NCBI GenBank assembly: GCA_041649115.1
Contig: JBAZNT010000007.1
Location: 16,046 to 80,045 of the forward strand
Direction of reading: 5' to 3'
DNA from: Candidatus Omnitrophota bacterium
GTDB lineage: Bacteria; Omnitrophota; Gorgyraeia; Gygaellales; Profunditerraquicolaceae
DNA: 64,000 nt
Part shown: one piece after another, positions 1 to 64,000 of the stretch
Layout of the letters: each line of letters starts with the position of its first letter
Numbering within the stretch: position 1 is the stretch's first letter
Made by a program: the position numbers and the translations under genes
The notes under the pieces: model-generated
Told to the model about the DNA's origin: nothing
The model's database searches: none
The model's input: only the letters and a program-made list of their open reading frames with translations

Positions 1-68
1 TGATAAAATTAATCTGGAGTATATAGCTTAAAGTAAAAACCAGCAACATACCAACCAGGTATCTTAAA

Positions 69-1040
69 TTAGTTTTTATTGCGGTCTGATTTTTCATAGG
101 CCTCGATAATACGCTGGACAAGGGCATGCCTTACCACGTCTGCCCCCGTCAGCTGGATAAACTTGATGCCATCGATATCTTTCAATATTGCCTGCGCGTC
201 AAGCAGGCCAATGGGCTTGCCGTCCGGCAGGTCGCTTTGCGTAATGTCTCCCGTAATCACGGCCTTGGAATCAAACCCCAGGCGCGTTAAAAACATTTTC
301 ATCTGGTCATCGGTACAATTCTGGGCTTCGTCCAGTATGATAAAGGCGTCGTTTAGGGTCCTTCCGCGCATATAGGCCAGCGGGGCCACTTCGATAATTC
401 CGCTGGCAAGGTATCTCTCGATGGTCTCTGCTTCCATCATATCATAGATTGCATCGTATAGCGGCCTTAAATAAGGAGAAATCTTCTCGTACATGTCCCC
501 GGGCAGAAAGCCCAGGGACTCCCCTGCCTCTATGGCCGGGCGGGTCAGGATGATCCGGCGCACCTGGTGCTTCTTTAATTCATCCACTGCCGAGGCCATC
601 GCAAGATACGTCTTGCCTGTGCCGGCCGGCCCGATACCGAAAACGATATCGTATTTCCTGATTGCCTCTACATACTCGCGCTGCCCCCTGGTTCTCGGTC
701 CGATGACGCGCTGACCGGCAGACCTGCTTTTCGCAAAAGCTATCTTCTCCAGCCCCGCAACATCAATCCTGGCTCCACCGCTATCCTTAAAATTGCGCAA
801 CCGGTAATAGAAGTCTTCCCGGCTGAGCCCCTTGTCCCCTGCGCGTACGATAGAAAGTATTTCTGCAATCAACCCGGATGCCTTGCTGATGTTACCGGCC
901 GTGCCGCTTATTCTGAGGCGTTCCCCGCGAAGGGCTACCTTGACCCTGAATTCCTTCTCGATAGCCTTGAGGTTCTCATCGTGCGGCCCGAAAAGAATCT
1001 GGGCTTCCTGCTGATTTTCTATGGTAACGAATTTTTCCAT
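69..1040 (-). CDS. phoH: PhoH-family ATPase
   Basis: 323-aa ORF. Walker A GPAGTGKT, Walker B FIILDEAQN, and the PhoH-typical GDITQSDLP motif. Confidence 0.9.
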   Translation of the reverse strand: MEKFVTIENQQEAQILFGPHDENLKAIEKEFRVKVALRGERLRISGTAGNISKASGLIAEILSIVRAGDKGLSREDFYYRLRNFKDSGGARIDVAGLEKIAFAKSRSAGQRVIGPRTRGQREYVEAIRKYDIVFGIGPAGTGKTYLAMASAVDELKKHQVRRIILTRPAIEAGESLGFLPGDMYEKISPYLRPLYDAIYDMMEAETIERYLASGIIEVAPLAYMRGRTLNDAFIILDEAQNCTDDQMKMFLTRLGFDSKAVITGDITQSDLPDGKPIGLLDAQAILKDIDGIKFIQLTGADVVRHALVQRIIEAYEKSDRNKN

Positions 1041-1082
1041 CCCTTAAATATTCAACCGGGCATCAATTCCGGCCCAAAGTCC

Positions 1083-1643
1083 TTATTTTAAACCTTCCGC
1101 CTCTTCCCCTGCAAGGTCGGATGAAGCCGCCCGGGATGAATTTTCCTGGGGGACATTAATGACCTGGCCCGGATAAATCTTGTCAGGCCCCTTTAGGGCA
1201 TCCCTGTTAGCCTGATAAATCTTCTGCCACTTCTTAGTGGTCCCGTAGAACTTCTGGGATATCTTCTGCAAGGTATCCCCCTTTCCGACGGTATACTGCT
1301 GCATGGCGCCTTCCGCCTCCTGCACCGTTACGGTTTGCGTTTGGGTCTCGGTCATAACCGGCGTTCTTAAAATATCCGTCTCTGTAATCGCCTCTTCTGC
1401 CCCTGGCTTTGTCGCTTTATCCTTGTAAGAGGAACCTAATTCAAGCTCAAAGACCCTTACTTGCCTTGTGGTCTTGCGCGGAGCTTCTTGCTGCGGCGCT
1501 TTGCCTTGCAGATAACCACGATTACCGCCGCCAGTATCCTGGTCCAGCCTATCGCGGGTTACCTCGTAGGTCCTGGCTACGCAGCCGGAAAGCATAAAAA
1601 CAAACATTAAAACCGCCCATCCTAAGAACTTTACACCTTTCAT
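1083..1643 (-). CDS. LysM-domain lipoprotein
   Basis: Signal peptide ending in the lipobox LSGC. C-terminal LysM-like segment YTVGKGDTLQKISQKFYG...IYPGQVINVP. Confidence 0.75.
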   Translation of the reverse strand: MKGVKFLGWAVLMFVFMLSGCVARTYEVTRDRLDQDTGGGNRGYLQGKAPQQEAPRKTTRQVRVFELELGSSYKDKATKPGAEEAITETDILRTPVMTETQTQTVTVQEAEGAMQQYTVGKGDTLQKISQKFYGTTKKWQKIYQANRDALKGPDKIYPGQVINVPQENSSRAASSDLAGEEAEGLK

Positions 1644-1645
1644 AC

Positions 1646-3037
1646 CTAGACCCTCCTTTTCTTGAGAATTACCCCTAATTCCTTTAGCTGCTTATCCTTG
1701 ACCTCCGAAGGCGCTCCGGTTAAAGGGCAGAAGGCCTTCTGGGTCTTGGGAAAAGCGATAACCTCACGAATGCTAAGCTCCCCCGCCATTATAGCCAATA
1801 ACCGGTCTATGCCAAAAGCGAAACCGCCGTGCGGCGGAGCCCCGAAACGAAACGCCTCCATCAAAAACCCGAATCGCTCTTTCGCCTCCGCCTCGCCGAT
1901 ACCGATGACCTTAAAAATACGTTCCTGCAACTGCGGGCTGTGAATCCTGATGGAGCCCGAACCCAACTCTACCCCGTTTAATACCAGGTCGTAAGAACGC
2001 GCCCTGGCATCTCCGGGGGAATTTTCCAGAACTCCAATGTCACTGTCCGCCGGAGCCGTAAAAGGATGGTGCTCGCTCTCCCAGCGCTTCTCCTCTTCGT
2101 TATATTTAAAAAGAGGAAAATCCTGGACCCAGACAAAGGCAAAATCGGAATTCTTGCTTTTTCGCAGGTCGGGCTTATCGCTGCCGTATTCTTTTACCGC
2201 CTCCTGGTAGGAAAGCCGTTCAAACGGCAATTTTAAATCTATGCCTTTAAGCTCGCTGAATACCAGCTGCATCAGTTCCTCTATCAGCAAAAAAATGTCA
2301 TTCTCTTGGACAAACGACATCTCGATATCCAACTGAGTGAATTCCGGCTGACGGTCGGAGCGCAGGTCTTCGTCGCGGAAACACTTTGCGATTTGATAAT
2401 AGCGATCGATGCCCCCGACCATCAGGATTTGTTTGAATAACTGCGGCGACTGCGGAAGGGCATAAAACTCTCCCGGACTGAGCCGCGAAGGAACAAGGTA
2501 ATCGCGTGCGCCTTCGGGAGTAGACTTTGTCAGTATGGGGGTATCGCAGGAAACAAACCCCTTGCCGGGCAGAAAGGAATTAATGACATTGTAAAGCCTG
2601 TCCCGCATCAGGAAATTATCCAAAACCCTTTTCCTCCTTAAATCCAGGTAGCGGTATTTCAACCGCACCTCCTCGCTTACCTCCAGATCGTCAAGGACCT
2701 CAAATGGCGGCGTAAGGCTGGGGTTAAGTATCTCCAACTCGGAGACCGCCATCTCTACCTGTCCGGTAGGTATCTTATCGTTGACCGTGCCTTGCGGACG
2801 GCGGCTAACCTTCCCCTTGATACGTATGACAAACTCGTTTCTTAATTCCTGGGCGCGGCTGTGCGCCTCGGGAGAATCCTTGGGTATGAAAACTGCCTGC
2901 GTTATGCCGAATCTGTCGCGGATATCGATAAAGATAAGTTTACCGTGGTCCCTGCGATTGGCAACCCAACCGCAAAGCGTCGCCTCTTTGCCGATATCTT
3001 CGGCACATAATTCTCCGCAGGTGTGCGTGCGAAGCAT
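1646..3037 (-). CDS. aspS: aspartyl-tRNA synthetase, bacterial-type sequence lacking the GAD insertion domain
   Basis: Class II motifs are present (FRDEDLRSDRQPEFTQLD, GSGSIRIH, GFAFGIDRL). The protein is only 463 aa. The sequence runs GSDKPDLRKSKNSDFAFVWVQDFPLF, where bacterial enzymes carry a domain of about 125 aa. Confidence 0.9.
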   Translation of the reverse strand: MLRTHTCGELCAEDIGKEATLCGWVANRRDHGKLIFIDIRDRFGITQAVFIPKDSPEAHSRAQELRNEFVIRIKGKVSRRPQGTVNDKIPTGQVEMAVSELEILNPSLTPPFEVLDDLEVSEEVRLKYRYLDLRRKRVLDNFLMRDRLYNVINSFLPGKGFVSCDTPILTKSTPEGARDYLVPSRLSPGEFYALPQSPQLFKQILMVGGIDRYYQIAKCFRDEDLRSDRQPEFTQLDIEMSFVQENDIFLLIEELMQLVFSELKGIDLKLPFERLSYQEAVKEYGSDKPDLRKSKNSDFAFVWVQDFPLFKYNEEEKRWESEHHPFTAPADSDIGVLENSPGDARARSYDLVLNGVELGSGSIRIHSPQLQERIFKVIGIGEAEAKERFGFLMEAFRFGAPPHGGFAFGIDRLLAIMAGELSIREVIAFPKTQKAFCPLTGAPSEVKDKQLKELGVILKKRRV

Positions 3038-3038
3038 C

Positions 3039-4292
3039 TTATCCCCTATCCTTTCTTAACTCCTCAATTAAATCCTTCAAGGGCACCTCGCGCTGTTGGC
3101 TGGTGCGCATATCCCTGAAGGCGATAACCTGTTTTTTAAGCTCATCCTCCCCCAATATCAAAACCCGGCTTGCTCCGGCATCATTGGCCTTGCGCATTGC
3201 GCCCTTAAGGGACTTATTCTCGTAGTCGGTATCTGAGGGTATACCCGCCCCTCTTAAAGCGCTAAGGAGCCTCAGCCCCTCTTTGCCGGCTGCATCCCCC
3301 AACGTTATCAAATAAATCAGGCTGTCCTGCCCCCTCTCAGGCTGGTCCTGGCAAGAAACCAGAAGAAGCCTCTCCATGCCAAAGGCAAAACCCATTGCGC
3401 CGGTCGCCGGGCCGCCCAACTCCCTGATAAGATCATCATACCTCCCCCCGGCTCCGATAGCGTCCTGGGCGCCTAGCCCCGCATGTTTAATTTCAAAGAC
3501 GGTGCCGGTGTAATAATCGAGACCGCGTACCAGGCAAGGATTAATTCTATACTTTATGCCCAATGAATCCAGGCCGCCCCTTACCTCTTTGGCATGCCTC
3601 AAACAGCCGCTGCACAAAAAGCTATCGCCGGACTCAAGCAAACCTGATACCGTTTCCCGGCACGATGGATTCTTGCAGTCAAGGATACGCAGGGCATTGC
3701 GCCCAAAACGCTCATTACATTCAGGGCAAAGATCGGCTAGGCGCGGTTTAAGGGAATCGCGCAAAAAATGTATGAATCCGTTTTTATCCTCAGCGCAACC
3801 AAGGCTGTTTACTTCAATTACATAGCCGGCTACGCCAAAGGCCTTAAGGAGGGTATCGGCCAGAGATACGACCTCTACGTCTACCATCGGGTTCGATGAG
3901 CCGATTACCTCGCACCCTAAGTGATGAAACTGGCGCAATCTCCCCTTTTGCGGCCTCTCTAGCCTGAACATCGGACCGGTATAATAAAGTTTTACCAGCC
4001 CTTTGTTTTTATCAAGGTTGTTTTCTAAGTAAGCGCGCGCAATCGGAGCCGTCCCTTCCGGACGCAGGGCATAGGTATCCGAGGCGTTTTTAATAACAAA
4101 CATCTGCTTCTGGACTATTTCGGCAGATTCTCCCAGCGAGCGGTTAAATAAGGCAATGTCCTCTATCAGCGGAAAACGCACCTCAGAGTAATTATAAAGC
4201 GCAAAAACCCTGCGCGCAGCCTCTTCTATCTGCTGCCAGCGCCCGATCTCATCGGGCAGGATATCTTTCGTGCCGGGAATTCTATTGAACAT
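3039..4292 (-). CDS. hisS: histidyl-tRNA synthetase
   Basis: 417 aa. Contains LRPEGTA, YYTGPMFRLERPQKGRLRQFHHLG and GGGRYD motifs. Confidence 0.92.
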   Translation of the reverse strand: MFNRIPGTKDILPDEIGRWQQIEEAARRVFALYNYSEVRFPLIEDIALFNRSLGESAEIVQKQMFVIKNASDTYALRPEGTAPIARAYLENNLDKNKGLVKLYYTGPMFRLERPQKGRLRQFHHLGCEVIGSSNPMVDVEVVSLADTLLKAFGVAGYVIEVNSLGCAEDKNGFIHFLRDSLKPRLADLCPECNERFGRNALRILDCKNPSCRETVSGLLESGDSFLCSGCLRHAKEVRGGLDSLGIKYRINPCLVRGLDYYTGTVFEIKHAGLGAQDAIGAGGRYDDLIRELGGPATGAMGFAFGMERLLLVSCQDQPERGQDSLIYLITLGDAAGKEGLRLLSALRGAGIPSDTDYENKSLKGAMRKANDAGASRVLILGEDELKKQVIAFRDMRTSQQREVPLKDLIEELRKDRG

Positions 4293-4328
4293 CGGGATTT
4301 GCTATTAAAGGTAAAAGTGGGCGGTTGG

Positions 4329-4601
4329 CTACCTCATCTTTTTCTTCATCTCTAAGCCTGGCTTAAAGACTACAACCTTACGGGGCGGGACGGGAACGAC
4401 CTGACCGGTACGAGGATTTCGGCCGGTGCGGCTCTTTCTCTGCTTTATCTTAAACACGCCAAAATTGCGTAATTCTATTTTTTCGCCTCTTGCAAGGGCT
4501 TCTACGATACAATCAAAGGTTTTCTGGACCACCCTTTTTACGTCTATCTGTTTAAGTCCGGTTTCATCAGAAACCCTAAGTATTATGTCCTTCTTGGTCA
4601 T
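4329..4601 (-). CDS. HU/IHF-family DNA-binding protein
   Basis: 90 aa. Contains GFGxF-like NFGVFKIKQRKSRTGRNPRTGQVVPVP, the beta-arm typical of HU/IHF. Confidence 0.85.
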   Translation of the reverse strand: MTKKDIILRVSDETGLKQIDVKRVVQKTFDCIVEALARGEKIELRNFGVFKIKQRKSRTGRNPRTGQVVPVPPRKVVVFKPGLEMKKKMR

Positions 4602-4786
4602 TGTCTACCTCCTTCTGTAGAGACAGAACACTGGCGCAATTCCGCTTAGCGCCAGGTGTTAATATTAGAGAGAGCGCCAATTCATCCTTTAGGATTGGGT
4701 GTAATTATCTAGACGCATACCGGCCTATTTTGCCACAAGGCGGATACCAATGCATCCCGCCTAGCGTTGGGTATCTCTTTATAACT

Positions 4787-4815
4787 ACAGTAACATCAAA
4801 AAGTTACAATGTCAA
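4787..4815 (-). promoter_or_regulatory. candidate sigma70-type promoter for the HU/IHF gene
   Basis: The minus strand reads TTGACA-N17-TACTGT. This would give a 5' UTR of about 180 nt containing several hairpins. Confidence 0.35.
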
Positions 4816-4836
4816 GCAAAGATTAATAAAGATTGG

Positions 4837-7800
4837 CTATATCGCCAAAGATAGCCTCTCCTCCCCCAGCAGATTGGCGATCTCCTGGGTTAAACTTTCA
4901 GAAGGCTCTACGAAGAGCCCGTTTCCTACTACCATTTGGATGCGTGATTTAGACGGGGTATCCAGGCGTAAATAAACCGGGGTTTTGCCGGGAGAGGACG
5001 CCAATAGGGCCTTAAGGCTTTCAAAAAGATTCTCCCTGATGCCTGAAAGATTAATATTCATGGCACTGATAAGCCGGTAAACCTCCTCAATCGGAAACAA
5101 ATCATTGGCGATAATCTTAGGGGATTCCTCCTTAAGATTAAGCCTGCCACGAACCATTACTACGCTGCTGGGTTGAATATAATGGCAAACCTTCTGGAAG
5201 GCCTGCGGGAAAACCAGCACCTCTACCGAGCCTTCAAGGTCCTCTAATTTCAAGATTGCCATCTTTTCCTGCTTGGCGCGGGTAATGGTATGCTTGATTT
5301 TAGATATCATCCCCACCATTTTAATTTCGTCTCCGTCACGGCAGACGCTGAGATTCTGGGTGGAGACCGATGTAAAACGCTTGATCTGGCCGGCATAGCG
5401 AGCCAGCGGATGGCCGCTGATATAAAAACCAAGCATCTCTTTTTCGAAAGCCAGGAGCTGCGGTTCAGGCCATTCCTTGATCTGCGGCAATTTTACGACC
5501 TCTTTAAAGCCTCCCGCAATAGTGCCCTGGTCAAAAAATGACAGCTGCCCCCTTTCTTTGTCGCGCTGGGATTTAGAAGAAAGCTCCAGCAATTTCTCCA
5601 AGCTGGCAAACATCTGCGCCCGTGGCATGCCGAAACCGTCCATGGCGCCGCATTTTATCAAACTCTCCAAAACCTTACGATTAACAAGCCTGGAATCAAC
5701 GCGCTGCGCCAGGTCATCCAGGGACTTAAAATTGCCTTCGTTCCTGGCCTTTACGACGGATTCGATCGCCCCTGCCCCAACATTTTTGACAGCCAGCAGC
5801 CCAAATCTTATGGTAGAACCATCTACTACCTTAAAAAGCGCATCGCTCTCATTTATATCAGGAGGCAGTATCTTAATGTTCATGCGCCCGGCCTCATTGA
5901 CGTACTCCACGATTTTATCGGTATTATCGCGTTCCGATGTCAGAAGCGCAGTCATAAATTCTACCGGGAAATTGGCCTTAAGGTAGGCGGTGCGGTAAGA
6001 GATAAGGGCATAGGCGGCACTGTGGGATTTATTGAAACCATAACCGGAAAAATATTCTATCAAATCGAATATCTTGTTGGCAACGGATTCCTTGATGCCG
6101 TTCCTGAGGCACCCGGAAACAAAATTAATACGCTGTTTCTCCATGACCTCGGGGATCTTCTTACTCATCGCGCGGCGCAGGAGATCCGCCTCGGAAAAAC
6201 TAAATCCTGCCAGGGCATTGGCTGCCTGCATGATCTGTTCCTGATAAACCATAATCCCGTAAGTTTCTTTAAGTATGCTCTCGAGCTTCGGGTGGTCGTA
6301 TTTTATGGGGATGCGGTTGTGTTTGCGCTGGATAAAATCGTCGAGCATGCCGGAGCCGATCGGCCCCGGACGGTAAAGTGCCAACAGCGCAATTAGGTCG
6401 TCGAAGCGGCTGGGCTCAAGTTTACGCAACAGGTCGCGCATCCCGGAACTTTCCACCTGGAATACCCCGACTGTCTGTGCGCTTGAGAGAAGCTGATAGG
6501 TCCTCGGGTCATCCAACGCAAGCCCCTTGATGTCTATGTCCTTTGCGCGGGAATCCTTAATAATCTTGAGGGTCTGCTCAATTACAGTCAGGGTCCGCAG
6601 GCCCAGAAAATCCACCTTCAACAATCCGATCTTCTCCAGCGCCTTCATACTGTAACCACTGGTAATCTGGTCGTCCTGGGTCTTAAAAAGAGGCATGTAA
6701 CTATCCAGCGGCTTATCCGCAATCACTACCCCTGCCGCGTGAACAGAGGCATGACGGTTCAAGCCTTCCAGCGAAAGGGCGGTATCAATTAATTGCGTCA
6801 ATTGGGGCTGAGTCTTGTAGAGGGTTTTTAGTTCCGTTTCGCTCTCCAGGGCGTCCCTAAGGGTAAGGCCGGGGTCGGGAGGTATCATCTTGGCTATACG
6901 GTCAACGTCGGCATAGCTCATTCCCATGACCCTTCCGACGTCGCGCACTACCGCGCGCGCCTGCATCGTCCCAAAAGTGATAATCTGCGCTACGTTTTCG
7001 CGGCCGTATTTCTTGGTAACGTAATCGATGACTTCCTGCCTTCTCTCATAACAAAAATCAATATCGATATCCGGCAGCCCGATACGCTCGGGATTCAGGA
7101 ATCTTTCAAAAAGCAGCCCGTACCTAAGAGGGTCTATGTCCGTGATGCCCAGGAGGTAGCTGACGATGCTGCCGGCTGCGCTGCCGCGTCCCGGTCCTAC
7201 CGGTATCCCCTGGCCCTTGGCATAATGGATAAAATCCCAGACAATCAAAAAATAACTGGTAAACCCCATCTCCTTGATAATCTTTAATTCGTGCTCCAGG
7301 CGACCCTTTACGGGATCCTCCCTTCCGTTGAACCTGAGGGTCAACCCTTTATTGCAAAGCTCCCTTAAAAATTCCTCCTTGGTCTTGCCGGTTGGGGACT
7401 CATAACGAGGCAGGTGGATACGCGTAAAATCAAGTTCCAGGTTGCATCTTGCGGCAATCTCAACGCTATTGGAGATAGCCTCAGGCGTATCCTTAAAATT
7501 ATCCCGCATCTCCTGCGGAGACTTGAAATAAAACTCCTCAGTCTGAAAACGCATCCGGTTAGGGTCATCCAGGGTGGACTGCGTCTGAATGCAAAGGAGC
7601 GCTTCATGGCTTGAGGCATGCTCCTTATTGAGATAATGCACGTCATTAGTGGCAACCAGCGGGATGTTCAATTCCCGGGATATCCTGATAAGCCCCTCGT
7701 TAACCAGCCTCTGTTCAGGTATGCGGTTTTCCTGCAATTCCAGATAAAAATTATCTTTGCCCATAATATGCAGGTAATCATCCGCGGTCTTCAGGGCGTC

Positions 7801-8268
7801 GTTAAAACGCTTCTCCTCCAGCAAGGAGGGAATCTCGCCTTTCAGGCACGAACTCAAGGCAATCAATCCTTCGTGATATTTAGCCAGGGATTCCTTATCG
7901 ATACGCGGACGGTAATAGAAACCCTCCAGGTATCCTATCGACACCAGTTTCATAAGATTTTGATAACCCGTCTCGTCCTTTGCAAGGAGGATGAGGTGAT
8001 AGGAAGCCTCCTCAATGCTATTGGAGCTTTTTTCGAAACGGCTCTGGGGAGCGATATAGACCTCGCATCCGATAATCGGCTTTATGCCTGCCTTTTGGGC
8101 GTTAAGGTAGAAATCTATCGCCCCGAACATATTGCCGTGGTCGGTAATGGCGAGGCTGTCCATCTTATATTGATTGGCAAGCGCCAGAAGCTCCGGTATA
8201 CGGCAGGCGCCGTCTAAGAGGCTGTATTGGGTGTGCAGATGCAGGTGGATAAATTCAGAGCGCGGCAT
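4837..8268 (-). CDS. dnaE: DNA polymerase III alpha subunit
   Basis: 1143 aa. N-terminal PHP domain (HLHLHTQYSLLDG), polymerase core, and a C-terminal OB fold. No intein-sized insertion. Confidence 0.95.
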   Translation of the reverse strand: MPRSEFIHLHLHTQYSLLDGACRIPELLALANQYKMDSLAITDHGNMFGAIDFYLNAQKAGIKPIIGCEVYIAPQSRFEKSSNSIEEASYHLILLAKDETGYQNLMKLVSIGYLEGFYYRPRIDKESLAKYHEGLIALSSCLKGEIPSLLEEKRFNDALKTADDYLHIMGKDNFYLELQENRIPEQRLVNEGLIRISRELNIPLVATNDVHYLNKEHASSHEALLCIQTQSTLDDPNRMRFQTEEFYFKSPQEMRDNFKDTPEAISNSVEIAARCNLELDFTRIHLPRYESPTGKTKEEFLRELCNKGLTLRFNGREDPVKGRLEHELKIIKEMGFTSYFLIVWDFIHYAKGQGIPVGPGRGSAAGSIVSYLLGITDIDPLRYGLLFERFLNPERIGLPDIDIDFCYERRQEVIDYVTKKYGRENVAQIITFGTMQARAVVRDVGRVMGMSYADVDRIAKMIPPDPGLTLRDALESETELKTLYKTQPQLTQLIDTALSLEGLNRHASVHAAGVVIADKPLDSYMPLFKTQDDQITSGYSMKALEKIGLLKVDFLGLRTLTVIEQTLKIIKDSRAKDIDIKGLALDDPRTYQLLSSAQTVGVFQVESSGMRDLLRKLEPSRFDDLIALLALYRPGPIGSGMLDDFIQRKHNRIPIKYDHPKLESILKETYGIMVYQEQIMQAANALAGFSFSEADLLRRAMSKKIPEVMEKQRINFVSGCLRNGIKESVANKIFDLIEYFSGYGFNKSHSAAYALISYRTAYLKANFPVEFMTALLTSERDNTDKIVEYVNEAGRMNIKILPPDINESDALFKVVDGSTIRFGLLAVKNVGAGAIESVVKARNEGNFKSLDDLAQRVDSRLVNRKVLESLIKCGAMDGFGMPRAQMFASLEKLLELSSKSQRDKERGQLSFFDQGTIAGGFKEVVKLPQIKEWPEPQLLAFEKEMLGFYISGHPLARYAGQIKRFTSVSTQNLSVCRDGDEIKMVGMISKIKHTITRAKQEKMAILKLEDLEGSVEVLVFPQAFQKVCHYIQPSSVVMVRGRLNLKEESPKIIANDLFPIEEVYRLISAMNINLSGIRENLFESLKALLASSPGKTPVYLRLDTPSKSRIQMVVGNGLFVEPSESLTQEIANLLGEERLSLAI

Positions 8269-8340
8269 TATTGCATACGAAACTCATCGCAGCCGCGGGC
8301 TATTTCGGCTAAAACGGCTTGCGATGAACCAGGGGTTACC

Positions 8341-9882
8341 TTATTCCCATTCGATAGTAGCCGGGGGTTTTGATGAGATATCGTAAACCACGCGGTTTAT
8401 GCCTTTGACGTGGTTAATGATGCGGTTGGATATTTTTTCCAGCACTTCATAAGGAAGCCGCACCCAGTCTGCGGTCATGCCGTCAAGGCTGCTGACGCAG
8501 CGTAATGCCGCTACGTTCTCGTAGGTGCGCTCATCACCCATCACGCCTACGCTCTTGATGGGCAGGAGTATCGCAAACGACTGCCAGACCTGTTCATAGA
8601 GCCCGGCGCTGCGGATCTCCTCAAGGACATGCTGGTCTATCTCGCGCAGTAAATTCAGGCGTTCTGTCGTCACCTCCCCGATAATACGGATGGCCAGGCC
8701 CGGACCCGGGAAAGGCTGGCGGTAAATAATATTGTCGGGGACCCCCAGTCCTCTTCCTATCTGGCGAACCTCATCTTTGAATAAATCGCGCAGCGGCTCA
8801 ATGAGTTTCAATTTCATGTGTTGCGGAAGCCCGCCGACATTATGGTGGCTCTTGATGCGGCTGGAAGGAGCTCCCGTTACAGAAATGGACTCAATCACGT
8901 CAGGATAGAGCGTGCCCTGCGCAAGGTATTTTACTCCTTTTACCTTGGCAGCTTCCTCCTCGAAAACCCTCACGAATTCCTCTCCGATGATCTTGCGTTT
9001 GGCCTCGGGATCGGTGACCCCCTTTAAGCGGCTCAAGAAACGCTTGCCCCTGTCCACGTAAGCAAGATTCAGATGAAACATGCTCTGAAAAACCTTGCGT
9101 ATCTGCTGGGGCTCGTCTTTCCTAAGAAGCCCGTTGTCAATAAAGATACAGCGCGAATTTCTCCCTATGGCTTTATGCAGCAGTATTGCGGCTACCGAAG
9201 AATCAACCCCTCCGCTTAACCCCAGAACTACCTTGTCATTACCGACAGCCTTCTTGATGCCTGCGATGCTGTCTTTGATAAAGGACTCCATGGTCCAGCG
9301 GCCGAGGCAGCCGCAGATCTTAAAAAGAAAATTACTGAGGATCTGGTTGCCTTTTTCCGTATGGGTAACCTCGGGGTGAAACTGTACGCCGAATATCTTT
9401 CTTGAAGGATTGGCAATCGCGGCAATCGGGGCATTGGCGGTATGCGCAATCACCTTAAAACCTGATGGCAACTTCTTCAGGTAATCCCCATGGCTGGCCC
9501 AACAGGTAAAATTCCCAGGCATATGACTGAAAAGGTCGCGGTTATAATCTACGAAGAGCTCGGTCTTGCCGTATTCGCGTCCGCTGGTATGCCTGACCTT
9601 GCCGCCGAGCATCTCGGCAATAAGCTGCATGCCGTAACAAATCCCCAGCACCGGAATTCCCAACTTAAAGATTTTTGTATCAGGATAGGGGCTCTTCTTA
9701 TCCAGCACCGATGCCGGCCCCCCGGATAGTATAATCCCTTTCGGTGAAAGCTCGGCTATCTCCTTGGCCGGGGTATTATACGGGATGATGCGCGAGAAGA
9801 CCTTGTTTTCGCGCACCCTCCTGGCTATCAACTGGGTATACTGGGAGCCGAAATCTAAAATCAGTATTGTTTGTCTGGTCAT
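8341..9882 (-). CDS. guaA: GMP synthase (glutamine-hydrolysing)
   Basis: 513 aa. GATase domain (GICYGMQL), PP-loop SGGVDSS, and C-terminal PPATIEWE. Confidence 0.95.
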
Positions 9883-11039
9883 TTCCCCATCCCTATCCCT
9901 TGGCTAATCTGGAATATCTTGCCCTCTGTTTGGATAGAAGGGGCAATGATAATTTCCACGTCGTGCATTTCCTTCAGGTTTGAAGCGCCCAACGACCCCA
10001 TTGAAGTCTTCAGCGCCCCGATAAGATTTTGCGAACCGTCATCCACTCTGGCCGGGCCAAAAAGTATCTCCTTTAAAGTCCCGGTCGTGCCGACGTTGAT
10101 GCGGGTGCCGCGCGGAAGGTTCACGTGGGAAGTAGCCATCCCCCAATGATACCCTCTGCCCGGGGCCTCTTTTGCGCGGGCAAAGCTGGAGCCGATCATC
10201 ACGGCATCCGCTCCGGAGGCAAAGGCCTTGCAGATATCTCCTCCGCGGTTCATGCCTCCGTCCGTAATGATGGAGACATACCTGCCTGTCCTCTTAAAAT
10301 AAAAATCGCGCGCCCCCGCTGCGTCTACGGTAGCGGTAACCTGCGGCACGCCTATCCCCAGGACGCCGCGGGTAGTACACGCCGCCCCCGGGCCGATACC
10401 TATCAACAGCCCACTGGCCCCGGTCTTCATAAGCTCTACGGTGGTCTCGTACGTAACGCAATTGCCGATAATCACGGGGATCTTTACGGTTTTACAAAAT
10501 CTAAAGAGGTCCAGGCTCTTGTATTCCCTTGCCAGATGCCTGGTAGTGGTAACGGTAGACTGCACTACGAAGATGTCCGCTCCGGAATTGATTGCCAGCC
10601 GCGAAAACTTCTCGGCATGGGAAGGGATACAGCTTACTACTGCCGTGCCTTTTCTCTTTTTAATCTCGCTGACCCTCTTGGAAACTAATTTTTCCTTGAT
10701 GGGGGTGGTGTATAGCGATTGGATAAGTTCGGTGGCTTTCTGGGGAGTCGCCCTGGATATCTGCTCCAAGACATCATCGGGATCCTCGTAACGGGTCTGC
10801 ACACCGTCAAGGTTTAAGACCGCAATGCCTCCCAGCCTTGACATCTCTATTGCAAAACGCACATCCACTACCCCATCCATAGCCGCCGCCAGGATAGGGA
10901 CCTTAAATATTTTGCCTGCGATTTCAAAAGAAGTATCTACCTCGTTGGGGTTAACGGTCTGTGCGCCCGGCACCAAAGCTATCTCGTCAAAGCCGTAACA
11001 ACGACGCGCCCGCCTGCCTATACCTATCCATTCCGCCAT
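9879..11039 (-). CDS. IMP dehydrogenase-family protein without CBS subdomain (GuaB3-like)
   Basis: 386 aa TIM-barrel. The catalytic-loop-like [11 protein letters not shown] retains the Cys. There is no CBS pair. The stop overlaps the guaA start by 4 nt. Confidence 0.75.
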
Positions 11040-11128
11040 AATGCCGCTCCTTTATAACTTCTTATTTTTCAGTGAGTTATATACAAAAATGCCTGTTTCA
11101 GGGATGCCTTAAGAAATGATTGAGAAAA

Positions 11129-11157
11129 ATTTTACACCCGTGCTGCCGAATTGTCAA
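11129..11157 (-). promoter_or_regulatory. sigma70-type promoter of the guaB-like/guaA operon
   Basis: The minus strand reads TTGACA-N17-TAAAAT, about 90 nt upstream of the ATG at 11039. Confidence 0.5.
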
Positions 11158-11185
11158 TGATTATTTTATAGGGGTGACCTTAGGG

Positions 11186-11569
11186 TTACTGCGAAACCCG
11201 GCCACGGATATTTTTTTCGATAAAATCAACTAACTTCTCCAGGCTCACCGGTTTAGCTATAAAAGAACGCCCGCCTATTATGCCGCGGTTCTTTTCTACC
11301 TCCTGCCTATCTACGGCTGCGGTCAAAAATACAACCGGGATATTCATGGTTTCCTCATCGTTTTCCAGCTGATAGCACACCTCTCCGCCGTCAATCTCCG
11401 GCATCATAACGTCAAGTAAAATCAGGTCCGGCTTAAAGTCCTTGGCAGCGGCAAACCCGCGCGAACCGCTGTTCTCTGTTTTAACCTCATACCTGCCGGT
11501 CCCCTCAAGGTTGGATTTTACCAGTTTTGTAAAATTCTCCTCGTCGTCAATAAGTAATATCTTCTTCAT
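11186..11569 (-). CDS. single-domain response regulator (receiver only)
   Basis: 127 aa. CheY-like: DDE at the N-terminus, phospho-acceptor context LILLDVMMP, and conserved K in FIAKP. Confidence 0.85.
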   Translation of the reverse strand: MKKILLIDDEENFTKLVKSNLEGTGRYEVKTENSGSRGFAAAKDFKPDLILLDVMMPEIDGGEVCYQLENDEETMNIPVVFLTAAVDRQEVEKNRGIIGGRSFIAKPVSLEKLVDFIEKNIRGRVSQ

Positions 11570-11573
11570 CGGG

Positions 11574-13367
11574 TTACCTCCTGGATACCTTTAGAACAAG
11601 GGTTATCTTGGTCCCCTTGCCGGGCCGGCTCTCCACGTATATTACCCCCCGGTGCATATGAATTATATTCCTGGTTACCGACAGCCCCAATCCTGCCCCG
11701 CCTACCGGGCCCTTGGTGGTAAAGAACGGGTCAAAGATCCTGTTGAGGTTCTCTTCGGGTATTCCGACGCCGGTATCCTCGACCTCAACTATTACCGCCG
11801 TCTCTCCAATCCTGAAATTATCATTTGTTCTTTTACCTATGCCGTTTTTTATCTCTTCTAATTTTTTATCGTAGGTGCGTATGACTACCCTGCCGCTGTC
11901 GCCAACGGCCTGAAGGGCATTCAATAATATATTGATGAAAACCTGCTCCATCTTGTTTTTGTCTACCAGGACATCAGGCAGGTCCTTCTTCGCTTCTAAC
12001 GTAATGCCCACCTTTTCGGATTTAAACCTGGTTTTTACCAAACTCAAAGATGTCTCCAGGATAGAATTTATATTTTCCGGCTCCAAGTCCAGGCCCTTGG
12101 ATTTGGAAAAATCCAGGAGCGTGTTTATAATCTTATCCGCTCTTTCCACGCTTTCCTTAATCATAACCAGAGCCTCAATAATAGCCTTTTCAGTCGCGGG
12201 AATTTTCTGCTCAAGGTAATTAACCCCCTGCAATATTATTCCTAAGGGGTTCCTGACTTCATGCGCCACCCCGCTGGCCAGTTGGCCCACAGCATTTAAT
12301 TTTTCGGCCTGGATAAGCTGGTCCTGCGTCTCCTTAAGCCTGGCGTATGATTCCTGCAGCTTCTTCTCTGCTTCCCTGCGCTCCTGCACTTCCTGAAGCA
12401 ATTCTCCCTTTTGCCTGAAAAATCTAATTATCAACCGAGAGATATCTCCAAATTCACTGGTATCCTTTTCCAAGCTGCGGAGAGCCCCTGAATCTTCCGT
12501 CTTCAGCGCCCGGGAGATAATGGCAAGCGGTATATTTACCGATGTTATCAGGACTGTTATTACAACAAACAAAACACATACAAGAAAAACGACAAATAGT
12601 ATGGCCGTATTTTTTGAGAATGACTTGAAACCTGCTATTTCCTTGGATTCTATCCTGACGTTAAGGCGGGCTACCGGTTCTGCGTTCCAGCCATTGAACT
12701 CTCTTGAAAAAAAGATAGTGCTATCTAACTTACTGCGGGAGACAGAGGGTATCTGATCTGGCTTGACGAGTTCAATCTCTCCGCCTATCAAATTAGCAAA
12801 CTCAGCGAGATATGCTCTATTCCAGAGCCGGCCCGCAAAGAAATATCCCTGGGTAGGGGTCCTCCTCTCCGCATCCGCGCTGACATGTATTGTGGCGCCG
12901 CGGACCTCCAATAACCCTAAAGGAGTATTGACAAAAAAATGGCGGAAATGCTCCTTTAAAAACATTTGATCCAGGACATCTTTGGGGAAAGAAACCCCCT
13001 TGAGGCTGGCATCGGGTTGCCGGGTTACGGAATAAAGTAAAGATGAATCCAGTTTATATACCCATATCACATCTACCTGATAGGTATCAAGGACGTTATC
13101 GCTTAGCATTTTCTTAGCCCATGCCATATCGCCGGTGCGCACAAAGGATGCCATTTCATCCCAATAAGTATAATCAAATGCCAATGCTTCAAGGTTCAGG
13201 CCTTTAAGCTCTATAATCTTGCTCAGGTAGATATTCTTCTCATCGCTGTGTTCCTTAACAAGAAACTCCACTTTCTTATTTTCGGAGAGTTGATACAAAT
13301 ACCTTCCCGCAATAAATATGGCGCTGAGCAATACCAATAATAAAATTATTTTTTTCTGGACCTTCAT
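11574..13367 (-). CDS. sensor histidine kinase with N-terminal extracytoplasmic sensor domain
   Basis: 597 aa. Two TM segments flank a sensor region of about 220 aa. H-box [10 protein letters not shown]-box and G-boxes (DTGVGIP, GAGLGL). Confidence 0.85.
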
Positions 13368-13430
13368 GGCTTAATATTTAGATATTTGCTGGCATTTCCA
13401 TTCTACAATGAATATAAACCAACCCTTTAT

Positions 13431-13459
13431 ATTGTATCACCTTCGTTTTTAATTCTCAA
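13431..13459 (-). promoter_or_regulatory. candidate promoter of the kinase/regulator operon
   Basis: The minus strand reads TTGAGA-N17-TACAAT, about 65 nt upstream of the kinase ATG. Confidence 0.4.
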
Positions 13460-13470
13460 GAGAAGCTTTC

Positions 13471-13510
13471 AAAATAAAAGGCGCAAGGTCTAATTAACCT
13501 TGCGCCTTTT
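13471..13510 (-). terminator. intrinsic terminator after groEL
   Basis: 13-bp GC-rich stem AAAAGGCGCAAGG / CCTTGCGCCTTTT. It is followed on the minus strand by TTTTATTTT. Confidence 0.8.
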
Positions 13511-13542
13511 ATTATAGCCGAAACTGCCTATATCAAGAGGTC

Positions 13543-15174
13543 TTAATACATGCCTCCCATCCCGCCGCCTCCCGGTGGCATTGGGGGCATCTTTTCTTCC
13601 TTTTCAGGCTTATCAGCAATGAGCGTCTCGGTGGTCAAAAGCAACGCTGCGATGCTGGAAGCATTCTGGAGCGCGGAACGGGTAACCTTGGTGGGGTCGA
13701 TCACGCCCGCATCAAGCATATCCACATAGGCATCCTGATTCACGTCATAACCAACGTTGGTCTTTTCCGCCTTGATACGCTGCACCACTACCGAGCCTTC
13801 CAGGCCGGCGTTTTCGGCAATCTGCCTTATAGGCTCCTCAATCGCTCTCTTGACGATATTGATGCCTATCTTTTCGTCTCCGTCAGCCTTAATCTTTTCA
13901 AGGGCCGCGATGGTACGCAACAAGGCTACCCCGCCTCCGGGGACAATGCCTTCCTGGGAAGCTGCGCGGGTAGCATGAAGCGCGTCCTCAACCCTTGCCT
14001 TCTTCTCTTTCATTTCAGTCTCGGTAGCTGCGCCGACATTGATTACCGCAACTCCTCCGGCAAGCTTTGCCAGGCGTTCCTGCAGCTTCTCTTTGTCATA
14101 ATCGGAATCGCTGTCCTCAATCTGCTTTTTAATCTGTGCGATCCTGCCGTTGATGGACTGGGTCTTGCCAGCGCCTTCAACGATAGTAGTATTCTCCTTG
14201 TCAACCTTAACCCTCTTGGCACGGCCGAGGTCCTCGACATTGATGTTTTCCAGCTTAATCCCTAAGTCTTCGGTAATTGCCTTGCCTCCGGTAAGGACTG
14301 CGATATCCTCAAGCATTGCCTTGCGCCTGTCGCCGTAACCCGGGGCCTTGACTGCGCAGGCAGCAAAGGTACCGCGTATCTTATTTACTACCAGGGTAGC
14401 CAATGCCTCGCCCTCAACCTCTTCCGCCACAATCAACAGGGGTTTGCCGGTACGCGCAATCTTCTCCAAAAGCGGGAGGATATCCTTAATAGAGGATATC
14501 TTTTTCTCGTATATCAGGATATAGGGGTCTTCAAGAAGCACCTCCATCCTTTCGGCATCGGTAACAAAATATGGGGAAAGGTACCCCTGGTCAAACTGCA
14601 TCCCCTCTACCACGTCAAGGGTAGTGGCGGTGGACTTGGCCTCTTCTACGGTAATGACTCCGTCCTTGCCGACCTTATCCATCGCCTCTGCGATAAGCTC
14701 GCCGATGGTGGTATCGGAGTTGGCGGCAATGGAAGCCACCTGCGCTACCTCTTTCTTATCCTTGATGGGAGTAGAAAGTTTTCCTAATTCCTCCACTACT
14801 TTATCTACTGCCTTCTCTATCCCCCTCTTTAGCTCCATGGGGTTTGCGCCGGCAGTAACGTTTTTCAAGCCCTCGCGATAAATCGCCTCAGCCAAAAGCG
14901 TAGCGGTGGTGGTGCCGTCGCCTGCTATATCAGAGGTCTTTTCTGCAACCTCTTTGACCATCTGGGCGCCCATATTCTCATAGGGGTCTTCCAGGTCAAT
15001 CTCCTTGGCTACCGTAACACCGTCCTTGGTAATGGTTGGCGAACCGAATTTTTTGTCGATTACGACGTTGCGGCCCTTGGGACCCAGCGTCACCTTCACC
15101 GCAGCCGAAAGCTGCTCTACGCCGCTTAAGATCTTGCGGCGTGCTTCGTCGCTATACAAAAGTTGCTTTGCCAT
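13543..15174 (-). CDS. groL: chaperonin GroEL
   Basis: 543 aa. [12 protein letters not shown]-like motif and a GGM-rich C-terminal tail. Confidence 0.97.
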
Positions 15175-15203
15175 TAGATAACCTCCTTTTTAAAAAATTG
15201 CCT

Positions 15204-15494
15204 CTATTTTATAATCGCCAGGATATCTTCTTCGCGCATAATCAAGAGCTCTTCGCCGTCCTTGGTGGTAATCTCGTTTCCGGAATACTTTCCGTATAAT
15301 ACCTTATCTCCCACCTTAACCTCCAGGGCCTGGACGCTTCCGCTATCAAGAACCTTGCCTTTTCCTACCGCCACTATCTCTCCCTCTTGAGGTTTTTCTT
15401 TTGCGGTATCGGGAAGGACTATCCCGCCCTTGGTCTTGGCCTCTGCCTCTAAAGGTTTGACTACTACCCGGTCGCCTAACGGTTGAATCTTCAT
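15204..15494 (-). CDS. groES: co-chaperonin GroES
   Basis: 96 aa. Starts [14 protein letters not shown], with a mobile-loop region. Confidence 0.95.
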
Positions 15495-15529
15495 AACTAC
15501 ACCTCCTTATGATTTTGGCATGATTTATA

Positions 15530-15556
15530 TTAGCACTCGCCCTACAAGAGTGCTAA
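15530..15556 (-). promoter_or_regulatory. CIRCE operator (HrcA binding site)
   Basis: Exact consensus TTAGCACTC-N9-GAGTGCTAA, 36 nt upstream of the groES ATG. Confidence 0.92.
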
Positions 15557-15583
15557 TTATAAAATAAAAAAAAATCTTGTCAA
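15556..15583 (-). promoter_or_regulatory. sigma70-type promoter of groES-groEL
   Basis: The minus strand reads TTGACA-N16-TATAAT. The -10 hexamer abuts CIRCE. Confidence 0.7.
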
Positions 15584-15643
15584 GTATTTTTTTATCTATC
15601 TCTACCCCCTAGAAAACGTTTTCTTTAAAGTGGGATTTCGGTA

Positions 15644-15671
15644 TTGAAATGCCAAAAAAATAGCTTAAACT
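15644..15671 (+). promoter_or_regulatory. candidate promoter of the structured leader
   Basis: TTGAAA-N16-TAAACT on the plus strand, about 25 nt upstream of motif copy 1. Confidence 0.35.
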
Positions 15672-15695
15672 TTAGGCGGAGATACTATACGCACT

Positions 15696-15756
15696 CCTTA
15701 ACGATAAAGCCGCGTCCATAGCTGTATCCGGCGCGGAATGCCACGGATCGATAAGG
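15696..15756 (+). promoter_or_regulatory. conserved leader RNA motif, copy 1 (unclassified riboswitch-like element)
   Basis: P1 is CCTTAACGAT / ATCGATAAGG. The joining segment contains ACGATAA. P2 is CCGCGTC / GGCGCGG. A 20-nt block AATGCCACGGATCGATAAGG is identical to copy 2. Confidence 0.55.
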
Positions 15757-15780
15757 AAGATTTTAGTTATCATTATCGAG

Positions 15781-15826
15781 AGCCGGGTTGCCGAATTAAG
15801 GAAAGGCAACCCGGCTATTTTATTTT
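15781..15826 (+). terminator. intrinsic terminator / attenuator after motif copy 1
   Basis: 12-bp stem AGCCGGGTTGCC / GGCAACCCGGCT followed by ATTTTATTTT. No upstream plus-strand gene exists for it to terminate. Confidence 0.75.
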
Positions 15827-15925
15827 CCGGGACAAGATAAATCAGGCAGAAAATATGCGGGCCGAAAGGAGGTGAATAAAAACGGATTCGCCCCTTCTGC
15901 AAAAAATAGATAGGGGTAAAACAAT

Positions 15926-15985
15926 CCCTGACGATAACCCGCGCCGTATGCAAAAGGCGCGAAATGCCACGGATCGATAAGGGGG
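15926..15985 (+). promoter_or_regulatory. conserved leader RNA motif, copy 2 (overlaps the ribosome-binding site)
   Basis: Same architecture as copy 1: ACGATAA, a P2 of different sequence (CGCGCC / GGCGCG), and the identical 20-nt block. Its 3' end runs into the GGGGGA Shine-Dalgarno 9 nt before the ATG at 15994. Confidence 0.55.
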
Positions 15986-15993
15986 AAAGTAAA

Positions 15994-16938
15994 ATGAAAA
16001 GGCTAAACCTGCTGCTTTTAACATTCTTTGCATGCATACTGGGTATAACAGCAACCGGTCATGCAGAAGGGGTATCGCCCCTACGCCTAGAAGTAACCAA
16101 AAGTATGCCTGTTTATAAGGCTGGGCTTCGCGCTGTTAACATGGTTAAAATAGAAACGCCGGCAACAACCAGTTCCCTTGCAACGCTTGAATCAAACACT
16201 GGCACTGCCGATAAAAATAAAAAAGACAAGGTCAACGTCGGCACTGCCGACCCTGTAACTGCCATAAAAACACAGGATAAAACCAATGGGAATATCCTTC
16301 CTGCCGGCAGTAAAGAAAAAATATATGATAAAGACGGAAATTGCATAGGATATAAAGAAAGTGTTTACACAAGAAATGACAAGGGGTTAATAACTAAAAT
16401 AAGCTGGGCAAAATATAACACCAAAGGGGAAAAAATCAGCTCCGGGACCCAGGAATATAGCTATACCTATAATAACAGGAACCAGGTCACAAAACGGGTA
16501 ATAACATGCAAGAACAGCCAAGGGAAAGTAACTGAAACTCACACCACGGAATACACCTATGGCAGTGACCACCTGGCAACGGGTTACAAAATCACGGTGC
16601 AATATGCAAGCGGAAAGAAAATTGTTTCAAATTCAGTAATCACCCGCGATGCCGCCACCCATAAAATAGACCATATCTCTACCACGGCGGTTATTACAAA
16701 AAATGGCGCAATACTCCAGAAAACAAATACCATACAAAGCTACAGTTACCATGCTAACGGAAAATTAAAGCAAATTGCCATAACAATCCGTAATGGCTCT
16801 AAGGTCGGAGGCGGGACTTTAATAGAAACAAGGACGAATAATTACGGCACGGACGGGATCCTTAAAAACGGCTCGCAGGTATTTTACAAAAACGGTAAAT
16901 TATCCGAAAAGCGCGTTATAACTTATCTTTCGAAATAA
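15994..16938 (+). CDS. secreted repeat protein (YD/MORN-like beta-hairpin repeats), function unknown
   Basis: I prefer the start at the MKRLNLLLLTFFACILG signal peptide with a good SD. The ORF track starts 30 nt earlier, inside the motif. Repeats resemble YxYxxxNQVTKRV and YKNGKL. Confidence 0.6.
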   Translation: MKRLNLLLLTFFACILGITATGHAEGVSPLRLEVTKSMPVYKAGLRAVNMVKIETPATTSSLATLESNTGTADKNKKDKVNVGTADPVTAIKTQDKTNGNILPAGSKEKIYDKDGNCIGYKESVYTRNDKGLITKISWAKYNTKGEKISSGTQEYSYTYNNRNQVTKRVITCKNSQGKVTETHTTEYTYGSDHLATGYKITVQYASGKKIVSNSVITRDAATHKIDHISTTAVITKNGAILQKTNTIQSYSYHANGKLKQIAITIRNGSKVGGGTLIETRTNNYGTDGILKNGSQVFYKNGKLSEKRVITYLSK

Positions 16939-17029
16939 ATTAAAAAGGGAAACAAATAATCGATATTTTAATTAATTACTTAGACTATTGAAGATAATTG
17001 GGTTGAATCAGGAGGGATGAGATGCTATT

Positions 17030-17374
17030 TTAGATCGCGACTTCCGCTTTTCTCATAAAAGGCGCCAGCCCCATCAGGTCAATGCGGTTAAGCTCTACCC
17101 CTACGCGGTACCTGTCCGGCTCAAGGCGCCTGGACCAGGCAACCTTGCCTCTTGTATAGTAGGTCTCGCCTCTTTCGGGTATGGGCAGCCACATCTCAAG
17201 CGGGGTCTCGGGATCAACTTCCCTTTGCGTAAGCATGCCGATACCCCTGGCGCTGATATCTTCGGTCTGCACTAAATTCCATTTATTAGTCGAGGTATTT
17301 AGAAACCTCATGCTTATCCTTAACGGCATCCGTTGGAATAATCTTTTATCGCTGGAGGAATACGGCTCCATCAT
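17030..17374 (-). CDS. stand-alone PilZ-domain protein
   Basis: RxxxR-like QRMPLR and D/NxSxxG-like EDISARGIG motifs. The ATG at 17374 follows GAAGGAGGG; the track's TTG start is 15 nt upstream. Confidence 0.75.
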   Translation of the reverse strand: MMEPYSSSDKRLFQRMPLRISMRFLNTSTNKWNLVQTEDISARGIGMLTQREVDPETPLEMWLPIPERGETYYTRGKVAWSRRLEPDRYRVGVELNRIDLMGLAPFMRKAEVAI

Positions 17375-17507
17375 TTTACCCTCCTTCAATAAATAAAAAA
17401 CCGCGGCTTGTCTTTATCTGACTATCCCGCGGCTTTCGAAACATCTCGTTAGAGTTTCGCACCTATTATCCAAAGTTATAAAATGCCGTTACGATATTAA
17501 TTATAGG

Positions 17508-18263
17508 TCAAGAGAACTTTCCTGTCAAGTATTTCCTGCTGTAAATAAGGTTAAGGCCCTTTATGGTCAGGTCTACATCCAAATATTTTTCCGCCTTGAT
17601 ATACCTGCTCAAAAGAACGCTATCGCCTCCTGTAAAAACCGCTATCGCATCACTGCCGATAACCTCTCTGATGCCTCGCATCATATCCCCGGTCATAGCC
17701 GCAAAACCGTGGACAATCCCGCTTAAGATGCTCTCGGAGGTATCGCGGCCGATAAATTCTTTCGGCCTCCTCAATTTTATATCCGGTAGCAATGCGGTCT
17801 TCTCTGCCAATGCCGCCAAGGAGATCCTCAATCCTGGAAGTATCATCCCGCCTAAGTACTCGCCTCTGCGCGATATGACATCAAAGGTAATGGCAGTGCC
17901 GAAATCCACTACCACAGCGGGAGAGCCGTAAAACTCGCATGCCGCGTAGGCGTTCACCAAACGGTCCTGCCCAACCTGTCTCTTCATGCGATAGCGGTTA
18001 ATTATCGGCACCTTGATATTCAGGCCCAACACTAAAGGCTTCTTACCTAATTGCCTGAAAAGCTCCTTTTTCAATATAACAGTGGCATATGGCACAACGC
18101 TGGAGATTATGGCGTTTTCTATGGGGTAGCTTCTTAATATCGGCAAAAGTTCCTTACGGTATGTTCTCCTGCAGGTAGGAATACTGTAACGCCTCAAAAG
18201 CCGCTTCTTCTCAAATACGCCCAGGCTTATATTGGTATTCCCCACGTCAACAGCCAGCAGCAT
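17508..18263 (-). CDS. coaX: type III pantothenate kinase
   Basis: 251 aa. Starts MLLAVDVGNTN, with an ASKHA fold pattern (VVDFGTAITFD). Confidence 0.9.
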   Translation of the reverse strand: MLLAVDVGNTNISLGVFEKKRLLRRYSIPTCRRTYRKELLPILRSYPIENAIISSVVPYATVILKKELFRQLGKKPLVLGLNIKVPIINRYRMKRQVGQDRLVNAYAACEFYGSPAVVVDFGTAITFDVISRRGEYLGGMILPGLRISLAALAEKTALLPDIKLRRPKEFIGRDTSESILSGIVHGFAAMTGDMMRGIREVIGSDAIAVFTGGDSVLLSRYIKAEKYLDVDLTIKGLNLIYSRKYLTGKFS

Positions 18264-20319
18264 CCCTTCTCCTTCTTATTCTTAGGGACGGTTCTGAAGC
18301 GCGGTTAGAACCGTCCCCTGCAGGGACACTTTTAACCGTAGTTGAGAACCGTCCCTTAAATTCAGCAAGCTGATCGCGCAATTGGGCCGCCTTTTCAAAC
18401 TGCAGGTTTCTGGCAGCCAGTTCCATTTCGTATTCCAACTCCGCGGCATATCTGGCAATCTCGTATTCGTCGCGGGCCTGGCCGGTTAACCCTTCCACAA
18501 AAACCTCCGCCTCTGCTAACTCCTCAATCCCTGAACGTATTTCCTTTTTGATGGAACGCGGGGTGATACTGTTTTTCAGGTTAAAGTCCAATTGCATCTT
18601 TCTCCTGCGATTGCTCTCCGCGATAGCTTTCTTCATCGAACCGGTGACCGTATCGGCGTACATGATAACCGCCCCGTTGATGTTGCGTGCGGCCCGGCCC
18701 GCAACCTGTATGAGTGAAGTGGCGGAACGCAAAAAACCTTCCTTGTCGGCATCCAGTATCGCTACCAGAGAAACCTCGGGAAGGTCCAGCCCTTCCCTTA
18801 AAAGATTTATGCCTACCAGGCAATCAAATTTACTCTCCCTCAAATCGCGCAGTATCCTGCTGCGTTCAATGGTCTGAATTTCACTATGTAGGTATTTTAC
18901 CCTTAATCCCTTCTCCTGTAAATAATCCGTCAGGTCCTCTGCCATGCGCTTGGTAAGGGTAGTTGCCAAGACGCGCTCGTTATTCCTGGCGCGCTTCTGG
19001 ACCTCAGTGATAAGGTCTTCAACTTGATTTGCGATAGGCCGTACCGCAATCTCGGGGTCAAGGAGCCCCGTGGGCCTGATAATCTGCTCGATTACCAGCC
19101 CCCTGCTCTTTTTTATCTCGTATTCGTCGGGGGTAGCAGAAACAAATACCGTTCTTTTGGTAATGTCGTTAAACTCTTCAAATTTAAGCGGGCGGTTATC
19201 CAGGCAGGACGGAAGACGGAATCCATATTCCACCAAAACCTCCTTCCTGGCGCGGTCGCCTTCGTACATCCCCCTTACCTGCGGAAGCGTAACGTGAGAT
19301 TCGTCAATAACGGTAAGGAAATCGGAATCAAAATAGTCAATCATGGTGTAAGGACGCGAGCCGGGGGGACGTCCTGAGATATGACGGGAATAATTCTCAA
19401 TGCCGTGACAATAACCTATCTCTTTAAGCATCTCCATATCATATTTGGTGCGCGATTCCAGGCGTTCGGCCTCCAACAGTTTATTTTTCTTGCGCAAGAA
19501 ACCCAGTTCTTTTTCCAATTCCTCCCTGATGGAAGTAACGGCATTTTCAATCCGGCCCGGAGAAACCAAAAAATGCTTGGCAGGGTAAATTGCCGTTTTA
19601 TCCAAGGAAACAAGCGTCTCGGACGAAACCGGATTAATCCAAGAGATGGACTCGATAACGTTGCCGCAGAAATTGATGCGCAGCGCGTTCTCCTCATAAG
19701 AAGGGAAAACCTCCACTACGTCTCCCCTGACCCTCACCCTCCCGCGCACAAATTCATAATCATTGCGCTCATACTGCATCTGGATGAGGCTTCTTAAAAG
19801 TTCGTCGCGCGCGATCGCCATGCCCTTTTCGATAAAAAGCAGGAGCTCGCGGTAATCCTCCGGAGAACCAAGGTTGTAAAGGCAGGAAACGGAAGCCACC
19901 ACTATCACATCGCTACGCGACATAATGCTGGTGGTAGCGGAAAGCCTCAGGCGGTCAAGACGGTCATTAATAGAGGCGTCTTTTTCAATATAGGTATCGG
20001 TGGAAGGTATGTATGCCTCCGGCTGGTAATAATCATAGTAACTGACAAAATACTCTACGGCATTGCGGGGAAAGAACCCCTTAAATTCAGAATATAACTG
20101 CGCTGCCAGGGTCTTATTATGGGAAATAACGAGGGTCGGCAGCCCCAGGCGGGCAATGACATTGGCCAGAGTAAATGTCTTCCCGGAACCGGTCGCGCCC
20201 AGGAGGGTACGGTATTTATGCCCCTCCTCTGCGCTCTTGGTCAACTCCTCGATAGCCTTGGGCTGGTCCCCGCGAGGCCTCAAACTTGTTTCTAACTCAA
20301 AGGCTTTGGAAGGCATCAA
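18247..20319 (-). CDS. uvrB: excinuclease ABC subunit B
   Basis: 690 aa. GATGSGKT, DESH box, and a C-terminal UVR domain (FEKAAQLRDQL). Confidence 0.95.
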   Translation of the reverse strand: MMPSKAFELETSLRPRGDQPKAIEELTKSAEEGHKYRTLLGATGSGKTFTLANVIARLGLPTLVISHNKTLAAQLYSEFKGFFPRNAVEYFVSYYDYYQPEAYIPSTDTYIEKDASINDRLDRLRLSATTSIMSRSDVIVVASVSCLYNLGSPEDYRELLLFIEKGMAIARDELLRSLIQMQYERNDYEFVRGRVRVRGDVVEVFPSYEENALRINFCGNVIESISWINPVSSETLVSLDKTAIYPAKHFLVSPGRIENAVTSIREELEKELGFLRKKNKLLEAERLESRTKYDMEMLKEIGYCHGIENYSRHISGRPPGSRPYTMIDYFDSDFLTVIDESHVTLPQVRGMYEGDRARKEVLVEYGFRLPSCLDNRPLKFEEFNDITKRTVFVSATPDEYEIKKSRGLVIEQIIRPTGLLDPEIAVRPIANQVEDLITEVQKRARNNERVLATTLTKRMAEDLTDYLQEKGLRVKYLHSEIQTIERSRILRDLRESKFDCLVGINLLREGLDLPEVSLVAILDADKEGFLRSATSLIQVAGRAARNINGAVIMYADTVTGSMKKAIAESNRRRKMQLDFNLKNSITPRSIKKEIRSGIEELAEAEVFVEGLTGQARDEYEIARYAAELEYEMELAARNLQFEKAAQLRDQLAEFKGRFSTTVKSVPAGDGSNRASEPSLRIRRRRDAAGC

Positions 20320-21575
20320 AAGCCATACTGCTTACAAAGTCTGATAATGTCTGGCAGCGCGTCTTTATCCTTTAATTGCCCCAGTGCATAAAGAGCGTTC
20401 GCCTGTAATCTAGGGTCGTTATCAAAAATAGCATGGCGCAAGAACGGGTAGCTAACACTTTCTTTTAATTCTTTAAGCACGGCCGGAGAATCATGATGCA
20501 GCGGGTCAGCGGGATTCTGCAGCGCCTCGATGAAGACCTTCGGTAACCACTTGCCGTTTACGCGGTAATCCAACTCCACATTTTCGCTAAAACCCCTGGT
20601 GTCCCGCGAAACGGACAGCCTTTTACGTAACGTATCGCAAAAATAAGGCTTCAATATGGTTAGGGCACGTGCGCCGTCGCGCCTGACCAGGGTGGGGCTG
20701 TTAGGAGACGTTATATCGCTTAATATTATATTGACAACCCTCGTGTCCTTAAGGTTTGCCAAGGCGATATAAGAGCTTGCGCGGGCATAGGGGCTCGGAC
20801 TCTTGGTATCATTCCAAAGAAGCTGCATGAATTTATTGTTTAGCTTAAATCGGCGCCTCCTCGTTTTGGAAGCGGCCTCATTGGCCAGAGAGCTTAGAGC
20901 GGTCTTAGCTGCCGCACGCACATAAATATCCGAATCATAGAGTCTAAGATTAAGCACCACCACATCCTCTTCGCTGCCTATCTTGCCTAAAGCCATACAG
21001 GCGGCCTGACGCACCTGCGCATTTTCGTCCTTCGCGGCCTTCTTGATATAGATCAAGGCCGGATTGAACTTGTTCTTGCCTAATTGCTCAATTGCCCTTA
21101 TGCGTACGTTGGCATCGTTGCTATCCAACAATACCCGCACCAGCCTAAAGAGATACTTGTCCCCGAGATCCCCAAGCTGCTCCACTGCAAGTACGCGTAT
21201 ATCCGAGCGCCCGTTGTTTAAAAAGTTGAGGAGTTTCTTCTCGTAAGAAGTAACTCCCAATCTAACCAGCGCCTTGGTAGCAAAGATACTTACTAAATAA
21301 TTCCGGTCCCTGCTGGCTATCTCCAGCCAGGGCACGGCATCCTTGCAATTCAATCTGCCCAAGGCATCTGCAGCATAGGCGCGCAGCATAAAATCAGGGC
21401 TCTTTAAGCCCTGGATTAAAACTTCTTTTGCACTCGGGTCTCCTAACCTCCCCAGGGCCTCAAAGGCCTTGCTACAAACCAGTATCCGGGAATAATCGGT
21501 TTCCTCTGCCAACACGGGTAAATAAAAGAGTGCTGCGATAAACGCGAGCGTCACTATCAAGGCCGTTTTTTTCAT
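20316..21575 (-). CDS. secreted HEAT/PBS-lyase-repeat protein
   Basis: 419 aa with a signal peptide and repeated xxVRxxAxxALGxxG units. Confidence 0.65.
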   Translation of the reverse strand: MKKTALIVTLAFIAALFYLPVLAEETDYSRILVCSKAFEALGRLGDPSAKEVLIQGLKSPDFMLRAYAADALGRLNCKDAVPWLEIASRDRNYLVSIFATKALVRLGVTSYEKKLLNFLNNGRSDIRVLAVEQLGDLGDKYLFRLVRVLLDSNDANVRIRAIEQLGKNKFNPALIYIKKAAKDENAQVRQAACMALGKIGSEEDVVVLNLRLYDSDIYVRAAAKTALSSLANEAASKTRRRRFKLNNKFMQLLWNDTKSPSPYARASSYIALANLKDTRVVNIILSDITSPNSPTLVRRDGARALTILKPYFCDTLRKRLSVSRDTRGFSENVELDYRVNGKWLPKVFIEALQNPADPLHHDSPAVLKELKESVSYPFLRHAIFDNDPRLQANALYALGQLKDKDALPDIIRLCKQYGF

Positions 21576-21588
21576 ATCCGCTCCTTTG

Positions 21589-22479
21589 TTAGTTTATCTC
21601 CAAAGATAAATCAAGCGATTCTACGTCCTTGGTTAAAGTCCCCAGCGATATAAAATCAACGCCGCAGGAAGCGTATGAACGCATATTATAGGAGTTAACA
21701 TCGCCGGAGGCCTCGGTCTTAATACGCCTTATCCGGGGTGACGGAAACTTTCTTTTAAGACGTACGGCTTTTTTCATTTCGGAGGGCGGCATATTATCCA
21801 GCATAATGATATCCGGGGCTGCCTCAAGGACCTGATAAAACTCCTTAAGGTTTTTTACCTCTACCTCAATCTTTAGTTTCCCCGCATACCTTCTCCTAAG
21901 CGATGCAATGGCGGATTTTAAATCCGCGGGCCCCTTTCTATTGCATATTGCGATATGGTTATCTTTGAGTAAAAACATCTCATCCAGTCTTTGACGGTGG
22001 TTGAACCCTCCCCCTACCCTAACGGCGTATTTTTCTAATTTCCGCAGCCCGGGGATGGTCTTGCGGGTATCCAGCAACTTTACCTCGCTGGAACCGAGTA
22101 ACCGCACGAACTTCCTGGTGCGCGTAGCAATACCGCAAAGTAAGCCTAAGAAATTCAATGCTACCCTCTCGGCGGTAAGTATGCCGGCAGCCGGTCCGCG
22201 TAATCTCGCCAAAACCTCGCCTTTTTTGATATTTTTGCCGTCCTTTGCCAGACAGGAAAAACTTATCCTTCTGTCCAGGCACTGGAAAACCAGTTTTGCA
22301 ATACCAAGACCGCACGCAACCCCATTATCTTTGGCAATAATTGCCGCGCTGCAGCTAACCCCATCCGGCACAAAATAACCGGTAGTGATATCGCCTCTTC
22401 CGATATCCTCCCTCAAGGCATCTTTTACAATTCTGACTATGCTGCGTTCGCTAATGCAGTTCATTCGACATCCTCTCAA
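21589..22479 (-). CDS. nadC: nicotinate-nucleotide pyrophosphorylase (carboxylating)
   Basis: QPRTase pattern (DTRKTIPGLR, GGGxNHR, LDNM). The start may instead be the ATG at 22464 (MNCISE...), which overlaps the valS stop. Confidence 0.88.
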   Translation of the reverse strand: MRGCRMNCISERSIVRIVKDALREDIGRGDITTGYFVPDGVSCSAAIIAKDNGVACGLGIAKLVFQCLDRRISFSCLAKDGKNIKKGEVLARLRGPAAGILTAERVALNFLGLLCGIATRTRKFVRLLGSSEVKLLDTRKTIPGLRKLEKYAVRVGGGFNHRQRLDEMFLLKDNHIAICNRKGPADLKSAIASLRRRYAGKLKIEVEVKNLKEFYQVLEAAPDIIMLDNMPPSEMKKAVRLKRKFPSPRIRRIKTEASGDVNSYNMRSYASCGVDFISLGTLTKDVESLDLSLEIN

Positions 22480-25138
22480 GACGCTCCATGAGCCTCCGGG
22501 ATTCCTCCAGCCCCGCCCTTTCCTTTTCCACTATTTCCCGGGGGGCCTTACCGGTAAACTCCGGATTTTTAAGCCTTGCCTCTTTGGAGCTAACCGAAAC
22601 GGATAGCTTCTCAATCTTATCCGTAATCTTGGCGCGTTCCCGGCAGGCATCAATGGCGTCGCCTAAACGAAGGTAAATATCGGCATCGGCAGTAGCATCG
22701 CTTACCGTCCCTGCCGGTCTATCTGCAACCCCAAGCATCCCGATGTCACCCAGGCGACCCAGATTCATAATCCAGTTCTTATTCTGCCCTATTGCCTCAC
22801 GCAGGGCGTTATTGTGGGGGTAGACGAAAACGCCGAGCAGCAACTGCGTATCAATCTCGAGTTCGGCTCGCAGGTTCCTCACCGCCTTAATGATACCGAA
22901 GAGCATCTCCATCTCGGATTCAATTCTAGCGTCAATCATGTTCTCCTGCAGGTGAGGCCAGGGGGCAATCATGATGGAATCGCCCTGATGAGGCAATAGC
23001 TGCCAGACCTCCTCGGTGATAAAGGGCATATACGGATGGAGTATCCGCAGGGTCTTCTCAAGCACTTTATACATCACTACCTGATGGCGCTCTTTATTAA
23101 TCTCGGGCTTGATAATCTCCAGGTACCAATCGCAAAATTCATGCCAGAAGAATCCGTAGACGGCATTGACGGCCTCGTTAAGGCGATAATCCCCCATGGC
23201 CTTATTGAACTGCCTGAGAACCGAATAAAACCTGCTTAGTATCCAGCGGTCAGCTAAATCCAAATCCCCTTTTCCGAAAAACTGGCAAAGATCTACCTTT
23301 ATCCTTGAGGTATCAAGGTTCATCACTATAAAACGGGAGGCATTCCAGATCTTATTGGCGAAGTTACGCCCCTGCTCAAACCTCTCCTTTGATAAAAATA
23401 CGTCCTGGCCGTGGCTGGTAAGCGATATAAGGCTGAAACGCAGCGCGTCTGAGCCGTATTCGCCGATGATATCCAGGGGATCAATGATATTGCCGAGCGA
23501 TTTAGACATTTTCCTTCCTTCGACATCACGCACCGTACCGTGGATATAAACTTCCTTAAAGGGTTGCTGATGCATAAATTCAAACCCTGCCATAATCATG
23601 CGCGCCACCCAGAAAAAAATAATCTCGGGGGCAGTCACCAGCGTTGAGGTAGGATAGAAATATTTCAACTCTTCCCTGGCCTTCCTGGCATCGACTGCGC
23701 TATCTGCGGAAAATTTAAACGGCCAGTAAAAGGTGGCAAAAGGCCACAGCCAGGAAGAAAACCAGGTATCCAGGACATCTTCGTCCTGCCGTATCTGTGT
23801 CGAACTGCAGGCAGGGCATTTTTGTGGTTTTTCAATACTGACAATAACCCCTTTATCAGCCCCCGCCTTTTGACAATCGGCACAGTAGTAAACCGGCAGA
23901 CGATGCCCCCACCAGATCTGGCGCGAGATGCACCAATCCTGAATATTCTCCATCCAGTTAAGGTAAACTTTTTTCCAGCGCTCGGGATAAAACTTGACCT
24001 TGCCTTTTTTAACCGCCTCGATCGCCGGGCCTGCCAGGGGCTTCATTTTCACAAACCACTGCCTCGATAAAAACGGCTCGATGATGGTATGGCACCGGTA
24101 ACAATGCCCCGCAGAAATAATATGGGGCTCAACCTTTTCCACTAACCCCGCTGCCTTTAAATCATCCAGGATAGCCTGGCGGGCCTGAAACCTTTCCATG
24201 CCCTGATAACGCCCGGCATGTTCGTTCATGCGGCCGTCGGGTTGCATGACGTTAATAAAATCAAGCTTGTGTTTCTTGCCCAAGGCATAATCTGCGGGGT
24301 CATGCGCCGGAGTCACCTTGACGGCTCCGGTACCAAAGGCCATATCTACGCTGCTATCTGCGATAACCTTGATTTCCTTGTTTAACAAAGGAAGGGCGAG
24401 CGCCCTGCCCATTAATTTCTTATACCTCTTGTCCTTAGGGTTGACCGCAACGGCAGTATCCCCCAGCATCGTCTCCGGGCGGGTCGTTGCTACGGTCAAA
24501 AAATCCGCAGGGTCATCTTTTAATGGATATTTTAAATAATAAAGGCTGCCTTCCAGCTCTTGGTGCGGGGCTTCCTCATCGGCCAGTGCCGTTTGGCAAC
24601 GGGGGCACCAATTGATAATGTAGGTACCGCGATAGATAAGGCCTTTTTGGTAGAGGTCTACGAAAACCTCAAGCACCGAAGCGGAATACTCGGCATCCAT
24701 GGTAAAACGCAGGCGCTGCCAATCGCAGGAGGCCCCCAGGCGTTTCAGCTGCCTGATAATAGTGGAGCCGTGGCGCTCCTTCCAATCCCATACCTTCTCA
24801 ACGAACTTCTCCCTGCCTAAATCCTGGCGCCTCAGGCCTTCTTTGGCAATGGACTTCTCTACTACATTCTGGGTAGCGATACCGGCATGGTCTATCCCCG
24901 GCATCCAAAGCGTCTCTCTGCCGCTCATGCGATGGTAGCGTATCAGGATGTCCTGAATGGTATTATTCAGGGCATGCCCCATATGAAGTATGCCGGTAAC
25001 GTTGGGGGGAGGTATGACTATAGAGAATGGCTTGCGGTCTAAAGCGTCCTGGGCGTGAAAATAACCTTTCTCTTCCCAAAACTTATACCATTTATCTTCG
25101 CAGTCTCTCGGGTTATAACGCGTTGATAACTCATTCAT
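22451..25138 (-). CDS. valS: valyl-tRNA synthetase
   Basis: 895 aa. HMGH (HIGH) and KMSKS motifs, and a C-terminal coiled coil. Confidence 0.96.
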   Translation of the reverse strand: MNELSTRYNPRDCEDKWYKFWEEKGYFHAQDALDRKPFSIVIPPPNVTGILHMGHALNNTIQDILIRYHRMSGRETLWMPGIDHAGIATQNVVEKSIAKEGLRRQDLGREKFVEKVWDWKERHGSTIIRQLKRLGASCDWQRLRFTMDAEYSASVLEVFVDLYQKGLIYRGTYIINWCPRCQTALADEEAPHQELEGSLYYLKYPLKDDPADFLTVATTRPETMLGDTAVAVNPKDKRYKKLMGRALALPLLNKEIKVIADSSVDMAFGTGAVKVTPAHDPADYALGKKHKLDFINVMQPDGRMNEHAGRYQGMERFQARQAILDDLKAAGLVEKVEPHIISAGHCYRCHTIIEPFLSRQWFVKMKPLAGPAIEAVKKGKVKFYPERWKKVYLNWMENIQDWCISRQIWWGHRLPVYYCADCQKAGADKGVIVSIEKPQKCPACSSTQIRQDEDVLDTWFSSWLWPFATFYWPFKFSADSAVDARKAREELKYFYPTSTLVTAPEIIFFWVARMIMAGFEFMHQQPFKEVYIHGTVRDVEGRKMSKSLGNIIDPLDIIGEYGSDALRFSLISLTSHGQDVFLSKERFEQGRNFANKIWNASRFIVMNLDTSRIKVDLCQFFGKGDLDLADRWILSRFYSVLRQFNKAMGDYRLNEAVNAVYGFFWHEFCDWYLEIIKPEINKERHQVVMYKVLEKTLRILHPYMPFITEEVWQLLPHQGDSIMIAPWPHLQENMIDARIESEMEMLFGIIKAVRNLRAELEIDTQLLLGVFVYPHNNALREAIGQNKNWIMNLGRLGDIGMLGVADRPAGTVSDATADADIYLRLGDAIDACRERAKITDKIEKLSVSVSSKEARLKNPEFTGKAPREIVEKERAGLEESRRLMERLERMSNELH

Positions 25139-25152
25139 AAAACTTATCTTTT

Positions 25153-26727
25153 TTATCTTGAGTATCCGCTGTCTTTTAATAACTTGTATTCCACGCTGTC
25201 CAGCAGGGCCTGCCAGGAAGCCTCGATGATATTCTCGGAAACCCCAATAGTGCTCCAGCTTCCTTCTTCGTCCTGGGATTCTATCAAGACGCGCACCCTG
25301 GCAGCGGTCCCTGCCTTTTCGTTCAGGACCCTTACCTTAAAATCCGAAAGGCGCATCCTGGATAAGGCAGGATAGAAGTTCTTCAGGGCCTTGCGAAGCG
25401 CGTTGTCCAGCGCATTAACCGGGCCATCCCCTTCTGCCGCGGTGTGCTCCTTGACGCCTTTGACGCTAAGCTTGATAATCGCCTCGGTGGTTATCTTTCT
25501 GCCAGAATGCTTCTCAACTACTACCTTGAATCCTTCCAACCGGAAGAAATCCCGGCACTGCTTAAGCGCCCTTTTTATCAATAACTCAAAGGAGGCATCC
25601 GCAGCTTCGAAATGATACCCCTGATGTTCCAATTCCTGCATCAGCTTAAGTATCCTTTTTGTCTTAGGGTCATCCTTGGTAAGGTCCAGCTTCATTGCCT
25701 TGGCACGGATAAAAATCCCGGTCTTGCCGGCTAATTCCGAAACCAGTATCCGGCGCTCATTGCCGACCGCGGAAGGCTCGATATGCTCATAGGTCTGGGG
25801 GTTTTTCATCACGGCATTGATATGCACTCCCGCCTTATGCGCAAAAGCCGAAGAGCCCACGTAAGGCTGGTCATTCCTCTCTTTCATATTGCTGATCTCG
25901 CTGATGAAATACGAGATACGCCGCAGGTCTTTTAATTTCTCGTCGCTGATGCAATCTATCCCAAGCTTCAGCTTCATACCTGCGATAATGGGGATTAAGT
26001 CCGCGTTGCCGCATCGCTCGCCGTAGCCGTTGATGGTGCCGTGGACCATGCCGCAGCCCGCCTCAACAGCGGCAATGGAATTGGCAACCGCCAGGCCTGC
26101 GTCGTTATGACAATGGATGCCGAGGCCGCTCTTGATATCCCGCCGCACCTCCCTGATAATACCGCTCATCACGGATGTGAGCGTCCCGCCGTTGGTGTCG
26201 CATAAGATCAACTCTCCAGCGCCTGCCTTACAGGCAGCCTCAAGGCATTTAAGGCTGTAGCTCTTATTAGAAAGGTAGCCGTCAAAAAAATGCTCGGCAT
26301 CAAAAAATACACGGATACCCTCCCCTGCCAAGAAACCGATGCTATCGCGTATCATTCTGAGATTCTCTTCCGGGGTAGTCTTAAGGACATCCCTGACATG
26401 CAGGTCCCAGCATTTACCGAAGATGGTAACTACCTTTGCCCTGGACGCCAGGAGCGCCCTTAGGTTCTGGTCTTCCGCGGCCCTTACGCCGCATTTGCAG
26501 GTAGAACCGAAAGCTACAACCAGGCTGCTCTTAAAATGCCTCTTGGAAATCTTACGGTAAAACTCCATATCCTTGGGGTTCGACCCCGGCCAGCCGCCTT
26601 CAATATAATGAATGCCCAAGGCATCCAGCTCCTCGGCAATACGGATCTTATCCGCTACCGAATAAGAGATCCCCTCTCCCTGGGCACCGTCGCGCAGCGT
26701 AGTATCGTAAATCTTAACCTCGGTCAT
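25153..26727 (-). CDS. cimA: citramalate synthase / 2-isopropylmalate-synthase family
   Basis: Starts MTEVKIYDTTLRDGAQGEG, with GGWPGSNPKD typical of CimA. The start was chosen at the ATG with GGAG 9 nt upstream. The track's N-terminal extension overlaps lysC. Confidence 0.8.
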   Translation of the reverse strand: MTEVKIYDTTLRDGAQGEGISYSVADKIRIAEELDALGIHYIEGGWPGSNPKDMEFYRKISKRHFKSSLVVAFGSTCKCGVRAAEDQNLRALLASRAKVVTIFGKCWDLHVRDVLKTTPEENLRMIRDSIGFLAGEGIRVFFDAEHFFDGYLSNKSYSLKCLEAACKAGAGELILCDTNGGTLTSVMSGIIREVRRDIKSGLGIHCHNDAGLAVANSIAAVEAGCGMVHGTINGYGERCGNADLIPIIAGMKLKLGIDCISDEKLKDLRRISYFISEISNMKERNDQPYVGSSAFAHKAGVHINAVMKNPQTYEHIEPSAVGNERRILVSELAGKTGIFIRAKAMKLDLTKDDPKTKRILKLMQELEHQGYHFEAADASFELLIKRALKQCRDFFRLEGFKVVVEKHSGRKITTEAIIKLSVKGVKEHTAAEGDGPVNALDNALRKALKNFYPALSRMRLSDFKVRVLNEKAGTAARVRVLIESQDEEGSWSTIGVSENIIEASWQALLDSVEYKLLKDSGYSR

Positions 26728-26732
26728 AGCGC

Positions 26733-27962
26733 TCATCTCCTGATAGCTAACCCGAACCTGTCGTGTAACGCCCTCACCGCAGCCTCGGCGAATTTTTTCT
26801 TGATAATGCATGAAATGCTGATGTCTGAAGTGGAAATCATCTCGATATTGGCGTTGTTCTGAGCCATGGCCGCAAACATCTGCGCCGCCACGCCGGGATG
26901 CGACTTCATTCCTACGCCCACTATGGCAATGCGGGCGATATCCTCATCCCTAAATACCTCCCCTGCTTTTATCTCCCGGGCCAGTTTCCTTGTCAGGCGC
27001 ATTGCCCTTGAGACATCCGCTTTATTAACGGTAAAGGAGATATCGGTTGAACGCAGGTGGCTGACATTCTGCACAATCATGTCTACGCTGATACCCTTGC
27101 CGGCAAGTTCTTTAAATAACCTGGCTGCCACCCCGGGCCGGTCAGGGACATTGCAGACAGTAATCTTGGCTTCATTCCTATTTAGGGTTATACCCGTAAC
27201 TACTACATCTTCCATAATCTTCGCCTCCCTAGTAATCATGGTGCCGGGGCGCTCCGAAAAAGAAGAACGCACGTGTATCGGCACATCAAACCTCTTGGCT
27301 ACCTCAATGGAACGAGCCTGCATTACCTGCGCACCGAGCGATGCCATCTCAAGCATTTCATCATAGGTAATTCTTTTGATTTTCCTGGCTTTCGGCTCAA
27401 TGCGGGGATCAGTAGTATAAATCCCCTCAACGTCGGTATAGATCTCGCAACGTTGCGCCTTTAATTCCTTCGCCAGGGCTACGGCAGTCAGGTCTGAACC
27501 GCCGCGCCCTAAAGTGGTGATCTCGTCATCGGCTGTTACACCCTGAAAGCCTGCCACAATCACAATCCTGCCGCGGGAAAGTTCACGCTTGATTCTTTCG
27601 GCATCTACCCTGACGATGCGGGCCTTGGTATGCCCGGTATCCGTAATAATACCTACCTGGCCTCCGGTAAACGATATCGCCTCGCATCCTAATTTATTAA
27701 TGGCCATCGCCAAGAGCGCCACGGATATCTGCTCGCCGGTAGACAGAAGCATGTCTATCTCGCGTTCGGGAGGATTCCTGTCAATCTTATGCGCCAGCGC
27801 CATAAGTTCATCGGTGGTATCGCCGAGGGCCGAGACTACTACCACCAGGTTGTAACCGTTCTTCTTATAACGCACTACCCTCCTGGCGACGTTTTGGATG
27901 CGCTCCACGTTAGCTACGGACGAGCCTCCGAATTTCTGCACCACCAAAGCCTTCTTCTTCAT
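26733..27962 (-). CDS. lysC: aspartate kinase with two ACT domains
   Basis: The real start is [15 protein letters not shown]. Its ATG overlaps the cstA TGA in an ATGA arrangement. The 57-codon upstream extension in the track lies inside cstA. Confidence 0.9.
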
Positions 27963-29542
27963 GCCTTCGCCTTCCTCTTTATCACCGCCAGAACGTCGTA
28001 AAGCATTACCCCTGCCAAGGACAAAAGCACGGCCGTTATTACCAAAAGCACGATATCCCTTTGGGCAAAATACCTCGCCCCCTGCAGAAGTAACGCCGCT
28101 ACGGTAGTAATCAATACCGCAAACCCTGCCCATAATGTAAATGCGGTAGTTTTATTTTTCATCAAGAGCCAGCAACTTACCACAAAGAGGGCCAGCGCAG
28201 CCACCAGTTGATTAGCGGCGCCGAATGCCAGCCATATACGGCTCCATTTCCCGCTGAGCGCCAAACCAGCCCCTAAAATTACTATTACAAGTGTTGAGAT
28301 GTAACGGTTCTTTATGCCGAAGAGTTCCTCTGTAATATAACGCTGGATACGCGTGGCAGTATCCAGGGTAGTCAGAATAAAAATATTAAGGATTATGATT
28401 GCGATAAAATGCCCGTGGCTGCCCAGGATAGGCTTGGTAATTATGCCGTAACCTTTGCCAAAAATATTTATCGGCCCCAGCGCCTTCAATGTCTGGCCCG
28501 GGCTTAAAGGGCCGCTGAATAGCACGGCGGTAACCACGATCGCTAATACCGCCACCAACGCCTCAGCTACCATGCCGCCGTAACCGATCCTCCTGGCATA
28601 TCTTTCATTGGCGAGTTGCTTAGATGAGGTGCCGCTGGATATCAAAGAGTGAAAACCCGAAAGCGCTCCGCATGCCACCGTTACGAATAAAGCCGGCCAT
28701 AGATAACCTGCATCGCTCTGCCATCCCTGGTAAGCCGGCATATTAAGCCGCGGAGATGTCAAAACTAACCCCAGGTAACCGCAGGCCACGCCAAAAAACA
28801 AAAAAAAGCTCGAAAGGTAATCTCTGGGCTGAAGAAGAATATTTACCGGCAGAATGGAAGCAAAATAACAATATATTAATAAAACTATTACCCAGATGCG
28901 CACATCCAGATGAATGGTATAGCGGTTCCCGGCAAACATTAACCCCCCGACACAAACCAACCCTAAAACGGTAGCTAAGGCGATGTTAAATCTCGCCTGA
29001 TATACCAGATACCCTACCGCTATTGCCACCGGGATTAAGCCCAGGGAGGGGAGAACGATCCTGGGGTCTTTTACGAATGTATCGGCGCAGAGATAGGCAA
29101 AGACAGCGACTATCAATAATAAGGTCAGCCATAAAAACATGGAGAATATCACTTTGGTGCGCCGCGAAATTACATGGCGGGAGATATCCGCTACGGAAGA
29201 GCCCCCCTCCCTCACCGAGGTAATAAGAGACCCAAAATCATGCACTCCCCCGATAAAAATAGTGCCAAGCACTACCCATAATAAAGCCGGCAACCACCCC
29301 CAGAATATCACCGCAATCACCGGCCCGATCACCGGGCCTGCCCCGGATATGGAAGAAAAATGATGCCCGAAAAGCACCAGCCAGTTTTTTGCCGGGATAT
29401 AATCTACGCTGTCGTATTTTGAAAATGCAGGGGTTGCCCTTTTGGGGTCAACTCCCCAGATGCGCTCTATCCTGCGCGCATAATACCTGTAGCCAAGGAA
29501 TAATAATAACAACGATGGCACCACAATAACTACCGCGCTCAT
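27959..29542 (-). CDS. cstA: CstA-family carbon-starvation / pyruvate-peptide transporter
   Basis: 527-aa polytopic membrane protein. N-terminus has a CstA-like [16 protein letters not shown]. Confidence 0.8.
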
Positions 29543-36701: not shown

Positions 36702-36985
36702 TGGTGGACAGGAGAGGATTCGAACCTCTGAAGCACAAGTGCAGCAGATTTCAAGTGCCCTTAAGTTACCTCAAGGCTTGGACTATCTCATCACCATGGC
36801 TTCTAGCTTTAGGTGGTAGGCGCTTAGTCTCTGCACCTTCCCGTTTATATAGCGGGCTTGGCTCAGGATTGCCCTTGGGCATTTACGCCAAGGGGTTCCC
36901 TGAATTCACCTACTTTTTCATCCTGTCTTTCGACAGGATGCTGCTTTAAACAGTCTGCCCCCTTTGGCCGCTTGGGTACCTGTCC
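36702..36985 (-). tRNA. tRNA-Tyr (GTA) interrupted by a group I intron (exons 36950-36985 and 36702-36751)
   Basis: The joined exons give an 86-nt type-II tRNA: GGACAGGTACCCAAGCGGCCAAAGGGGGCAGACTGT + AAATCTGCTGCACTTGTGCTTCAGAGGTTCGAATCCTCTCCTGTCCACCA. CCA is encoded. Confidence 0.88.
36752..36949 (-). mobile_element. ORF-less group I self-splicing intron (tRNA-type, IC3-like)
   Basis: The last exon nt is U in a U-G wobble of P1 (CUGU/GCAG), and the intron ends in G. Pairings seen: P2 with GAAA loop, P3 GUAGGUG/CGCCUAC, P4 UCAGG/CCUGA, P5 CCCUUGG/CCAAGGG, P6 CCCG/CGGG, P7 GACUA/UAGUC, and P9 with GUAA loop. Confidence 0.85.
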
Positions 36986-37607
36986 ATATTGAGATTTTTG
37001 TTACGTAACCCTGAATCCAATTTTTAATTAATTTCAATAATTCCTTATCGTTGTACCTGACGTGAACCAATCCATACGGTAATATTCTATTATTTTTATT
37101 CGGAGTTCCCTCTCTTATATATGGCTTAGTAAATTGAGCAAGAGGAATGCCGGTAATCTTACGCCAATAGTTTTTTATCTCCTCTAAATCATTATACGAG
37201 TAAGCATAAATATAAAGACGCAGGCGTTCTTCTTTAATGCCGCAGATCCGCCTTAAGAACTCCAAGAATAATTTTACCATGCAAGGATTGCTGTTAACAA
37301 AATCTACGGCATTACCCTTAAGAGTTCCTTCCGCCCAATAAAGCATGATGCCGGCGGTCTTCAACTCTTCTTCGGCAACGGATAAATTCAACTTTGCATT
37401 AAAATGAGGCTTGGATTTATTCGATAAATATCCAGCTTCAGAATGATCGCGACGGTCAATACCATGTTGTTTCATAAAATCGTATAATGACCAAAAAGAG
37501 ATACCGATTTCACGGGCAACTTCTTCTATAGTATGTCTTTTGTCCCTATAGAGAAAGTTAATTCTGTCAAAATTCAACTTTTTTGGCTTTATTTGTATAG
37601 CTGTCAT
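36918..37607 (-). CDS. free-standing LAGLIDADG-like homing endonuclease with N-terminal HTH
   Basis: 229 aa. HTH segment TIEEVAREIGISFWSLYDFMKQHG. LAGLIDADG-like helix AGIMLYWAEGT, followed by a single endonuclease-fold-like region (GLVHVRYNDKELLKLI). The last 22 codons overlap the tRNA-Tyr 5' exon and intron. Confidence 0.55.
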   Translation of the reverse strand: MTAIQIKPKKLNFDRINFLYRDKRHTIEEVAREIGISFWSLYDFMKQHGIDRRDHSEAGYLSNKSKPHFNAKLNLSVAEEELKTAGIMLYWAEGTLKGNAVDFVNSNPCMVKLFLEFLRRICGIKEERLRLYIYAYSYNDLEEIKNYWRKITGIPLAQFTKPYIREGTPNKNNRILPYGLVHVRYNDKELLKLIKNWIQGYVTKISIWTGTQAAKGGRLFKAASCRKTG

Positions 37608-37616
37608 ATTTATCTT

Positions 37617-37648
37617 TTTTAAGGCCGGCGAGAGGAATCGAACCCCCG
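37617..37648 (-). repeat. duplicated 3' end of tRNA-Thr (T-arm + acceptor 3' strand + start of trailer)
   Basis: The 22-mer GGCGAGAGGAATCGAACCCCCG (plus strand) at 37627-37648 is identical to 37790-37811. Flanking TTAAG similarity is also present. It ends about 10-15 nt upstream of the endonuclease ATG. Confidence 0.8.
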
Positions 37649-37785
37649 CCCCATCGCTCGCATAAGCTCGCTCTCTATAGGGGCCCGTGCCCCCTCTGGC
37701 GGTCGCTTGCGCTCCCTGTCACCCCAAAATGCGCGGGGAAACTTTTCCCCGCACCCCTGGGTCGGGTAATACATTACGGAATTTA
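37649..37785 (-). other. hairpin element between tRNA-Thr and its duplicated 3' end
   Basis: It contains GGGGTGCGGGGAAAAGTTTCCCCGCGCATTTTGGGG and a second GC hairpin AGGGGGCACGGGCCCCT. The core is about 85 percent identical to the tRNA-Gly-associated element. Confidence 0.6.
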
Positions 37786-37858
37786 AGCTGGCGAGAGGAA
37801 TCGAACCCCCGACCCGCTGTTTACAAAACAGCTGCTCTACCGACTGAGCTACGCCAGC
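37786..37858 (-). tRNA. tRNA-Thr (TGT)
   Basis: The reverse complement is GCTGGCGTAGCTCAGTCGGTAGAGCAGCTGTTTTGTAAACAGCGGGTCGGGGGTTCGATTCCTCTCGCCAGCT. Canonical cloverleaf. No encoded CCA. Confidence 0.9.
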
Positions 37859-38714
37859 GATAGCCGCTCCTCTTGATTGCAACAGGAATTTTATCAATGA
37901 TGTCGCTTGCAATCAATGAGATTTCTGTCTTTTCACGAGCTGCTAAATCACCGGCTAGCCCGTGCAGATAAACCGCACACCTTGCCGCATCAAAAGAACT
38001 TAGGCCCTGCGCCAAAAATGCAGAGATAACCCCGCTAAGCACATCTCCGCTGCCGGCAGTAGCCATCCCGGGATTGCCGGTTTTATTTACGTATGTGCGC
38101 CCCTCGTAATCAGCGACTATAGTGCGATGGCCCTTAAGCACCAGGGTTAATTTATGCTCCCGGCTGAACTTTCGGGCAACGGACTGTCTTCGGGCCTGGA
38201 CCGCCTCCACATTAATCCCGCAAAGCCTTGCCATCTCCCCGGGGTGAGGGGTAAAGATTATCTTTCTGCTTGCTAACTTTAACCGGCAAAGGTCGCCGGC
38301 AATAACATTGAGGCCGTCGGCATCAACAACCAGCGGCTTGGCAATATCCGCTAGCAGCCGGCGCACCAACCCTGCAGTAGAAAGATTCCTGCCTAGGCCA
38401 GGGCCGATTGCGAGAACATCCGCCTTTTCGCTGAAGCGCTCTATCTCCTTAAGGCCCTGCAGGGATAATGAACCGTCCGGGGTCTCTGGTAATGCGAGAA
38501 GCATTACCTCCTTGATCTTCTTTCTAATGAGCGGCGCCGCGATGCCCCGCGGCACGCCCAGCGTCACCAGCCCAGCCCCTGCGCGCATGGCTGCCTCAGA
38601 ACACAAGAGCGCCGCGCCGGAAAATCTCAAAGAACCAGCCACTATCAAAACATGGCCGAAGTCGCCTTTGGAGGCATTACTCCTTCGGCGTAACAACCGC
38701 GTTGGCAACCGCAT
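37821..38714 (-). CDS. ADP-dependent NAD(P)H-hydrate dehydratase (YjeF C-terminal domain only)
   Basis: KGDFGHVLIVAGS, VLAIGPGLG and ATAGSGDVLSG motifs. The reading frame runs 38 nt into tRNA-Thr before its stop. Confidence 0.85.
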   Translation of the reverse strand: MRLPTRLLRRRSNASKGDFGHVLIVAGSLRFSGAALLCSEAAMRAGAGLVTLGVPRGIAAPLIRKKIKEVMLLALPETPDGSLSLQGLKEIERFSEKADVLAIGPGLGRNLSTAGLVRRLLADIAKPLVVDADGLNVIAGDLCRLKLASRKIIFTPHPGEMARLCGINVEAVQARRQSVARKFSREHKLTLVLKGHRTIVADYEGRTYVNKTGNPGMATAGSGDVLSGVISAFLAQGLSSFDAARCAVYLHGLAGDLAAREKTEISLIASDIIDKIPVAIKRSGYRWRSSVGRAAVL

Positions 38715-39033
38715 AATTTTTTACATGAGATATTGAAACATGCACCGTAAGATTGCTTCCTTTATTATTCAAAATCCTGCAATAAGGCTTGCCGTCAGGG
38801 TCATTAAAAACCTGCACATCTTTCCAGCCAAGCGTCTTATCCCCCATGGCCTTGAATATCGCTTCCTTGGCGGCAAACCTGCCTGCCAGGTGCTGATAAA
38901 GGCTTATCCGGCCCCTGGAGCTCTCTAGCTCCTCTTTTGTAAAGATGCGCCGCAGAAACCCCCTCCCCCATTTCTCCACTGCGGATTTAAGTCTCTTGAC
39001 CTCGGTGATATCGACGCCTGTGCCTATGACCAT
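38677..39033 (-). CDS. acpS: holo-[acyl-carrier-protein] synthase
   Basis: 118 aa. GTGVDITEV and FAAKEAIFKA motifs. Confidence 0.9.
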   Translation of the reverse strand: MVIGTGVDITEVKRLKSAVEKWGRGFLRRIFTKEELESSRGRISLYQHLAGRFAAKEAIFKAMGDKTLGWKDVQVFNDPDGKPYCRILNNKGSNLTVHVSISHVKNYAVANAVVTPKE

Positions 39034-39034
39034 A

Positions 39035-39745
39035 TTATCCGATCAGCTCCTTCATCTCCCGCACCGCCTGTTTCAGCCCTACCAAGGCTGCCCGGCAGAC
39101 AAGGGAATAGCCGATATTCAATTCCTCAATCCCCCTGATAGCCGCGATGCCGGAAACGTTATGATAATCCAGGCCGTGCCCCGCAAAAACCTCAAACCCC
39201 CTGCTCCTAGCATATGCGCAGGAAGATTTTATTTCTTTAAGGCGCCTTTCTTTTTCTTTTGGCCCACGCGCATCTGCATAACGTCCGGTGTGCAATTCTA
39301 CCATCTTAACGCCGCATTCAAGCGAGGCATCAATCTGTTTTTTATCCGGGTCAATGAACAAGCTAACCTCTATGCCATTTTCCTTTAATCTGGATACTGC
39401 CGCTTTTATGCGATAAGGGCTCCCGGCAACATCCAGCCCGCCTTCGGTAGTCAACTCGCGCCTCTTCTCCGGAACCAGGGTGGCCCGTTCGGGCCTAAGC
39501 TTACAGGCAATATCTACGATATCGCGGGCCACTGACATCTCGAGATTGAGTTTTGTCTCAAGAGATTGTTTTAAAAGATAGAGGTCGCTCTCCCTGATAT
39601 GCCGGCGGTCTTCCCTTAAATGCGTTACGATGCTGTCTGCACCGGCCGCCTCCGCAAGGGAAGCGGCAACTACCGGCTCAGGCTCAATGCCGTGACGGAT
39701 CTCGCGGATAGTGGCGATGTGGTCGATATTAACGCCTAACCTCAT
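39035..39745 (-). CDS. pdxJ: pyridoxine 5'-phosphate synthase
   Basis: 236 aa. Starts MRLGVNIDHIATIR; also contains HLREDRRHI and ELHTG motifs. Confidence 0.93.
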   Translation of the reverse strand: MRLGVNIDHIATIREIRHGIEPEPVVAASLAEAAGADSIVTHLREDRRHIRESDLYLLKQSLETKLNLEMSVARDIVDIACKLRPERATLVPEKRRELTTEGGLDVAGSPYRIKAAVSRLKENGIEVSLFIDPDKKQIDASLECGVKMVELHTGRYADARGPKEKERRLKEIKSSCAYARSRGFEVFAGHGLDYHNVSGIAAIRGIEELNIGYSLVCRAALVGLKQAVREMKELIG

Positions 39746-39751
39746 AGCGGA

Positions 39752-39889
39752 CTAAAAACTGCTCATCTCGCCCTTGGCGTAAAACCAAAGGATTATTGCC
39801 AGGATAAGAGCAATAAGCTTAAGCCATGGATGGAAGAATGGCCACCGGACAAGATTGCGCAGCAGATTCCTTTTTTTCTTCCTAGTCAT
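39752..39889 (-). CDS. 45-aa CdaR/YbbR-like N-terminal transmembrane stub
   Basis: Below the ORF-track cutoff. It translates to MTRKKKRNLLRNLVRWPFFHPWLKLIALILAIILWFYAKGEMSSF. Its ATG overlaps the cdaA stop (ATGACTAG). It resembles only the N-terminal anchor of CdaR and has no YbbR domains. Confidence 0.4.
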   Translation of the reverse strand: MTRKKKRNLLRNLVRWPFFHPWLKLIALILAIILWFYAKGEMSSF

Positions 39890-40637
39890 TCTTAATGGTA
39901 ATCAGTTCTTTCATTTTGTAAAGCAGCTCTTCCTTGCCCATGTCCCTGTAGAGCCTCTCTTTATAAACCAGGCAGATATCCTGCCTCTCCTCGGAAACTA
40001 CCACAATCACGGCATCGGTCTCTTCGCTCAACCCCAGGGCAGCGCGATGACGGGTCCCGAAGATACGGCTGAGATCGAGCTTCTGGGTCAAAGGGAAAAG
40101 GCATCCCGCAGCCGTTATCCTGCCGCGCTGGATAATCAATCCGCCGTCATGCAGCAGGCTATTGGGGGTAAAGATAGTCTGGATCAGATCAGAACTTGCG
40201 GCGGCATCAATCGCTACCCCGCTTTTAATGTATGGAGTAAGCGAATCGCGCTTATCTATCGCGATCAGGGCTCCGATTTTATTCCGGCAGAGGCTATCGG
40301 CAGCCTGCGATACCTGCTTTAATAGTTCATCGAGCTCTTCTTCTTTGAGATTGACATCAAGAAGATAACGCTGCCCGAGCCGCGCCAGCCCCTGGCGTAT
40401 CTCGGGATGGAAAATAATCAGAAATGCCAGGATAGAAATAGTAAAAATCTTCGTAAACAACCAATCCAGCACCTCGAAGTGCAGCTTCTGAAAAAGAAAG
40501 AAAGCCACCAATAATACGATAATCCCGCGCAATACCTGTATGGCGCGCGTATTGGCAAAGAAAAGTAAAACGTGGTAGATCACAAACCACAGGATAAGTA
40601 TTTCTACAATTGTCTTCCAGGTAATAGCGACGTTCAT
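39882..40637 (-). CDS. cdaA: membrane-anchored diadenylate cyclase
   Basis: Three N-terminal TM helices plus a DAC domain (DGGLIIQRGRI, GTRHRAALGLSEETDAVIVVVSEE). Confidence 0.9.
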   Translation of the reverse strand: MNVAITWKTIVEILILWFVIYHVLLFFANTRAIQVLRGIIVLLVAFFLFQKLHFEVLDWLFTKIFTISILAFLIIFHPEIRQGLARLGQRYLLDVNLKEEELDELLKQVSQAADSLCRNKIGALIAIDKRDSLTPYIKSGVAIDAAASSDLIQTIFTPNSLLHDGGLIIQRGRITAAGCLFPLTQKLDLSRIFGTRHRAALGLSEETDAVIVVVSEERQDICLVYKERLYRDMGKEELLYKMKELITIKND

Positions 40638-41833
40638 CTCTTTATTATGGCGGTTAAAACCTCCAGGGACTTCTTTATCGCCCCCACATCGTGCACCCGC
40701 ACGATATGAGCGCCGTTAACTACTGCCGCAAGGCTGCTGGCAATGCTACCAAAAAGCCTCTCTTGCGGCGGGGCGCCCATTATGCTGCCGAGAAAGGCCT
40801 TGCGGGAAGTGCCTGCCAAGATAGGCTGACCCAAGGCCTTAAATTCCTTAAGCCTCTTTAAGATTTCAAGATTATGCTCCAAGGTCTTGCCGAATCCTAT
40901 GCCGGGATCGATGACGATACTCTCCCTGCAGATACCGGCCGCCAGTGCCTTATCCCTGGCGCGCCTGAGGTAATCCAAAATTTCCTCCATCAGGGATTTG
41001 TAAACCGGGTTCTTCTGCATATAGGCAGGCCTGCCTTTCATGTGCATAACAACTACCGCGGCCTTATACCGCCGCACAACCCCTGCCATGCGCTTATCAC
41101 GAAACGCGCTTATATCGTTGACGATAGATGCCCCGCAATCCAGGGCAGCACGGGCTACTTCGGGCTTGTATGTATCTACTGAAATGGGGACCTTTATTCT
41201 TTTAGTCAAAAACTCAATAACCGGGACAACGCGAGATCTTTCCTCTCTTGCCCCCAGTTTTCTGGCGCCGGGCCTGCTGGACTCTCCTCCGACATCAATG
41301 ATATCTGCCCCCTCGCGGATAAGCCGCTGGGCACATGAGAGAACAACCTGCCTGCTGTCGCAGCCCGAGCGGTAAAGCCCGTCACCGCTAAATGAATCCG
41401 GGGTGATGTTTATGACCCCCATAATGTACGGCCGGCTGCTGAGGTTAAGCCTAAACTTACCCGCCTGAAGCTTAAATCCAGACCCCAGATAGTCGGTTAA
41501 AACGGAGCTTAGCTCTGCCGATAACTGTTTAAGCCCGAAAGGCTGGCAGCGAAGCTTATCGCTTAGCCGCCGGAACTGAGAGAGATTGCCTATTAAAAGG
41601 CAGTCCGTCTTAGCCGAGCCCCCTGTCAAAGAACCCCTCGCCACTGCCGCATCGGCGCCAAGGGAAAGCATTTCCTGTTTAAGTATATTGGCCGCGATAT
41701 TTGATAATCCGGGGAGCCTCACCAGGTGCGTAATCGCTTTCGGCACCATAATATTGATACCGTAAGGATCAACCCCGATTTCGCGCATCAGGCGCCTTAA
41801 TTCCTCCGGAGAGGATATCTCTAAGACTCGCAT
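40634..41833 (-). CDS. folP: dihydropteroate synthase with N-terminal extension of about 135 aa
   Basis: Pterin-binding domain motifs: IMGVINITPDSFSGDG, DVGGESSRPGA, VDTYKPEVA, IDPGIGFGK. The N-terminal region is unassigned. Confidence 0.88.
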   Translation of the reverse strand: MRVLEISSPEELRRLMREIGVDPYGINIMVPKAITHLVRLPGLSNIAANILKQEMLSLGADAAVARGSLTGGSAKTDCLLIGNLSQFRRLSDKLRCQPFGLKQLSAELSSVLTDYLGSGFKLQAGKFRLNLSSRPYIMGVINITPDSFSGDGLYRSGCDSRQVVLSCAQRLIREGADIIDVGGESSRPGARKLGAREERSRVVPVIEFLTKRIKVPISVDTYKPEVARAALDCGASIVNDISAFRDKRMAGVVRRYKAAVVVMHMKGRPAYMQKNPVYKSLMEEILDYLRRARDKALAAGICRESIVIDPGIGFGKTLEHNLEILKRLKEFKALGQPILAGTSRKAFLGSIMGAPPQERLFGSIASSLAAVVNGAHIVRVHDVGAIKKSLEVLTAIIKR

Positions 41834-41838
41834 AATTC

Positions 41839-43698
41839 TCAGGCAGACGCCGGCGGCGTGCCCATGCCGAGCAGGCGCCTCACCTCTTCTCCGTCAAGAA
41901 CCTCTTTTTCCAGAAGGGCCTTTGAAAGAATCTTCAGCTTATCGGCGTTCTCCTGCAATAAACTCTTGGAGCGCTTATACGACTCATCCACTATCCTCTT
42001 TACCTCCGCATCAATGAGGCTGGCGGTCTCATCGCTATAATTCTTCTCTTCCATCATATCGCGCCCCAAAAACAATAAGCCATTCCTCTTGCCAAAGGTG
42101 ATGTTACCGAGCTTCTCCGACATCCCCAGCTGGCAAACCATAAAACGCGCCATATGAGTGGCTTTTTCCAGGTCATCCTGGGCGCCGGTGGTGATATCCT
42201 CAAGGTTGATTTCCTCCGATGCCCTACCTCCGAGAGCAACGGCAATCCTGGCTAATAATTCCTTGCGCGAAAGGTAATGCTTATCCTCAAGCGGTGCGGC
42301 AAAGGTATAACCGCCCGCAAGCCCTCTCGGGATAATGGAGACTTTCTTTAAAGGGTCGTTCTCGGGTATCAAAAGCGTAACCAGGGCATGGCCGGCCTCG
42401 TGAAAAGCCGTAATTTCCTTTTCCTTCCTGGACATAATGTGGCTCTTCTTCTCCGGCCCCATCAACACCCTCTCAACGGATTTCTCAAAGTCTATCTGTT
42501 CTACGCCTTCCTTGTCATGGCGGGCGGCAATAAGGGCTGCCTCGTTGCAGAGGTTCGCAAGGTCCGCTCCGGAAAAGCCCGGGGTCTGGCTGGCTACTGA
42601 TTTCAGGTCTACGTTGGCGGCGAGTTTTATTTTACGGGTATGAACTTTCAATATTTCCTCGCGGCCTTTGATATCCGGAAGATTGACGATAATGTGCCGG
42701 TCGAACCTGCCCGGCCGCAAAAGCGCGGGGTCAAGGGTATCCGGACGGTTGGTAGCGGCAATCAGTATAATCCCCTGGCCGGCGTCAAAGCCGTCCATCT
42801 CTACCAGAAGGGCGTTGAGCGTCTGTTCCCTTTCGTCGTGGCCACCTCCGATCCCCGAAAAACGCAATCTTCCTACCGCGTCTATTTCATCTATAAATAT
42901 GATGGCGCCCTTTCCGGAAACCTTTGCCGCCTTGCGGCCCTGCTCAAAAAGGTCCCTCACCCTGGAGGCACCCACCCCTACGAACATCTCCACGAAATCC
43001 GAACCGCTGATGGAGAAAAACGGCACTCCGGCCTCTCCGGAAACCGCACGGGCAATAAGCGTCTTGCCGCAGCCGGGAGGGCCGACTAATAAGACGCCTT
43101 TGGGGATCTTGCCCCCTAACCTCTGGAACTTCTTAGGGTCTTTCAGGAACTCGATAACCTCCTGTAATTCATCCTTGGCTTCGTCAACGCCAGCAACATC
43201 ACTGAAGGTTACCTTATCCCCGTCCTTTTCGCTATGGATCTTGGGACGGATTTTCCCGAAAGATAAAACCCGGTTTCCAAGCTGCTCTCCGCGGCTGGCC
43301 ATGATCCACCAGAAGCCTATCAAAAGCAGAACCGGTCCCAGCGAATAAAACAGGTTTACCCAGATAGTGCGCGGCGGCTTCACCTCAAAAGACTTGAGGT
43401 TCTGCCGTATCAGGTTAAGGAGTTCGGTGTCGTTCTCCGGTATATTCACAAAAAATTTACTGTTATCGCTGTATTCCCCCTGAAGCACGTTTTCAATCTT
43501 GGTAACGGATTTTATTTTCTCCGGGTTATCCTTCAGGATGCTGTAAAAATCGCTATACGATATTTCGCGCGGCACCCCTGTAACCGAAACGTTAAGGGAG
43601 CTGATCAAAAGATAAAAAATCAGGATAGCGAATATCCACCCAAAGGGGAAGCGGTTAAAAATCCCTTTCTTTTTTCTTGTTTGCTTATTATCTGTCAT
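41839..43698 (-). CDS. ftsH: ATP-dependent zinc metalloprotease FtsH
   Basis: 619 aa. Two TM segments, AAA motif GPPGCGKT, and the HEAGH zinc site. Confidence 0.96.
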
Positions 43699-43750
43699 CT
43701 TCGCACCTCAAGTTTTAGACTTTTTATTATATATTTAACTACCTATAAAA

Positions 43751-44731
43751 TCAAGCGTTTATTGATTTTTTATAGAAAACCAGGCAGGAATGGCGCTTTG
43801 CGAACGATAGGCCCCTTGGCAGGTCAAGGACGGAATTGACCGGACGATTAAAAACGAGGTCCTCCATATCCGAGATGTGCTTAAAGGTGAGCCTGCGGGT
43901 GTCGCCGTTTAAACGCTGAATGTATAAACGCAGAGTCAACCTCTGCAAAGACACGGGCAACCTCAGGAATTTCTTGATATTAATCCTTCTGGTATTGGCG
44001 CCTGCTTTTTTGCAGGCCGCCGACCAGAGATAATCATAATCATATGCTGCGCTCGCCGCCAGATTGGCCAATGCCTCCTTGATGTTGCGGTTATAGCCTT
44101 TCTCAAGCAACGGCATGAGCCTGCCCCGTATCCTGTTGCGGAAATAGATATCCTCGGAATTAGAAGGGTCCGTAAGCGTCCTGATTTTCTTTTTCTTAAG
44201 ATATCCCTCAATCTCAAAACGCCTGAGCCCGAGCAGGGGGCGTATAATGGTGAATCCCGCGATTTCCCTTTTCGGCAATATCGCCGAAAGCCCGTATAAG
44301 CCGGTGCCCCTTATAATACGCATCAAGACCGTTTCTGCCTGGTCATCGAGGGTGTGGCCGAGAGCGATTTTTCTGGCCTTGATATCCCTGGCTACCCCGA
44401 ATAAAAATCCGAGGCGCGCCTTACGGCCTATTTCTTCTACCGAACCGCTTTTTGCCAGTCCGCCTACGTTTATCCGGCCGCAGGTAAACGGCAATCCGAG
44501 TTTAAGCGCCAGTTTCTCTACAAATGCGCTGTCCTCATGGGAATCCTTCCTGAGCATGTGGTCAAGGTGGGCAATGTGAATGGCAATCTTCCATTCCTTG
44601 CTCAGATGGCTTAAGATATAAAGCATTGCTACGGAATCCGGTCCTCCGGAAACCCCCAACACTACTTTATCGCCCTTGCTCAGGAGACGTTGTCTCCTGA
44701 CAGCGTCCCTTACCCTCTCTAGCATCGTCAT
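43751..44731 (-). CDS. tilS: tRNA(Ile)-lysidine synthetase (short form)
   Basis: PP-loop GVSGGPDS; 326 aa. Confidence 0.88.
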   Translation of the reverse strand: MTMLERVRDAVRRQRLLSKGDKVVLGVSGGPDSVAMLYILSHLSKEWKIAIHIAHLDHMLRKDSHEDSAFVEKLALKLGLPFTCGRINVGGLAKSGSVEEIGRKARLGFLFGVARDIKARKIALGHTLDDQAETVLMRIIRGTGLYGLSAILPKREIAGFTIIRPLLGLRRFEIEGYLKKKKIRTLTDPSNSEDIYFRNRIRGRLMPLLEKGYNRNIKEALANLAASAAYDYDYLWSAACKKAGANTRRINIKKFLRLPVSLQRLTLRLYIQRLNGDTRRLTFKHISDMEDLVFNRPVNSVLDLPRGLSFAKRHSCLVFYKKSINA

Positions 44732-44742
44732 GTCAATTAAGG

Positions 44743-45288
44743 TTACTGAGGATTGGATGCGCCGGCCTCTTCGCTCTCTCCGAAATACTCCTGGATTCTT
44801 GGACGGCTAAGATAATAAATAATCGCTGAATTCCACGCAATCTGAAACGCTACCATAAAACCAAGCACTACCGGCAGGGCCTTATCGCCGGCCTCCTTTA
44901 TCTTGCGGTATTCCTCCAGGGCCTGCTCCTGATACTGCGGCTTATACCTTTCGCGTATCAGCTGTTCATTCTTTTCAAATGCCTGCTGGTTTTTCGCCTT
45001 CAGAGGAGCTAATCTAAAATTAGCCAGGGCCAAGGCGATATTCGCCAGGCATAGGATAATCGCCAATTTTCTTGCCCAGGCCCTGAGTCTCAGGAGGAAG
45101 ACTCCACAGGCAATGCCGGCAATGGCAAGCATGCCGGTCAAGAGAAACATCAAAGATGCCCGGAATTCCATACGCAGAAAATGGGGGTAATCCTTGGCAT
45201 TGACTAGAATGCCGGAGAATCCAAATGCCCCTGCGACAATAAAGAACCACCCCAATACGCTCACCCCCAAAGGTCTCTTGCCTTCCAT
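44743..45288 (-). CDS. hypothetical membrane protein
   Basis: 181 aa. About four TM helices with a charged helical loop. No recognisable family. Confidence 0.5.
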   Translation of the reverse strand: MEGKRPLGVSVLGWFFIVAGAFGFSGILVNAKDYPHFLRMEFRASLMFLLTGMLAIAGIACGVFLLRLRAWARKLAIILCLANIALALANFRLAPLKAKNQQAFEKNEQLIRERYKPQYQEQALEEYRKIKEAGDKALPVVLGFMVAFQIAWNSAIIYYLSRPRIQEYFGESEEAGASNPQ

Positions 45289-45431
45289 GCTTTACTTCCC
45301 CTTTTTATTTGTGTGTAAACATGACAATAATGCCGCCCACGGTAAACCCGGCTTATCTTGCCTGTCTCTTGTCTTGGGATATTATATATTAATAGCGCTG
45401 CCGGCACAACTTTTTTCGCTTGCATCATATC

Positions 45432-45460
45432 TTGACAATTACCGATAAGTGTATTAATAT
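45432..45460 (+). promoter_or_regulatory. sigma70-type promoter of the thi4 leader
   Basis: TTGACA-N17-TAATAT, directly upstream of the TPP riboswitch. Confidence 0.7.
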
Positions 45461-45464
45461 TACT

Positions 45465-45562
45465 TCAGGCAACGGGGAGGCAATATACGGCCTGAGAGTT
45501 CTGCTTTAAGAGCAGATGACCCGCAGAACCTGACCTGGATAATGCCAGCGTAGGGAGAGAAA
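45465..45562 (+). ncRNA. TPP (THI-box) riboswitch
   Basis: Contains GGGGAGG...CCTGAGAG...ACCCGCAGAACCTGACCTGGATAATGCCAGCGTAGGGAG, which matches the THI-box core CUGAGA / ACCUGAUCUGGAUAAUGCCAGCG. Confidence 0.9.
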
Positions 45563-45576
45563 CATCATTAACAATA

Positions 45577-45609
45577 CCCCTGTTGCTCTAAGACAGGGGT
45601 TTTTATTTA
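45577..45609 (+). terminator. riboswitch expression-platform terminator
   Basis: Stem CCCCTGT / ACAGGGG followed by TTTTTATTT, 12 nt before the thi4 SD/ATG. Confidence 0.75.
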
Positions 45610-45621
45610 AAAGGAGGGCAA

Positions 45622-46395
45622 ATGGCTCTGGATGAAATAAAAGTATCGCGGGCAATACTGGAGAGGTATTCCGCAAAACTTAACGATTACCTTGAGGCAG
45701 ACGTGGCAATCGTGGGCGCCGGGCCTTCGGGCATGTGTTGCGCTTACTATTTAGCCAAAAAGAATAAGAAGGTCGCCATCTTCGAAAGGAAGCTGTCGGT
45801 AGGCGGGGGGATGTGGGGCGGCGGGATGATGTTCAACGAAATAGTAGTGCAGCGGGAGGCGAAAAAGATATTGGATGAATTCGGGATCAGAAGCGAACTC
45901 TACGATAAAAACTACTATCTGGCCGACTCCGTAGAGTCCGTCGCCACATTATGCTCAAAGACCGTCCAGGCGGGGGCCAGGATATTCAACTTGATAAGCG
46001 CCGAAGACGTAATGGTCAGGGATAAACGGGTGTGCGGGCTGGTTCTCAACTGGTCGGCAGTGGAAATCGCCAACCTCCACGTAGACCCTATCACCATGAG
46101 GTCCAAATACGTGGTTGATGCCACCGGCCATGCCGCGGAGGTAGTGCGTATCGTAGAGAGCAAATCCGGCATAAGGCTCGCAACCCCTTCAGGAAAAATC
46201 CTGGGAGAAGGCTCGATGTGGGCGCAGGAAGCCGAAGATATTATAGTAAAAAACTCCAGGGAGGCCTGCGCCGGCCTGTATGTCTGCGGGATGTGCGCCA
46301 ACGCGGTATTCGGGGCGCCCCGGATGGGTCCGGTATTCGGCGGGATGCTTCTATCGGGCAAAAAAGTGGCCGAGGAACTGCTTAAAAGGATATAA
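45622..46395 (+). CDS. thi4: thiazole synthase Thi4 (archaeal/eukaryotic type)
   Basis: 257 aa. FAD/NAD fold motif VGAGPSG. The DATGHAAEV segment has Thr where the yeast suicide enzyme has its donor Cys. Confidence 0.85.
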
Positions 46396-46412
46396 CTATA
46401 ATATAGCGGGCA

Positions 46413-46439
46413 GAGGCGCCCAAACGGAAAGGGCGCCTC
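46413..46439 (+). terminator. hairpin between convergent thi4 and permease genes
   Basis: 9-bp GC stem GAGGCGCCC / GGGCGCCTC. The T-tract is weak, and the hairpin overlaps the permease stop codon. Confidence 0.4.
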
Positions 46440-47406
46440 ATTTAAGAATAAAATTGAATAAATAACCCGTAAAGATAATACCGCTTCCCACGACCCCTGC
46501 GAAGATAAGCAGGAGTTTAGCCTTCATTACTTTTTTCAAAATCATAAATTCAGGCAACGACAATCCCGTTACCGCCATCATGAATGCGAGGGCCGTACCG
46601 ATGCTGATGCCTTTTTCAGTCAAGGCGCTTACCAAGGGGATAACTCCGGCGGCATTGGAATAAAGCGGGATGCCTACCAGCGTAGCCAATGGCACTGCAT
46701 ACCATTTGTCACCTCCGGCGTACCTTAGAAGGAAATCGGAAGGGATATAACCGTGTATCCAGGCCCCGGCTGCTATGCCGATGATTACATACAACCATAC
46801 CTTACTGATAACAAAAACGGTGTATGCCCTGGCATACCTGAACCTCTCCATGCGGGTCATCCTGAAATTAGAAATAGCCGCGCTTGCCGGGGCCTTAAAG
46901 ACGCTATTGCTCAAAAGACCCTCTGTATTTAGCCGACCGATGATTATCCCCGAAAACACGGCAATCACGAGCCCGCTCCCGGCATAGATTAAGGCTGTCT
47001 TTAACCCGAACATTCCCAAAAGCAAGACTACGGCGACCTCATTTACCATAGGCGAAGAAACCAGGAAAGAAAAGGTGACCCCTGCCGGGACGCCTGCTTC
47101 CAAAAATCCCAAAAAAAGCGGGATAGCGCTACAGGTGCAAAAAGGCGTGATAATGCCGAAGATGGCTGCCAGGATATTGCCGCCATACCTATTTCTATGG
47201 GAGAGTATGCCTTTTATCTTTTCGGCAGGCATGAACGAACGCAAAAACGAAACCGCGAAGATTATTACCGCCAGAAGCAAAAATATTTTTACGGTATCAA
47301 AAATGAAAAAATTTACCGCTTCTGCAAAAAGGGTTTGCCGGGGCATAGAAAATACCCGATAAGTCAGCCAATCAGCTAATATTTTGACGGGGTAGAAGAT
47401 ATCCAT
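46438..47406 (-). CDS. predicted permease (DUF318/YraQ-ArsP-like)
   Basis: 322-aa polytopic protein with the conserved TPFCTCSAIP motif. Confidence 0.65.
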   Translation of the reverse strand: MDIFYPVKILADWLTYRVFSMPRQTLFAEAVNFFIFDTVKIFLLLAVIIFAVSFLRSFMPAEKIKGILSHRNRYGGNILAAIFGIITPFCTCSAIPLFLGFLEAGVPAGVTFSFLVSSPMVNEVAVVLLLGMFGLKTALIYAGSGLVIAVFSGIIIGRLNTEGLLSNSVFKAPASAAISNFRMTRMERFRYARAYTVFVISKVWLYVIIGIAAGAWIHGYIPSDFLLRYAGGDKWYAVPLATLVGIPLYSNAAGVIPLVSALTEKGISIGTALAFMMAVTGLSLPEFMILKKVMKAKLLLIFAGVVGSGIIFTGYLFNFILK

Positions 47407-47466
47407 TTTAGGGGCGTTAAAAACTATAGGTTAAGGCGGGCTCCATGCTCAGAAAGCGGCCAGAGA

Positions 47467-47772
47467 TCAGGGATAATATACCCGGCGATAATACCTAAAG
47501 ACAGAATCAATGGAATCGGAAAGTGCCGCTCCCAGCAGATAGGAAGCGATGAGGACCGCGATGGTTACAACAATCTTGCTTCTGGATGATAATTGCGGAT
47601 TAAACCAAAGCAGCGGCAATGCCAAAGGGCCAAAGCATACAAAAGCAAGCAACAAGGCGGAAGTCTTAAAATACCATTTCCCTCCGCTTCTCTTATCAGG
47701 TATGCCGCCGCAATATCCGCATTTAACGGCATCGTCCTGGATATCCTCTTTGCAAAAGGGGCACTTTCCCAT
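47467..47772 (-). CDS. zinc-ribbon membrane protein
   Basis: 101 aa. A CPFC...CGYC ribbon followed by two TM helices. Confidence 0.5.
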   Translation of the reverse strand: MGKCPFCKEDIQDDAVKCGYCGGIPDKRSGGKWYFKTSALLLAFVCFGPLALPLLWFNPQLSSRSKIVVTIAVLIASYLLGAALSDSIDSVFRYYRRVYYP

Positions 47773-47798
47773 GTCTTTTTTATAATTCGGCTATGCCG

Positions 47799-48392
47799 TT
47801 AAAAAAGGAATGAAATCCCGCCTATGACAAAATCGCTGTCTATGCCTCCGTTGGGAAGCTTGATATCGCAATTGGAGAGGTGGCGGTAACGATATTCCAG
47901 GGTAAGCGCGGCATTCTTCCTGAAAAAATAATGCATCCCTGCTCCGATGCACTCGTTAAAATTAAACTGCGTCCCCTCTTCCAGGGTATGCTGGCTCATA
48001 TAAAGAAAACCCGCCCCTCCTTTAATATAAGGCTGCAAGGTCCAGCCTTCCGGGAAAAGCCCTATCTTAATCAAAAAGTTATTGCCCACCTCCACGTTTT
48101 TATCGGGGCCGGTGACATAGGAGAAAAACGGCTCTATTATAAATTGCAGCAGGCCGGGGAAATGGATATTCTTCCTGGCAAGCAGGGGTTTTAATCTGAA
48201 ATCAAAATCAGCGAAAAACGGAACTACCCGGTAGTCTTTTTTCAACCTTAAGTCCCCCGCGCCATAACCCGAAAGGAACTCCACCCCTTCAAGGCTGAAG
48301 GGCCTTGCCTCTTCTCCCCAGCAACTGGCAGATACCAAAAAGACAAAGAAGATAAAACATGCCACCCCCGGGAGCCTAATGCGCCTCCGCAT
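47799..48392 (-). CDS. outer-membrane beta-barrel, lipid A deacylase (PagL)-like
   Basis: Signal peptide, alternating beta-strand pattern, HLSN motif near the C-terminus, and a terminal F. Confidence 0.55.
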   Translation of the reverse strand: MRRRIRLPGVACFIFFVFLVSASCWGEEARPFSLEGVEFLSGYGAGDLRLKKDYRVVPFFADFDFRLKPLLARKNIHFPGLLQFIIEPFFSYVTGPDKNVEVGNNFLIKIGLFPEGWTLQPYIKGGAGFLYMSQHTLEEGTQFNFNECIGAGMHYFFRKNAALTLEYRYRHLSNCDIKLPNGGIDSDFVIGGISFLF

Positions 48393-48437
48393 ACCATCCG
48401 CCTCCTATTCTATAAGTAAAACGCCCTGCGGCATAAG

Positions 48438-48899
48438 TCAGGCCTGTTTATCCGTACCGTAGATATCTAAAAGCTGCAGCCTCGTCGCTTCCAGGCGCTG
48501 GGCAAAAACATTAACCAGCCTTTTTAAAAACTCATATCCTAAATCGGGGTTTTTTTCGCATTTCTCTCTCAGGCACTTGCCGTTTAAGGCAAGGGCCCGC
48601 ACGCTCTCTACTGCCTTGGCGCTGAAGCGGTAACGATGAGGAGGAATAAGCCAGGACCACCCCAGTATGTCGCCTTCGTGGATAGTCTGGATTGTGATTT
48701 CGCGCGGCTGCTCGATATAAATAGCGACGTTACCGCTACGGATAAGATAGAATTTATCCGCCGCCTCTGCTTCTTTTAAAATAACCTCTCCTGGCTTAAA
48801 GACAACGTGGGAAGTGCAGCCTATTATAAAATCGAGATACTTGGAAGGCAGGCCCTTAAAAAACGAATGCCCTTTTAAGATAGGTTCGAGGGTTTGCAT
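48438..48899 (-). CDS. cyclic-nucleotide-binding-domain protein (no output domain)
   Basis: 153 aa. CAP_ED-like FFKGL...GDILGW...RFSAKA pattern. No HTH. Confidence 0.65.
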   Translation of the reverse strand: MQTLEPILKGHSFFKGLPSKYLDFIIGCTSHVVFKPGEVILKEAEAADKFYLIRSGNVAIYIEQPREITIQTIHEGDILGWSWLIPPHRYRFSAKAVESVRALALNGKCLREKCEKNPDLGYEFLKRLVNVFAQRLEATRLQLLDIYGTDKQA

Positions 48900-48989
48900 A
48901 TCTTCCCTCCTTTTTTCCGGAGCTTCTCTCTATTTAATATTTAATGCTAATGGCGACCGGCGGCGTAAGAGAAATATTTCTTCCTAAAG

Positions 48990-49063
48990 TGGCGGAGAGA
49001 GGATTTAAACCTCCGACCAAGCGGGTATGAGCCGCGTGCTCTATCAGGCTGAGCTACTCCGCC
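48990..49063 (-). tRNA. tRNA with CAT anticodon (elongator Met or lysidine-dependent Ile2)
   Basis: The reverse complement is GGCGGAGTAGCTCAGCCTGATAGAGCACGCGGCTCATACCCGCTTGGTCGGAGGTTTAAATCCTCTCTCCGCCA. G1:C72 rules out an initiator. The anticodon arm and variable region resemble tRNA-Ile2. Confidence 0.8.
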
Positions 49064-49157
49064 GTCGCTCGTTATTGCCCCAAAATAACCAAACAAAGAA
49101 CCGGCCAATGGCATCCTGCTTCTGCGGCCCGAGAAAACTACTGCCGCTTATCGGCCT

Positions 49158-50177
49158 CTATTTATTAAGAACCTCAATTAACAAGTGGGCGCTATCGCTA
49201 TACCCCTGGCTGTCGGTTACCGTCAGGGTGACCGCAAAATGCCTGGGGTAATAGGAACCGCTGTAATATGTATTAACGGGATTGGGATTATCAGAGGTAT
49301 CCCCGTCACCAAAATCCCACCGGTAAGACACTATCTTTGCCTTCCTGCTGTAAGACTTTGAACCGTAGAAACGCACCCTTAAGGGAGAATAACCCTTCAT
49401 CGGCTTGGCGATAATAACCGCTTTAGGTTGCGATACCGCCTTTGGGCGCTCCTTGGCCTTTTCTTTCGCCGGTGCGGCAGCGGCTGCTGCCTCTGGCCGG
49501 GACTCGTCCGGAGGTTGCGCAGGCTCCACGGCCGGGATGGAATCCTGGACGGGGGCCGTCTCAAAATCAGATGCTGCCTGGCTCTCTGCAGGCGGCTCTG
49601 CTACGGGAAGCTCCAGACCTGGCTCTGCCGCAGAAACATCCTCGCTATCTTTCAGGGCAGGGGCAGCCGGCGCTGCCGGGGCATCCTCTCCGACCGGAAC
49701 TTCGCAAGATAAATCCTTCTGGATATAAGCAGCCAGTTGCTCTTTGAGCAAAGCAATGCGCATCGCTTCTTTTTCATCCTGTTCCCGCTCCATCCTGTCT
49801 ATTTTTTCGCGGTACTTTGGATTATGTCCGTAACGGTAATCCGAGACGGCAACGCAGGGAAGTTTTAGCATCCCGCCCAAAAATTTCAGCCCCATCACCG
49901 CAGGGTCAACAAAGGTAGCCTTGAAACGGTTCTGGATCTCCCCTATCTTCTTGTAATAATGCTCTACCGTGCGGCGGCGTCTTTTAAAGCGGCTCCTGGC
50001 TACCTCAAGGTCAGCGGGGACGCTGCTGTCGTTTCCGGCAGTATATTCCAACAGGGTGCGCCCGCCGCGGGAAACCACATACCCCTTATCGTAGGGCTTC
50101 TCGCCGTGCTGGAATTTATAGGTTGCGCAACCTCCCAAGAACACCGCCAAGACCAAAAATGTAATAATCTTTCTCAT
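49158..50177 (-). CDS. lipoprotein with Pro/Ala/Glu-rich linker and C-terminal PKD domain
   Basis: Lipobox LGGC and a low-complexity PAAPA/EP linker. The PKD-like segment contains WDFGDG...TLTVTD. Confidence 0.7.
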   Translation of the reverse strand: MRKIITFLVLAVFLGGCATYKFQHGEKPYDKGYVVSRGGRTLLEYTAGNDSSVPADLEVARSRFKRRRRTVEHYYKKIGEIQNRFKATFVDPAVMGLKFLGGMLKLPCVAVSDYRYGHNPKYREKIDRMEREQDEKEAMRIALLKEQLAAYIQKDLSCEVPVGEDAPAAPAAPALKDSEDVSAAEPGLELPVAEPPAESQAASDFETAPVQDSIPAVEPAQPPDESRPEAAAAAAPAKEKAKERPKAVSQPKAVIIAKPMKGYSPLRVRFYGSKSYSRKAKIVSYRWDFGDGDTSDNPNPVNTYYSGSYYPRHFAVTLTVTDSQGYSDSAHLLIEVLNK

Positions 50178-50260
50178 TTTATTTTTTTAACGCTGACTGC
50201 CTGTTTTTAATTATTAATACATTACAACAGAAAACCTGAGCGGTCAAGAAATAAACTTAC

Positions 50261-50401
50261 CTAATATTTGGCCTCGGGCACCTTCAGCCCGAACTCCACC
50301 TTTTGTTTAAAAAAAGGCTCCATCACCGGAGCCATGAAGTATTTATAGAAAAGGTATGCCCCTGCCGCAATCAGCGCCAGGACAACTATCCTCTTTATCA
50401 T
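50261..50401 (-). CDS. possible 46-aa small membrane protein
   Basis: MIKRIVVLALIAAGAYLFYKYFMAPVMEPFFKQKVEFGLKVPEAKY. One TM helix. A GGAGGAG sequence lies immediately upstream, but the spacing is short. Confidence 0.3.
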   Translation of the reverse strand: MIKRIVVLALIAAGAYLFYKYFMAPVMEPFFKQKVEFGLKVPEAKY

Positions 50402-50446
50402 CTCCTCCGTCCTTTCTTTGAAGTATCGCGCCTTTGGATAACGGGG

Positions 50447-50857
50447 TCATCTTAGGATGCGGCGAATAAAAAGTATAAAACCAACTGCCAAGGCGTTAAA
50501 ACAAGCAATCAATACCACGCCTGCGGCGATGTCCTTTACAAGCTTGACCAGGGGGTGGTATTTACGAGTAGACATATCGAGCATCAACTCAATGGCGGTA
50601 TTGAAGATCTCGGCCATAAACACCAAGGTAATACTGATGCAGAGCGCTGCCAACTCCAGCCCCTGCAATCTGAATGCCACCCCCAGGAGCATCGCTGCCG
50701 CACCGCCGATGAAAATGATGCGCATATTGCGGTGACACAAAAAAAGATATGTTATCCCCTTGGTGGCAAGCCTGGCGCTTTCATATAGGCCGTGGAAACG
50801 GAATATATGCCTTAGCCTGCGCAGGCGCCTGCGCCTTTTATTTTTTTCTGTAGGCAT
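50447..50857 (-). CDS. dgkA: diacylglycerol kinase (prokaryotic DgkA family)
   Basis: 136 aa. Three TM helices and an EIFNTAIE motif. The start overlaps the acsE stop by 20 nt. Confidence 0.85.
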   Translation of the reverse strand: MPTEKNKRRRRLRRLRHIFRFHGLYESARLATKGITYLFLCHRNMRIIFIGGAAAMLLGVAFRLQGLELAALCISITLVFMAEIFNTAIELMLDMSTRKYHPLVKLVKDIAAGVVLIACFNALAVGFILFIRRILR

Positions 50858-51626
50858 CTAAATAAGAATCGCAGTATATCTGTTTGTTTAAAACGAGCTC
50901 CGCGCTAATCAAGGCATCCATAAGCTCTTTATCCTTGGGGTCAAGTATGGCAGCATCCAAGCCAAAGGCCGTTGCCATAACCAGAAAGGTGCGGTTGATA
51001 AGTCCGCGGCGGGAGGCCCCCTGGGAAACATTGCTTAAGCCGATTACCGTCTTGGGGGAAGGCTCGGATATAATCTTAAACTCGCGGATAACCTCCAGTA
51101 TCTGCCTAAGCTGCGACTGGGCTACATTAATCGGCATGATAATGGGGTCGAGATAAAGATCCTCGGCAGAAAACCCCTGTTCAGCGCAGGAAGCCACAAT
51201 CTCCGCTGCCAATTCCAGCCTCTGGTCCTTGCTCTGCGGGATCCCCTTGCTACTGATAGCCAGGCCGATAAGCTTGGCATTGTATTTTTTTGCAAGCGGG
51301 ACCAGTTTATCTAATTTCTCTTTATCGGCAGTAGTGGAATTAATGATGACTTTATTTCTGGAGGACTCCAGTCCCGAGAGAATCACCTCGGGCTTGCTGG
51401 AATCCAATGCCAGCGGGGCATCAGTCACTTCCTGGATAGTCTCTACCAGCCAACGGATATCGCTGGCAGGCTGCCTGGAGGCAGGCCCGCAGTTAACATC
51501 CAGGGCATCCGCCCCAGCCTTAAGCTGTTCTAACGCGCAGGCCTGCACCAGCGACTTGTCCTTCGCCTTAATGGCCCTGGCGACATTGGCATACATACCG
51601 TTAATCAATTCTCCTATTATAAACAA
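50838..51626 (-). CDS. acsE: methyltetrahydrofolate:corrinoid/iron-sulfur protein methyltransferase
   Basis: 262-aa pterin-binding TIM barrel. Contains FIIGELING and ALDVNCGP. Confidence 0.85.
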   Translation of the reverse strand: MFIIGELINGMYANVARAIKAKDKSLVQACALEQLKAGADALDVNCGPASRQPASDIRWLVETIQEVTDAPLALDSSKPEVILSGLESSRNKVIINSTTADKEKLDKLVPLAKKYNAKLIGLAISSKGIPQSKDQRLELAAEIVASCAEQGFSAEDLYLDPIIMPINVAQSQLRQILEVIREFKIISEPSPKTVIGLSNVSQGASRRGLINRTFLVMATAFGLDAAILDPKDKELMDALISAELVLNKQIYCDSYLDAYRKK

Positions 51627-52594
51627 CCTTGCCTCCCGAATAACCGTTCTATATAATTGCGGATTTTACCGATAGCCTCAGGGTGGCGCATTACCAACAG
51701 ATCCGCTCCGGCCTGCAATAATGCCGCGGCAGTAACAGCCTCCCAGCCTATCCCGCGCGGCCCCTCTTGGCCCCAGGCCGGGAATTCCGCCATACTCACC
51801 CTTGCCTCTTTCGCCCTCCAGGACTCCTGGCCTACGAAACATATAAAAGGCATCGCCAGGGTCTTATCTCCAGCTAAGGCAGCGAGCCTGGCGCGCTCCA
51901 TAATAGAATATGCGTATTCCAGGCCGTATCCGAGGGCGCCGATAGTAGGGTTGATTACGATACGCTCAAGCGGCAGATTCATATCGGAAATGAGGATATT
52001 GAGCTGCTTGGCGATATTGACGTCGATGGGAGACTCCGCAATAATGCTATGGCCATCCGCCAACACTGCCGCAGCCAGTGTCTTATAATTATCCTGCAGG
52101 GCATCGCCGATAAGGCAGCGCTCTCCCTTGGCTGCCTCGGAACAAGCGGGGAGCAAAGCATTATCCTTGGCGTCATCGCCGCAACCTAAAATAACAAGCG
52201 GGACATCTACCGTCTTAAGCATTTCTTTTACCAGAGAAGCGGAATCCTCCGGTTTTTTATTCCCCAGGTCGGGATGCGCCCCTTGCAGCTTAAGGCAGAT
52301 AAGCTGGGCTCCGTATTCCTCCGTACACTTCTTTGCCCAGCGCAAAGGATCCTTAAGGGCATCGCCGTAAGCCCCAAGCAGACAGGAAGGCCAATCCGAT
52401 GGATAGATATCCCATACCTCAAAGGCAATCACCGGCTTATTCGCAATGCTGCCCTCCCTGAATAAAAAAGGCAAGGCCTCTTCCCCTCCCGCCTTGATTA
52501 CGCTCCTGCGGCTGCCCCCTTCCTGCTTAAGAGCCCCGATAGTTACTGTAGCGACCTTACCTGACCACTTCTCTAGAATTGCCTCATTTTTCAT
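51617..52594 (-). CDS. acsD: corrinoid/iron-sulfur protein small subunit
   Basis: 325 aa. AcsD/CdhD-like N-terminus (WSGKVATVTIG...) with a TIM-barrel pattern. Confidence 0.8.
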   Translation of the reverse strand: MKNEAILEKWSGKVATVTIGALKQEGGSRRSVIKAGGEEALPFLFREGSIANKPVIAFEVWDIYPSDWPSCLLGAYGDALKDPLRWAKKCTEEYGAQLICLKLQGAHPDLGNKKPEDSASLVKEMLKTVDVPLVILGCGDDAKDNALLPACSEAAKGERCLIGDALQDNYKTLAAAVLADGHSIIAESPIDVNIAKQLNILISDMNLPLERIVINPTIGALGYGLEYAYSIMERARLAALAGDKTLAMPFICFVGQESWRAKEARVSMAEFPAWGQEGPRGIGWEAVTAAALLQAGADLLVMRHPEAIGKIRNYIERLFGRQGCL

Positions 52595-52642
52595 GTTTAT
52601 AAATTATACCTTGTACCCCGCCTCAGACCCGGGGGTAGTGGT

Positions 52643-53407
52643 TTATAATATCTTGCCGATAAATCTGCGCATCGCCGAAATTGAAATGGCATTGCCTGCG
52701 AGTTGAGTAAGCGGGGTTCCTTTCAAGCTTAAGGCTGCCAGACGGTTATCCTGCGGCAGATAGCCTAAAAAATCCGCTTCGCCTCTCATAAACTTTTGCC
52801 TGTTGCCAGCTGCGCGGTATCTGTCTTTGAGCAAGGCGCGGTTGATGAGCAAGAGTGTCTTTGCGGAAGCTATCTTTAATTCCTTTGCCAGCTCAATAAT
52901 CCTTTGAGCCGCCCTTAGCCCCACCGGCGTAGGGTCAGAAATAACCAGGAATACGTCAGCGCTGCGGGTGGTGCGGCGCGAAAGATGCTCCAACCCGGCT
53001 TCGTTATCTATAATGACATAATCGTAATCCCGGATGAGGCCGGCCATGATATTGCGCAGCACATTATTCACATAACAGTAGCAACCGGGCCCTTCCGGCC
53101 TGCCCATGGTTAAGATATCAAAACTTCCCGCCTCTTCTATCGCCGTCTGTATCTGGTATTCAATATACCTCTCCTTCGGCATACCCGAAGGGATGCTGGC
53201 GGGGTCTTGGGCAATGCCGTCTAAAATGGAACCTATTGACTTTGCGGGCCTAACCCCCAGCACCTCGGCAAGGTTGGCATTGGGGTCGGCATCTATTGCC
53301 AGCACCGACGCGGATGTTTTAGCCTCGCGTATCAGCCTCACCAACAAAGCGGAAGCGGTGGTTTTACCGCTGCCGCCCTTGCCCGCAACTGCGATTACGC
53401 GCCCCAT
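52643..53407 (-). CDS. cooC: CooC/AcsF-type nickel-insertion ATPase
   Basis: Deviant Walker A GKGGSGKT, and a CxC-like GPGCYC metal motif. Confidence 0.85.
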   Translation of the reverse strand: MGRVIAVAGKGGSGKTTASALLVRLIREAKTSASVLAIDADPNANLAEVLGVRPAKSIGSILDGIAQDPASIPSGMPKERYIEYQIQTAIEEAGSFDILTMGRPEGPGCYCYVNNVLRNIMAGLIRDYDYVIIDNEAGLEHLSRRTTRSADVFLVISDPTPVGLRAAQRIIELAKELKIASAKTLLLINRALLKDRYRAAGNRQKFMRGEADFLGYLPQDNRLAALSLKGTPLTQLAGNAISISAMRRFIGKIL

Positions 53408-53409
53408 CG

Positions 53410-55347
53410 CTAACCTTTATATTTTACGCCAGGGAAAAGCCTCAGGTCAGTATGCGGAAAAAACAATGCTGCCATATATTCTTCCATATAACCCGGCTCT
53501 ACCGATAATTCAAAGTACGTAATTTTGCCGGCGATCTCTTTTGCCTTTGCCAGTGCCTGATACGATAAGAGCGACTGGCGCGCCCCGGCGAGCGAGCTAT
53601 TGCCTACGAATATAAAACGCCTGCGCTCTAGATCCGGCAGGAGCCCAATCTCTACCGCCTTATCTACGTCAAGACAGGTACCAAATCCTCCGGCAATAAA
53701 AAACTTCTTGACGTCCTTAAAGCTAAACCCCATGTGCTTCAAAAGGCTGGCGGTAGCAGAATATATCGCCGCCTTGGCGCGTTTAAGGTTGTCAATATCG
53801 GCTTCATTGATAACGATGTCGGAACCTGACCCTGCCGCCTTCTTAAAGACTATCACGAACTCCCTGCCGTATTCTCCTTCGCGGATGCGCTCATGTTTAA
53901 TATCGCGTATCTTTCCGTTCTTATCAAGTATCCCGGTTCCCAGCATCTCTGAGAGGATATCAATGTAACCCGAGCCGCAGATCCCGCGGGCAGCGGCACC
54001 GGCGATAGTATCGCAGGAGACATCCAGGCGCGGAGGCGGTCCGATCTTAACCTTTTGGATGGCGCCTTTTGCTGCGCGCATCCCTGAATTTACTCCCGAG
54101 CCCTCGAATGCCGGCCCGGCAGAGGCAGCGGAAGATATCAGAAACTCGCGGTTACCAAGCACAATCTCCCCGTTGGTGCCGATATCTATCAAGATACTTA
54201 AATCCTCTTCCTGGTCCAGGCCGCATGACAATACCCCGGAGGTAACGTCGCCCCCCACATAACTTGCTACCCCCGGCAGGCAGGACAGGATGCCGCGGGG
54301 ATTAATGCGTATGCCGATCTCCGAGGCCCTGATAGTAGGGGTAAAATTCGCGGTTGATACATACGGCTCCCTGCGGATATGGGTCGGGTCAATAGACAAA
54401 AGCAGATGAACCATGGTGGTATTTCCTGCCGCCACAAGCGATGTCACGTCGTTTAAATCCACGCCGTGCTCGTCAATCAGCTCCTTGATGATCTGGTCAA
54501 TGCAGTCCACTACCGCCAGGTGCAGCCTTTCCAGCCCTTCCTCATCCTTGGCATATACTATACGCGTGATGATATCGCTGCCGAAACTAATCTGCCTGTT
54601 GTAAGTAGACTTGGTGCCGATGACCTTTCTGGCATTGAGGTCCACCAGCTGCCCGGTAATCGTGGTGGTGCCGATATCAAAACAAAATCCAAAATTGCGG
54701 GAAGAGGTGTCCTGGGGCTCTATCAGCAGGATTTCGCTAGCGCCCTCGCTTTTGCCGATAGTAACTGTCACCTTCCAGTCTGCGGCACGTAACAGTTCGC
54801 TAAGCTGACGGATGTCCGCCAGGCTGGTCTCGGCTGCCACGGACAGTTTCCTGCGCCTTAACTCACGGTAAATCCTCTCTAAGTCGCTGACCTTATCGTC
54901 CAGAGTAGGCCTCGGCAGCTCCAGGTAAACCTTGCTTGCCAACGGAAAATGCACAAAGGCATCTTTGCAGGAAAGAGGCTTAACCGGCTCCACCTCTTCG
55001 GTTTCGGAATAGATGCCTTTTGTCCTGGCATGTATTTCTTCGGGAGTCAGGCCATCCAGGCTCAATCGGGACTCGGCGGGGATATCAATCTCCAGGTCGC
55101 TCTGCACGACGCTGAGGCAGGCCAAATAAATATTTTTTTTCTTTTCCTCCAAGCTGATAATACCGGTGGGCTGGGTAAGGACCTTGCCCTTTTTTAAGAT
55201 TACCTTGCACCTGCCGCATACGCCGTTACCTCCGCAGGTTGAATTTACATAAATTCCGGAGGAAACAGCGGCCGAGAGAATAGTGGCATCCTTATTTACC
55301 TCGACGGTCTTGTTGTCCGGATAGAATGTTACCCTGAATTTATCCAT
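53410..55347 (-). CDS. reductive activator of corrinoid Fe-S protein (RACo-like; 2Fe-2S + ASKHA ATPase)
   Basis: 645 aa. N-terminal plant-type ferredoxin cysteines CGGNGVCGRCKV and a C-terminal ASKHA fold (DIGTTT, DIGTNGE). Confidence 0.8.
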   Translation of the reverse strand: MDKFRVTFYPDNKTVEVNKDATILSAAVSSGIYVNSTCGGNGVCGRCKVILKKGKVLTQPTGIISLEEKKKNIYLACLSVVQSDLEIDIPAESRLSLDGLTPEEIHARTKGIYSETEEVEPVKPLSCKDAFVHFPLASKVYLELPRPTLDDKVSDLERIYRELRRRKLSVAAETSLADIRQLSELLRAADWKVTVTIGKSEGASEILLIEPQDTSSRNFGFCFDIGTTTITGQLVDLNARKVIGTKSTYNRQISFGSDIITRIVYAKDEEGLERLHLAVVDCIDQIIKELIDEHGVDLNDVTSLVAAGNTTMVHLLLSIDPTHIRREPYVSTANFTPTIRASEIGIRINPRGILSCLPGVASYVGGDVTSGVLSCGLDQEEDLSILIDIGTNGEIVLGNREFLISSAASAGPAFEGSGVNSGMRAAKGAIQKVKIGPPPRLDVSCDTIAGAAARGICGSGYIDILSEMLGTGILDKNGKIRDIKHERIREGEYGREFVIVFKKAAGSGSDIVINEADIDNLKRAKAAIYSATASLLKHMGFSFKDVKKFFIAGGFGTCLDVDKAVEIGLLPDLERRRFIFVGNSSLAGARQSLLSYQALAKAKEIAGKITYFELSVEPGYMEEYMAALFFPHTDLRLFPGVKYKG

Positions 55348-56678
55348 TACTGCAGGTTCTTGAGAAAAGACGGGATTCCGGCTGCTTCCTTAGGGCCTAC
55401 GATAACCCGCCAACCCGATTTCTCCTGAAGGTCGCCGCTTATTACCGCAACGTAACCCGGTATTATAATGTTATTGTGCTTGACGCTGCCCCTGGCCGCA
55501 AACTTATCAAGGCTCTCGGCTATTCTATCCGGCGTGAACTTCTCCGCTGCCCAGGCGGTCAATACCGACATGCCTTCGGTATCGACGCTCAGGATATAGC
55601 TGGGGATCTTGCTCGCCTCTACTTCTGCCAACACGGTATAATAGCTTAAAGAGAAATTGGTAGTAACTAAAAGAGGGGATCTCTCATCGGCCTGTCCGAC
55701 ACTGTAAAGTCTCGGCTCAATCTGCAATGGCTTCTGGGGGTCGGTATAGATATTCTGCCGCAGCGTCAAAAGCGAAAGAATCTGCCAGGGCTCTGTCCCC
55801 TTAACCAGGATTATCCCAGCATACTTGGCAATACAGGCGGCTGCTTCTATTATTTCTTCGTAAGGGTCTTTTTCATCAATAATCACCAAGGCCGGATACC
55901 CCAGGCTGCGGTTGGCTTTCTTAAGGGGTTGCCTCCTCAACTGCACCAGTTCCCAGAGCCTCTCCGGAGAAACAGCGGTATTGACATTCAGAACTAAATC
56001 CTCTACCCCCTGCTTCTTTAATTCCGCGGTAAGCTCTGAAAGCGTATTAAGATCAGGGGCAGAGACTGCCAGTGCTGCCTTGGAATCCCTGGCAAGCGCG
56101 GCAAACTCTGCGACGTTATCTTTGGTGGCGCAGCAAATCAAAGGCTTTTTATCCCTGACAATGCCTAGCGCCCCCCTGAGCGCCTTCAGGTCGCCGCTTA
56201 TCAGGGCGAGGGGAAGTTTGGTTTTTGCAGAGATCAGATCCACTGCCTCAATGAACCTTTCAGCTCCGGCATTCTGCCTTATGGCAATAAGATTGGGCCT
56301 GAGAACCTGGCCGACCCTTTCAAATTCAATTCCGTTGATATGCCCTAACTTCTGGATTATCTGGGCGTCTGGAAGGCTGTCTTCGATAATAAAACCGAGT
56401 CCGCATGGATGATGAAATTTTTCCTCGTGCCTGAAGAGCACGGTCTCATTGCCGACCTCAAGCTTACGTTCGCCGTCTCCGATGCTGACCAGCCGTATCG
56501 GGGGCTGGGCAGAGGCCTCCAGTATCTCTTTGGCCTCCTGGCTTAAATACGGGCATTTGGCAATACTGACCGCCTTTTTTGCCAACTGCATTGCAAAAGC
56601 CAGACAGGTAGGGAAACCGCACTCGCGGCAGTTGGTTTTCGGTAAAAGCTTATAGATATCTAATCCTGAGAGAGCCAT
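55347..56678 (-). CDS. acsC: corrinoid/iron-sulfur protein large subunit
   Basis: Start at MALSGLDIYKLLPKTNCRECGFPTCLAFAMQLA (4Fe-4S motif), preceded by AAGGAAAGGAAG. The track's 21-codon extension is rejected. Confidence 0.85.
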   Translation of the reverse strand: MALSGLDIYKLLPKTNCRECGFPTCLAFAMQLAKKAVSIAKCPYLSQEAKEILEASAQPPIRLVSIGDGERKLEVGNETVLFRHEEKFHHPCGLGFIIEDSLPDAQIIQKLGHINGIEFERVGQVLRPNLIAIRQNAGAERFIEAVDLISAKTKLPLALISGDLKALRGALGIVRDKKPLICCATKDNVAEFAALARDSKAALAVSAPDLNTLSELTAELKKQGVEDLVLNVNTAVSPERLWELVQLRRQPLKKANRSLGYPALVIIDEKDPYEEIIEAAACIAKYAGIILVKGTEPWQILSLLTLRQNIYTDPQKPLQIEPRLYSVGQADERSPLLVTTNFSLSYYTVLAEVEASKIPSYILSVDTEGMSVLTAWAAEKFTPDRIAESLDKFAARGSVKHNNIIIPGYVAVISGDLQEKSGWRVIVGPKEAAGIPSFLKNLQ

Positions 56679-56703
56679 GGCAGTATGAAGAATCTTCCTT
56701 TCC

Positions 56704-57375
56704 TTAACGATTGATGAGACTGGCCAGATACCCGGCCCCAAAGCCGTTATCGATATTTACTACTGCAACGCCGGGAGAGCAGGAATTAAGCATCGTTAAC
56801 AATGATGATAGGCCGCCAAAGTTGGCGCCGTAACCACAACTGGTAGGCACGGCAACTACGGGAGAGCTTACCAGGCCGCTGACGAGGCTTGCCAACGCCC
56901 CTTCCATTCCCGCCACCACCACCACAACCCTGGCCTTCCTTAATTTATCCAGGCAGCCCATCAGCCGATGCACCCCCGCCACCCCCACGTCGTAAAAACG
57001 CTCTACCGGATTACCCATTGCCTCCGATGTCGCTGCCGCCTCTTCCGCAACCGGCTGGTCGGAGGTTCCGGCTGATACTACCGCTATTACGCCGGCTTTA
57101 AATTTCCGGCTACGCCTAACAAGATACCCCAGACGCGCGAGGCGGTTATATTTTAAGGCCGGCAGGGACTTCTTAAGATAAACGTATGTGTCGCTGTCAA
57201 GCCTGGTAAGGAGTAAATCCTGCCCGTGCTTAAGCAGCGCCTGCGCAATCTTTTTTATCTCCTCCCTGCCTTTGCCGGGACAATATACTGCTTCGGCAAA
57301 TCCCCTGCGCTCCTGGCGCCCCAGGTCAAGGTTGGCAAATCCCAACTGGCAAGAGACGGCTTTAGTCTTAGGCAT
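56704..57375 (-). CDS. larB: LarB-like (PurE-fold) nickel-pincer cofactor biosynthesis carboxylase/hydrolase
   Basis: 223 aa. GFAEAVYCPGK, AGTSDQPVAEEA and VVVAGMEGAL motifs. Confidence 0.75.
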   Translation of the reverse strand: MPKTKAVSCQLGFANLDLGRQERRGFAEAVYCPGKGREEIKKIAQALLKHGQDLLLTRLDSDTYVYLKKSLPALKYNRLARLGYLVRRSRKFKAGVIAVVSAGTSDQPVAEEAAATSEAMGNPVERFYDVGVAGVHRLMGCLDKLRKARVVVVVAGMEGALASLVSGLVSSPVVAVPTSCGYGANFGGLSSLLTMLNSCSPGVAVVNIDNGFGAGYLASLINR

Positions 57376-57380
57376 CCGAA

Positions 57381-57692
57381 TCAGTATTTCTGCAGTATTA
57401 TAAAAAACAGGATGATGATGATCAAACCGGCGATGATGTAAAAATCATTGAAGTAGAAAAAATCCGCCAGGGCCTCCCTGAAGGACAGGCCTCTGTCTTT
57501 TTCGGATTTAGGCGGAATCTGGCGGGAGTCCCTCTTGAATTCCTCCACTTCCTGGCGTTTGAATCTCAGGTATATCCCCGCGATTTTGTAAGTGGGCAGC
57601 GCCCCCTTCTCCGAAAGAGTAATCACCTCTTTCTCGGAAATTCCCAAAAACAGAGCTACCTCTCTGACGGTAAGGAGTTTTTCTTCCGGCAT
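57381..57692 (-). CDS. excisionase-type HTH protein with C-terminal membrane anchor
   Basis: 103 aa. LLTVREVALFLGISEKEVITLSEKGALPTYKIAG matches an HTH_17-like domain. A C-terminal TM helix follows (IIAGLIIIILFFIIL). Confidence 0.65.
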   Translation of the reverse strand: MPEEKLLTVREVALFLGISEKEVITLSEKGALPTYKIAGIYLRFKRQEVEEFKRDSRQIPPKSEKDRGLSFREALADFFYFNDFYIIAGLIIIILFFIILQKY

Positions 57693-57693
57693 A

Positions 57694-58197
57694 TTATTTA
57701 GCTATTTTCCCGGAGGCAATCCATGAATCGATGGCCTTGCGCTCAAACTTCCAATTATCACCGTCTTTGGACGCGGGGACCTTTCCGCTATTGGCCCAAT
57801 CCATAACGGCATTCAAATCCACCTCCAGGTAACGCGCCAGCTCGTCCACATTCAGAAAATCGCGCAGCATCAAACATCTGCCTTCCAGTATCGCACCTTC
57901 CGCGACATTCAATTTTGCCGGCAACACATCCCCTTCCACGATAGCGGTAGGCAGGAGGGTCAGCATTTCTCTGGCAATCACCTTGCCCTTGACCCTTCCG
58001 CCGATAATGATATTGTCACCGGTAATATCTCCGTAGATAGTTGCGGTGGAGCCGATGGTAAGGCTGCCTTTGGTGTTAAGGTTGCCTTCGAATTTGCCGT
58101 TGATACGCAATTTAACCGGGTCTTTAAAACTAAGGTTGCCCTGCATTGAGGCATCTACATCCAGGATCTTATCTTCCTTCTTGTTTTTAAATGCCAT
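57694..58197 (-). CDS. bactofilin-domain protein fused to a C-terminal excisionase-type HTH
   Basis: 167 aa. The beta-helical bactofilin repeat pattern (G.L.I.G...G.I.GD....G.V.G.V) is followed by LNVDELARYLEVDLNAVMDWANSGKVPASKDGDNWKF. Confidence 0.7.
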   Translation of the reverse strand: MAFKNKKEDKILDVDASMQGNLSFKDPVKLRINGKFEGNLNTKGSLTIGSTATIYGDITGDNIIIGGRVKGKVIAREMLTLLPTAIVEGDVLPAKLNVAEGAILEGRCLMLRDFLNVDELARYLEVDLNAVMDWANSGKVPASKDGDNWKFERKAIDSWIASGKIAK

Positions 58198-58216
58198 CGC
58201 TCGCCCCTCCTTGGAT

Positions 58217-58663
58217 TTAGCGTGAAGCCTCGCGCTTACCCAATACTACGCTTTCCAGTTTTCTCAAAAATAAAAGCACTGCCAGCACTATCACGCTGGT
58301 AAAAATAGAAGCGCTGTAAAAGCCGCATCCCACTGCCAGGCCGATACCCGCGACTACCCAAAGGCTGGCTGCGGTAGTCAGGCCTTTTATCCCCTCCCTC
58401 TCCCTGATAATCGTGCCGGCGCCCAAAAATCCGATTCCCGTAACCACTCCGGCGGCAACGCGCGCAGGATCCAGAGGAACTTTGTCTTTATATATATCAA
58501 AAATATACAGCGATGTCAACATAATGAGGCATGAACCCAGGCTTACCAGGATATGGGTGCGTAATTCTGCGGTACGCCGATGCATCTGGCGTTCCAACCC
58601 GATAAAGCCGCTCAATAACGCCGACAATACCAATCGTAAAACAATCTGGATCTCGCTAAGCAT
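58217..58663 (-). CDS. mgtC: MgtC/SapB-family membrane protein
   Basis: 148 aa. GLERQ...AGLRTH-like motif and 4-5 TM helices. Confidence 0.8.
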   Translation of the reverse strand: MLSEIQIVLRLVLSALLSGFIGLERQMHRRTAELRTHILVSLGSCLIMLTSLYIFDIYKDKVPLDPARVAAGVVTGIGFLGAGTIIREREGIKGLTTAASLWVVAGIGLAVGCGFYSASIFTSVIVLAVLLFLRKLESVVLGKREASR

Positions 58664-59627
58664 ACACCGCTCCTTTCCTGCCTTCCTTAAAAAGCCGGCA
58701 ACCCAAACCAGCTACCATCGCGGCATTATCGGTACAAAGCCAAGGCGCTGGAAAATAACACTCCACCCCTGCCTGACGGCAGGCAAAAAGGAATTTTTCG
58801 CGGAGTCTGCTGTTGGCCGCTACGCCTCCGGCAACCACAAGGCTTTTTGCATTTTTGAGACGGCAGGCGGATATCGCCTTCTCAACCAAAACCCCAAAAG
58901 CGGCTTCCTGGAAAGAAGCCGCGATATCCTGCTTTTCTCTAAGGCCCAGCCTCCTGCCGCGCACCATATACATCACCGCAGTTTTAATGCCGCTGAAACT
59001 AAAATCCAGTGGCCGGCGGGTATGCGAACATTTAAATTTTATACGCCGGCAGTCGCCACCGGCTGCGGTCTTCTCAATCCAGGGCCCTCCCGGATAAGCT
59101 AATCCCAGGAGCTTGGCTACTTTATCAAAGGCCTCGCCGCAGGCATCATCCCGGGTATGTCCGAGCTCCTTGACGGCGTCAAAACCTGCCACATAAAAAA
59201 GGCTCGTATGCCCACCCGAAACAACCAACGCTACAAACGGTAATGACGGCGCCTTTGGGGAATTTAGAAAAACGGCGCAGATATGGCTAATAAGGTGGTC
59301 AACCTCCAAAATCGGGATGGCTGCGCTAAGACTTAACGCCCTAGCAAAAGAAACGCCCACTAAAAGCGACCCCAATAATCCCGGGCCGGAAGTTACGCTG
59401 ATGGCATCTATATCATTTAACTTAACTGCCGCTTTTTTAAAAGCGGCGTCTGTGACCGCAGCAATAGTCTCAAGCTGCATCCGGGAAGCAATCTCGGGGA
59501 TAATGCCTCCGTATCGGCTATGCAGCGGCAGGCTAGAGGAAACGACGTTAGAAAGGATTTCCCTGCCGTCCCTGACTATCGCCGCCGAGGTCTCATCGCA
59601 AGAGGTCTCAATACCCAACAGCTGCAT
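58656..59627 (-). CDS. tsaD: tRNA N6-adenosine threonylcarbamoyltransferase
   Basis: 323 aa. LGIETSCDETSAAIV and VSGGHT motifs. Confidence 0.93.
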   Translation of the reverse strand: MQLLGIETSCDETSAAIVRDGREILSNVVSSSLPLHSRYGGIIPEIASRMQLETIAAVTDAAFKKAAVKLNDIDAISVTSGPGLLGSLLVGVSFARALSLSAAIPILEVDHLISHICAVFLNSPKAPSLPFVALVVSGGHTSLFYVAGFDAVKELGHTRDDACGEAFDKVAKLLGLAYPGGPWIEKTAAGGDCRRIKFKCSHTRRPLDFSFSGIKTAVMYMVRGRRLGLREKQDIAASFQEAAFGVLVEKAISACRLKNAKSLVVAGGVAANSRLREKFLFACRQAGVECYFPAPWLCTDNAAMVAGLGCRLFKEGRKGAVYA

Positions 59628-60421
59628 CAGCGCACTACCTCCGAGACAAAGACAAAACGGAACCCTTCCTTGGCAAGTTGCGGCATCATTTCTCTCAAGA
59701 CCTTGACGGTATTTTTGCGGTCGTGTCCGATGCCCACGGCATAACCCCGCAGCCTGGCGCGGTTCGCTAATTGCCTGAGCTGTGCAGCAATGTAACCGGG
59801 GTCTTCTTCATTATCGAGAAAAATGTCCCGCGATGCGAAACTAATACCTGTCTCGGAAGCGGCCCGGCGGCATACCGAATCAGAAGAAACAAGGCTATCC
59901 AAAAAATAGAGATGCCTTCTCTTTAATTCCCGGAATACCTCCGTCATAAGGCGGTAGTCTTCGGTAGCGCGCGAACCCATGTGGTTGGACACCCCCTTTA
60001 CCCCAGAGAGGCTTTTTAAGTCTATAACGAGAATCCTGCGCGCCTCGGCATCGTCCATAGAGGAAAGGATCGTGTTTTTTTCAAGGCGGTATGCCTCGTG
60101 CGGCTCCATCGGCAGATGCAGGATTACCTCAAAACCGCGGCGGTTAAGTTCGCGCGAGAGAAAAGCCGAATAACGCAATCCCGGCAGAACGGAAACGGTA
60201 AGCGGATAGCGGATCTGGCTTAGCATGGCGAGGTTATGCGTATTGTAGCCCCAGTCATCAAGGACAATGGCAATCCTCCCCGCGATAACGGCGGGAACGG
60301 GCGCAGGAGGAGGCGTCTTTTTAGGCCCGGAGATAAACAGGTAAACCAAGAAGACGCTTTCAATGGCTAGAATTACTGAGAGGATTGTAATAATAATGTT
60401 ATGCTTTTTCATAGAGGACAA
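59627..60421 (-). CDS. divergent polysaccharide deacetylase (YibQ-like)
   Basis: N-terminal TM segment, then IAIVLDDWGYN, HLPMEP and SNHMGS motifs. Confidence 0.8.
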   Translation of the reverse strand: MSSMKKHNIIITILSVILAIESVFLVYLFISGPKKTPPPAPVPAVIAGRIAIVLDDWGYNTHNLAMLSQIRYPLTVSVLPGLRYSAFLSRELNRRGFEVILHLPMEPHEAYRLEKNTILSSMDDAEARRILVIDLKSLSGVKGVSNHMGSRATEDYRLMTEVFRELKRRHLYFLDSLVSSDSVCRRAASETGISFASRDIFLDNEEDPGYIAAQLRQLANRARLRGYAVGIGHDRKNTVKVLREMMPQLAKEGFRFVFVSEVVR

Positions 60422-60428
60422 GGTGGAA

Positions 60429-61670
60429 CTAAGAAGGATTATTCCTGCCGGGATCTTTCTGATATAACCTCACGGCCTTTAAAACATCGATTGCGCGCAT
60501 AATCTGGGTATCGGATTTATAGTCAAATTTCCGGGGCGGCTTCTCCTTGGCGCCCCCGTCGCTTTCTTCTGCCTGGGCAGAAACGTCCTCAACTACGATA
60601 TCAGGCTCGATGCCCTTGTTGTTAATCTGCTTGCCGGAAGGGGTAAAATAACGCGCGGTGGTCAGCCGCAGGGCCGAGCCCCCGGATAGAGGTATGAGCG
60701 TCTGAACCGAACCCTTGCCAAAAGACTTAGTGCCTAAAATTATGGCGCGATTATAGTCTTTCAGCGCCGCGGCCACGATCTCGCTTCCGGAAGCCGAACC
60801 TTCATTAATCAAAATCACCATGGGTAAATCCGGGATCGGCTTTTTGGAATGCGAAAAAAACTCCGCGTTAGAAGAAGGGGTGCGCCCTCTGGTAGAAATG
60901 ATAAGCTTGCCGTCATCTATGAATTTCTCGGTAATATTAACCGCGACGTCCAGGAGTCCGCCGGGATTGTTGCGCAGGTCAAGGATCAGGGCAGTCATGC
61001 CTTCTTTCTTGAGCCTCTCCAGCGCAAGGTCAAAGTCCTTAGGGGTAGTCTCCCTGAATTCCGCCAAGCGGATATATCCGATGCGGTCATCCAGGATCCT
61101 CGCCTCCTTGATGTCTTTAATCCTGATGATGGCGCGCACGATCTTAAACTCCAAGAGCTTTTTTTCGGAATCGCGCAATACCGTGATGCCAACCGTTTCG
61201 CCGGGCCTGCCCCTCAATCTCTTGACTGCTTCCGTAAGAGGCATATCGCGGGTAAGCTCGTCGTTTATCTTGACGATGCCGTCCCCCGGCTTAAGTCCGG
61301 CCTTCCAGGCCGGCGTGTCCTCGATAGGCGTTATTACAGTGAGGATGCCGTCCTTGGTGGTAATCTCAATGCCTATCCCGCCAAATCTGCCTTCGGTATC
61401 AATCTTAAGCTCATTATAGCTGTCAGGGTCAAGGAACTGGCTGTGCGGATCCAGGGAAGAAGCCATGCCCTTAAGCGCTCCGTAAATAAGCTCGCGCGGC
61501 CTGGTCTCGTCAACATATTCGGTCTGGATAATAGCCAGGGCATCGGAAAACAGACCAACCTGTTTATAAAGCTCGTCCCTGTTGCGCTTGTCTATCCCCG
61601 ATATCGCCACGGATAGCGCTGCCGCGATTATCAGGCATAAGATTGAAATCGCAACTAATCTCCTGATCAT
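60429..61670 (-). CDS. ctp: carboxy-terminal processing protease (S41) with PDZ domain
   Basis: 413 aa. PDZ domain (GIGIEI...AGLKPGD), catalytic Ser context GSASGSE, and Lys in FGKGSVQ. Confidence 0.9.
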   Translation of the reverse strand: MIRRLVAISILCLIIAAALSVAISGIDKRNRDELYKQVGLFSDALAIIQTEYVDETRPRELIYGALKGMASSLDPHSQFLDPDSYNELKIDTEGRFGGIGIEITTKDGILTVITPIEDTPAWKAGLKPGDGIVKINDELTRDMPLTEAVKRLRGRPGETVGITVLRDSEKKLLEFKIVRAIIRIKDIKEARILDDRIGYIRLAEFRETTPKDFDLALERLKKEGMTALILDLRNNPGGLLDVAVNITEKFIDDGKLIISTRGRTPSSNAEFFSHSKKPIPDLPMVILINEGSASGSEIVAAALKDYNRAIILGTKSFGKGSVQTLIPLSGGSALRLTTARYFTPSGKQINNKGIEPDIVVEDVSAQAEESDGGAKEKPPRKFDYKSDTQIMRAIDVLKAVRLYQKDPGRNNPS

Positions 61671-63091
61671 TCTTTCAGTTTCTCCCTCAGGATCTCCTGC
61701 ACTGCCTTAGGGTTGGCCTTGCCGCCGCTCTTCTTCATCACCTGACCAACCAGAAACATCAGGGCGTTACTCTTGCCAGCGCGAAAATCATCCGCGGATT
61801 TCTGATTTTCCTTAATGACATCCTTAATAATCCCCTCCAGCTCTGCGGCGTCGGAAATCTGCGTTAAATTTTTCTTAGCGATAATCTCAGCCGCGGGCTT
61901 CTTTGTCCCTATCATCTCGCTCAATACTGCCTTGGCAACGAGGTTGGAGATCTTGCCCTCATCCAGCAATGACAAGAGCTCAATAAGCCCCTCCGGCGTA
62001 ATGCCCAGTTCTGACATCATGCAACCCCTGCTGTTGGCTTCGGAGAGAAGCGGGCCGATTAAAAAATTTATAAGGGTTTTTTTATTTTCGCTGGGATAGA
62101 TATCAAAACACCTGCCGGCGAATTCAGCGTCTTGTTTGAAATTTACCAGAACTCCCGATTCGTATCGCGACAGGCCGTATTCCTCAAGACGCTGCATCAT
62201 TTCTCTCGGTAGCGCCGGGATGGTACTTTTAATACTTGCAATCTTGTCTTTGTCAATCACAAAGAGTGGCAGGTCGGGCTCCGGGAAATAACGGTAGTCC
62301 TGCGCCTCCTCCTTGGTGCGCATGGAAAAAGTCTCGCCCTTCTTTTCATCCCAGAGTCTGGTCTCCTGGACCAGCGCCTCCCCGGCTGCAAGCGCCCCGG
62401 ACTGACGCGTAATCTCAAAACCCAGGGCATCCTTGACGGCCTTGAAGGAATTCATATTCTTGAGCTCTGATTTTACTCCGAGCCCATTCGTACCCTTCTG
62501 GCGCAGGGAAATATTCGCATCGCAGCGCAGCGAACCCTTCTCCATATCGCAGTCCGAAACCTCAAGGTATTCCAGGATTTTCTTAAGTTCCCCTAAATAC
62601 TCGTAGGCCTCTTCCGGCGAATTGATATCCGGCTCGCTTACTATCTCAAGCAGCGGTATGCCGGCACGGTTAAAATCCACCAGGCTTTTATCCTGGCGGT
62701 GGATCAGCTTGCCGGCGTCCTCCTCCAGGTGCACCCTCCTGATGCCGATACGCCTGGAGCCATCCTCCAGGTAGATATCCAGAAACCCGTTCCTGGCTAA
62801 AGGAAGGTCATACTGCGATATCTGGTAATTCTTGGGCAGGTCAGGATAGAAATAATTCTTGCGGTCAAATTTAGTCTGCTCCTGTATGTTGCAGTTCAAG
62901 GCCAGTCCGACCTTAATCGCAAGGTCCAGCGCCGTGCGGTTTAAAACCGGCAGGGTCCCGGGAAAGCCCAGGCAGACCTGGCAGGCCTGTGAATTAGGGG
63001 CCTTGCCAAATTCCGTAGAACACCCGCAAAACGCCTTGGTGCGGGTCGCAAGCTGCAGGTGCACTTCTAATCCGATTACCGCTTCGTACAT
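61667..63091 (-). CDS. gatB: Asp/Glu-tRNA amidotransferase subunit B
   Basis: 474 aa. Starts YEAVIGLEVHLQL, with a C-terminal YqeY-like tail. Confidence 0.95.
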   Translation of the reverse strand: MYEAVIGLEVHLQLATRTKAFCGCSTEFGKAPNSQACQVCLGFPGTLPVLNRTALDLAIKVGLALNCNIQEQTKFDRKNYFYPDLPKNYQISQYDLPLARNGFLDIYLEDGSRRIGIRRVHLEEDAGKLIHRQDKSLVDFNRAGIPLLEIVSEPDINSPEEAYEYLGELKKILEYLEVSDCDMEKGSLRCDANISLRQKGTNGLGVKSELKNMNSFKAVKDALGFEITRQSGALAAGEALVQETRLWDEKKGETFSMRTKEEAQDYRYFPEPDLPLFVIDKDKIASIKSTIPALPREMMQRLEEYGLSRYESGVLVNFKQDAEFAGRCFDIYPSENKKTLINFLIGPLLSEANSRGCMMSELGITPEGLIELLSLLDEGKISNLVAKAVLSEMIGTKKPAAEIIAKKNLTQISDAAELEGIIKDVIKENQKSADDFRAGKSNALMFLVGQVMKKSGGKANPKAVQEILREKLKE

Positions 63092-63100
63092 TTTAATAAA

Positions 63101-64000
63101 CTATCCCTGTGCGCCTGAACCTATCTTTGGCTTCATCTTATGCCAGGGGGTATTCTGCTCGTAGGCATAAGCCGCCCTGAAAAGCGTCTCCTCCGCAAAT
63201 GGCCTGGCTAAAAGCTGTAATCCTACCGGCAGCCCGCTCTTGGCAAAACCGCAGGGGACCGAGATCGCCGGTATCCCTGCCAGGTTGGCGGAGATGGTAT
63301 AAATATCGGAAAGGTACATCTTCAGGGGGTCCTCCGCTTTTTCCCCGAGACTAAAAGCCGCGGTGGGAGAAGTAGGAGTCAAGATGCAGTCAAAATCCTC
63401 AAACACCCTGTCAAAATCCTGTTTGATCAACGTCCTTACCTTAAGCGCGCGCAGATAGTAGGCATCGTAGTAGCCGTGAGAGAGGACAAACGTCCCCAGT
63501 ATAATCCTTCTTTTAGCCTCCTGCCCAAAGCCATTCCCGCGCGTGCGGCAATACATATCAAGAAGCCCCCCGGAACCGCCCTTATCGGAAATCCGTAACC
63601 CGTATTGAACCCCGTCAAAACGCGCAAGATTGGAGCTCGCCTCGGCAGTAGCGATAATGTAATAGACAGGAACGGCATACTCGGTATGCGGAAGAGAGAC
63701 CTCGCGGCAGTCCGCGCCAAGTTCCCTGAGCTTAGCGATAGAGTCTTCTACGATCTTTTTTACCTCGGGGTCTATGCCTTCGACAAAGTATTCCCTGGGC
63801 ATGCCGATCTTCATGCCCTTGATATCATCCCCCAGCGCCCGGGCATAATCCGGCACGGCAACATCAACGGAAGTTGAATCGCCGGGGTCGTAACCGGATA
63901 TCACGCCCATCAACAGCGCCGCATCCTTAACATCCTTGGCAATGGGCCCTATCTGGTCAAGGCTGGAGGCGAAGGCAATCAAGCCAAACCTGGAAACCCT
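63101..64000 (-). CDS. gatA: Asp/Glu-tRNA amidotransferase subunit A (C-terminal part; gene continues past the window end)
   Basis: The frame stays open to nt 64000 ([19 protein letters not shown]), the amidase signature region. The TTG start at 63982 in the track is internal. Confidence 0.9.

Follow-up and report, generated by a model that had tools for sequence, protein, structure and literature searches.

Organization of the leader and of the gene that follows it

Within a 64-kb stretch of Candidatus Omnitrophota DNA (hereafter the window), a plus-strand leader carrying a repeated RNA motif precedes a gene for a 314-residue protein. An earlier note had described the two motif copies, together with the elements around them, and all of these features were found to lie where it had placed them. 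Leaders of this kind were found in two independent lineages only, both within Candidatus Omnitrophota: the window together with locus L002, and locus L001, which is identical to loci L012 and L036. The main features, by position in the window, are as follows.

15644-15671, plus strand: promoter-like site (TTGAAA, 16 nt, TAAACT) with 9/12 consensus matches, both hexamers being kept in L001 and L002; putative function
15695-15802, plus strand: aptamer 1, a GEMM-I-like three-helix junction, recognized from Rfam, MFE folds, junction strings and model R1
15781-15826, plus strand: intrinsic terminator, made up of a stem of 12 bp, a loop of 12 nt (GAAUUAAGGAAA) and, at 15817-15826, a U-rich tract
15839-15879, plus strand: conserved spacer block with a Shine-Dalgarno-like AAAGGAGGUGA, nearly invariant in the leader alignment
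15925-15984, plus strand: copy 2 (H2), a probable P3-less paralogue of aptamer 1, recognized from model R1 and RNAalifold
15981-15996, plus strand: Shine-Dalgarno sequence GGGGGA (15981-15986) and ATG (15994-15996), a start that gene callers also assign to the 314-aa gene in L001 and L002
15994-16938, plus strand: regulated gene (314 aa), with an N-terminal signal-like segment, disorder to about residue 105 and beta-hairpin repeats

Judging from the promoter-like site, the leader transcript would start near 15679, and no second promoter was found in the spacer. The flanks of the conserved spacer block (15827-15838 and 15880-15895) diverge; its AAAGGAGGUGA element has no conserved open reading frame behind it and is complementary to 15692-15699 (CACUCCUU). 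A short peptide (MPRIDK) starting from an ATG inside the repeat was considered and rejected, since L001, with its 5-nt insertion, does not keep the frame after copy 1.

A search of 5.8 billion proteins yielded just 2 homologues of the 314-aa protein, and in Pfam it has only a weak, sub-threshold match to MORN_2. AlphaFold2 models residues 106-310 with a pLDDT of about 87, and the best Foldseek matches in the PDB are Rhs/YD-repeat shells at low TM-score; the product is thus modelled as a putative secreted repeat protein. A PilZ-domain gene adjoins the locus, and a motif search of the 64-kb window gave no clear GGDEF or EAL genes.

A motif present twice in the leader

The repeat itself is real. 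The 20-nt block AATGCCACGGATCGATAAGG is present in the window as two exact copies (15737-15756 and 15963-15982), with no further occurrence even when up to 3 mismatches are allowed (0.02 expected; 0/100 shuffles give 2 matches), and the two-block pattern ACGATAA-N(10-40)-GCCACGG likewise has exactly two occurrences in the window. Direct repeats of 27 nt (96%) and 16 nt (81%) link the copies. The P1 originally proposed for copy 1, CCTTAACGAT/ATCGATAAGG, pairs at 9/10 positions with a single A.A mismatch and is the fold that the 73-nt segment, taken alone, adopts as its MFE. P2 pairs in both copies (CCGCGUC/GGCGCGG in copy 1, CGCGCC/GGCGCG in copy 2), as had been claimed, although the difference in sequence between them, offered as covariation, is a contrast of two paralogues and not phylogenetic covariation. 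As a matter of structure prediction and of conservation across two lineages, the view of the plus-strand leader as a conserved, structured, cis-regulatory element is upheld, as is the arrangement that joins an intrinsic terminator to the first unit and has the second overlapping the Shine-Dalgarno sequence.

Copy 1 is part of a GEMM-I-like three-helix junction

GEMM-I riboswitches are three-helix junctions in which P1 closes the adjacent stem-loops P2 and P3 (PMC4744006). Copy 1 was first taken to end at 15756; it extends instead to 15802, and the hairpin initially described corresponds to the 5' two-thirds of a GEMM-I/c-di-GMP-I-like three-way junction, so that its designation as an unclassified motif, or new riboswitch class, is not upheld. 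The parts of aptamer 1, and the earlier hairpin (H1), are as follows.

15695-15703 with 15792-15802, plus strand: P1 (UCCUUAA-CG / CG-AA-UUAAGGA)
15704-15709, plus strand: J1/2 (AUAAAG), G15709 aligning with G20 of Vc2
15710-15736, plus strand: P2
15737-15739, plus strand: J2/3 (AAU), A15737 aligning with A47
15740-15788, plus strand: P3, with a variable tip at 15755-15772
15789-15791, plus strand: J3/1 (UGC), C15791 aligning with C92
15696-15756, plus strand: H1, in which CCUUAACGAU/AUCGAUAAGG closes P2, the MFE of the nascent and of the terminated RNA

The junction is the MFE of 15690-15804 both in the window and in the equivalent segment of L001; all 29 of its pairs are standard, and P1 continues past the Rfam model by a perfect CCUUAA/UUAAGG. 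Amongst Rfam families the best match was RF03167 (clan CL00126, GEMM-I), which aligns from 15700 to 15796, covering all three helices, and scores 22.9 bits in the window (E 0.013 in a scan of the pre-selected region, only 0.54 over the whole window) and 25.6 bits in L001 (E 0.001). No match for the leader reached a gathering threshold: the best clan scores, 22.9-25.6 bits, compare with cut-offs of 35 (RF01051) and 59 (RF03167). The absence of a known family in Rfam thus holds at threshold and fails below it, where the GEMM-I clan appears.

Two loci retrieved by our scan of JGI metagenomes, L021 and L046, pass RF01051 (49.4 bits for L021, cut-off 35). The junction strings of aptamer 1 are those of L021, a bona fide c-di-GMP-I riboswitch: ACGAUAAAG and AAUGCCACGGAUC are common to aptamer 1, L021 and L046, an identity that is in part by construction, since L021 was retrieved by a pattern derived from the motif itself; the 3' string AGCCGGG(C/U)UGCCGA, which that pattern does not require, is also common to both loci and in the right place. 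In addition, model R1, built from copy 1, matches L021 with 25.2 bits and compensatory P1 changes. Together with the sub-threshold clan matches, these shared strings show that the motif had wrongly been said to have no match to c-di-GMP-I. Locus L021 lies upstream of a lipoprotein-like gene.

In GEMM-I the ligand is contacted at the junction by G20, A47 and C92, and C44 of P2 forms a universally conserved interhelical Watson-Crick pair with G83 of P3 (PMC4744006). Alignment to the Rfam model and to L021, with a presumptive transfer of Vc2 numbering onto model columns, gives G15709, A15737 and C15791 as the contact equivalents, whilst C15734 and the bulged G15782 align to C44-G83.

Aptamer 1 therefore resembles RF01051 (Vc2 and Vc1 of Vibrio cholerae) in having three helices in the same order, junction strings identical to those of a member passing the cut-off, equivalents of the three contacts, a bulged AG in the 3' strand of P3, a 3' part that overlaps an intrinsic terminator, and a secreted or surface-type protein encoded downstream. 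It differs in its P2, a plain GC helix that lacks both the conserved base GGCAAACC...GGGACGC with its internal loop (CCGCGUCC...GGCGCGG here, as aligned to L021) and the GNRA tetraloop/receptor (the loop is CAUAGCUGUAUCC, one loop pair of which is broken in L001). It also differs in that the C44 equivalent, C15734, is predicted to pair with G15712 within this continuous P2, in a long AU-rich extension on P3, in the position of the P1 3' strand inside the terminator loop, and in scoring under the cut-off.

The c-di-GMP-I-GGC variant, RF03167, was reportedly proposed by Weinberg et al. in 2017. It is the best-scoring Rfam model for aptamer 1 and has a similarly A-rich J1/2 (cgaaAAAG against CGAUAAAG here), but the J2/3 position aligned with A47 is G in the model consensus (GCGAAgCc) and A here (GGAAUGCC), and the scores of 23-26 bits fall well short of 59.

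Homology to GEMM-I is thus seen in both sequence and structure, alongside an overlap with the terminator, the deletion architecture of copy 2 described below, and conservation. On balance we consider it probable that aptamer 1 is a complete, diverged GEMM-I riboswitch and copy 2 its truncated paralogue. The positions aligned to G20, A47 and C92 of Vc2 point to c-di-GMP as the likely ligand of aptamer 1. The proposal of a repeated RNA motif is therefore borne out in part: the motif is real, yet it founds no new riboswitch class.

The aptamer overlaps an intrinsic terminator

The intrinsic terminator that had been described after copy 1 was confirmed. Its arms, AGCCGGGTTGCC (15781-15792) and GGCAACCCGGCT (15805-15816), are 12/12 complementary (-25.9 kcal/mol) and are followed by ATTTTATTTT (15817-15826), giving the GC-rich stem and subsequent U tract (AUUUUAUUUU) that define such an element; a consensus terminator scanner missed it, having a loop limit of 8 nt against the 12-nt loop here. 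The 5' arm is the 3' strand of aptamer P3 plus J3/1, and the loop is the 3' strand of aptamer P1. Both stem and loop are invariant in L001 and L002, the loop because it provides the 3' strand of the extended P1 (CCUUAA/UUAAGG).

Predicted energies are -18.6 kcal/mol for H1 alone, -29.1 for the aptamer junction and -44.5 for H1 plus terminator. In growing transcripts the MFE is H1 for 3' ends at 15758-15780, the junction at 15804-15810, and H1 plus terminator from 15816. The hairpin originally claimed for copy 1 is thus a predicted conformer both of these early transcripts and of the terminated RNA, and we suggest that it is the form taken by the 5' part of the aptamer when no ligand is bound. 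The alternative pairing TCGATAAGGA/TCATTATCGA was likewise recovered, in an inverted-repeat listing. The P1 3' strand stops 3 nt short of the terminator 3' arm, so the decision window would be very short.

The overlap of the P1 and P3 strands with the terminator loop and 5' arm implies a ligand-dependent antitermination (ON) switch, a direction of control that we infer from these folds. In such a switch, the compact hairpin H1 would form first, and the emergence of 15773-15802 would then allow refolding to the junction, for which the terminator 5' arm would supply the 3' strand of P3 and the terminator loop that of P1. If the junction were held by ligand, no terminator would form and RNA polymerase would read through, under kinetic control; otherwise H1 plus the terminator would lead to release of an RNA of about 147 nt.

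Copy 2 lacks P3 and overlaps the ribosome-binding site

The elements of copy 2, and a hairpin upstream that overlaps it, are as follows.

15912-15929, plus strand: predicted anti-sequestor hairpin AGGGGU/AUCCCU, in the MFE of 15900-16020
15925-15929 with 15980-15984, plus strand: outer helix (UCCCU / AGGGG, the latter in part Shine-Dalgarno sequence)
15932-15935 with 15973-15976, plus strand: inner helix (CGAU / AUCG)
15940-15961, plus strand: P2
15963-15972, plus strand: unpaired AAUGCCACGG

Model R1 aligns end-to-end to 15922-15989 with the 40 model positions of P3 deleted (19.2 bits, E 3.6e-5; 20.0 bits for the L001 copy), and H2 is the RNAalifold consensus of three sequences. Rfam gave no match to copy 2 alone, even with truncated matches allowed. 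The bases of copy 2 at the contact positions are C (or a deletion), A and U, as against G, A and C in GEMM-I. Copy 2 may thus be viewed as the same core minus P3, in which CGAUAAGGGG corresponds to the P1 3' strand, and alone it would be unable to form a GEMM-I pocket. No conserved candidate for a P3 3' strand was found downstream. Two candidates in the coding sequence, neither of them predicted by RNAalifold, were rejected: in L001 and L002, CCAG replaces CCGGUCAU (16056-16063, with GCAGAAGGGG next to it), and CUGGGUAU (16039-16046) matches over no more than 6-8 bp and is followed by neither J3/1 nor P1. Copy 2 is accordingly not a complete second aptamer, and the idea that the two copies are equivalent sensors is not sustained.

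In the Bacillus cereus group, c-di-GMP-I riboswitches occur in tandem (PMC12452182), and Bc1 exerts dual regulation of transcription and translation (PMC11218506). The leader studied here is similar in carrying more than one GEMM-related unit, a long expression platform and a proposed control of both transcription and translation. In that group, by contrast, each unit is complete, or a single aptamer acts with two terminators, whereas the second unit here lacks P3, J3/1 and a P3 3' strand of its own.

The GGGGGA Shine-Dalgarno sequence lies upstream of the ATG as had been claimed. In predicted folds, the anti-sequestor hairpin competes with its G-run for the C-run at 15926-15928, and the Shine-Dalgarno-sequestered and -free folds are isoenergetic (-18.9 vs -18.9 kcal/mol). 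Both runs are retained in L001, with a register shift. With copy 2-Shine-Dalgarno pairing balanced in this way by the upstream hairpin, copy 2 is most likely a translational gate on the read-through mRNA, which is the weakest inferred step of the model. The free terminator 3' arm has no notable pairing with the copy 2 region.

Occurrence of the leader in two lineages

The pattern ACGATAA-N(15-45)-AATGCCACGGATC was used to scan one genome per species for 185,579 species. This returned 17 loci, of which only L012, from an Omnitrophota MAG and identical in sequence to L001, is real; the others lie in coding sequence and lack the hairpin. The same pattern gave 27 loci in JGI metagenomes, where the real ones are L036 (the same contig as L001/L012) and the canonical GEMM-I loci L021 and L046. 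With this pattern the motif was thus found in no further species among these representative genomes and metagenomes. When the PilZ neighbour was used to look for synteny at a greater distance, the relatives obtained had neither the leader nor the gene. Differences between the two lineages lie at the P3 tip and within the spacers, with a single P2 change from G.U to G-C.

Alternative readings of the leader

The compact hairpin (P1, ACGAUAA, P2 and AAUGCCACGG) could itself be a new aptamer used twice, once for transcription and once for translation, its likeness to GEMM-I being a matter of ancestry or coincidence. Its internal-loop nucleotides are perfectly kept in both copies and both lineages whilst neutral stretches diverge, early and terminated transcripts both have it as their MFE, it is the consensus fold of copy 2, and the conserved unpaired 10-mer of copy 2 has no other explanation. 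Set against this, the terminator is independent of H1, so that a ligand bound to H1 could promote termination but never relieve it; in isolation the hairpins show no unusual stability (z = -1.3); the motif recurs in no other species scanned; and GEMM-I homology already accounts for every conserved nucleotide of copy 1, including its 3' half and the terminator loop. We regard such an aptamer as improbable. The GEMM-I fold might, on the other hand, respond to a different ligand, such as a cyclic dinucleotide other than c-di-GMP, through a remodelled P2 and remodelled tertiary contacts, as the first-ranked variant family RF03167 (rather than RF01051), the missing P2 hallmark and tetraloop, and the C44 equivalent paired inside P2 would allow. 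The aligned contacts nonetheless show the G, A and C of RNAs that bind c-di-GMP (PMC4744006), the junction strings match an RF01051 member, and the adjoining PilZ gene indicates c-di-GMP signalling in the organism, which leaves a different ligand unlikely.

A further proposal concerns the relationship between the copies. They may vie for the single P3 3' strand (15773-15788), or CUCCUUAACGAU of copy 1 may pair with AUCGAUAAGGGGG of copy 2, so that the state of aptamer 1 would also set translation. The stretch over which the copies are identical coincides exactly with the P3 5' strand and its extension, the full-leader MFE pairs the 5' half of copy 1 with copy 2 and the Shine-Dalgarno sequence (z = -5.2), and in the MFE of 15770-15990 both UUAUCGA and UCCGGG are paired to copy 2. 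Yet duplicated hairpins are expected to cross-pair without function, UCCGGG (15826-15831) is not conserved in L001, and terminator plus H2 is favoured by 13-24 kcal/mol over the permuted pairing, whose P1 (CCCUGA/UUAAGG) has one mismatch, and two in L001; strand competition is accordingly a thin prospect. A permuted aptamer made of the upstream 3' half and copy 2 was likewise rejected as the main model, for its poor energy and mismatched P1. Least probable is a protein-titrating leader or decoy sRNA, in which a CsrA-like protein would bind AAGG(A/G) sites at 15753, 15798, 15866 and 15979 and the RNA of about 147 nt would act in trans. Although the four sites are purine-rich, with one in a hairpin loop and one forming the Shine-Dalgarno sequence, and a discrete terminated RNA is predicted, all four complement the CCUU of the P1 5' strand, so that RNA-RNA pairing accounts for them; the site in the loop is the aptamer P1 3' strand, and P1 pairing explains the invariance of that loop, and nothing else points toward a protein.

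The diverged GEMM-I reading, which we prefer, gives no reason for the strict conservation of ACGAUAA and the unpaired AAUGCCACGG in copy 2. There is a small chance that the P3-less copy is not passive, being either a strand-sharing pseudo-aptamer or a GEMM derivative pared down to two helices that binds a ligand of its own. In the former case, a single upstream c-di-GMP sensor would set both termination and translation through strand exchange.

Implications

GEMM-I-type sensors with a remodelled P2 fall below Rfam thresholds in the little-studied Candidatus Omnitrophota, so that riboswitches in this group would be undercounted in any census of c-di-GMP receptors. In the switching model, the ligand-free and ligand-bound conformers would both be legible in the leader sequence, and a truncated, P3-less aptamer paralogue appears to be kept under selection at a ribosome-binding site. 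If copy 2 is coupled to the upstream sensor, the leader would represent a compact natural design for two-level control. For an organism without genetics, the leader also offers a candidate effector, in that it would tie c-di-GMP to a lineage-specific, putatively secreted beta-repeat protein.

Copy 1 as a candidate GEMM-I-like aptamer

When up to three mismatches are allowed, the 20-nt block AATGCCACGGATCGATAAGG occurs within the 64-kb window only at 15737-15756 (copy 1) and 15963-15982 (copy 2), as previously reported. Shuffles give a chance expectation of 0.02 for such a repeat, so it is not a product of chance, and the two-block pattern ACGATAA...GCCACGG has exactly two occurrences in the window. 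The P2 helix pairs in both copies, and, as the earlier note proposed, both the terminator (a 12-bp stem at 15781-15816 with a U tract) and an alternative pairing of TCGATAAGGA with TCATTATCGA are present. The compact copy-1 hairpin described there (H1, 15696-15756) is the minimum free energy (MFE) structure of the isolated segment, with ordinary stability (z = -1.3).

What did not hold is the reading of the motif as unclassified: it matches the c-di-GMP-I (GEMM-I) clan, albeit below Rfam cut-offs, and has junctions in common with a bona fide c-di-GMP-I locus. In an Rfam E-value scan of the region, RF03167 (c-di-GMP-I-GGC, a GEMM-I clan member) aligned to 15700-15796 (22.9 bits, E 0.013), and to a second lineage, L001, at 25.6 bits (E 0.001). 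This alignment reaches beyond the motif of the earlier note, taking 15773-15788 as the 3' strand of P3 and GCCGAAU as J3/1 plus P1. A metagenome scan with the two blocks retrieved two loci, L021 and L046, both of them bona fide c-di-GMP-I riboswitches that score 49.4 bits with RF01051 (cut-off 35). Both contain ACGAUAAAG and AAUGCCACGGAUC, although the identity of L021 to the window is partly imposed by the search pattern; outside the pattern requirement, both also carry a correctly placed 3' string, AGCCGGGCUGCCGA, the window equivalent of which is AGCCGGGUUGCCGA. Furthermore, R1, a covariance model based on copy 1 alone, recovers L021 (25.2 bits) with the P1 pairs fully compensated.

When the 3' arm of the terminator is left out, the MFE structure of 15690-15804 is exactly the three-way junction of the Rfam alignment, in the window and L001 alike, except that a perfect CCUUAA/UUAAGG helix lengthens P1 relative to that model. 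The terminator loop is invariant between lineages because it is the 3' strand of this extended P1, while the P3 tip and spacers diverge. By alignment, G15709, A15737 and C15791 are the equivalents of G20, A47 and C92, the ligand contacts of the Vibrio cholerae Vc2 riboswitch (PMC4744006). Since there are effectively only two independent sequences (L002 shares 98% identity with the window, while L001, L012 and L036 are a single sequence), covariation statistics are impossible.

The element thus resembles GEMM-I riboswitches in its presumed working mode and in the junctions common to a family member, but differs in scoring below Rfam cut-offs and in lacking the conserved P2 base and the GNRA tetraloop. 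The universal interhelical C-G pair is a less certain case, as the C aligned to it is predicted to pair inside P2. Nor does the element match the GGC variant, because an A is aligned at position 47. The element appears to be a new structural variant of a GEMM-I-type riboswitch, not a new class.

Predicted switching at the terminator

By MFE, growing transcripts that start at ~15679 fold as H1 when they end at 15758-15780, as P2 plus P3 when they end at 15790, as the whole junction when they end at 15804-15810, and as H1 plus terminator once they reach 15816 or beyond. As H1 plus terminator is far more stable than the junction (-44.5 versus -29.1 kcal/mol), the decision must be kinetic. A ligand that stabilised the junction would sequester the 5' arm and loop of the terminator, allowing read-through. 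The copy-1 unit is therefore probably an ON switch, with ligand identity and control direction inferred, and H1 is thus best read as the ligand-free conformer.

Copy 2 at the Shine-Dalgarno sequence

R1 aligns end-to-end to 15922-15989 at 19.2 bits (E 3.6e-5), through a deletion of 40 model positions that covers the interior and the 3' strand of P3, and to copy 2 of L001 at 20.0 bits; an Rfam search of copy 2 alone gave no match. R1 sets the copy-2 sequence CGAUAAGGGG against CGAAUUAAGG, the 3' strand of P1. J1/2 ends in C (or a deletion) where the G20 equivalent is expected, and J3/1 is AU instead of GC. Candidates for a P3 3' strand within the coding sequence were not conserved. Because P3 is deleted, a conserved 3' strand is missing and contact positions are changed, copy 2 cannot form the GEMM-I pocket. 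Copy 2 could on paper share strands with the upstream 3' half, but such an arrangement is energetically poor and leaves P1 mismatched.

ACGAUAA and the unpaired AAUGCCACGG are perfectly conserved in copy 2, and the proposed overlap with the Shine-Dalgarno sequence is borne out: the outer helix pairs UCCCU with AGGGG, which belongs to that sequence. The C-run of this helix is contested by an upstream hairpin (15912-15929); the two states are isoenergetic (-18.9 kcal/mol each), and the C-run and both G-runs are retained in L001.

Each 20-mer also holds an ATG (AAUGCC; 15964-15966 and 15738-15740). The ATG at 15964 shares the reading frame of the 314-aa gene and lies 10 codons 5' of the annotated start, with AAGG 6 nt ahead, and may give an N-terminally extended protein, MPRIDKGESK-MKR...

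Other elements in the window

15529-15583, minus strand: perfect sigma-70 promoter (TTGACA, 16 nt, TATAAT), then CIRCE TTAGCACTC-N9-GAGTGCTAA, upstream of groES
15865-15875, plus strand: conserved Shine-Dalgarno-like AAAGGAGGUGA in the spacer; no conserved ORF follows
36759-37039, minus strand: group I catalytic intron (RF00028, 93.6 bits), adjoining tRNA-Gly (36580-36650)
45463-45573, plus strand: TPP riboswitch (57.7 bits, slightly over the Rfam cut-off of 54.3)
13431-13553, both strands: sub-threshold Rfam cluster (trpB motif at 34.7 bits, STnc40, Atu_C9) between the histidine kinase gene and groEL

The groES promoter and CIRCE operator are kept in L001, L002 and the more distant relative L047. 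The Shine-Dalgarno-like AAAGGAGGUGA has its complement in CACUCCUU (15692-15699), which lies slightly 5' of the 5' strand of P1 and overlaps it. ARAGORN called no host tRNA around the group I intron, and the 13431-13553 cluster is probably a bidirectional terminator hairpin.

Regulated gene and lineage distribution

L021 (3148-3253) and L046 (458-563) are canonical c-di-GMP-I riboswitches on unrelated metagenome contigs; the gene that follows them is lipoprotein-like, with a signal peptide, an LTGC lipobox and then a Gly-rich stretch.

The regulated 314-aa protein, with a signal-like N-terminus, beta-hairpin repeats and weak similarity to Rhs/YD repeat proteins, has two homologues only, both syntenic; the closest genome record is L012, a Candidatus Omnitrophota MAG. 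Within its gene, 16103-16170 (plus strand) is identical to L001 at 64 of 68 nt, despite freely diverging flanks and only 79% identity between the proteins. The stretch may reflect either conservation of that part of the protein or a nucleic-acid signal embedded in the coding sequence.

The riboswitch leader and 314-aa gene are missing from the more distant relatives L047 (10343-10668) and L048 (10283-10388), as is the CHASE4 histidine kinase/response regulator pair that L001 carries between groEL and IMPDH; in the window, the same kinase occupies the matching position (11574-13367). The leader cassette and the kinase/regulator pair look like lineage-specific insertions around groESL.

A PilZ-domain gene adjoins the leader and gene. 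In the next-further relatives this PilZ gene lies directly beside the groES promoter and both the leader and the 314-aa gene are missing, which argues that the two are a lineage-specific cassette.

Follow-up and report, generated by a model that had tools for sequence, protein, structure and literature searches.

The intact tRNA-Thr(TGT) and tRNA-Gly(TCC) genes in a 64,000-nucleotide stretch of an Omnitrophota metagenome contig (the window) are each followed by a block that is a degenerate member of one and the same family, of which more than 120 further copies were found among the matches listed in two scans. These blocks apparently represent a large and previously undescribed family of small insertion elements, since no description was found in the open-access full-text literature or in the main text of Weinberg et al. 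(2017), and no family in Rfam 15 matches them. On balance, the comparison of sequences suggests a homing or insertion element that is non-autonomous and intron-like and has a structured RNA core, and both copies in the window are probably relics of it. The order is the same throughout: a tRNA or tmRNA gene, an AT-rich spacer (x), a short segment (S′), a multi-helix core and a direct copy of the end of the tRNA, the orphan.

Behind tRNA-Thr(TGT), the last 22 nt of the gene, GGCGAGAGGAATCGAACCCCCG, are present exactly twice (37627-37648 and 37790-37811), and none of 100 shuffled sequences gave a match, even with three mismatches tolerated. An earlier note on this DNA had described the repeat as exact, placed the copies 163 bp apart and noticed weaker similarity reaching into the trailer, all of which is borne out by an extended direct repeat of 34 nt at 88% identity (37619-37652 and 37782-37815, 163 nt from start to start), whose left copy (37782-37815) is formed by the last ~30 nt of the tRNA gene. 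The orphan contains the variable loop, the T arm and the 3′ strand of the acceptor stem, and is continuous with the ancestral trailer, which leads to the ATG of a 229-aa ORF. Acceptor G70 has been kept in the orphan, as in the tRNA-Thr of relatives. As to whether the block went into the tRNA itself or was added at its 3′ end, comparison with these relatives gives the orphan the ancestral G70 and a derived G in GGGTCGG, and the tRNA-Thr copy displays the opposite pattern. The pairing of the trailer back onto the tRNA, which the earlier note had also pointed out, is seen in the sequence as complementarity of S′ (CCCGACCC) to GGGTCGGG, and is perfect for the intact tRNA copy. The same S′ provides the 5′ strand of the closing stem P1, in which seven of its eight nucleotides pair with the GGGGCGGG of the orphan, leaving one G·A mismatch. 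Spacer and S′ together measure 27 nt, and the core opens with A-GGGG. Relative to the family consensus, GGGGAG has become AGAGAG and GAC has become GAT, in addition to the P1 mismatch.

Behind tRNA-Gly(TCC), the direct repeat spans 45 nt at 96% identity (36430-36474 and 36557-36601), with the left copy (36557-36601) consisting of the last 22 nt of the tRNA gene and its trailer. The S′ of this copy, AATCGAACCG, is antisense to the T arm (CGGTTCGATT), spacer and S′ together amount to 18 nt, and P1 comprises nine complementary base pairs by sequence, eight of which are formed in the minimum-free-energy fold (z = -5.1). The core lacks H2, ends in GGAG...CGAC and has a variant of H3 that is also found in the Omnitrophota locus L042. 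The orphan of the tRNA 3′ part proper covers 36453-36474 and is followed by a second spacer, S′ and AAAGGGG (36430-36452), directly preceding the thyA start at 36416. This right-hand segment is probably a remnant of another unit in tandem, and a right-hand stump pattern like that at tRNA-Gly recurs in L071, L140 and L148. That both copies are degenerate relative to the family consensus had not been foreseen by the earlier note.

Table 1. Coordinates of the tRNA genes and of the parts of the Thr and Gly copies (positions in the window).
Feature	Position	Strand	Basis or remark
tRNA-Thr(TGT), intact	37786-37858	minus	ARAGORN; Rfam tRNA 68.3 bits
Thr spacer x, TAAATTCCGTAATGTATTA, AT-rich	37767-37785	minus	sequence
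Thr S′, CCCGACCC	37759-37766	minus	antisense to GGGTCGGG, tRNA-Thr variable loop/T-stem
Thr conserved core	37653-37758	minus	R1 match 37646-37764, 66.8 bits, E=8.6e-20
Thr core segment GGGGTGCGGGGAAAAGTTTCCCCGCGCATTTTGGGG	37722-37757	minus	
Thr H1	37731-37755	minus	
Thr GGGGTGACA	37717-37725	minus	
Thr H2	37700-37716	minus	
Thr H3 (second hairpin), starts AGAGGGGGC	37675-37699	minus	
Thr AGAGAG (variant of GGGGAG)	37671-37676	minus	
Thr H4 + GAT (variant of GAC)	37653-37670	minus	
Thr orphan: tRNA-Thr 3′ part + first trailer bases	37619-37652	minus	direct repeat
tRNA-Gly(TCC), intact	36580-36650	minus	ARAGORN; Rfam 72.6 bits
Gly spacer (TATAGT), S′ (AATCGAACCG), AA	36562-36579	minus	inverted repeat, 10 nt at 100%
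Gly core, short variant	36476-36561	minus	R1 match 36469-36570, 41.5 bits, E=1.5e-11
Gly H1	36531-36555	minus	
Gly H3, starts AGAGGGGGC	36489-36514	minus	12-bp perfect stem
Gly orphan + repeated segment	36430-36475	minus	45-nt direct repeat

Both copies have the features by which the family is recognized, namely a co-oriented tRNA upstream, a direct copy of its 3′ part at the end of the core, a full-length match to R1, a covariance model of the family, on the tRNA-sense strand and an S′ that is complementary to the start of the orphan. The R1 score of the Thr copy is partly given by construction because this copy is in the seed, and that of the Gly copy is independent because it is not. With filters off, the next R1 match in the 64-kb window after these two reaches just 11.7 bits, in line with the statement in the earlier note that the core was seen nowhere else in the window. 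The Thr core segment GGGGTGCGGGGAAAAGTTTCCCCGCGCATTTTGGGG and the Gly core agree at 33 of 41 columns, that is 80% of columns or 92% of the shorter sequence, where about 85% had been claimed, and the second hairpin starting with AGAGGGGGC is present in both elements, as had been reported. It could be argued that the two blocks are ordinary rho-independent terminators that resemble each other by chance, next to tRNA ends that were duplicated at random, since the hairpin H1 is rich in GC and leads into a short stretch rich in U (at tRNA-Thr, GCAUUUUGG). However, no terminator-like site lies on the tRNA strand between 36300 and 38000, the similarity extends over the whole core of ~110 nt (E=1.5e-11 for the Gly copy), more than 100 relatives have the same architecture, and an exact 22-nt repeat is expected zero times. 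The R1 scores, the metagenome matches and the shuffles of the 22-nt repeat thus refute this explanation, to which we assign a practically negligible probability. The suspicion of the earlier note that a family of tRNA-3′-end elements is involved, rather than a random duplication, is instead upheld by abundant further copies with the same anatomy, and the two findings that it had named as fatal to this idea, a lack of further copies and an identity as ordinary terminators, did not materialize.

A number of known classes were considered for the two elements and rejected. As rho-independent terminators they are not supported, as no minus-strand site was called in 36300-38000; the hairpin tails read GCAUUUUGG (Thr) and GUAUUAGG. 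At gathering scores, an Rfam scan of the whole window finds tRNAs, a group I intron and a TPP riboswitch. The intron (RF00028) interrupts tRNA-Tyr at 36759-37039, 700 bp from the element; the group I model matches this intron and not the elements, and the tRNAs adjacent to the latter are intact. Searched against Rfam at E<=10, both window elements produced sub-threshold matches only, the best being RF02937 with 19.3 bits. Membership in this family (Clostridiales-2) was dismissed, given scores of 19.3 and 14.8 bits against a gathering score of 58.6, and no known self-cleaving ribozyme or other Rfam family scored at or near gathering. Ten loci with canonical copies, compared with Rfam at E<=0.1, returned nothing but tRNA. 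Elsewhere in the window, the tRNA-Pro and tRNA-Met genes have plain trailers without such an element, and a GIY-YIG-like ORF is absent from all six frames.

Copies were found in Omnitrophota, Rokuibacteriota and at least one further candidate phylum, the candidate division FCPU426. A genome scan with a motif from the first hairpin yielded loci with the same anatomy in Omnitrophota and FCPU426, an independent metagenome scan with a motif from the second hairpin hit at least 119 stretches of DNA, and R1 found 113 matches in 100 metagenome loci; a 26-nt motif, CANAGGGGCNNNGCCCCTNTGGGGAG, can serve as a family marker. Since copies were sampled by exact motif and counted among the matches listed, proportions within the family are rough. 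Linkage to tRNAs was assessed for 89 unique copies with full flanks. In 60 of them, the 3′ end of a tRNA or tmRNA of the same orientation lies less than 260 nt upstream, with at least 14 amino-acid specificities represented; seven more are located just upstream of a co-oriented tRNA, and in none of the 89 is a tRNA on the opposite strand the sole one nearby. About a quarter of copies lie away from tRNA 3′ ends: some in the spoVG 5′ UTR, others immediately ahead of tRNAs or behind housekeeping genes. The earlier note had suggested checking whether copies always adjoin tRNA 3′ ends and always come with a duplicated tRNA fragment; the former holds for the 60 of 89 and fails for this quarter, and the latter applies to most of the 60 linked copies.

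A typical copy has the orientation of the tRNA or tmRNA gene that precedes it at a distance of 15-45 nt. The spacer x is not conserved among members, and x and S′ together usually measure 15-45 nt, with a maximum of 156 nt. S′ itself is 6-19 nt long and antisense to the variable-loop/T-arm region of the tRNA. It is followed by a non-coding core of about 110-170 nt with the consensus AAAGGGG, H1, YUUYGGGGURACA, H2, H3, GGAG, H4, GAC, where H3 reads CCA-N-AGGGGC...GCCCCU-N-UGG. Abutting GAC, the orphan directly repeats the tRNA, beginning at about position 44-53 and running to the 3′ end, such that most of the 60 linked copies repeat the last 15-36 nt of the tRNA (48 nt in one case). Counted from the tRNA 3′ end, the direct repeat starts a median of 25 nt upstream; it stops at that end (-3 to +4) in most of the 60. 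On the element side the junction is always ...GCGA(C). The length of the direct repeat differs between tRNA types, from 15 to 48 nt, and the junction position is constant within one tRNA type across many loci.

Covariation and the asymmetry of G·U pairs, signals much like those that a structure of single-stranded DNA would also produce, suggest that the core folds as an RNA. In H1, 10 of 11 pairs show changes on both sides, and 97.5% of cells are paired, compared with 47-66% when the partners are slid, values that were reached by none of 500 shuffles. At the base of H1, conserved G·U and U·G pairs are specific for the tRNA-sense strand. Among 57 parsed copies, GGGGURACA occurs in only four forms and GAC is kept in 54, and 51 distinct sequences each are found for H2 (11-40 nt) and H4 (7-32 nt). 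H3 holds a conserved non-canonical pair, G·A or U·U, whose identity tracks the R of GGGGURACA (G,G,A in 43 copies, A,U,U in 33 and other combinations in 16). For P1, a simple best-helix test is of little power because all T arms share GGTTC, and it was replaced by a test anchored at GAC, in which cognate pairs form 3.48 bp on average as opposed to 2.19 bp after permutation, with 0 of 200 permutations as high; long examples of P1 extend over 13-19 bp.

Such a pattern could also mean that the element is a cis-acting RNA useful to the host, i.e. a ribozyme, a processing or stability module or a regulatory leader, which is selected in each copy, is released from tRNA trailers or mRNA untranslated regions with P1 as a processing stalk, and for which the tRNA duplication merely records how the copies arose. 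The near-invariant junction nucleotides, next to H2, H4 and a spacer that are almost all different, would be accounted for in this way, as would the non-canonical H3 pair that is conserved in step with the R of GGGGURACA and an orientation that is strictly that of the neighboring tRNA. Furthermore, copies are positioned directly ahead of the ribosome-binding site of spoVG and other genes, as well as just 5′ of tRNAs, and in the Gly copy of the window, L071 and L148 the right-hand AAAGGGG precedes the ATG of the next gene by a few nucleotides. Against this, close syntenic relatives are without the element at the same tRNAs, so that it is dispensable; consensus positions have been lost in the window copies; tandem arrays and near-identical dispersed copies are the behavior of a repeat; and no single gene class or tRNA species is served. 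A host function is a possibility to be taken seriously, but on the whole an unlikely one.

The genomic context identifies the blocks as insertions. The arrangement PdxJ-AcpS-Nnr-[tRNAs]-ThyA-PilZ is common to L240, L242, L245, L248 and L249, and in none of them does the element occur within about 5 kb of the syntenic site. In L242, L245 and L248 an equivalent trailer comes directly after tRNA-Thr, and the Gly site is seen empty in L245, L248 and L249. Because five syntenic relatives have empty Thr and Gly sites, both blocks in the window are insertions relative to these relatives, and the tRNAs stay intact. Copies form site-specific lineages of patchy presence; L250 has a canonical copy at the tRNA-Gly/thyA site. 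Tandem arrays are present in L119, L191, L208 and L219, and one Rokuibacteriota contig has two copies at unrelated sites that share 98% core identity and, as judged by eye from the alignment, roughly 95% identity across some 250 nt. The constant junction position within a tRNA type favors inheritance in lineages, and insertion events may therefore be few. In L129, the copies at tRNA-Gly and tRNA-Lys are the closest relatives of each other and share an extra hairpin, each with its own cognate S′ and S, which favors jumps within the genome.

Genes that could move the element were sought in its vicinity. Clustering of 863 ORFs within 3 kb of about 120 copies recovered housekeeping families only, with no integrase, transposase or reverse transcriptase among them; a recombinase is likewise absent from the 20-kb neighborhood of the window, and a GIY-YIG ORF lies inside the element at tRNA-Asn in one lineage only. 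A direct repeat from the T arm to the 3′ end behind an intact tRNA is reportedly the classic signature of integrases, and the copies might accordingly be relic attachment sites of prophages or integrative elements that once resided in tRNA genes and were later almost wholly deleted. The position of the element downstream of an intact tRNA, the extent of the repeat and the occurrence of tandem accretion conform to this. By contrast, no copy has an integrase or phage gene beside it, the motif has 0 matches in a scan of 2.9 million viral contigs, independent deletions would not leave the same covarying core of 110 nt at more than 100 sites, this core is shared by tRNAs of at least 14 amino-acid specificities, and the family is found away from tRNAs, too. 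We regard an origin as relic attachment sites as very improbable. An integrase-type tRNA element or CIME was rejected as a classification: the direct repeat of the tRNA 3′ end is there, but no tyrosine or serine recombinase is present in cis, and one encoded at another place in the genome may act in trans.

The junctions could, in turn, have been made by RNA-templated, SINE-like insertion: a nick at the variable-loop/T-stem position, in the bottom strand of the tRNA gene, would prime DNA synthesis on the element RNA. The orphan would then be the target duplication, S′ would be made when the polymerase snaps back onto the primer strand at the 5′ end of the RNA, and imprecise sealing of the 5′ junction would produce the variable spacer. 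Several details fit: the 3′ junction is precise, tRNA sequence always abutting GCGA(C), and the spacer at the left junction is not conserved and differs greatly in length; the direct repeat ranges from 15 to 48 nt and differs between tRNA types; S′ adjoins the core and corresponds, as reverse complement, to precisely those 6-19 nt with which the orphan begins; copies with 5′ defects that are without all or part of H1 exist (L131, L187 and L218); and the closely related tRNA-Gly and tRNA-Lys copies of L129 each have a cognate S′ and S. However, a reverse transcriptase is near none of the about 120 loci, identical junction positions within a tRNA type point to inheritance, as does the S′ of Met-type copies, which is imperfect yet conserved, and the extra hairpin of L129 could be a separate mini-insertion or the outcome of gene conversion. 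To our knowledge, no such retroelement is known in bacteria, and we consider this route improbable.

According to the homing reading that we prefer, the element would be transcribed within the tRNA 3′ trailer, and its RNA would fold into a multi-helix junction closed by P1, which S′ forms with the first bases of the orphan. It would spread and persist in the manner of a homing element: recombination inside the tRNA 3′ segment would place the block behind an intact tRNA, the displaced or duplicated tRNA 3′ end would remain as the orphan, and the tRNA together with its orphan copy would provide the flanking homology for transfer into empty alleles, with the enzyme acting in trans. As the family has no linked recombinase, nuclease or reverse transcriptase, the term mobile is used here on comparative evidence, and much of the spread could be vertical, with patchy presence reflecting loss. 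Three observations count against homing, namely that invariant junction nucleotides beside free stems are also expected of a host-useful RNA, that roughly one copy in four lies elsewhere than at a tRNA 3′ end, and that S′ matches many different tRNAs.

It is conceivable, if rather unlikely, that the core is the working part of a new kind of mobile element, either as a ribozyme or as a scaffold that recruits proteins. Such an element would use S′ to base-pair with, and thereby recognize, the T-arm region of tRNAs; it would place new copies of itself behind tRNA genes, either by guided recombination or by RNA-templated synthesis, and would rebuild both tRNA-derived flanks from the target. A minimal GIY-YIG nuclease would be its partner in some lineages. 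If true, this would be a bacterial intron-like tRNA-homing element that saves the host tRNA by duplication and not by splicing. More generally, if the homing reading holds, the family is a widespread structured RNA class that crosses phyla, resides in almost wholly uncultivated lineages and is missing from Rfam 15, with an unusual architecture in which a multi-helix core is clamped by a stem made of the neighboring tRNA’s own sequence; it would represent a novel strategy by which selfish elements can reside in tRNA genes without harming them. For annotation, pipelines will call the orphan tRNA 3′ ends pseudo-tRNAs or attachment sites of prophages that do not exist.

Among known systems, elements that integrate into tRNA or tmRNA genes, and derivatives of these that have no integrase (CIMEs), are reportedly the ones with such repeats. 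Like these, the family is located downstream of an intact tRNA, has a direct repeat from the T-arm region to the 3′ end, includes tmRNA among its targets, forms tandem arrays and leaves a displaced 3′ fragment as an orphan. Unlike them, it measures 100-170 nt and not kilobases, has no integrase in cis or nearby at about 120 loci, carries a conserved, covarying, RNA-like core in its interior and an S′ antisense to the start of the repeat, and serves at least 14 amino-acid specificities as well as non-tRNA sites within one family.

REP/BIME, ERIC, Correia/NEMIS, RUP and BOX are miniature repeats of bacteria that are transcribed and fold. The family resembles them in being small, non-coding, multi-copy, hairpin-rich, non-autonomous and intergenic, and is predicted to be co-transcribed with its neighbors as they are. 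It differs in having neither fixed terminal inverted repeats nor a short fixed target duplication, in flanking repeats that are tRNA-derived and site-specific, in a strong preference for tRNA 3′ ends and in a core that is conserved across phyla. Classification as a MITE was rejected on two counts: terminal inverted repeats are not family-wide, the flanking inverted segments varying with the adjacent tRNA, and the direct repeats of 15-48 nt do not constitute a short fixed target duplication.

RF02937 (Clostridiales-2 RNA, function unknown) is the sole Rfam full-length model that aligns to both window cores, with which it has GGGGGUGC, a GC hairpin, GGGUGNNCAG and a second hairpin in common; it is without the H3/H4 half of the family and without the link to tRNAs. 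In Clostridia bins from rabbit gut, a multi-copy repeat shares the left module GAACC-N-GGGTGCGGGG...CCCCGC.

Type V-K CRISPR-associated transposons are said to use a homing crRNA whose guide matches a tRNA gene, and guide RNAs from transposon ends have reportedly been described for TnpB and IscB. By analogy, and as a lead only, the family may be likened to such scaffolds, as a structured RNA adjoins a short stretch identical or complementary to the tRNA 3′ part. Unlike in these systems, no Cas12k, TnpB or IscB gene or transposon end is nearby, and the two guide-like segments pair with each other. The architecture of the family raises the question of whether the tRNA-derived flank is a guide, a primer site or a homology arm.

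The parallels with mobile group I introns that carry homing endonuclease genes and reside in bacterial tRNA genes, such as the tRNA-Tyr intron of the window, concern both distribution and build: the lineages are site-specific and their presence is patchy among close relatives, peripheral hairpins vary freely around a conserved core, a GIY-YIG endonuclease ORF occasionally lies in a peripheral region, and a 5′ segment of the element pairs with flanking tRNA sequence. Matches to the group I model or another Rfam ribozyme are lacking, and the element does not need splicing because the tRNA is not interrupted. Where group I introns restore their host tRNA by splicing, the family keeps it intact by duplication.

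The elements behind tRNA-Thr(TGT) and tRNA-Gly(TCC) (the Thr and Gly copies) are insertions. Five relatives that share the gene order have the next gene directly behind tRNA-Thr and tRNA-Gly and no covariance-model match within about 5 kb; in a sixth (L250) the Gly/thyA site is occupied by a canonical copy. The 22-nt repeat of tRNA-Thr described in the earlier note is exact and occurs exactly twice in the window (chance expectation 0), within a full direct repeat of 34 nt (88% identity, start-to-start spacing 163 nt); the Gly repeat spans 45 nt with 96% identity. The Thr orphan, the direct tRNA copy abutting the core end, continues into a trailer resembling the one in the relatives and keeps their acceptor base G70, and the working tRNA-Thr of the window has a compensated T3-A70 pair. 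As had been claimed, the Thr trailer can pair back onto the tRNA (CCCGACCC with GGGTCGGG), and the Gly trailer holds AATCGAACC, antisense to the T arm (inverted repeat I14). The first-hairpin cores are indeed alike, with 33 of 41 aligned columns in common (about 85 percent had been stated), and each is followed by a second GC hairpin. The predicted fold of the Gly element comprises the hairpins H1 and H3 and a closing stem, P1 (z = -5.1).

Past the Gly orphan, a second stump of spacer, S' (the segment antisense to the tRNA variable loop/T arm) and AAAGGGG adjoins the thyA start, a pattern also present in L071, L140 and L148, with full tandem arrays at other loci. At the window stump, L071 and L148 the AAAGGGG of the right partial copy lies a few nucleotides upstream of the next ATG (thyA, secE and others), and may have been co-opted as the ribosome-binding site of that gene.

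Features of the window (contig listed in ENA as ERZ27247363 k141_466281); the tRNA cluster and its surroundings are in minus-strand order
Feature	Position	Strand	Remarks
tRNA cluster		minus	between NAD(P)H-hydrate dehydratase and thymidylate synthase genes
tRNA-Thr(TGT)	37858-37786	minus	first in cluster; Thr element next
229-aa ORF	37607-36918	minus	after Thr element; directly upstream of tRNA-Tyr
tRNA-Tyr(GTA)	about 36991-36700	minus	split by group I intron (RF00028, 93.6 bits)
tRNA-Gly(TCC)	36650-36580	minus	followed by Gly element
Partial copy (stump)	36430-36452		past Gly orphan
thyA	start at 36416	minus	after Gly element
TPP riboswitch	45463-45573	plus	RF00059, 57.7 bits, above gathering score

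The ThyA protein of the window shares 84-90% identity with proteins labelled Candidatus Omnitrophota. At tRNA-Tyr, missed by ARAGORN, the intron splits the anticodon loop. The 229-aa ORF extends into exon 1 and therefore lies outside the intron; it has no match in Pfam, matches 'HNH endonuclease' families of PHROG at its N-terminus, and contains LYWAEGT, a LAGLIDADG-like motif. Among relatives, L240 and L248 have neither intron nor ORF at this site, L249 has the intron only, and L242 and L245, like the window, have both. The pair looks like a free-standing homing endonuclease and an ORF-less intron.

The proposal of a family of small elements rather than a random duplication was supported by further copies in genome and metagenome collections. 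A scan of the genome collection with the first-hairpin motif returned, amid unrelated matches, Omnitrophota and FCPU426 bins with exactly the same layout, and the second-hairpin motif CANAGGGGCNNNGCCCCTNTGGGGAG, taken from those bins, occurs in at least 119 stretches of DNA in the metagenome collection. Copies were thus sampled by exact motif, and counts refer to the matches listed. Among these, a covariance model seeded with 42 copies, including the Thr copy, recognises 113 copies across 100 metagenome loci, typically at 95-130 bits; the Thr copy, as a seed member, scores 66.8 bits and the Gly copy, outside the seed, 41.5 bits (E=1.5e-11), so that both window copies are degenerate. The remaining matches in the 64 kb reach at most 11.7 bits, in agreement with the earlier statement that the core was not seen elsewhere there. 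High-GC copies come from Candidatus Rokuibacteriota.

Canonical copies matched no Rfam 15 family, the window copies gave sub-threshold matches only (most consistently RF02937, Clostridiales-2), and a limited search of the open-access literature, like Rfam 15, yielded no account of the family. In rabbit-gut ('Lapin') Clostridia genome bins, at L002 and about 40 further loci, a very abundant repeat opens with the left module of the family (GAACC-N-GGGTGCGGGG, loop, CCCCGC) and has a different continuation. Clostridiales-2 may be related, and this hints at a wider superfamily with a common 5' module.

On the tRNA-sense strand the order is tRNA, an AT-rich spacer without conservation, S', AAAGGGG, H1, YUUYGGGGURACA, H2, H3 (CCA-N-AGGGGC, loop, GCCCCU-N-UGG), GGAG, H4, GAC and the orphan, which runs from about tRNA position 44-53 through the 3' end. 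H1 covaries: two-sided changes affect 10 of 11 pairs, and 97.5% of cells are paired, vs 47-66% with partners slid (observed values reached by 0/500 shuffles). Alignment A3 was fitted to the covariance model, and the MAFFT alignment A2 gives the same covariation for H1. G·U and U·G pairs, which would be A·C on the opposite strand, are retained in H1. The hairpins H2 (11-40 nt) and H4 (7-32 nt) vary almost freely in sequence and length, with 51 of 57 distinct for each. GGGGURACA and GAC are nearly invariant though part of neither scan pattern, and the identity of the non-canonical pair of H3 (G·A or U·U) tracks the R of GGGGURACA.

S' ends 1-4 nt before the core and can pair, as P1, with the beginning of its own orphan over a mean of 3.48 bp, vs 2.19 bp with that of other copies (0/200 permutations as high); in some copies the stem extends to 13-19 bp. 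RNA-templated insertion, in which S' would be made by snap-back synthesis, is an improbable alternative account of the elements.

The association with tRNA 3' ends proved only partly general. Among the 89 unique full-flank copies listed, 60 lie behind and 7 ahead of a co-oriented tRNA or tmRNA, none has an antisense tRNA as its sole tRNA neighbour, and at least 14 amino-acid specificities are involved. About a quarter lie elsewhere, in 5' UTRs (e.g. spoVG), immediately 5' of tRNAs or behind housekeeping genes, usually with their own S/S' hairpin at the left side. Likewise, the tRNA-fragment duplication held for most of the 60 tRNA-linked copies, where the repeat ends at the tRNA 3' end. It begins a median of 25 nt ahead of that end (15-48 nt, constant within a tRNA type), and on the side of the element the junction invariably reads ...GCGA(C). 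In the Rokuibacteriota locus L194, two copies of about 250 nt (about 301-560 and 2761-3020, 2.4 kb apart) have 98% core identity and, by the look of the alignment, about 95% over their full length; each begins with an additional terminator-like hairpin a few nucleotides past the stop codon of an unrelated gene, secF-like in one case and relA in the other. The behaviour of the family in this phylum is that of a repeat dispersed over gene 3' ends.

In many copies an extra small hairpin breaks the duplicated T loop immediately past GGTTC (among them L139, L148, L172, L180, L203, L204, L223, L227 and L232). Together with those of L028, L129 and L207, these are tiny GC hairpins (e.g. CCTGCCGGCAGGCAGG or TAGCGAAGCG) inserted at differing places inside the elements, most commonly exactly behind C56 of the T-loop duplicate; they may form a mini-insertion class of their own or be selected as repeat-breakers. 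Another short hairpin repeat (…TTCTCCGACAAGGAGAA…GGCACTCAAGCAGCACC) lies between tRNA genes of Omnitrophota relatives (L248 about 3470-3600, L242, L249, and the right flanks of L184 and L213), and Omnitrophota tRNA clusters seem to accumulate several kinds of small repeat.

The genes adjoining copies are housekeeping genes, no recurrent integrase, transposase or reverse transcriptase was found among the neighbours of the listed copies, and the family motif had no matches in viral contigs; that the elements are relic attachment sites is very improbable. ORFs occur, among the matches listed, only in one tRNA-Asn lineage, as GIY-YIG ORFs inside the element, between tRNA-Asn(GTT) and core, whose position differs between two related loci: one of 85 aa lies in the spacer (L139) and one of 75 aa replaces H1 (L131).

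In its evolutionary behaviour the family matches a homing, intron-like element, and we therefore favour, with moderate confidence, a non-autonomous, RNA-structured insertion element. An RNA useful to the host is a less likely reading, and an origin as chance terminators is scarcely credible. The favoured element would be transcribed together with the tRNA and fold as RNA, would enter through recombination in the tRNA 3' segment, and could spread to empty alleles with tRNA and orphan as homology arms. It resembles homing intron-like elements in its site-specific lineages, its patchy presence among close relatives, its conserved core with variable peripheral hairpins, the occasional nuclease ORF and a 5' segment that pairs with flanking tRNA sequence, but differs from them in that duplication, not splicing, keeps the tRNA intact.

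Follow-up and report, generated by a model that had tools for sequence, protein, structure and literature searches.

A bactofilin-winged helix fusion protein and a tail-anchored winged helix protein encoded by a conserved gene pair in Omnitrophota

Bactofilins are widespread scaffolds whose connection to client proteins is known in few cases. The membrane-targeting peptide of these proteins was defined experimentally, with MFSKKKK as global consensus, and membrane-bound clients are a recurring theme (PMC12448750). In Myxococcus, the BacNOP scaffold is tied to chromosome organisation through the adaptor PadC and the ParABS system (PMC5703909). In Bacillus subtilis, the helix-turn-helix (HTH) protein BacR (YhbD, DUF4004), encoded beside the genes of the bactofilins BacE and BacF, binds both near its HTH and is recruited to the membrane, with loss of DNA binding (PMC13649987).

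Three further systems combine an HTH with self-assembly or with a cytoskeletal element. RacA, the chromosome anchor of B. subtilis, carries a MerR-like winged HTH (wHTH) and a coiled coil that binds the separate scaffold DivIVA. Its residues K15 and R19 are 'completely conserved' and K15A and R19A were among the mutants made to test DNA binding; K15A binds DNA weakly, and the protein relies heavily on phosphate contacts and binds DNA non-specifically (PMC4914108). BldC, a MerR-like regulator of Streptomyces that oligomerises head to tail on DNA, contacts bases with K26 and R30 and phosphates with T27, T29, W31 and K33, and its DNA binding is abolished by R30A (PMC5859096). Finally, the HTH of RodZ is required for the interaction with MreB and has this protein, and not DNA, as its ligand (PMC3599482).

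The gene pair and its products

The locus lies in a window of 64 kb, i.e. the whole stretch of DNA that was analysed. The initial annotation had placed two open reading frames at 57694-58197 and 57381-57692, and both were recovered exactly there, on the minus strand and 1 nt apart, in the order gene 1 stop codon (TAA), one nucleotide, gene 2 ATG. The features are as follows.

58217-58663, minus strand: MgtC/SapB-type membrane protein, upstream of gene 1 (PF02308, E=1.4e-41)
58206-58211, minus strand: Shine-Dalgarno sequence AGGAGG, 8 nt 5' of the gene 1 ATG (direct sequence reading)
57694-58197, minus strand: gene 1, bactofilin-wHTH fusion protein, 167 aa (ORF list, Pfam, homologues, AF2)
58174-58197, minus strand: putative membrane-targeting N-terminal peptide MAFKNKKE, family consensus MAFKKK (homologue alignment)
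57874-58167, minus strand: bactofilin beta-helix core, residues 11-108 (PF04519, Foldseek)
57709-57858, minus strand: C-terminal wHTH (HTH_17, MerR/excisionase-like) with acidic recognition helix, residues 114-163 (PF12728, family profile)
57381-57692, minus strand: gene 2, tail-anchored wHTH membrane protein, 103 aa (ORF list, Pfam, AF2)
57528-57677, minus strand: N-terminal wHTH (HTH_17), residues 6-55, recognition helix SEKEVITLSEK (PF12728, Foldseek)
57438-57464, minus strand: juxtamembrane aromatic motif DFFYFNDFY, residues 77-85 (homologue alignment)
57393-57443, minus strand: C-terminal transmembrane helix, residues 84-100 (Kyte-Doolittle, AF2)

Gene 1 had been read as a bactofilin fused to an HTH_17 domain and gene 2 as an HTH protein with a C-terminal transmembrane helix, and the domain searches bore out this composition, with PF04519 and PF12728 above their cut-offs in gene 1 and PF12728 in gene 2. 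Residues 11-108 of the gene 1 product match the Pfam bactofilin profile over positions 2-97 of 98 (PF04519; E=2.6e-24, 85.8 bits versus a cut-off of 27.9) and residues 114-163 match HTH_17 (PF12728; E=1.4e-10, 41.7 bits versus 27); the protein also scores 29.2 bits with TIGR01764 'excise' (cut-off 28.8). For the gene 2 product, residues 6-55 match HTH_17 (E=7.6e-10, 39.4 bits versus 27), with 31.4 bits versus 28.8 for TIGR01764. The domain matches of both proteins are far above chance. An assignment to MADS1 (NF047737), an HTH of anti-phage methylation-associated defence, was rejected, the scores of 46.5 and 36.2 bits (cut-off 80) reflecting generic HTH_17 resemblance.

A total of 1645 homologues were obtained for the fusion protein, the best 120 of which are all 165-173 aa in length and contain both domains, and 813 homologues of 100-108 aa for the partner. 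No published description of a direct bactofilin-HTH fusion was found, in agreement with the initial annotation.

In the AF2 model of the fusion (pLDDT 82.7), a beta-helix at residues 11-105 (pLDDT 86-97) is followed by a helix-helix-strand-strand-helix arrangement at 117-162, with a linker of only about 6 residues between the bactofilin core and the wHTH. The N-terminal domain resembles the bactofilin structures 6RIB and 2N3D (Foldseek, TM-score on target 0.73-0.78; 0.78 for 6RIB). The protein shares a complete beta-helical domain and a short basic/hydrophobic N-terminal peptide with canonical bactofilins such as Caulobacter BacA and Thermus TtBac; instead of their usual short disordered tail, however, it bears a folded C-terminal wHTH.

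The gene 1 start codon, preceded by the Shine-Dalgarno sequence, is also backed by the conserved N-terminus of the homologues, in which M1, A2 and F3 are (near-)invariant and followed by a Lys-rich run. MAFKKK starts most of the 120 fusion homologues, the window protein having MAFKNKKE. This peptide is close but not identical to the published MFSKKKK consensus, and its resemblance to known membrane-targeting peptides makes it a putative membrane-binding element. A bactofilin with a membrane-targeting peptide of its own does not obviously need a separate tether, a point to be held against docking through the partner.

In the partner, the Kyte-Doolittle maximum over 19 residues (mean 2.57) covers residues 83-101 (DFYIIAGLIIIILFFIILQ), and after the hydrophobic stretch only about three residues remain (QKY). 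The AF2 model (pLDDT 77) comprises a winged HTH at residues 6-56, disorder at 57-70 and helices at 71-81 and 83-102, the latter with a pLDDT of about 90. The helix at 71-81 falls in the region of the DFFYFNDFY motif, of which D77, F78, F81, N82, D83, F84 and Y85 are invariant among 26 partner homologues. Among six divergent lineages compared, variants of this motif are present in five (DLLAYNDFY, DFWRYNGFY, DLFYFNDFY, DFWKYSDIY and DFFYTYDFY); in the partner of lineage L093 it is not recognisable.

The layout of N-terminal cytoplasmic HTH, linker and single transmembrane helix is shared with RodZ, and like RodZ with MreB, the partner gene is coupled to the gene of a cytoskeletal protein, here a bactofilin and not an actin homologue. 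RodZ itself combines an XRE/Cro-type HTH with a periplasmic domain. An identity as RodZ was rejected because the partner HTH is of the HTH_17 type, no RodZ-type Pfam match was obtained and only three residues follow the transmembrane helix. BacR likewise is an HTH protein encoded beside bactofilin genes, but it is a soluble, DNA-binding protein with a DUF4004 C-terminal region, whereas the present locus encodes a bactofilin-fused HTH and a membrane-anchored one. The BacR/DUF4004 assignment was dropped on the lack of a DUF4004 match at E<=1 in Pfam and on the transmembrane helix of the partner.

Winged helix domains and DNA-contact positions

As the initial annotation had proposed, an HTH fold is predicted for both proteins (AF2, Foldseek). 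Both domains resemble BldC, RacA and Xis-type excisionases in Foldseek searches (rmsd 1.0-1.4 A over about 48 residues), with an rmsd of 1.0-1.2 A between the partner domain and BldC. A family profile of the fusion HTH matched RacA best in the PDB (E=7.9e-5), followed by BldC (1e-4); this profile was needed, as a single-sequence phmmer search of the PDB yielded chance GST matches only. Also among the Foldseek matches are CbpM (3UCS) and RppC (6HN7), in which the HTH fold serves protein contacts. No second copy of this HTH type or of a bactofilin was found in the 64-kb window, and BLASTP gave no alignment between the fusion HTH and the partner HTH; the idea that the two are recent duplicates of each other was therefore abandoned. 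An identity as Xis/excisionase directionality factor was rejected as well, both HTHs being part of larger proteins in a housekeeping block with no integrase nearby.

Recognition-helix positions and charge were used as discriminator, and not whole-domain net charge, which discriminates poorly because the aligned RacA segment is about neutral (hand count). The recognition helix of the fusion comprises residues 127-137 (DLNAVMDWANS). The six positions equivalent to the BldC contacts hold N129, S130, M/L132, E/D133, W134 and N136 in the fusion and K21, E22, I/V24, D/E25, L26 and E28 in the partner, so that three or four of the six are changed non-conservatively and two or three are acidic in the partner. 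Fusion position 133, which corresponds to R19 of RacA and to the essential R30 of BldC, is E or D in 120/120 homologues; the equivalent partner position 25 is D/E in 104/121, and in the same helix E20 and E28 are invariant (121/121) and E22 is present in 112/121. RacA K15 is replaced by N in the fusion and retained in the partner (K/R21 in 120/121), K21 being the one exception to the lack of the Lys/Arg residues equivalent to RacA K15/R19 and BldC K26/R30. W31 of BldC is kept as W134 of the fusion, whereas the basic HRR motif of the BldC wing corresponds to NWK in the fusion protein and to YLR in its partner. BldC and the two domains share the minimal wHTH fold without MerR dimerisation helix; BldC, however, is free-standing, while both HTHs here reside within larger proteins.

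The net charge of the recognition helix is -2 in 102/120 fusion homologues and -2 or -3 in 114/121 partner homologues, versus +3 for RacA and +2 for both BldC and Xis, and does not exceed +1 in any of the 23 cluster representatives (50% identity). The pI of the fusion HTH domain is 5.2. The invariance of the acidic recognition-helix residues implies selection for a different ligand and, with both helices acidic, the two HTHs would not pair through those faces. Basic residues are conserved in the wings (K144, K150, R153 and K154 of the fusion; K36, R43, K45 and R46 of the partner) and could contact the DNA backbone.

Some divergent lineages depart from this pattern: fusion and partner of L094 both carry Arg at the key position, and the partner recognition helix of L091 has a net charge of +4. 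Basic wings together with such canonical-looking helices count against a docking role. The helix charges of fusion and partner rise and fall together across eight lineages, a signal that one lineage drives. Such co-variation is more readily explained by a third ligand common to both proteins than by binding of one to the other.

Since both wHTHs lack the DNA-contact residues of their relatives, it is more likely that the winged helices join the filament to the membrane than that they hold DNA. The initial annotation had put forward a polymer with its own DNA-binding domain next to a membrane-tethered DNA-binding partner; with the Lys/Arg contacts lost and conserved acidic residues in their stead, this is unsupported as the main reading, and its fallback, HTHs that mediate protein-protein contacts, suits the sequence evidence better than DNA anchoring.

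The closest competitor is a nucleoid or chromosome tether, in which weakly and non-specifically DNA-binding winged helices, displayed on a polymer and anchored in the membrane, would hold the DNA by avidity. Both best profile matches are DNA binders and Foldseek agrees with them; the wings have conserved basic residues, the partner has the equivalent of RacA K15, RacA itself depends largely on phosphate contacts and binds non-specifically, and a polymer would probably provide multivalency. The more canonical, basic recognition helices of L091 and L094 point the same way, as do a known bactofilin-ParA/MinD-like ATPase fusion (P0346) and the bactofilins of Myxococcus, which are already tied to chromosome segregation (PMC5703909). 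Against this stand the replacement of the key Arg by an acidic residue, invariably in the fusion and mostly in the partner, the altered and partly acidic BldC contact positions, helix charges of -2 to -3 versus +2 to +3 and the low pI of the fusion HTH, and we consider the tether possible but less likely than docking. Somewhat less likely still is a bactofilin polymer that acts as a direct DNA-binding cytoskeleton, tethering the Omnitrophota chromosome or a region of it (e.g. the origin) in a non-canonical, wing-dominated avidity mode, with canonical binding retained in lineages like L091 and L094. If true, a single polypeptide would here take the place of RacA-DivIVA or ParB-PadC-BacNOP.

RacA and DivIVA share the overall layout, a MerR-like wHTH joined to a self-assembling membrane-associated scaffold, but RacA reaches its scaffold through the coiled coil, while the present wHTH is covalently part of the polymer subunit. 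A RacA-type chromosome anchor was rejected as identity: the fusion lacks both conserved equivalents of K15/R19 and a coiled coil, and the scaffold is the fused bactofilin domain itself. The system of BacNOP, PadC and ParAB has the bactofilin scaffold in common with the present locus, which in contrast contains no ParB/PadC-type domain and an HTH without DNA-contact residues.

Conservation and genomic context

The initial annotation had treated the two genes as a pair, and this was upheld by their co-conservation. In 81 of 81 Omnitrophota species-level loci with room, the two genes are neighbours on one strand, as a rule with less than 30 nt between them; 80 loci were retrieved by a fusion-based profile, over-represent the main clade and were ordered by how closely they resemble the fusion. 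The spacing resembles that of co-transcribed genes. The pair is also adjacent in six divergent lineages of 38-50% identity (L084, L086, L088/89, L091, L093 and L094), four of which have changed flanks: L086, L091 and L093 have entirely other neighbours, and in L088/89 most are other genes as well, the MgtC gene upstream being the only one retained. Relatives were found in 380 species-level genomes, and gene 1 and gene 2 have essentially the same taxonomic range. The gene pair is a conserved module across Omnitrophota.

In the window, the pair is part of a long housekeeping operon (GatB, CtpA, TsaD, MgtC ... LarB, CFeSP). As the block TsaD-MgtC-fusion-partner-LarB-CFeSP is syntenic throughout the main clade, adjacency there provides no independent evidence. 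The fusion is the most conserved gene of this block in the loci examined, a ranking inflated because these loci were selected by similarity to the fusion.

A regulatory switch of the BacR type, in which sequestration at the membrane or the polymer would control whether one or both HTH proteins reach the DNA as transcription regulators, has its precedent in Bacillus, where BacR is encoded beside bactofilin genes, is bound by the bactofilins and held at the membrane, and loses DNA binding. With that precedent, two distant phyla have bactofilin genes with an HTH-protein gene as neighbour. The present HTHs nevertheless belong to an integral tail-anchored protein and to a polymer subunit, so relocation to the nucleoid would require proteolysis; the recognition helices are acidic, and Pfam gave no DUF4004 match. 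The pair genes moreover lie in the middle of an operon, preceded by a gap of 19 nt or by an overlap that leaves no room for an operator, which argues against autoregulation. A scan for consensus promoters and terminators yielded nothing beyond weak matches within coding sequence; neither a clear operator nor a clear terminator borders the pair. We regard the switch as improbable. A general transcription-factor reading was rejected on genomic context and score cut-offs.

It is equally improbable that the bactofilin and the tail-anchored protein are parallel recruiters of a common third ligand, positively charged or other than DNA, such as a membrane protein like the MgtC-type neighbour, a basic protein tail or a small molecule. 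Conserved acidic recognition helices in both proteins and charges that co-vary in sign across the eight lineages would suit such a ligand. The gene immediately preceding the fusion is of MgtC type in most loci of the main clade, in L088/L089 and in L094, i.e. in three different contexts, and two divergent lineages have a TPR-PDZ protein gene beside the pair. The analysis nevertheless pinpointed no candidate ligand; the co-variation rests on eight lineages and is driven by one, the MgtC-type gene is absent beside the pair in L084, L086, L091 and L093, and several pair-bearing lineages lack both the MgtC and the TPR-PDZ gene. That the MgtC-type protein is a third component of the module is possible, at low confidence. 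Functionally unrelated genes kept adjacent through operon inertia alone, a reading that the syntenic main-clade block would allow, are highly improbable given the retained adjacency in six divergent lineages, with entirely or largely different flanks in L086/L091/L093 and L088/89, and the shared taxonomic range.

Proposed role at the membrane

As working model, we propose a membrane-attached scaffold in which the winged helices are protein docking modules, comparable to RodZ-MreB or BacR-bactofilin. This proposal is a tentative one, to which we give somewhat less than an even chance. The gene 1 bactofilin presumably polymerises like other bactofilins, which form non-polar filaments without a need for nucleotide, and the MAFKKK peptide would seat it on the inner face of the cytoplasmic membrane. 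Each subunit would then bear a C-terminal winged helix of the MerR/excisionase type. The single folded cytoplasmic part of the gene 2 protein would be a winged helix of the same family as the wHTH of the fusion, joined to the transmembrane helix via a flexible linker and the conserved aromatic juxtamembrane helix. In the clade of the window, the winged helices would no longer read DNA and would instead couple the bactofilin polymer to the membrane partner, either from wHTH to wHTH or from the partner wHTH to the bactofilin core. The nearest working analogies are the RodZ HTH with MreB, ZipA tethering FtsZ and the HTH region of BacR with the Bacillus bactofilins.

The uncultivated phylum Omnitrophota retains a bactofilin that has a folded adaptor domain of its own, together with a tail-anchored protein dedicated to it, and the small size of both would permit reconstitution. 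If the winged helices are docking modules, they would represent a clean, minimal case of a DNA-binding fold repurposed for cytoskeleton-membrane coupling; if they bind DNA, gene 1 would encode a bacterial cytoskeletal polymer directly fused to a DNA-binding domain, the first of its kind. Both possibilities can be tested by producing the two small proteins in a heterologous host, which would open the cell biology of the mostly uncultured Omnitrophota to experiment.

Architecture of the fusion and its partner

Two adjacent ORFs of the window were analyzed:

57694-58197, minus strand: fusion, 167 aa, bactofilin with a C-terminal HTH_17 winged helix
57381-57692, minus strand: partner, 103 aa, HTH_17 domain, linker and C-terminal TM helix

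A Shine-Dalgarno sequence (AGGAGG) lies 8 nt upstream of the fusion ATG, and a single nucleotide separates the fusion TAA stop from the partner ATG. Using Pfam, a Bactofilin domain was detected at fusion residues 11-108 (E = 2.6e-24, 85.8 bits vs. a gathering score of 27.9), and HTH_17 domains at fusion residues 114-163 (E = 1.4e-10, 41.7 bits vs. 27) and partner residues 6-55 (E = 7.6e-10, 39.4 bits vs. 27). In NCBIfam, the generic 'excise' domain barely exceeded its cut-off and was the sole such match; the MADS1 and BldC models scored far under theirs. The partner ends in a hydrophobic stretch of 17-19 residues (Kyte-Doolittle maximum 2.57), followed by QKY only. The AlphaFold2 model of the fusion (pLDDT 82.7) consists of a beta-helix (11-105) and a helix-helix-hairpin-helix unit (117-162). 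The same unit was found at residues 6-56 of the partner model (pLDDT 77), followed by a disordered linker (57-70), a short helix (71-81) and a long helix (83-102). Following Foldseek comparison with the PDB, the N-terminal domain of the fusion resembled bactofilin structures 6RIB and 2N3D, and both HTH domains matched BldC, RacA, RdfS, Pukovnik Xis and Tn916 Xis with an rmsd of 1.0-1.4 Å. Direct BLASTP of the two HTH domains gave no alignment. ORF coordinates, Pfam matches, hydrophobicity and structure matches therefore agree in every particular with the initial annotation, which had described a bactofilin-HTH protein and a membrane-tethered HTH protein. By domain and predicted fold, the fusion is a genuine bactofilin.

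The fusion family starts with MAFKKK(x)E; divergent lineages carry different short N-termini, hydrophobic and rich in Lys/Arg. [quoted passage not shown] Polymerization and membrane binding of bactofilins stimulate each other, and the MTS can be replaced by the membrane-bound client PbpC (PMC12448750). By analogy, the Omnitrophota polymer would lie on the membrane with its C-terminal winged helices exposed.

Distribution and genomic context

The window fusion is identical to the database entry 'polymer-forming cytoskeletal protein [Candidatus Omnitrophota bacterium]', and database annotation of both proteins is generic only. Searches returned 1645 fusion homologues, the best 120 of which all have 165-173 aa, both domains and 73-87% identity, and 813 partner homologues (100-108 aa, 51-96% identity). 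An exhaustive search of 50%-identity representatives added about 25 clusters, 28-50% identical, in which the fusion architecture is complete. Among these representatives, other C-terminal bactofilin fusions carry PilZ (P0275, 253 aa) or a ParA/MinD-like ATPase (P0346, 468 aa), and P0285 is built from three HTH_17 domains in tandem. With each GTDB species represented by one genome, a scan found relatives in 380 genomes; among the 80 loci listed, nearly all are labelled Omnitrophota and few otherwise. The same Omnitrophota block occurs at about 74% identity on short contigs assigned to Margulisiibacteriota, Pacebacteria or 'uncultured Planctomycetales' (L023, L073, L005 and others), where mis-binning or a default taxonomic label is the probable cause.

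In every one of the 81 loci whose downstream sequence is long enough, an HTH-TM gene lies directly downstream of the fusion on the same strand, with a gap of -1 to 174 nt, mostly <30 nt. In the main clade, synteny extends over the entire TsaD-MgtC-fusion-partner-LarB-CFeSP block, and adjacency there therefore does not count as independent evidence; the divergent lineages are informative for linkage.

Genes flanking the pair in the divergent lineages
L084: MgtC lost; downstream SNase and TilS-like genes
L086/87: upstream Hint-domain genes; downstream GreA, ACPS and SurE
L088/89: upstream BatD, TPR and MgtC; downstream TPR-PDZ
L091: upstream DnaE and a histidine kinase; downstream a chorismate-binding enzyme
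L093: upstream SPOR and TPR-PDZ
L094: main-clade block

The HTH_17-TM gene immediately follows the fusion in all six lineages, and the juxtamembrane motif D-F-F-Y-F-N-D-F-Y is recognizable in the partners of five, L093 being the exception. The two genes are thus co-conserved in the 81 loci and these six lineages; the initial annotation had named a lack of co-conservation as refuting its reading. Another gene lies downstream of the fusion on L090 and L095, both of them very divergent or truncated contigs. P0423 (28% identity, L090 1-4567), the fusion with the greatest divergence, has no HTH partner directly downstream, where the contig ends; a Volactin-domain gene and a gene for a ParA-like ATPase with an AMPK1_CBM domain lie upstream of it.

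Median identity to the window protein over 80 loci was 73.7% for the fusion, 71.3% for MgtC, 66.5% for LarB, 63.9% for CFeSP, 60.8% for TsaD and 51.0% for the partner. The fusion thus ranks as the most conserved gene of the block, a ranking biased by the selection of loci for their resemblance to the fusion. Its HTH and bactofilin core are equally conserved (73.7% vs. 73.6%).

Neighbouring features of the window are:

58217-58663, minus strand: MgtC/SapB-type membrane protein
57397-57425, minus strand: promoter-like site (TTGATC, 17-nt spacer, TATAAT)
56704-57375, minus strand: larB, nickel-pincer cofactor protein LarB (NF033503, 285.9 bits)
55347-56741, minus strand: corrinoid iron-sulfur protein, Wood-Ljungdahl-type
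53410-55347, minus strand: RACo-like activator, Wood-Ljungdahl-type

In most main-clade loci, the MgtC/SapB-type gene immediately precedes the fusion, as it does again in L088 (3535-3972), amid otherwise different flanks, and in L094 (793-1449); it is absent from the L084, L086, L091 and L093 loci. Its product is a possible third component or scaffold client. A TPR and PDZ protein of about 330 aa with a hydrophobic, signal-peptide-like N-terminus adjoins the pair on opposite sides in L088 (4984-5985) and L093 (1975-2946). The two copies are homologous over their full length (BLASTP E = 8e-33, 25% identity); no homologue was found in the window, where only an S41 peptidase gene gave a weak PDZ match. 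In L086 (181-1724; P0395 lineage), two Hint/intein-type proteins (PT-HINT, Vint) are divergently encoded upstream of the pair. Within 53410-57375, larB separates the Wood-Ljungdahl-type genes from the cytoskeletal pair, an order kept in most related loci. The promoter-like site, a consensus match only (10/12 positions), lies inside the partner gene, at its 3′ end and immediately before larB, and may be an internal promoter.

DNA-contact residues and helix charge

A fusion-HTH profile built from 23 divergent clusters matched the DNA-binding domain of RacA (E = 7.9e-5), BldC (1e-4) and Pukovnik Xis (3e-3). In RacA, the 'completely conserved' K15 and R19 contact bases; K15A, R19A, R30A and G34E mutants were made for DNA-binding tests, and K15A bound weakly (PMC4914108). 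In BldC, K26 and R30 contact bases, T27, T29, W31 and K33 contact phosphates, and R30A essentially abolished binding (PMC5859096). Equivalent positions were assigned from HMMER and MAFFT alignments.

Residues at BldC contact positions in 120 fusion and 121 partner homologues
K26: fusion N129 (N 89, S 12, K 11); partner K21 (K or R 120/121)
T27: fusion S130; partner E22 (112/121)
T29: fusion 132, M or L; partner 24, I/V/M/L
R30: fusion 133, E 88 / D 32 (100% acidic); partner 25, D 77 / E 27 / N 13 / T 4
W31: fusion W134, kept; partner L26
K33: fusion N136; partner E28 (121/121)

Net charge, computed over an 11-residue recognition-helix segment, was -2 in 102/120 fusion homologues and -3 or -2 in 114/121 partner homologues, compared with +3 for RacA and +2 for BldC and Pukovnik Xis. 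The 23 divergent cluster representatives ranged from -4 to +1, none reaching +2. By profile and fold both domains belong to HTH_17; by DNA-contact residues both fail. These replacements and charges indicate that both proteins lack a canonical major-groove reading surface and present a conserved acidic one instead.

This replacement weighs against avidity-driven nucleoid tethering, the idea of the initial annotation and the main rival, which we consider possible but rather unlikely. Such tethering could draw on avidity from the polymer and on basic wing residues that are invariant in both proteins (fusion K144, K150, R153, K154; partner K36, R43, K45, R46); RacA relies on many phosphate contacts (PMC4914108). 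In a few lineages the helices are also closer to the canonical type: both L094 proteins carry Arg at the RacA R19 position, and the L091 helices are PKTLNQWAQK in the fusion and HRNFKKMVRQ in the partner. Fusion/partner net charges are +1/+4 in L091, 0/0 in L093 and both -3 to -1 in six other pairs. The two charges thus move together over eight lineage pairs, a sample too small to test, and this parallel shift suggests a shared ligand.

Proposed function

Our preferred reading, held tentatively at somewhat below even chances, is that fusion and partner would form a scaffold-tether or scaffold-client pair, with both winged helices serving as protein docking modules. CbpM and RppC, both structural neighbours here (Foldseek), use the winged-helix fold for protein contacts. 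The cytoplasmic HTH of RodZ is needed for MreB binding (PMC3599482). The Bacillus HTH protein BacR is encoded beside bactofilin genes; bactofilins bind near its HTH, recruit it to the membrane and keep it from binding DNA (PMC13649987). Although the Omnitrophota pair lacks the defining features of RodZ-MreB and BacR-bactofilin, it may work similarly. As judged from their residues, the two recognition helices, both being acidic, cannot pair face to face. This acidity, the apparent same-direction charge co-variation (n = 8) and the missing BLASTP similarity between the HTHs are the weak points of the docking model. The co-variation would suit a non-DNA third ligand shared by both winged helices, which we regard as improbable. 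A BacR-like transcriptional switch is similarly improbable, since both HTHs are fixed to their anchors and the genes lie mid-operon without operator space. Chance adjacency is most improbable given the synteny in divergent lineages.

Identity with known systems was rejected for an excisionase, because integrase or mobile-element context is lacking, for MADS1, because scores fell below the cut-off, and for RacA, RodZ and BacR, whose defining features were not matched. The full-text literature on bactofilins with helix-turn-helix or Omnitrophota yielded no account of the bactofilin-HTH fusion or of the gene pair. The architecture is assembled from familiar parts, and its mechanism is one that we infer; what we rate as new here is that a bactofilin carries a folded adaptor domain by direct fusion and comes with a dedicated partner in the membrane. 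The smallness of both proteins makes the competing models directly testable, and their phylum-wide conservation suggests a core cell-biological role.
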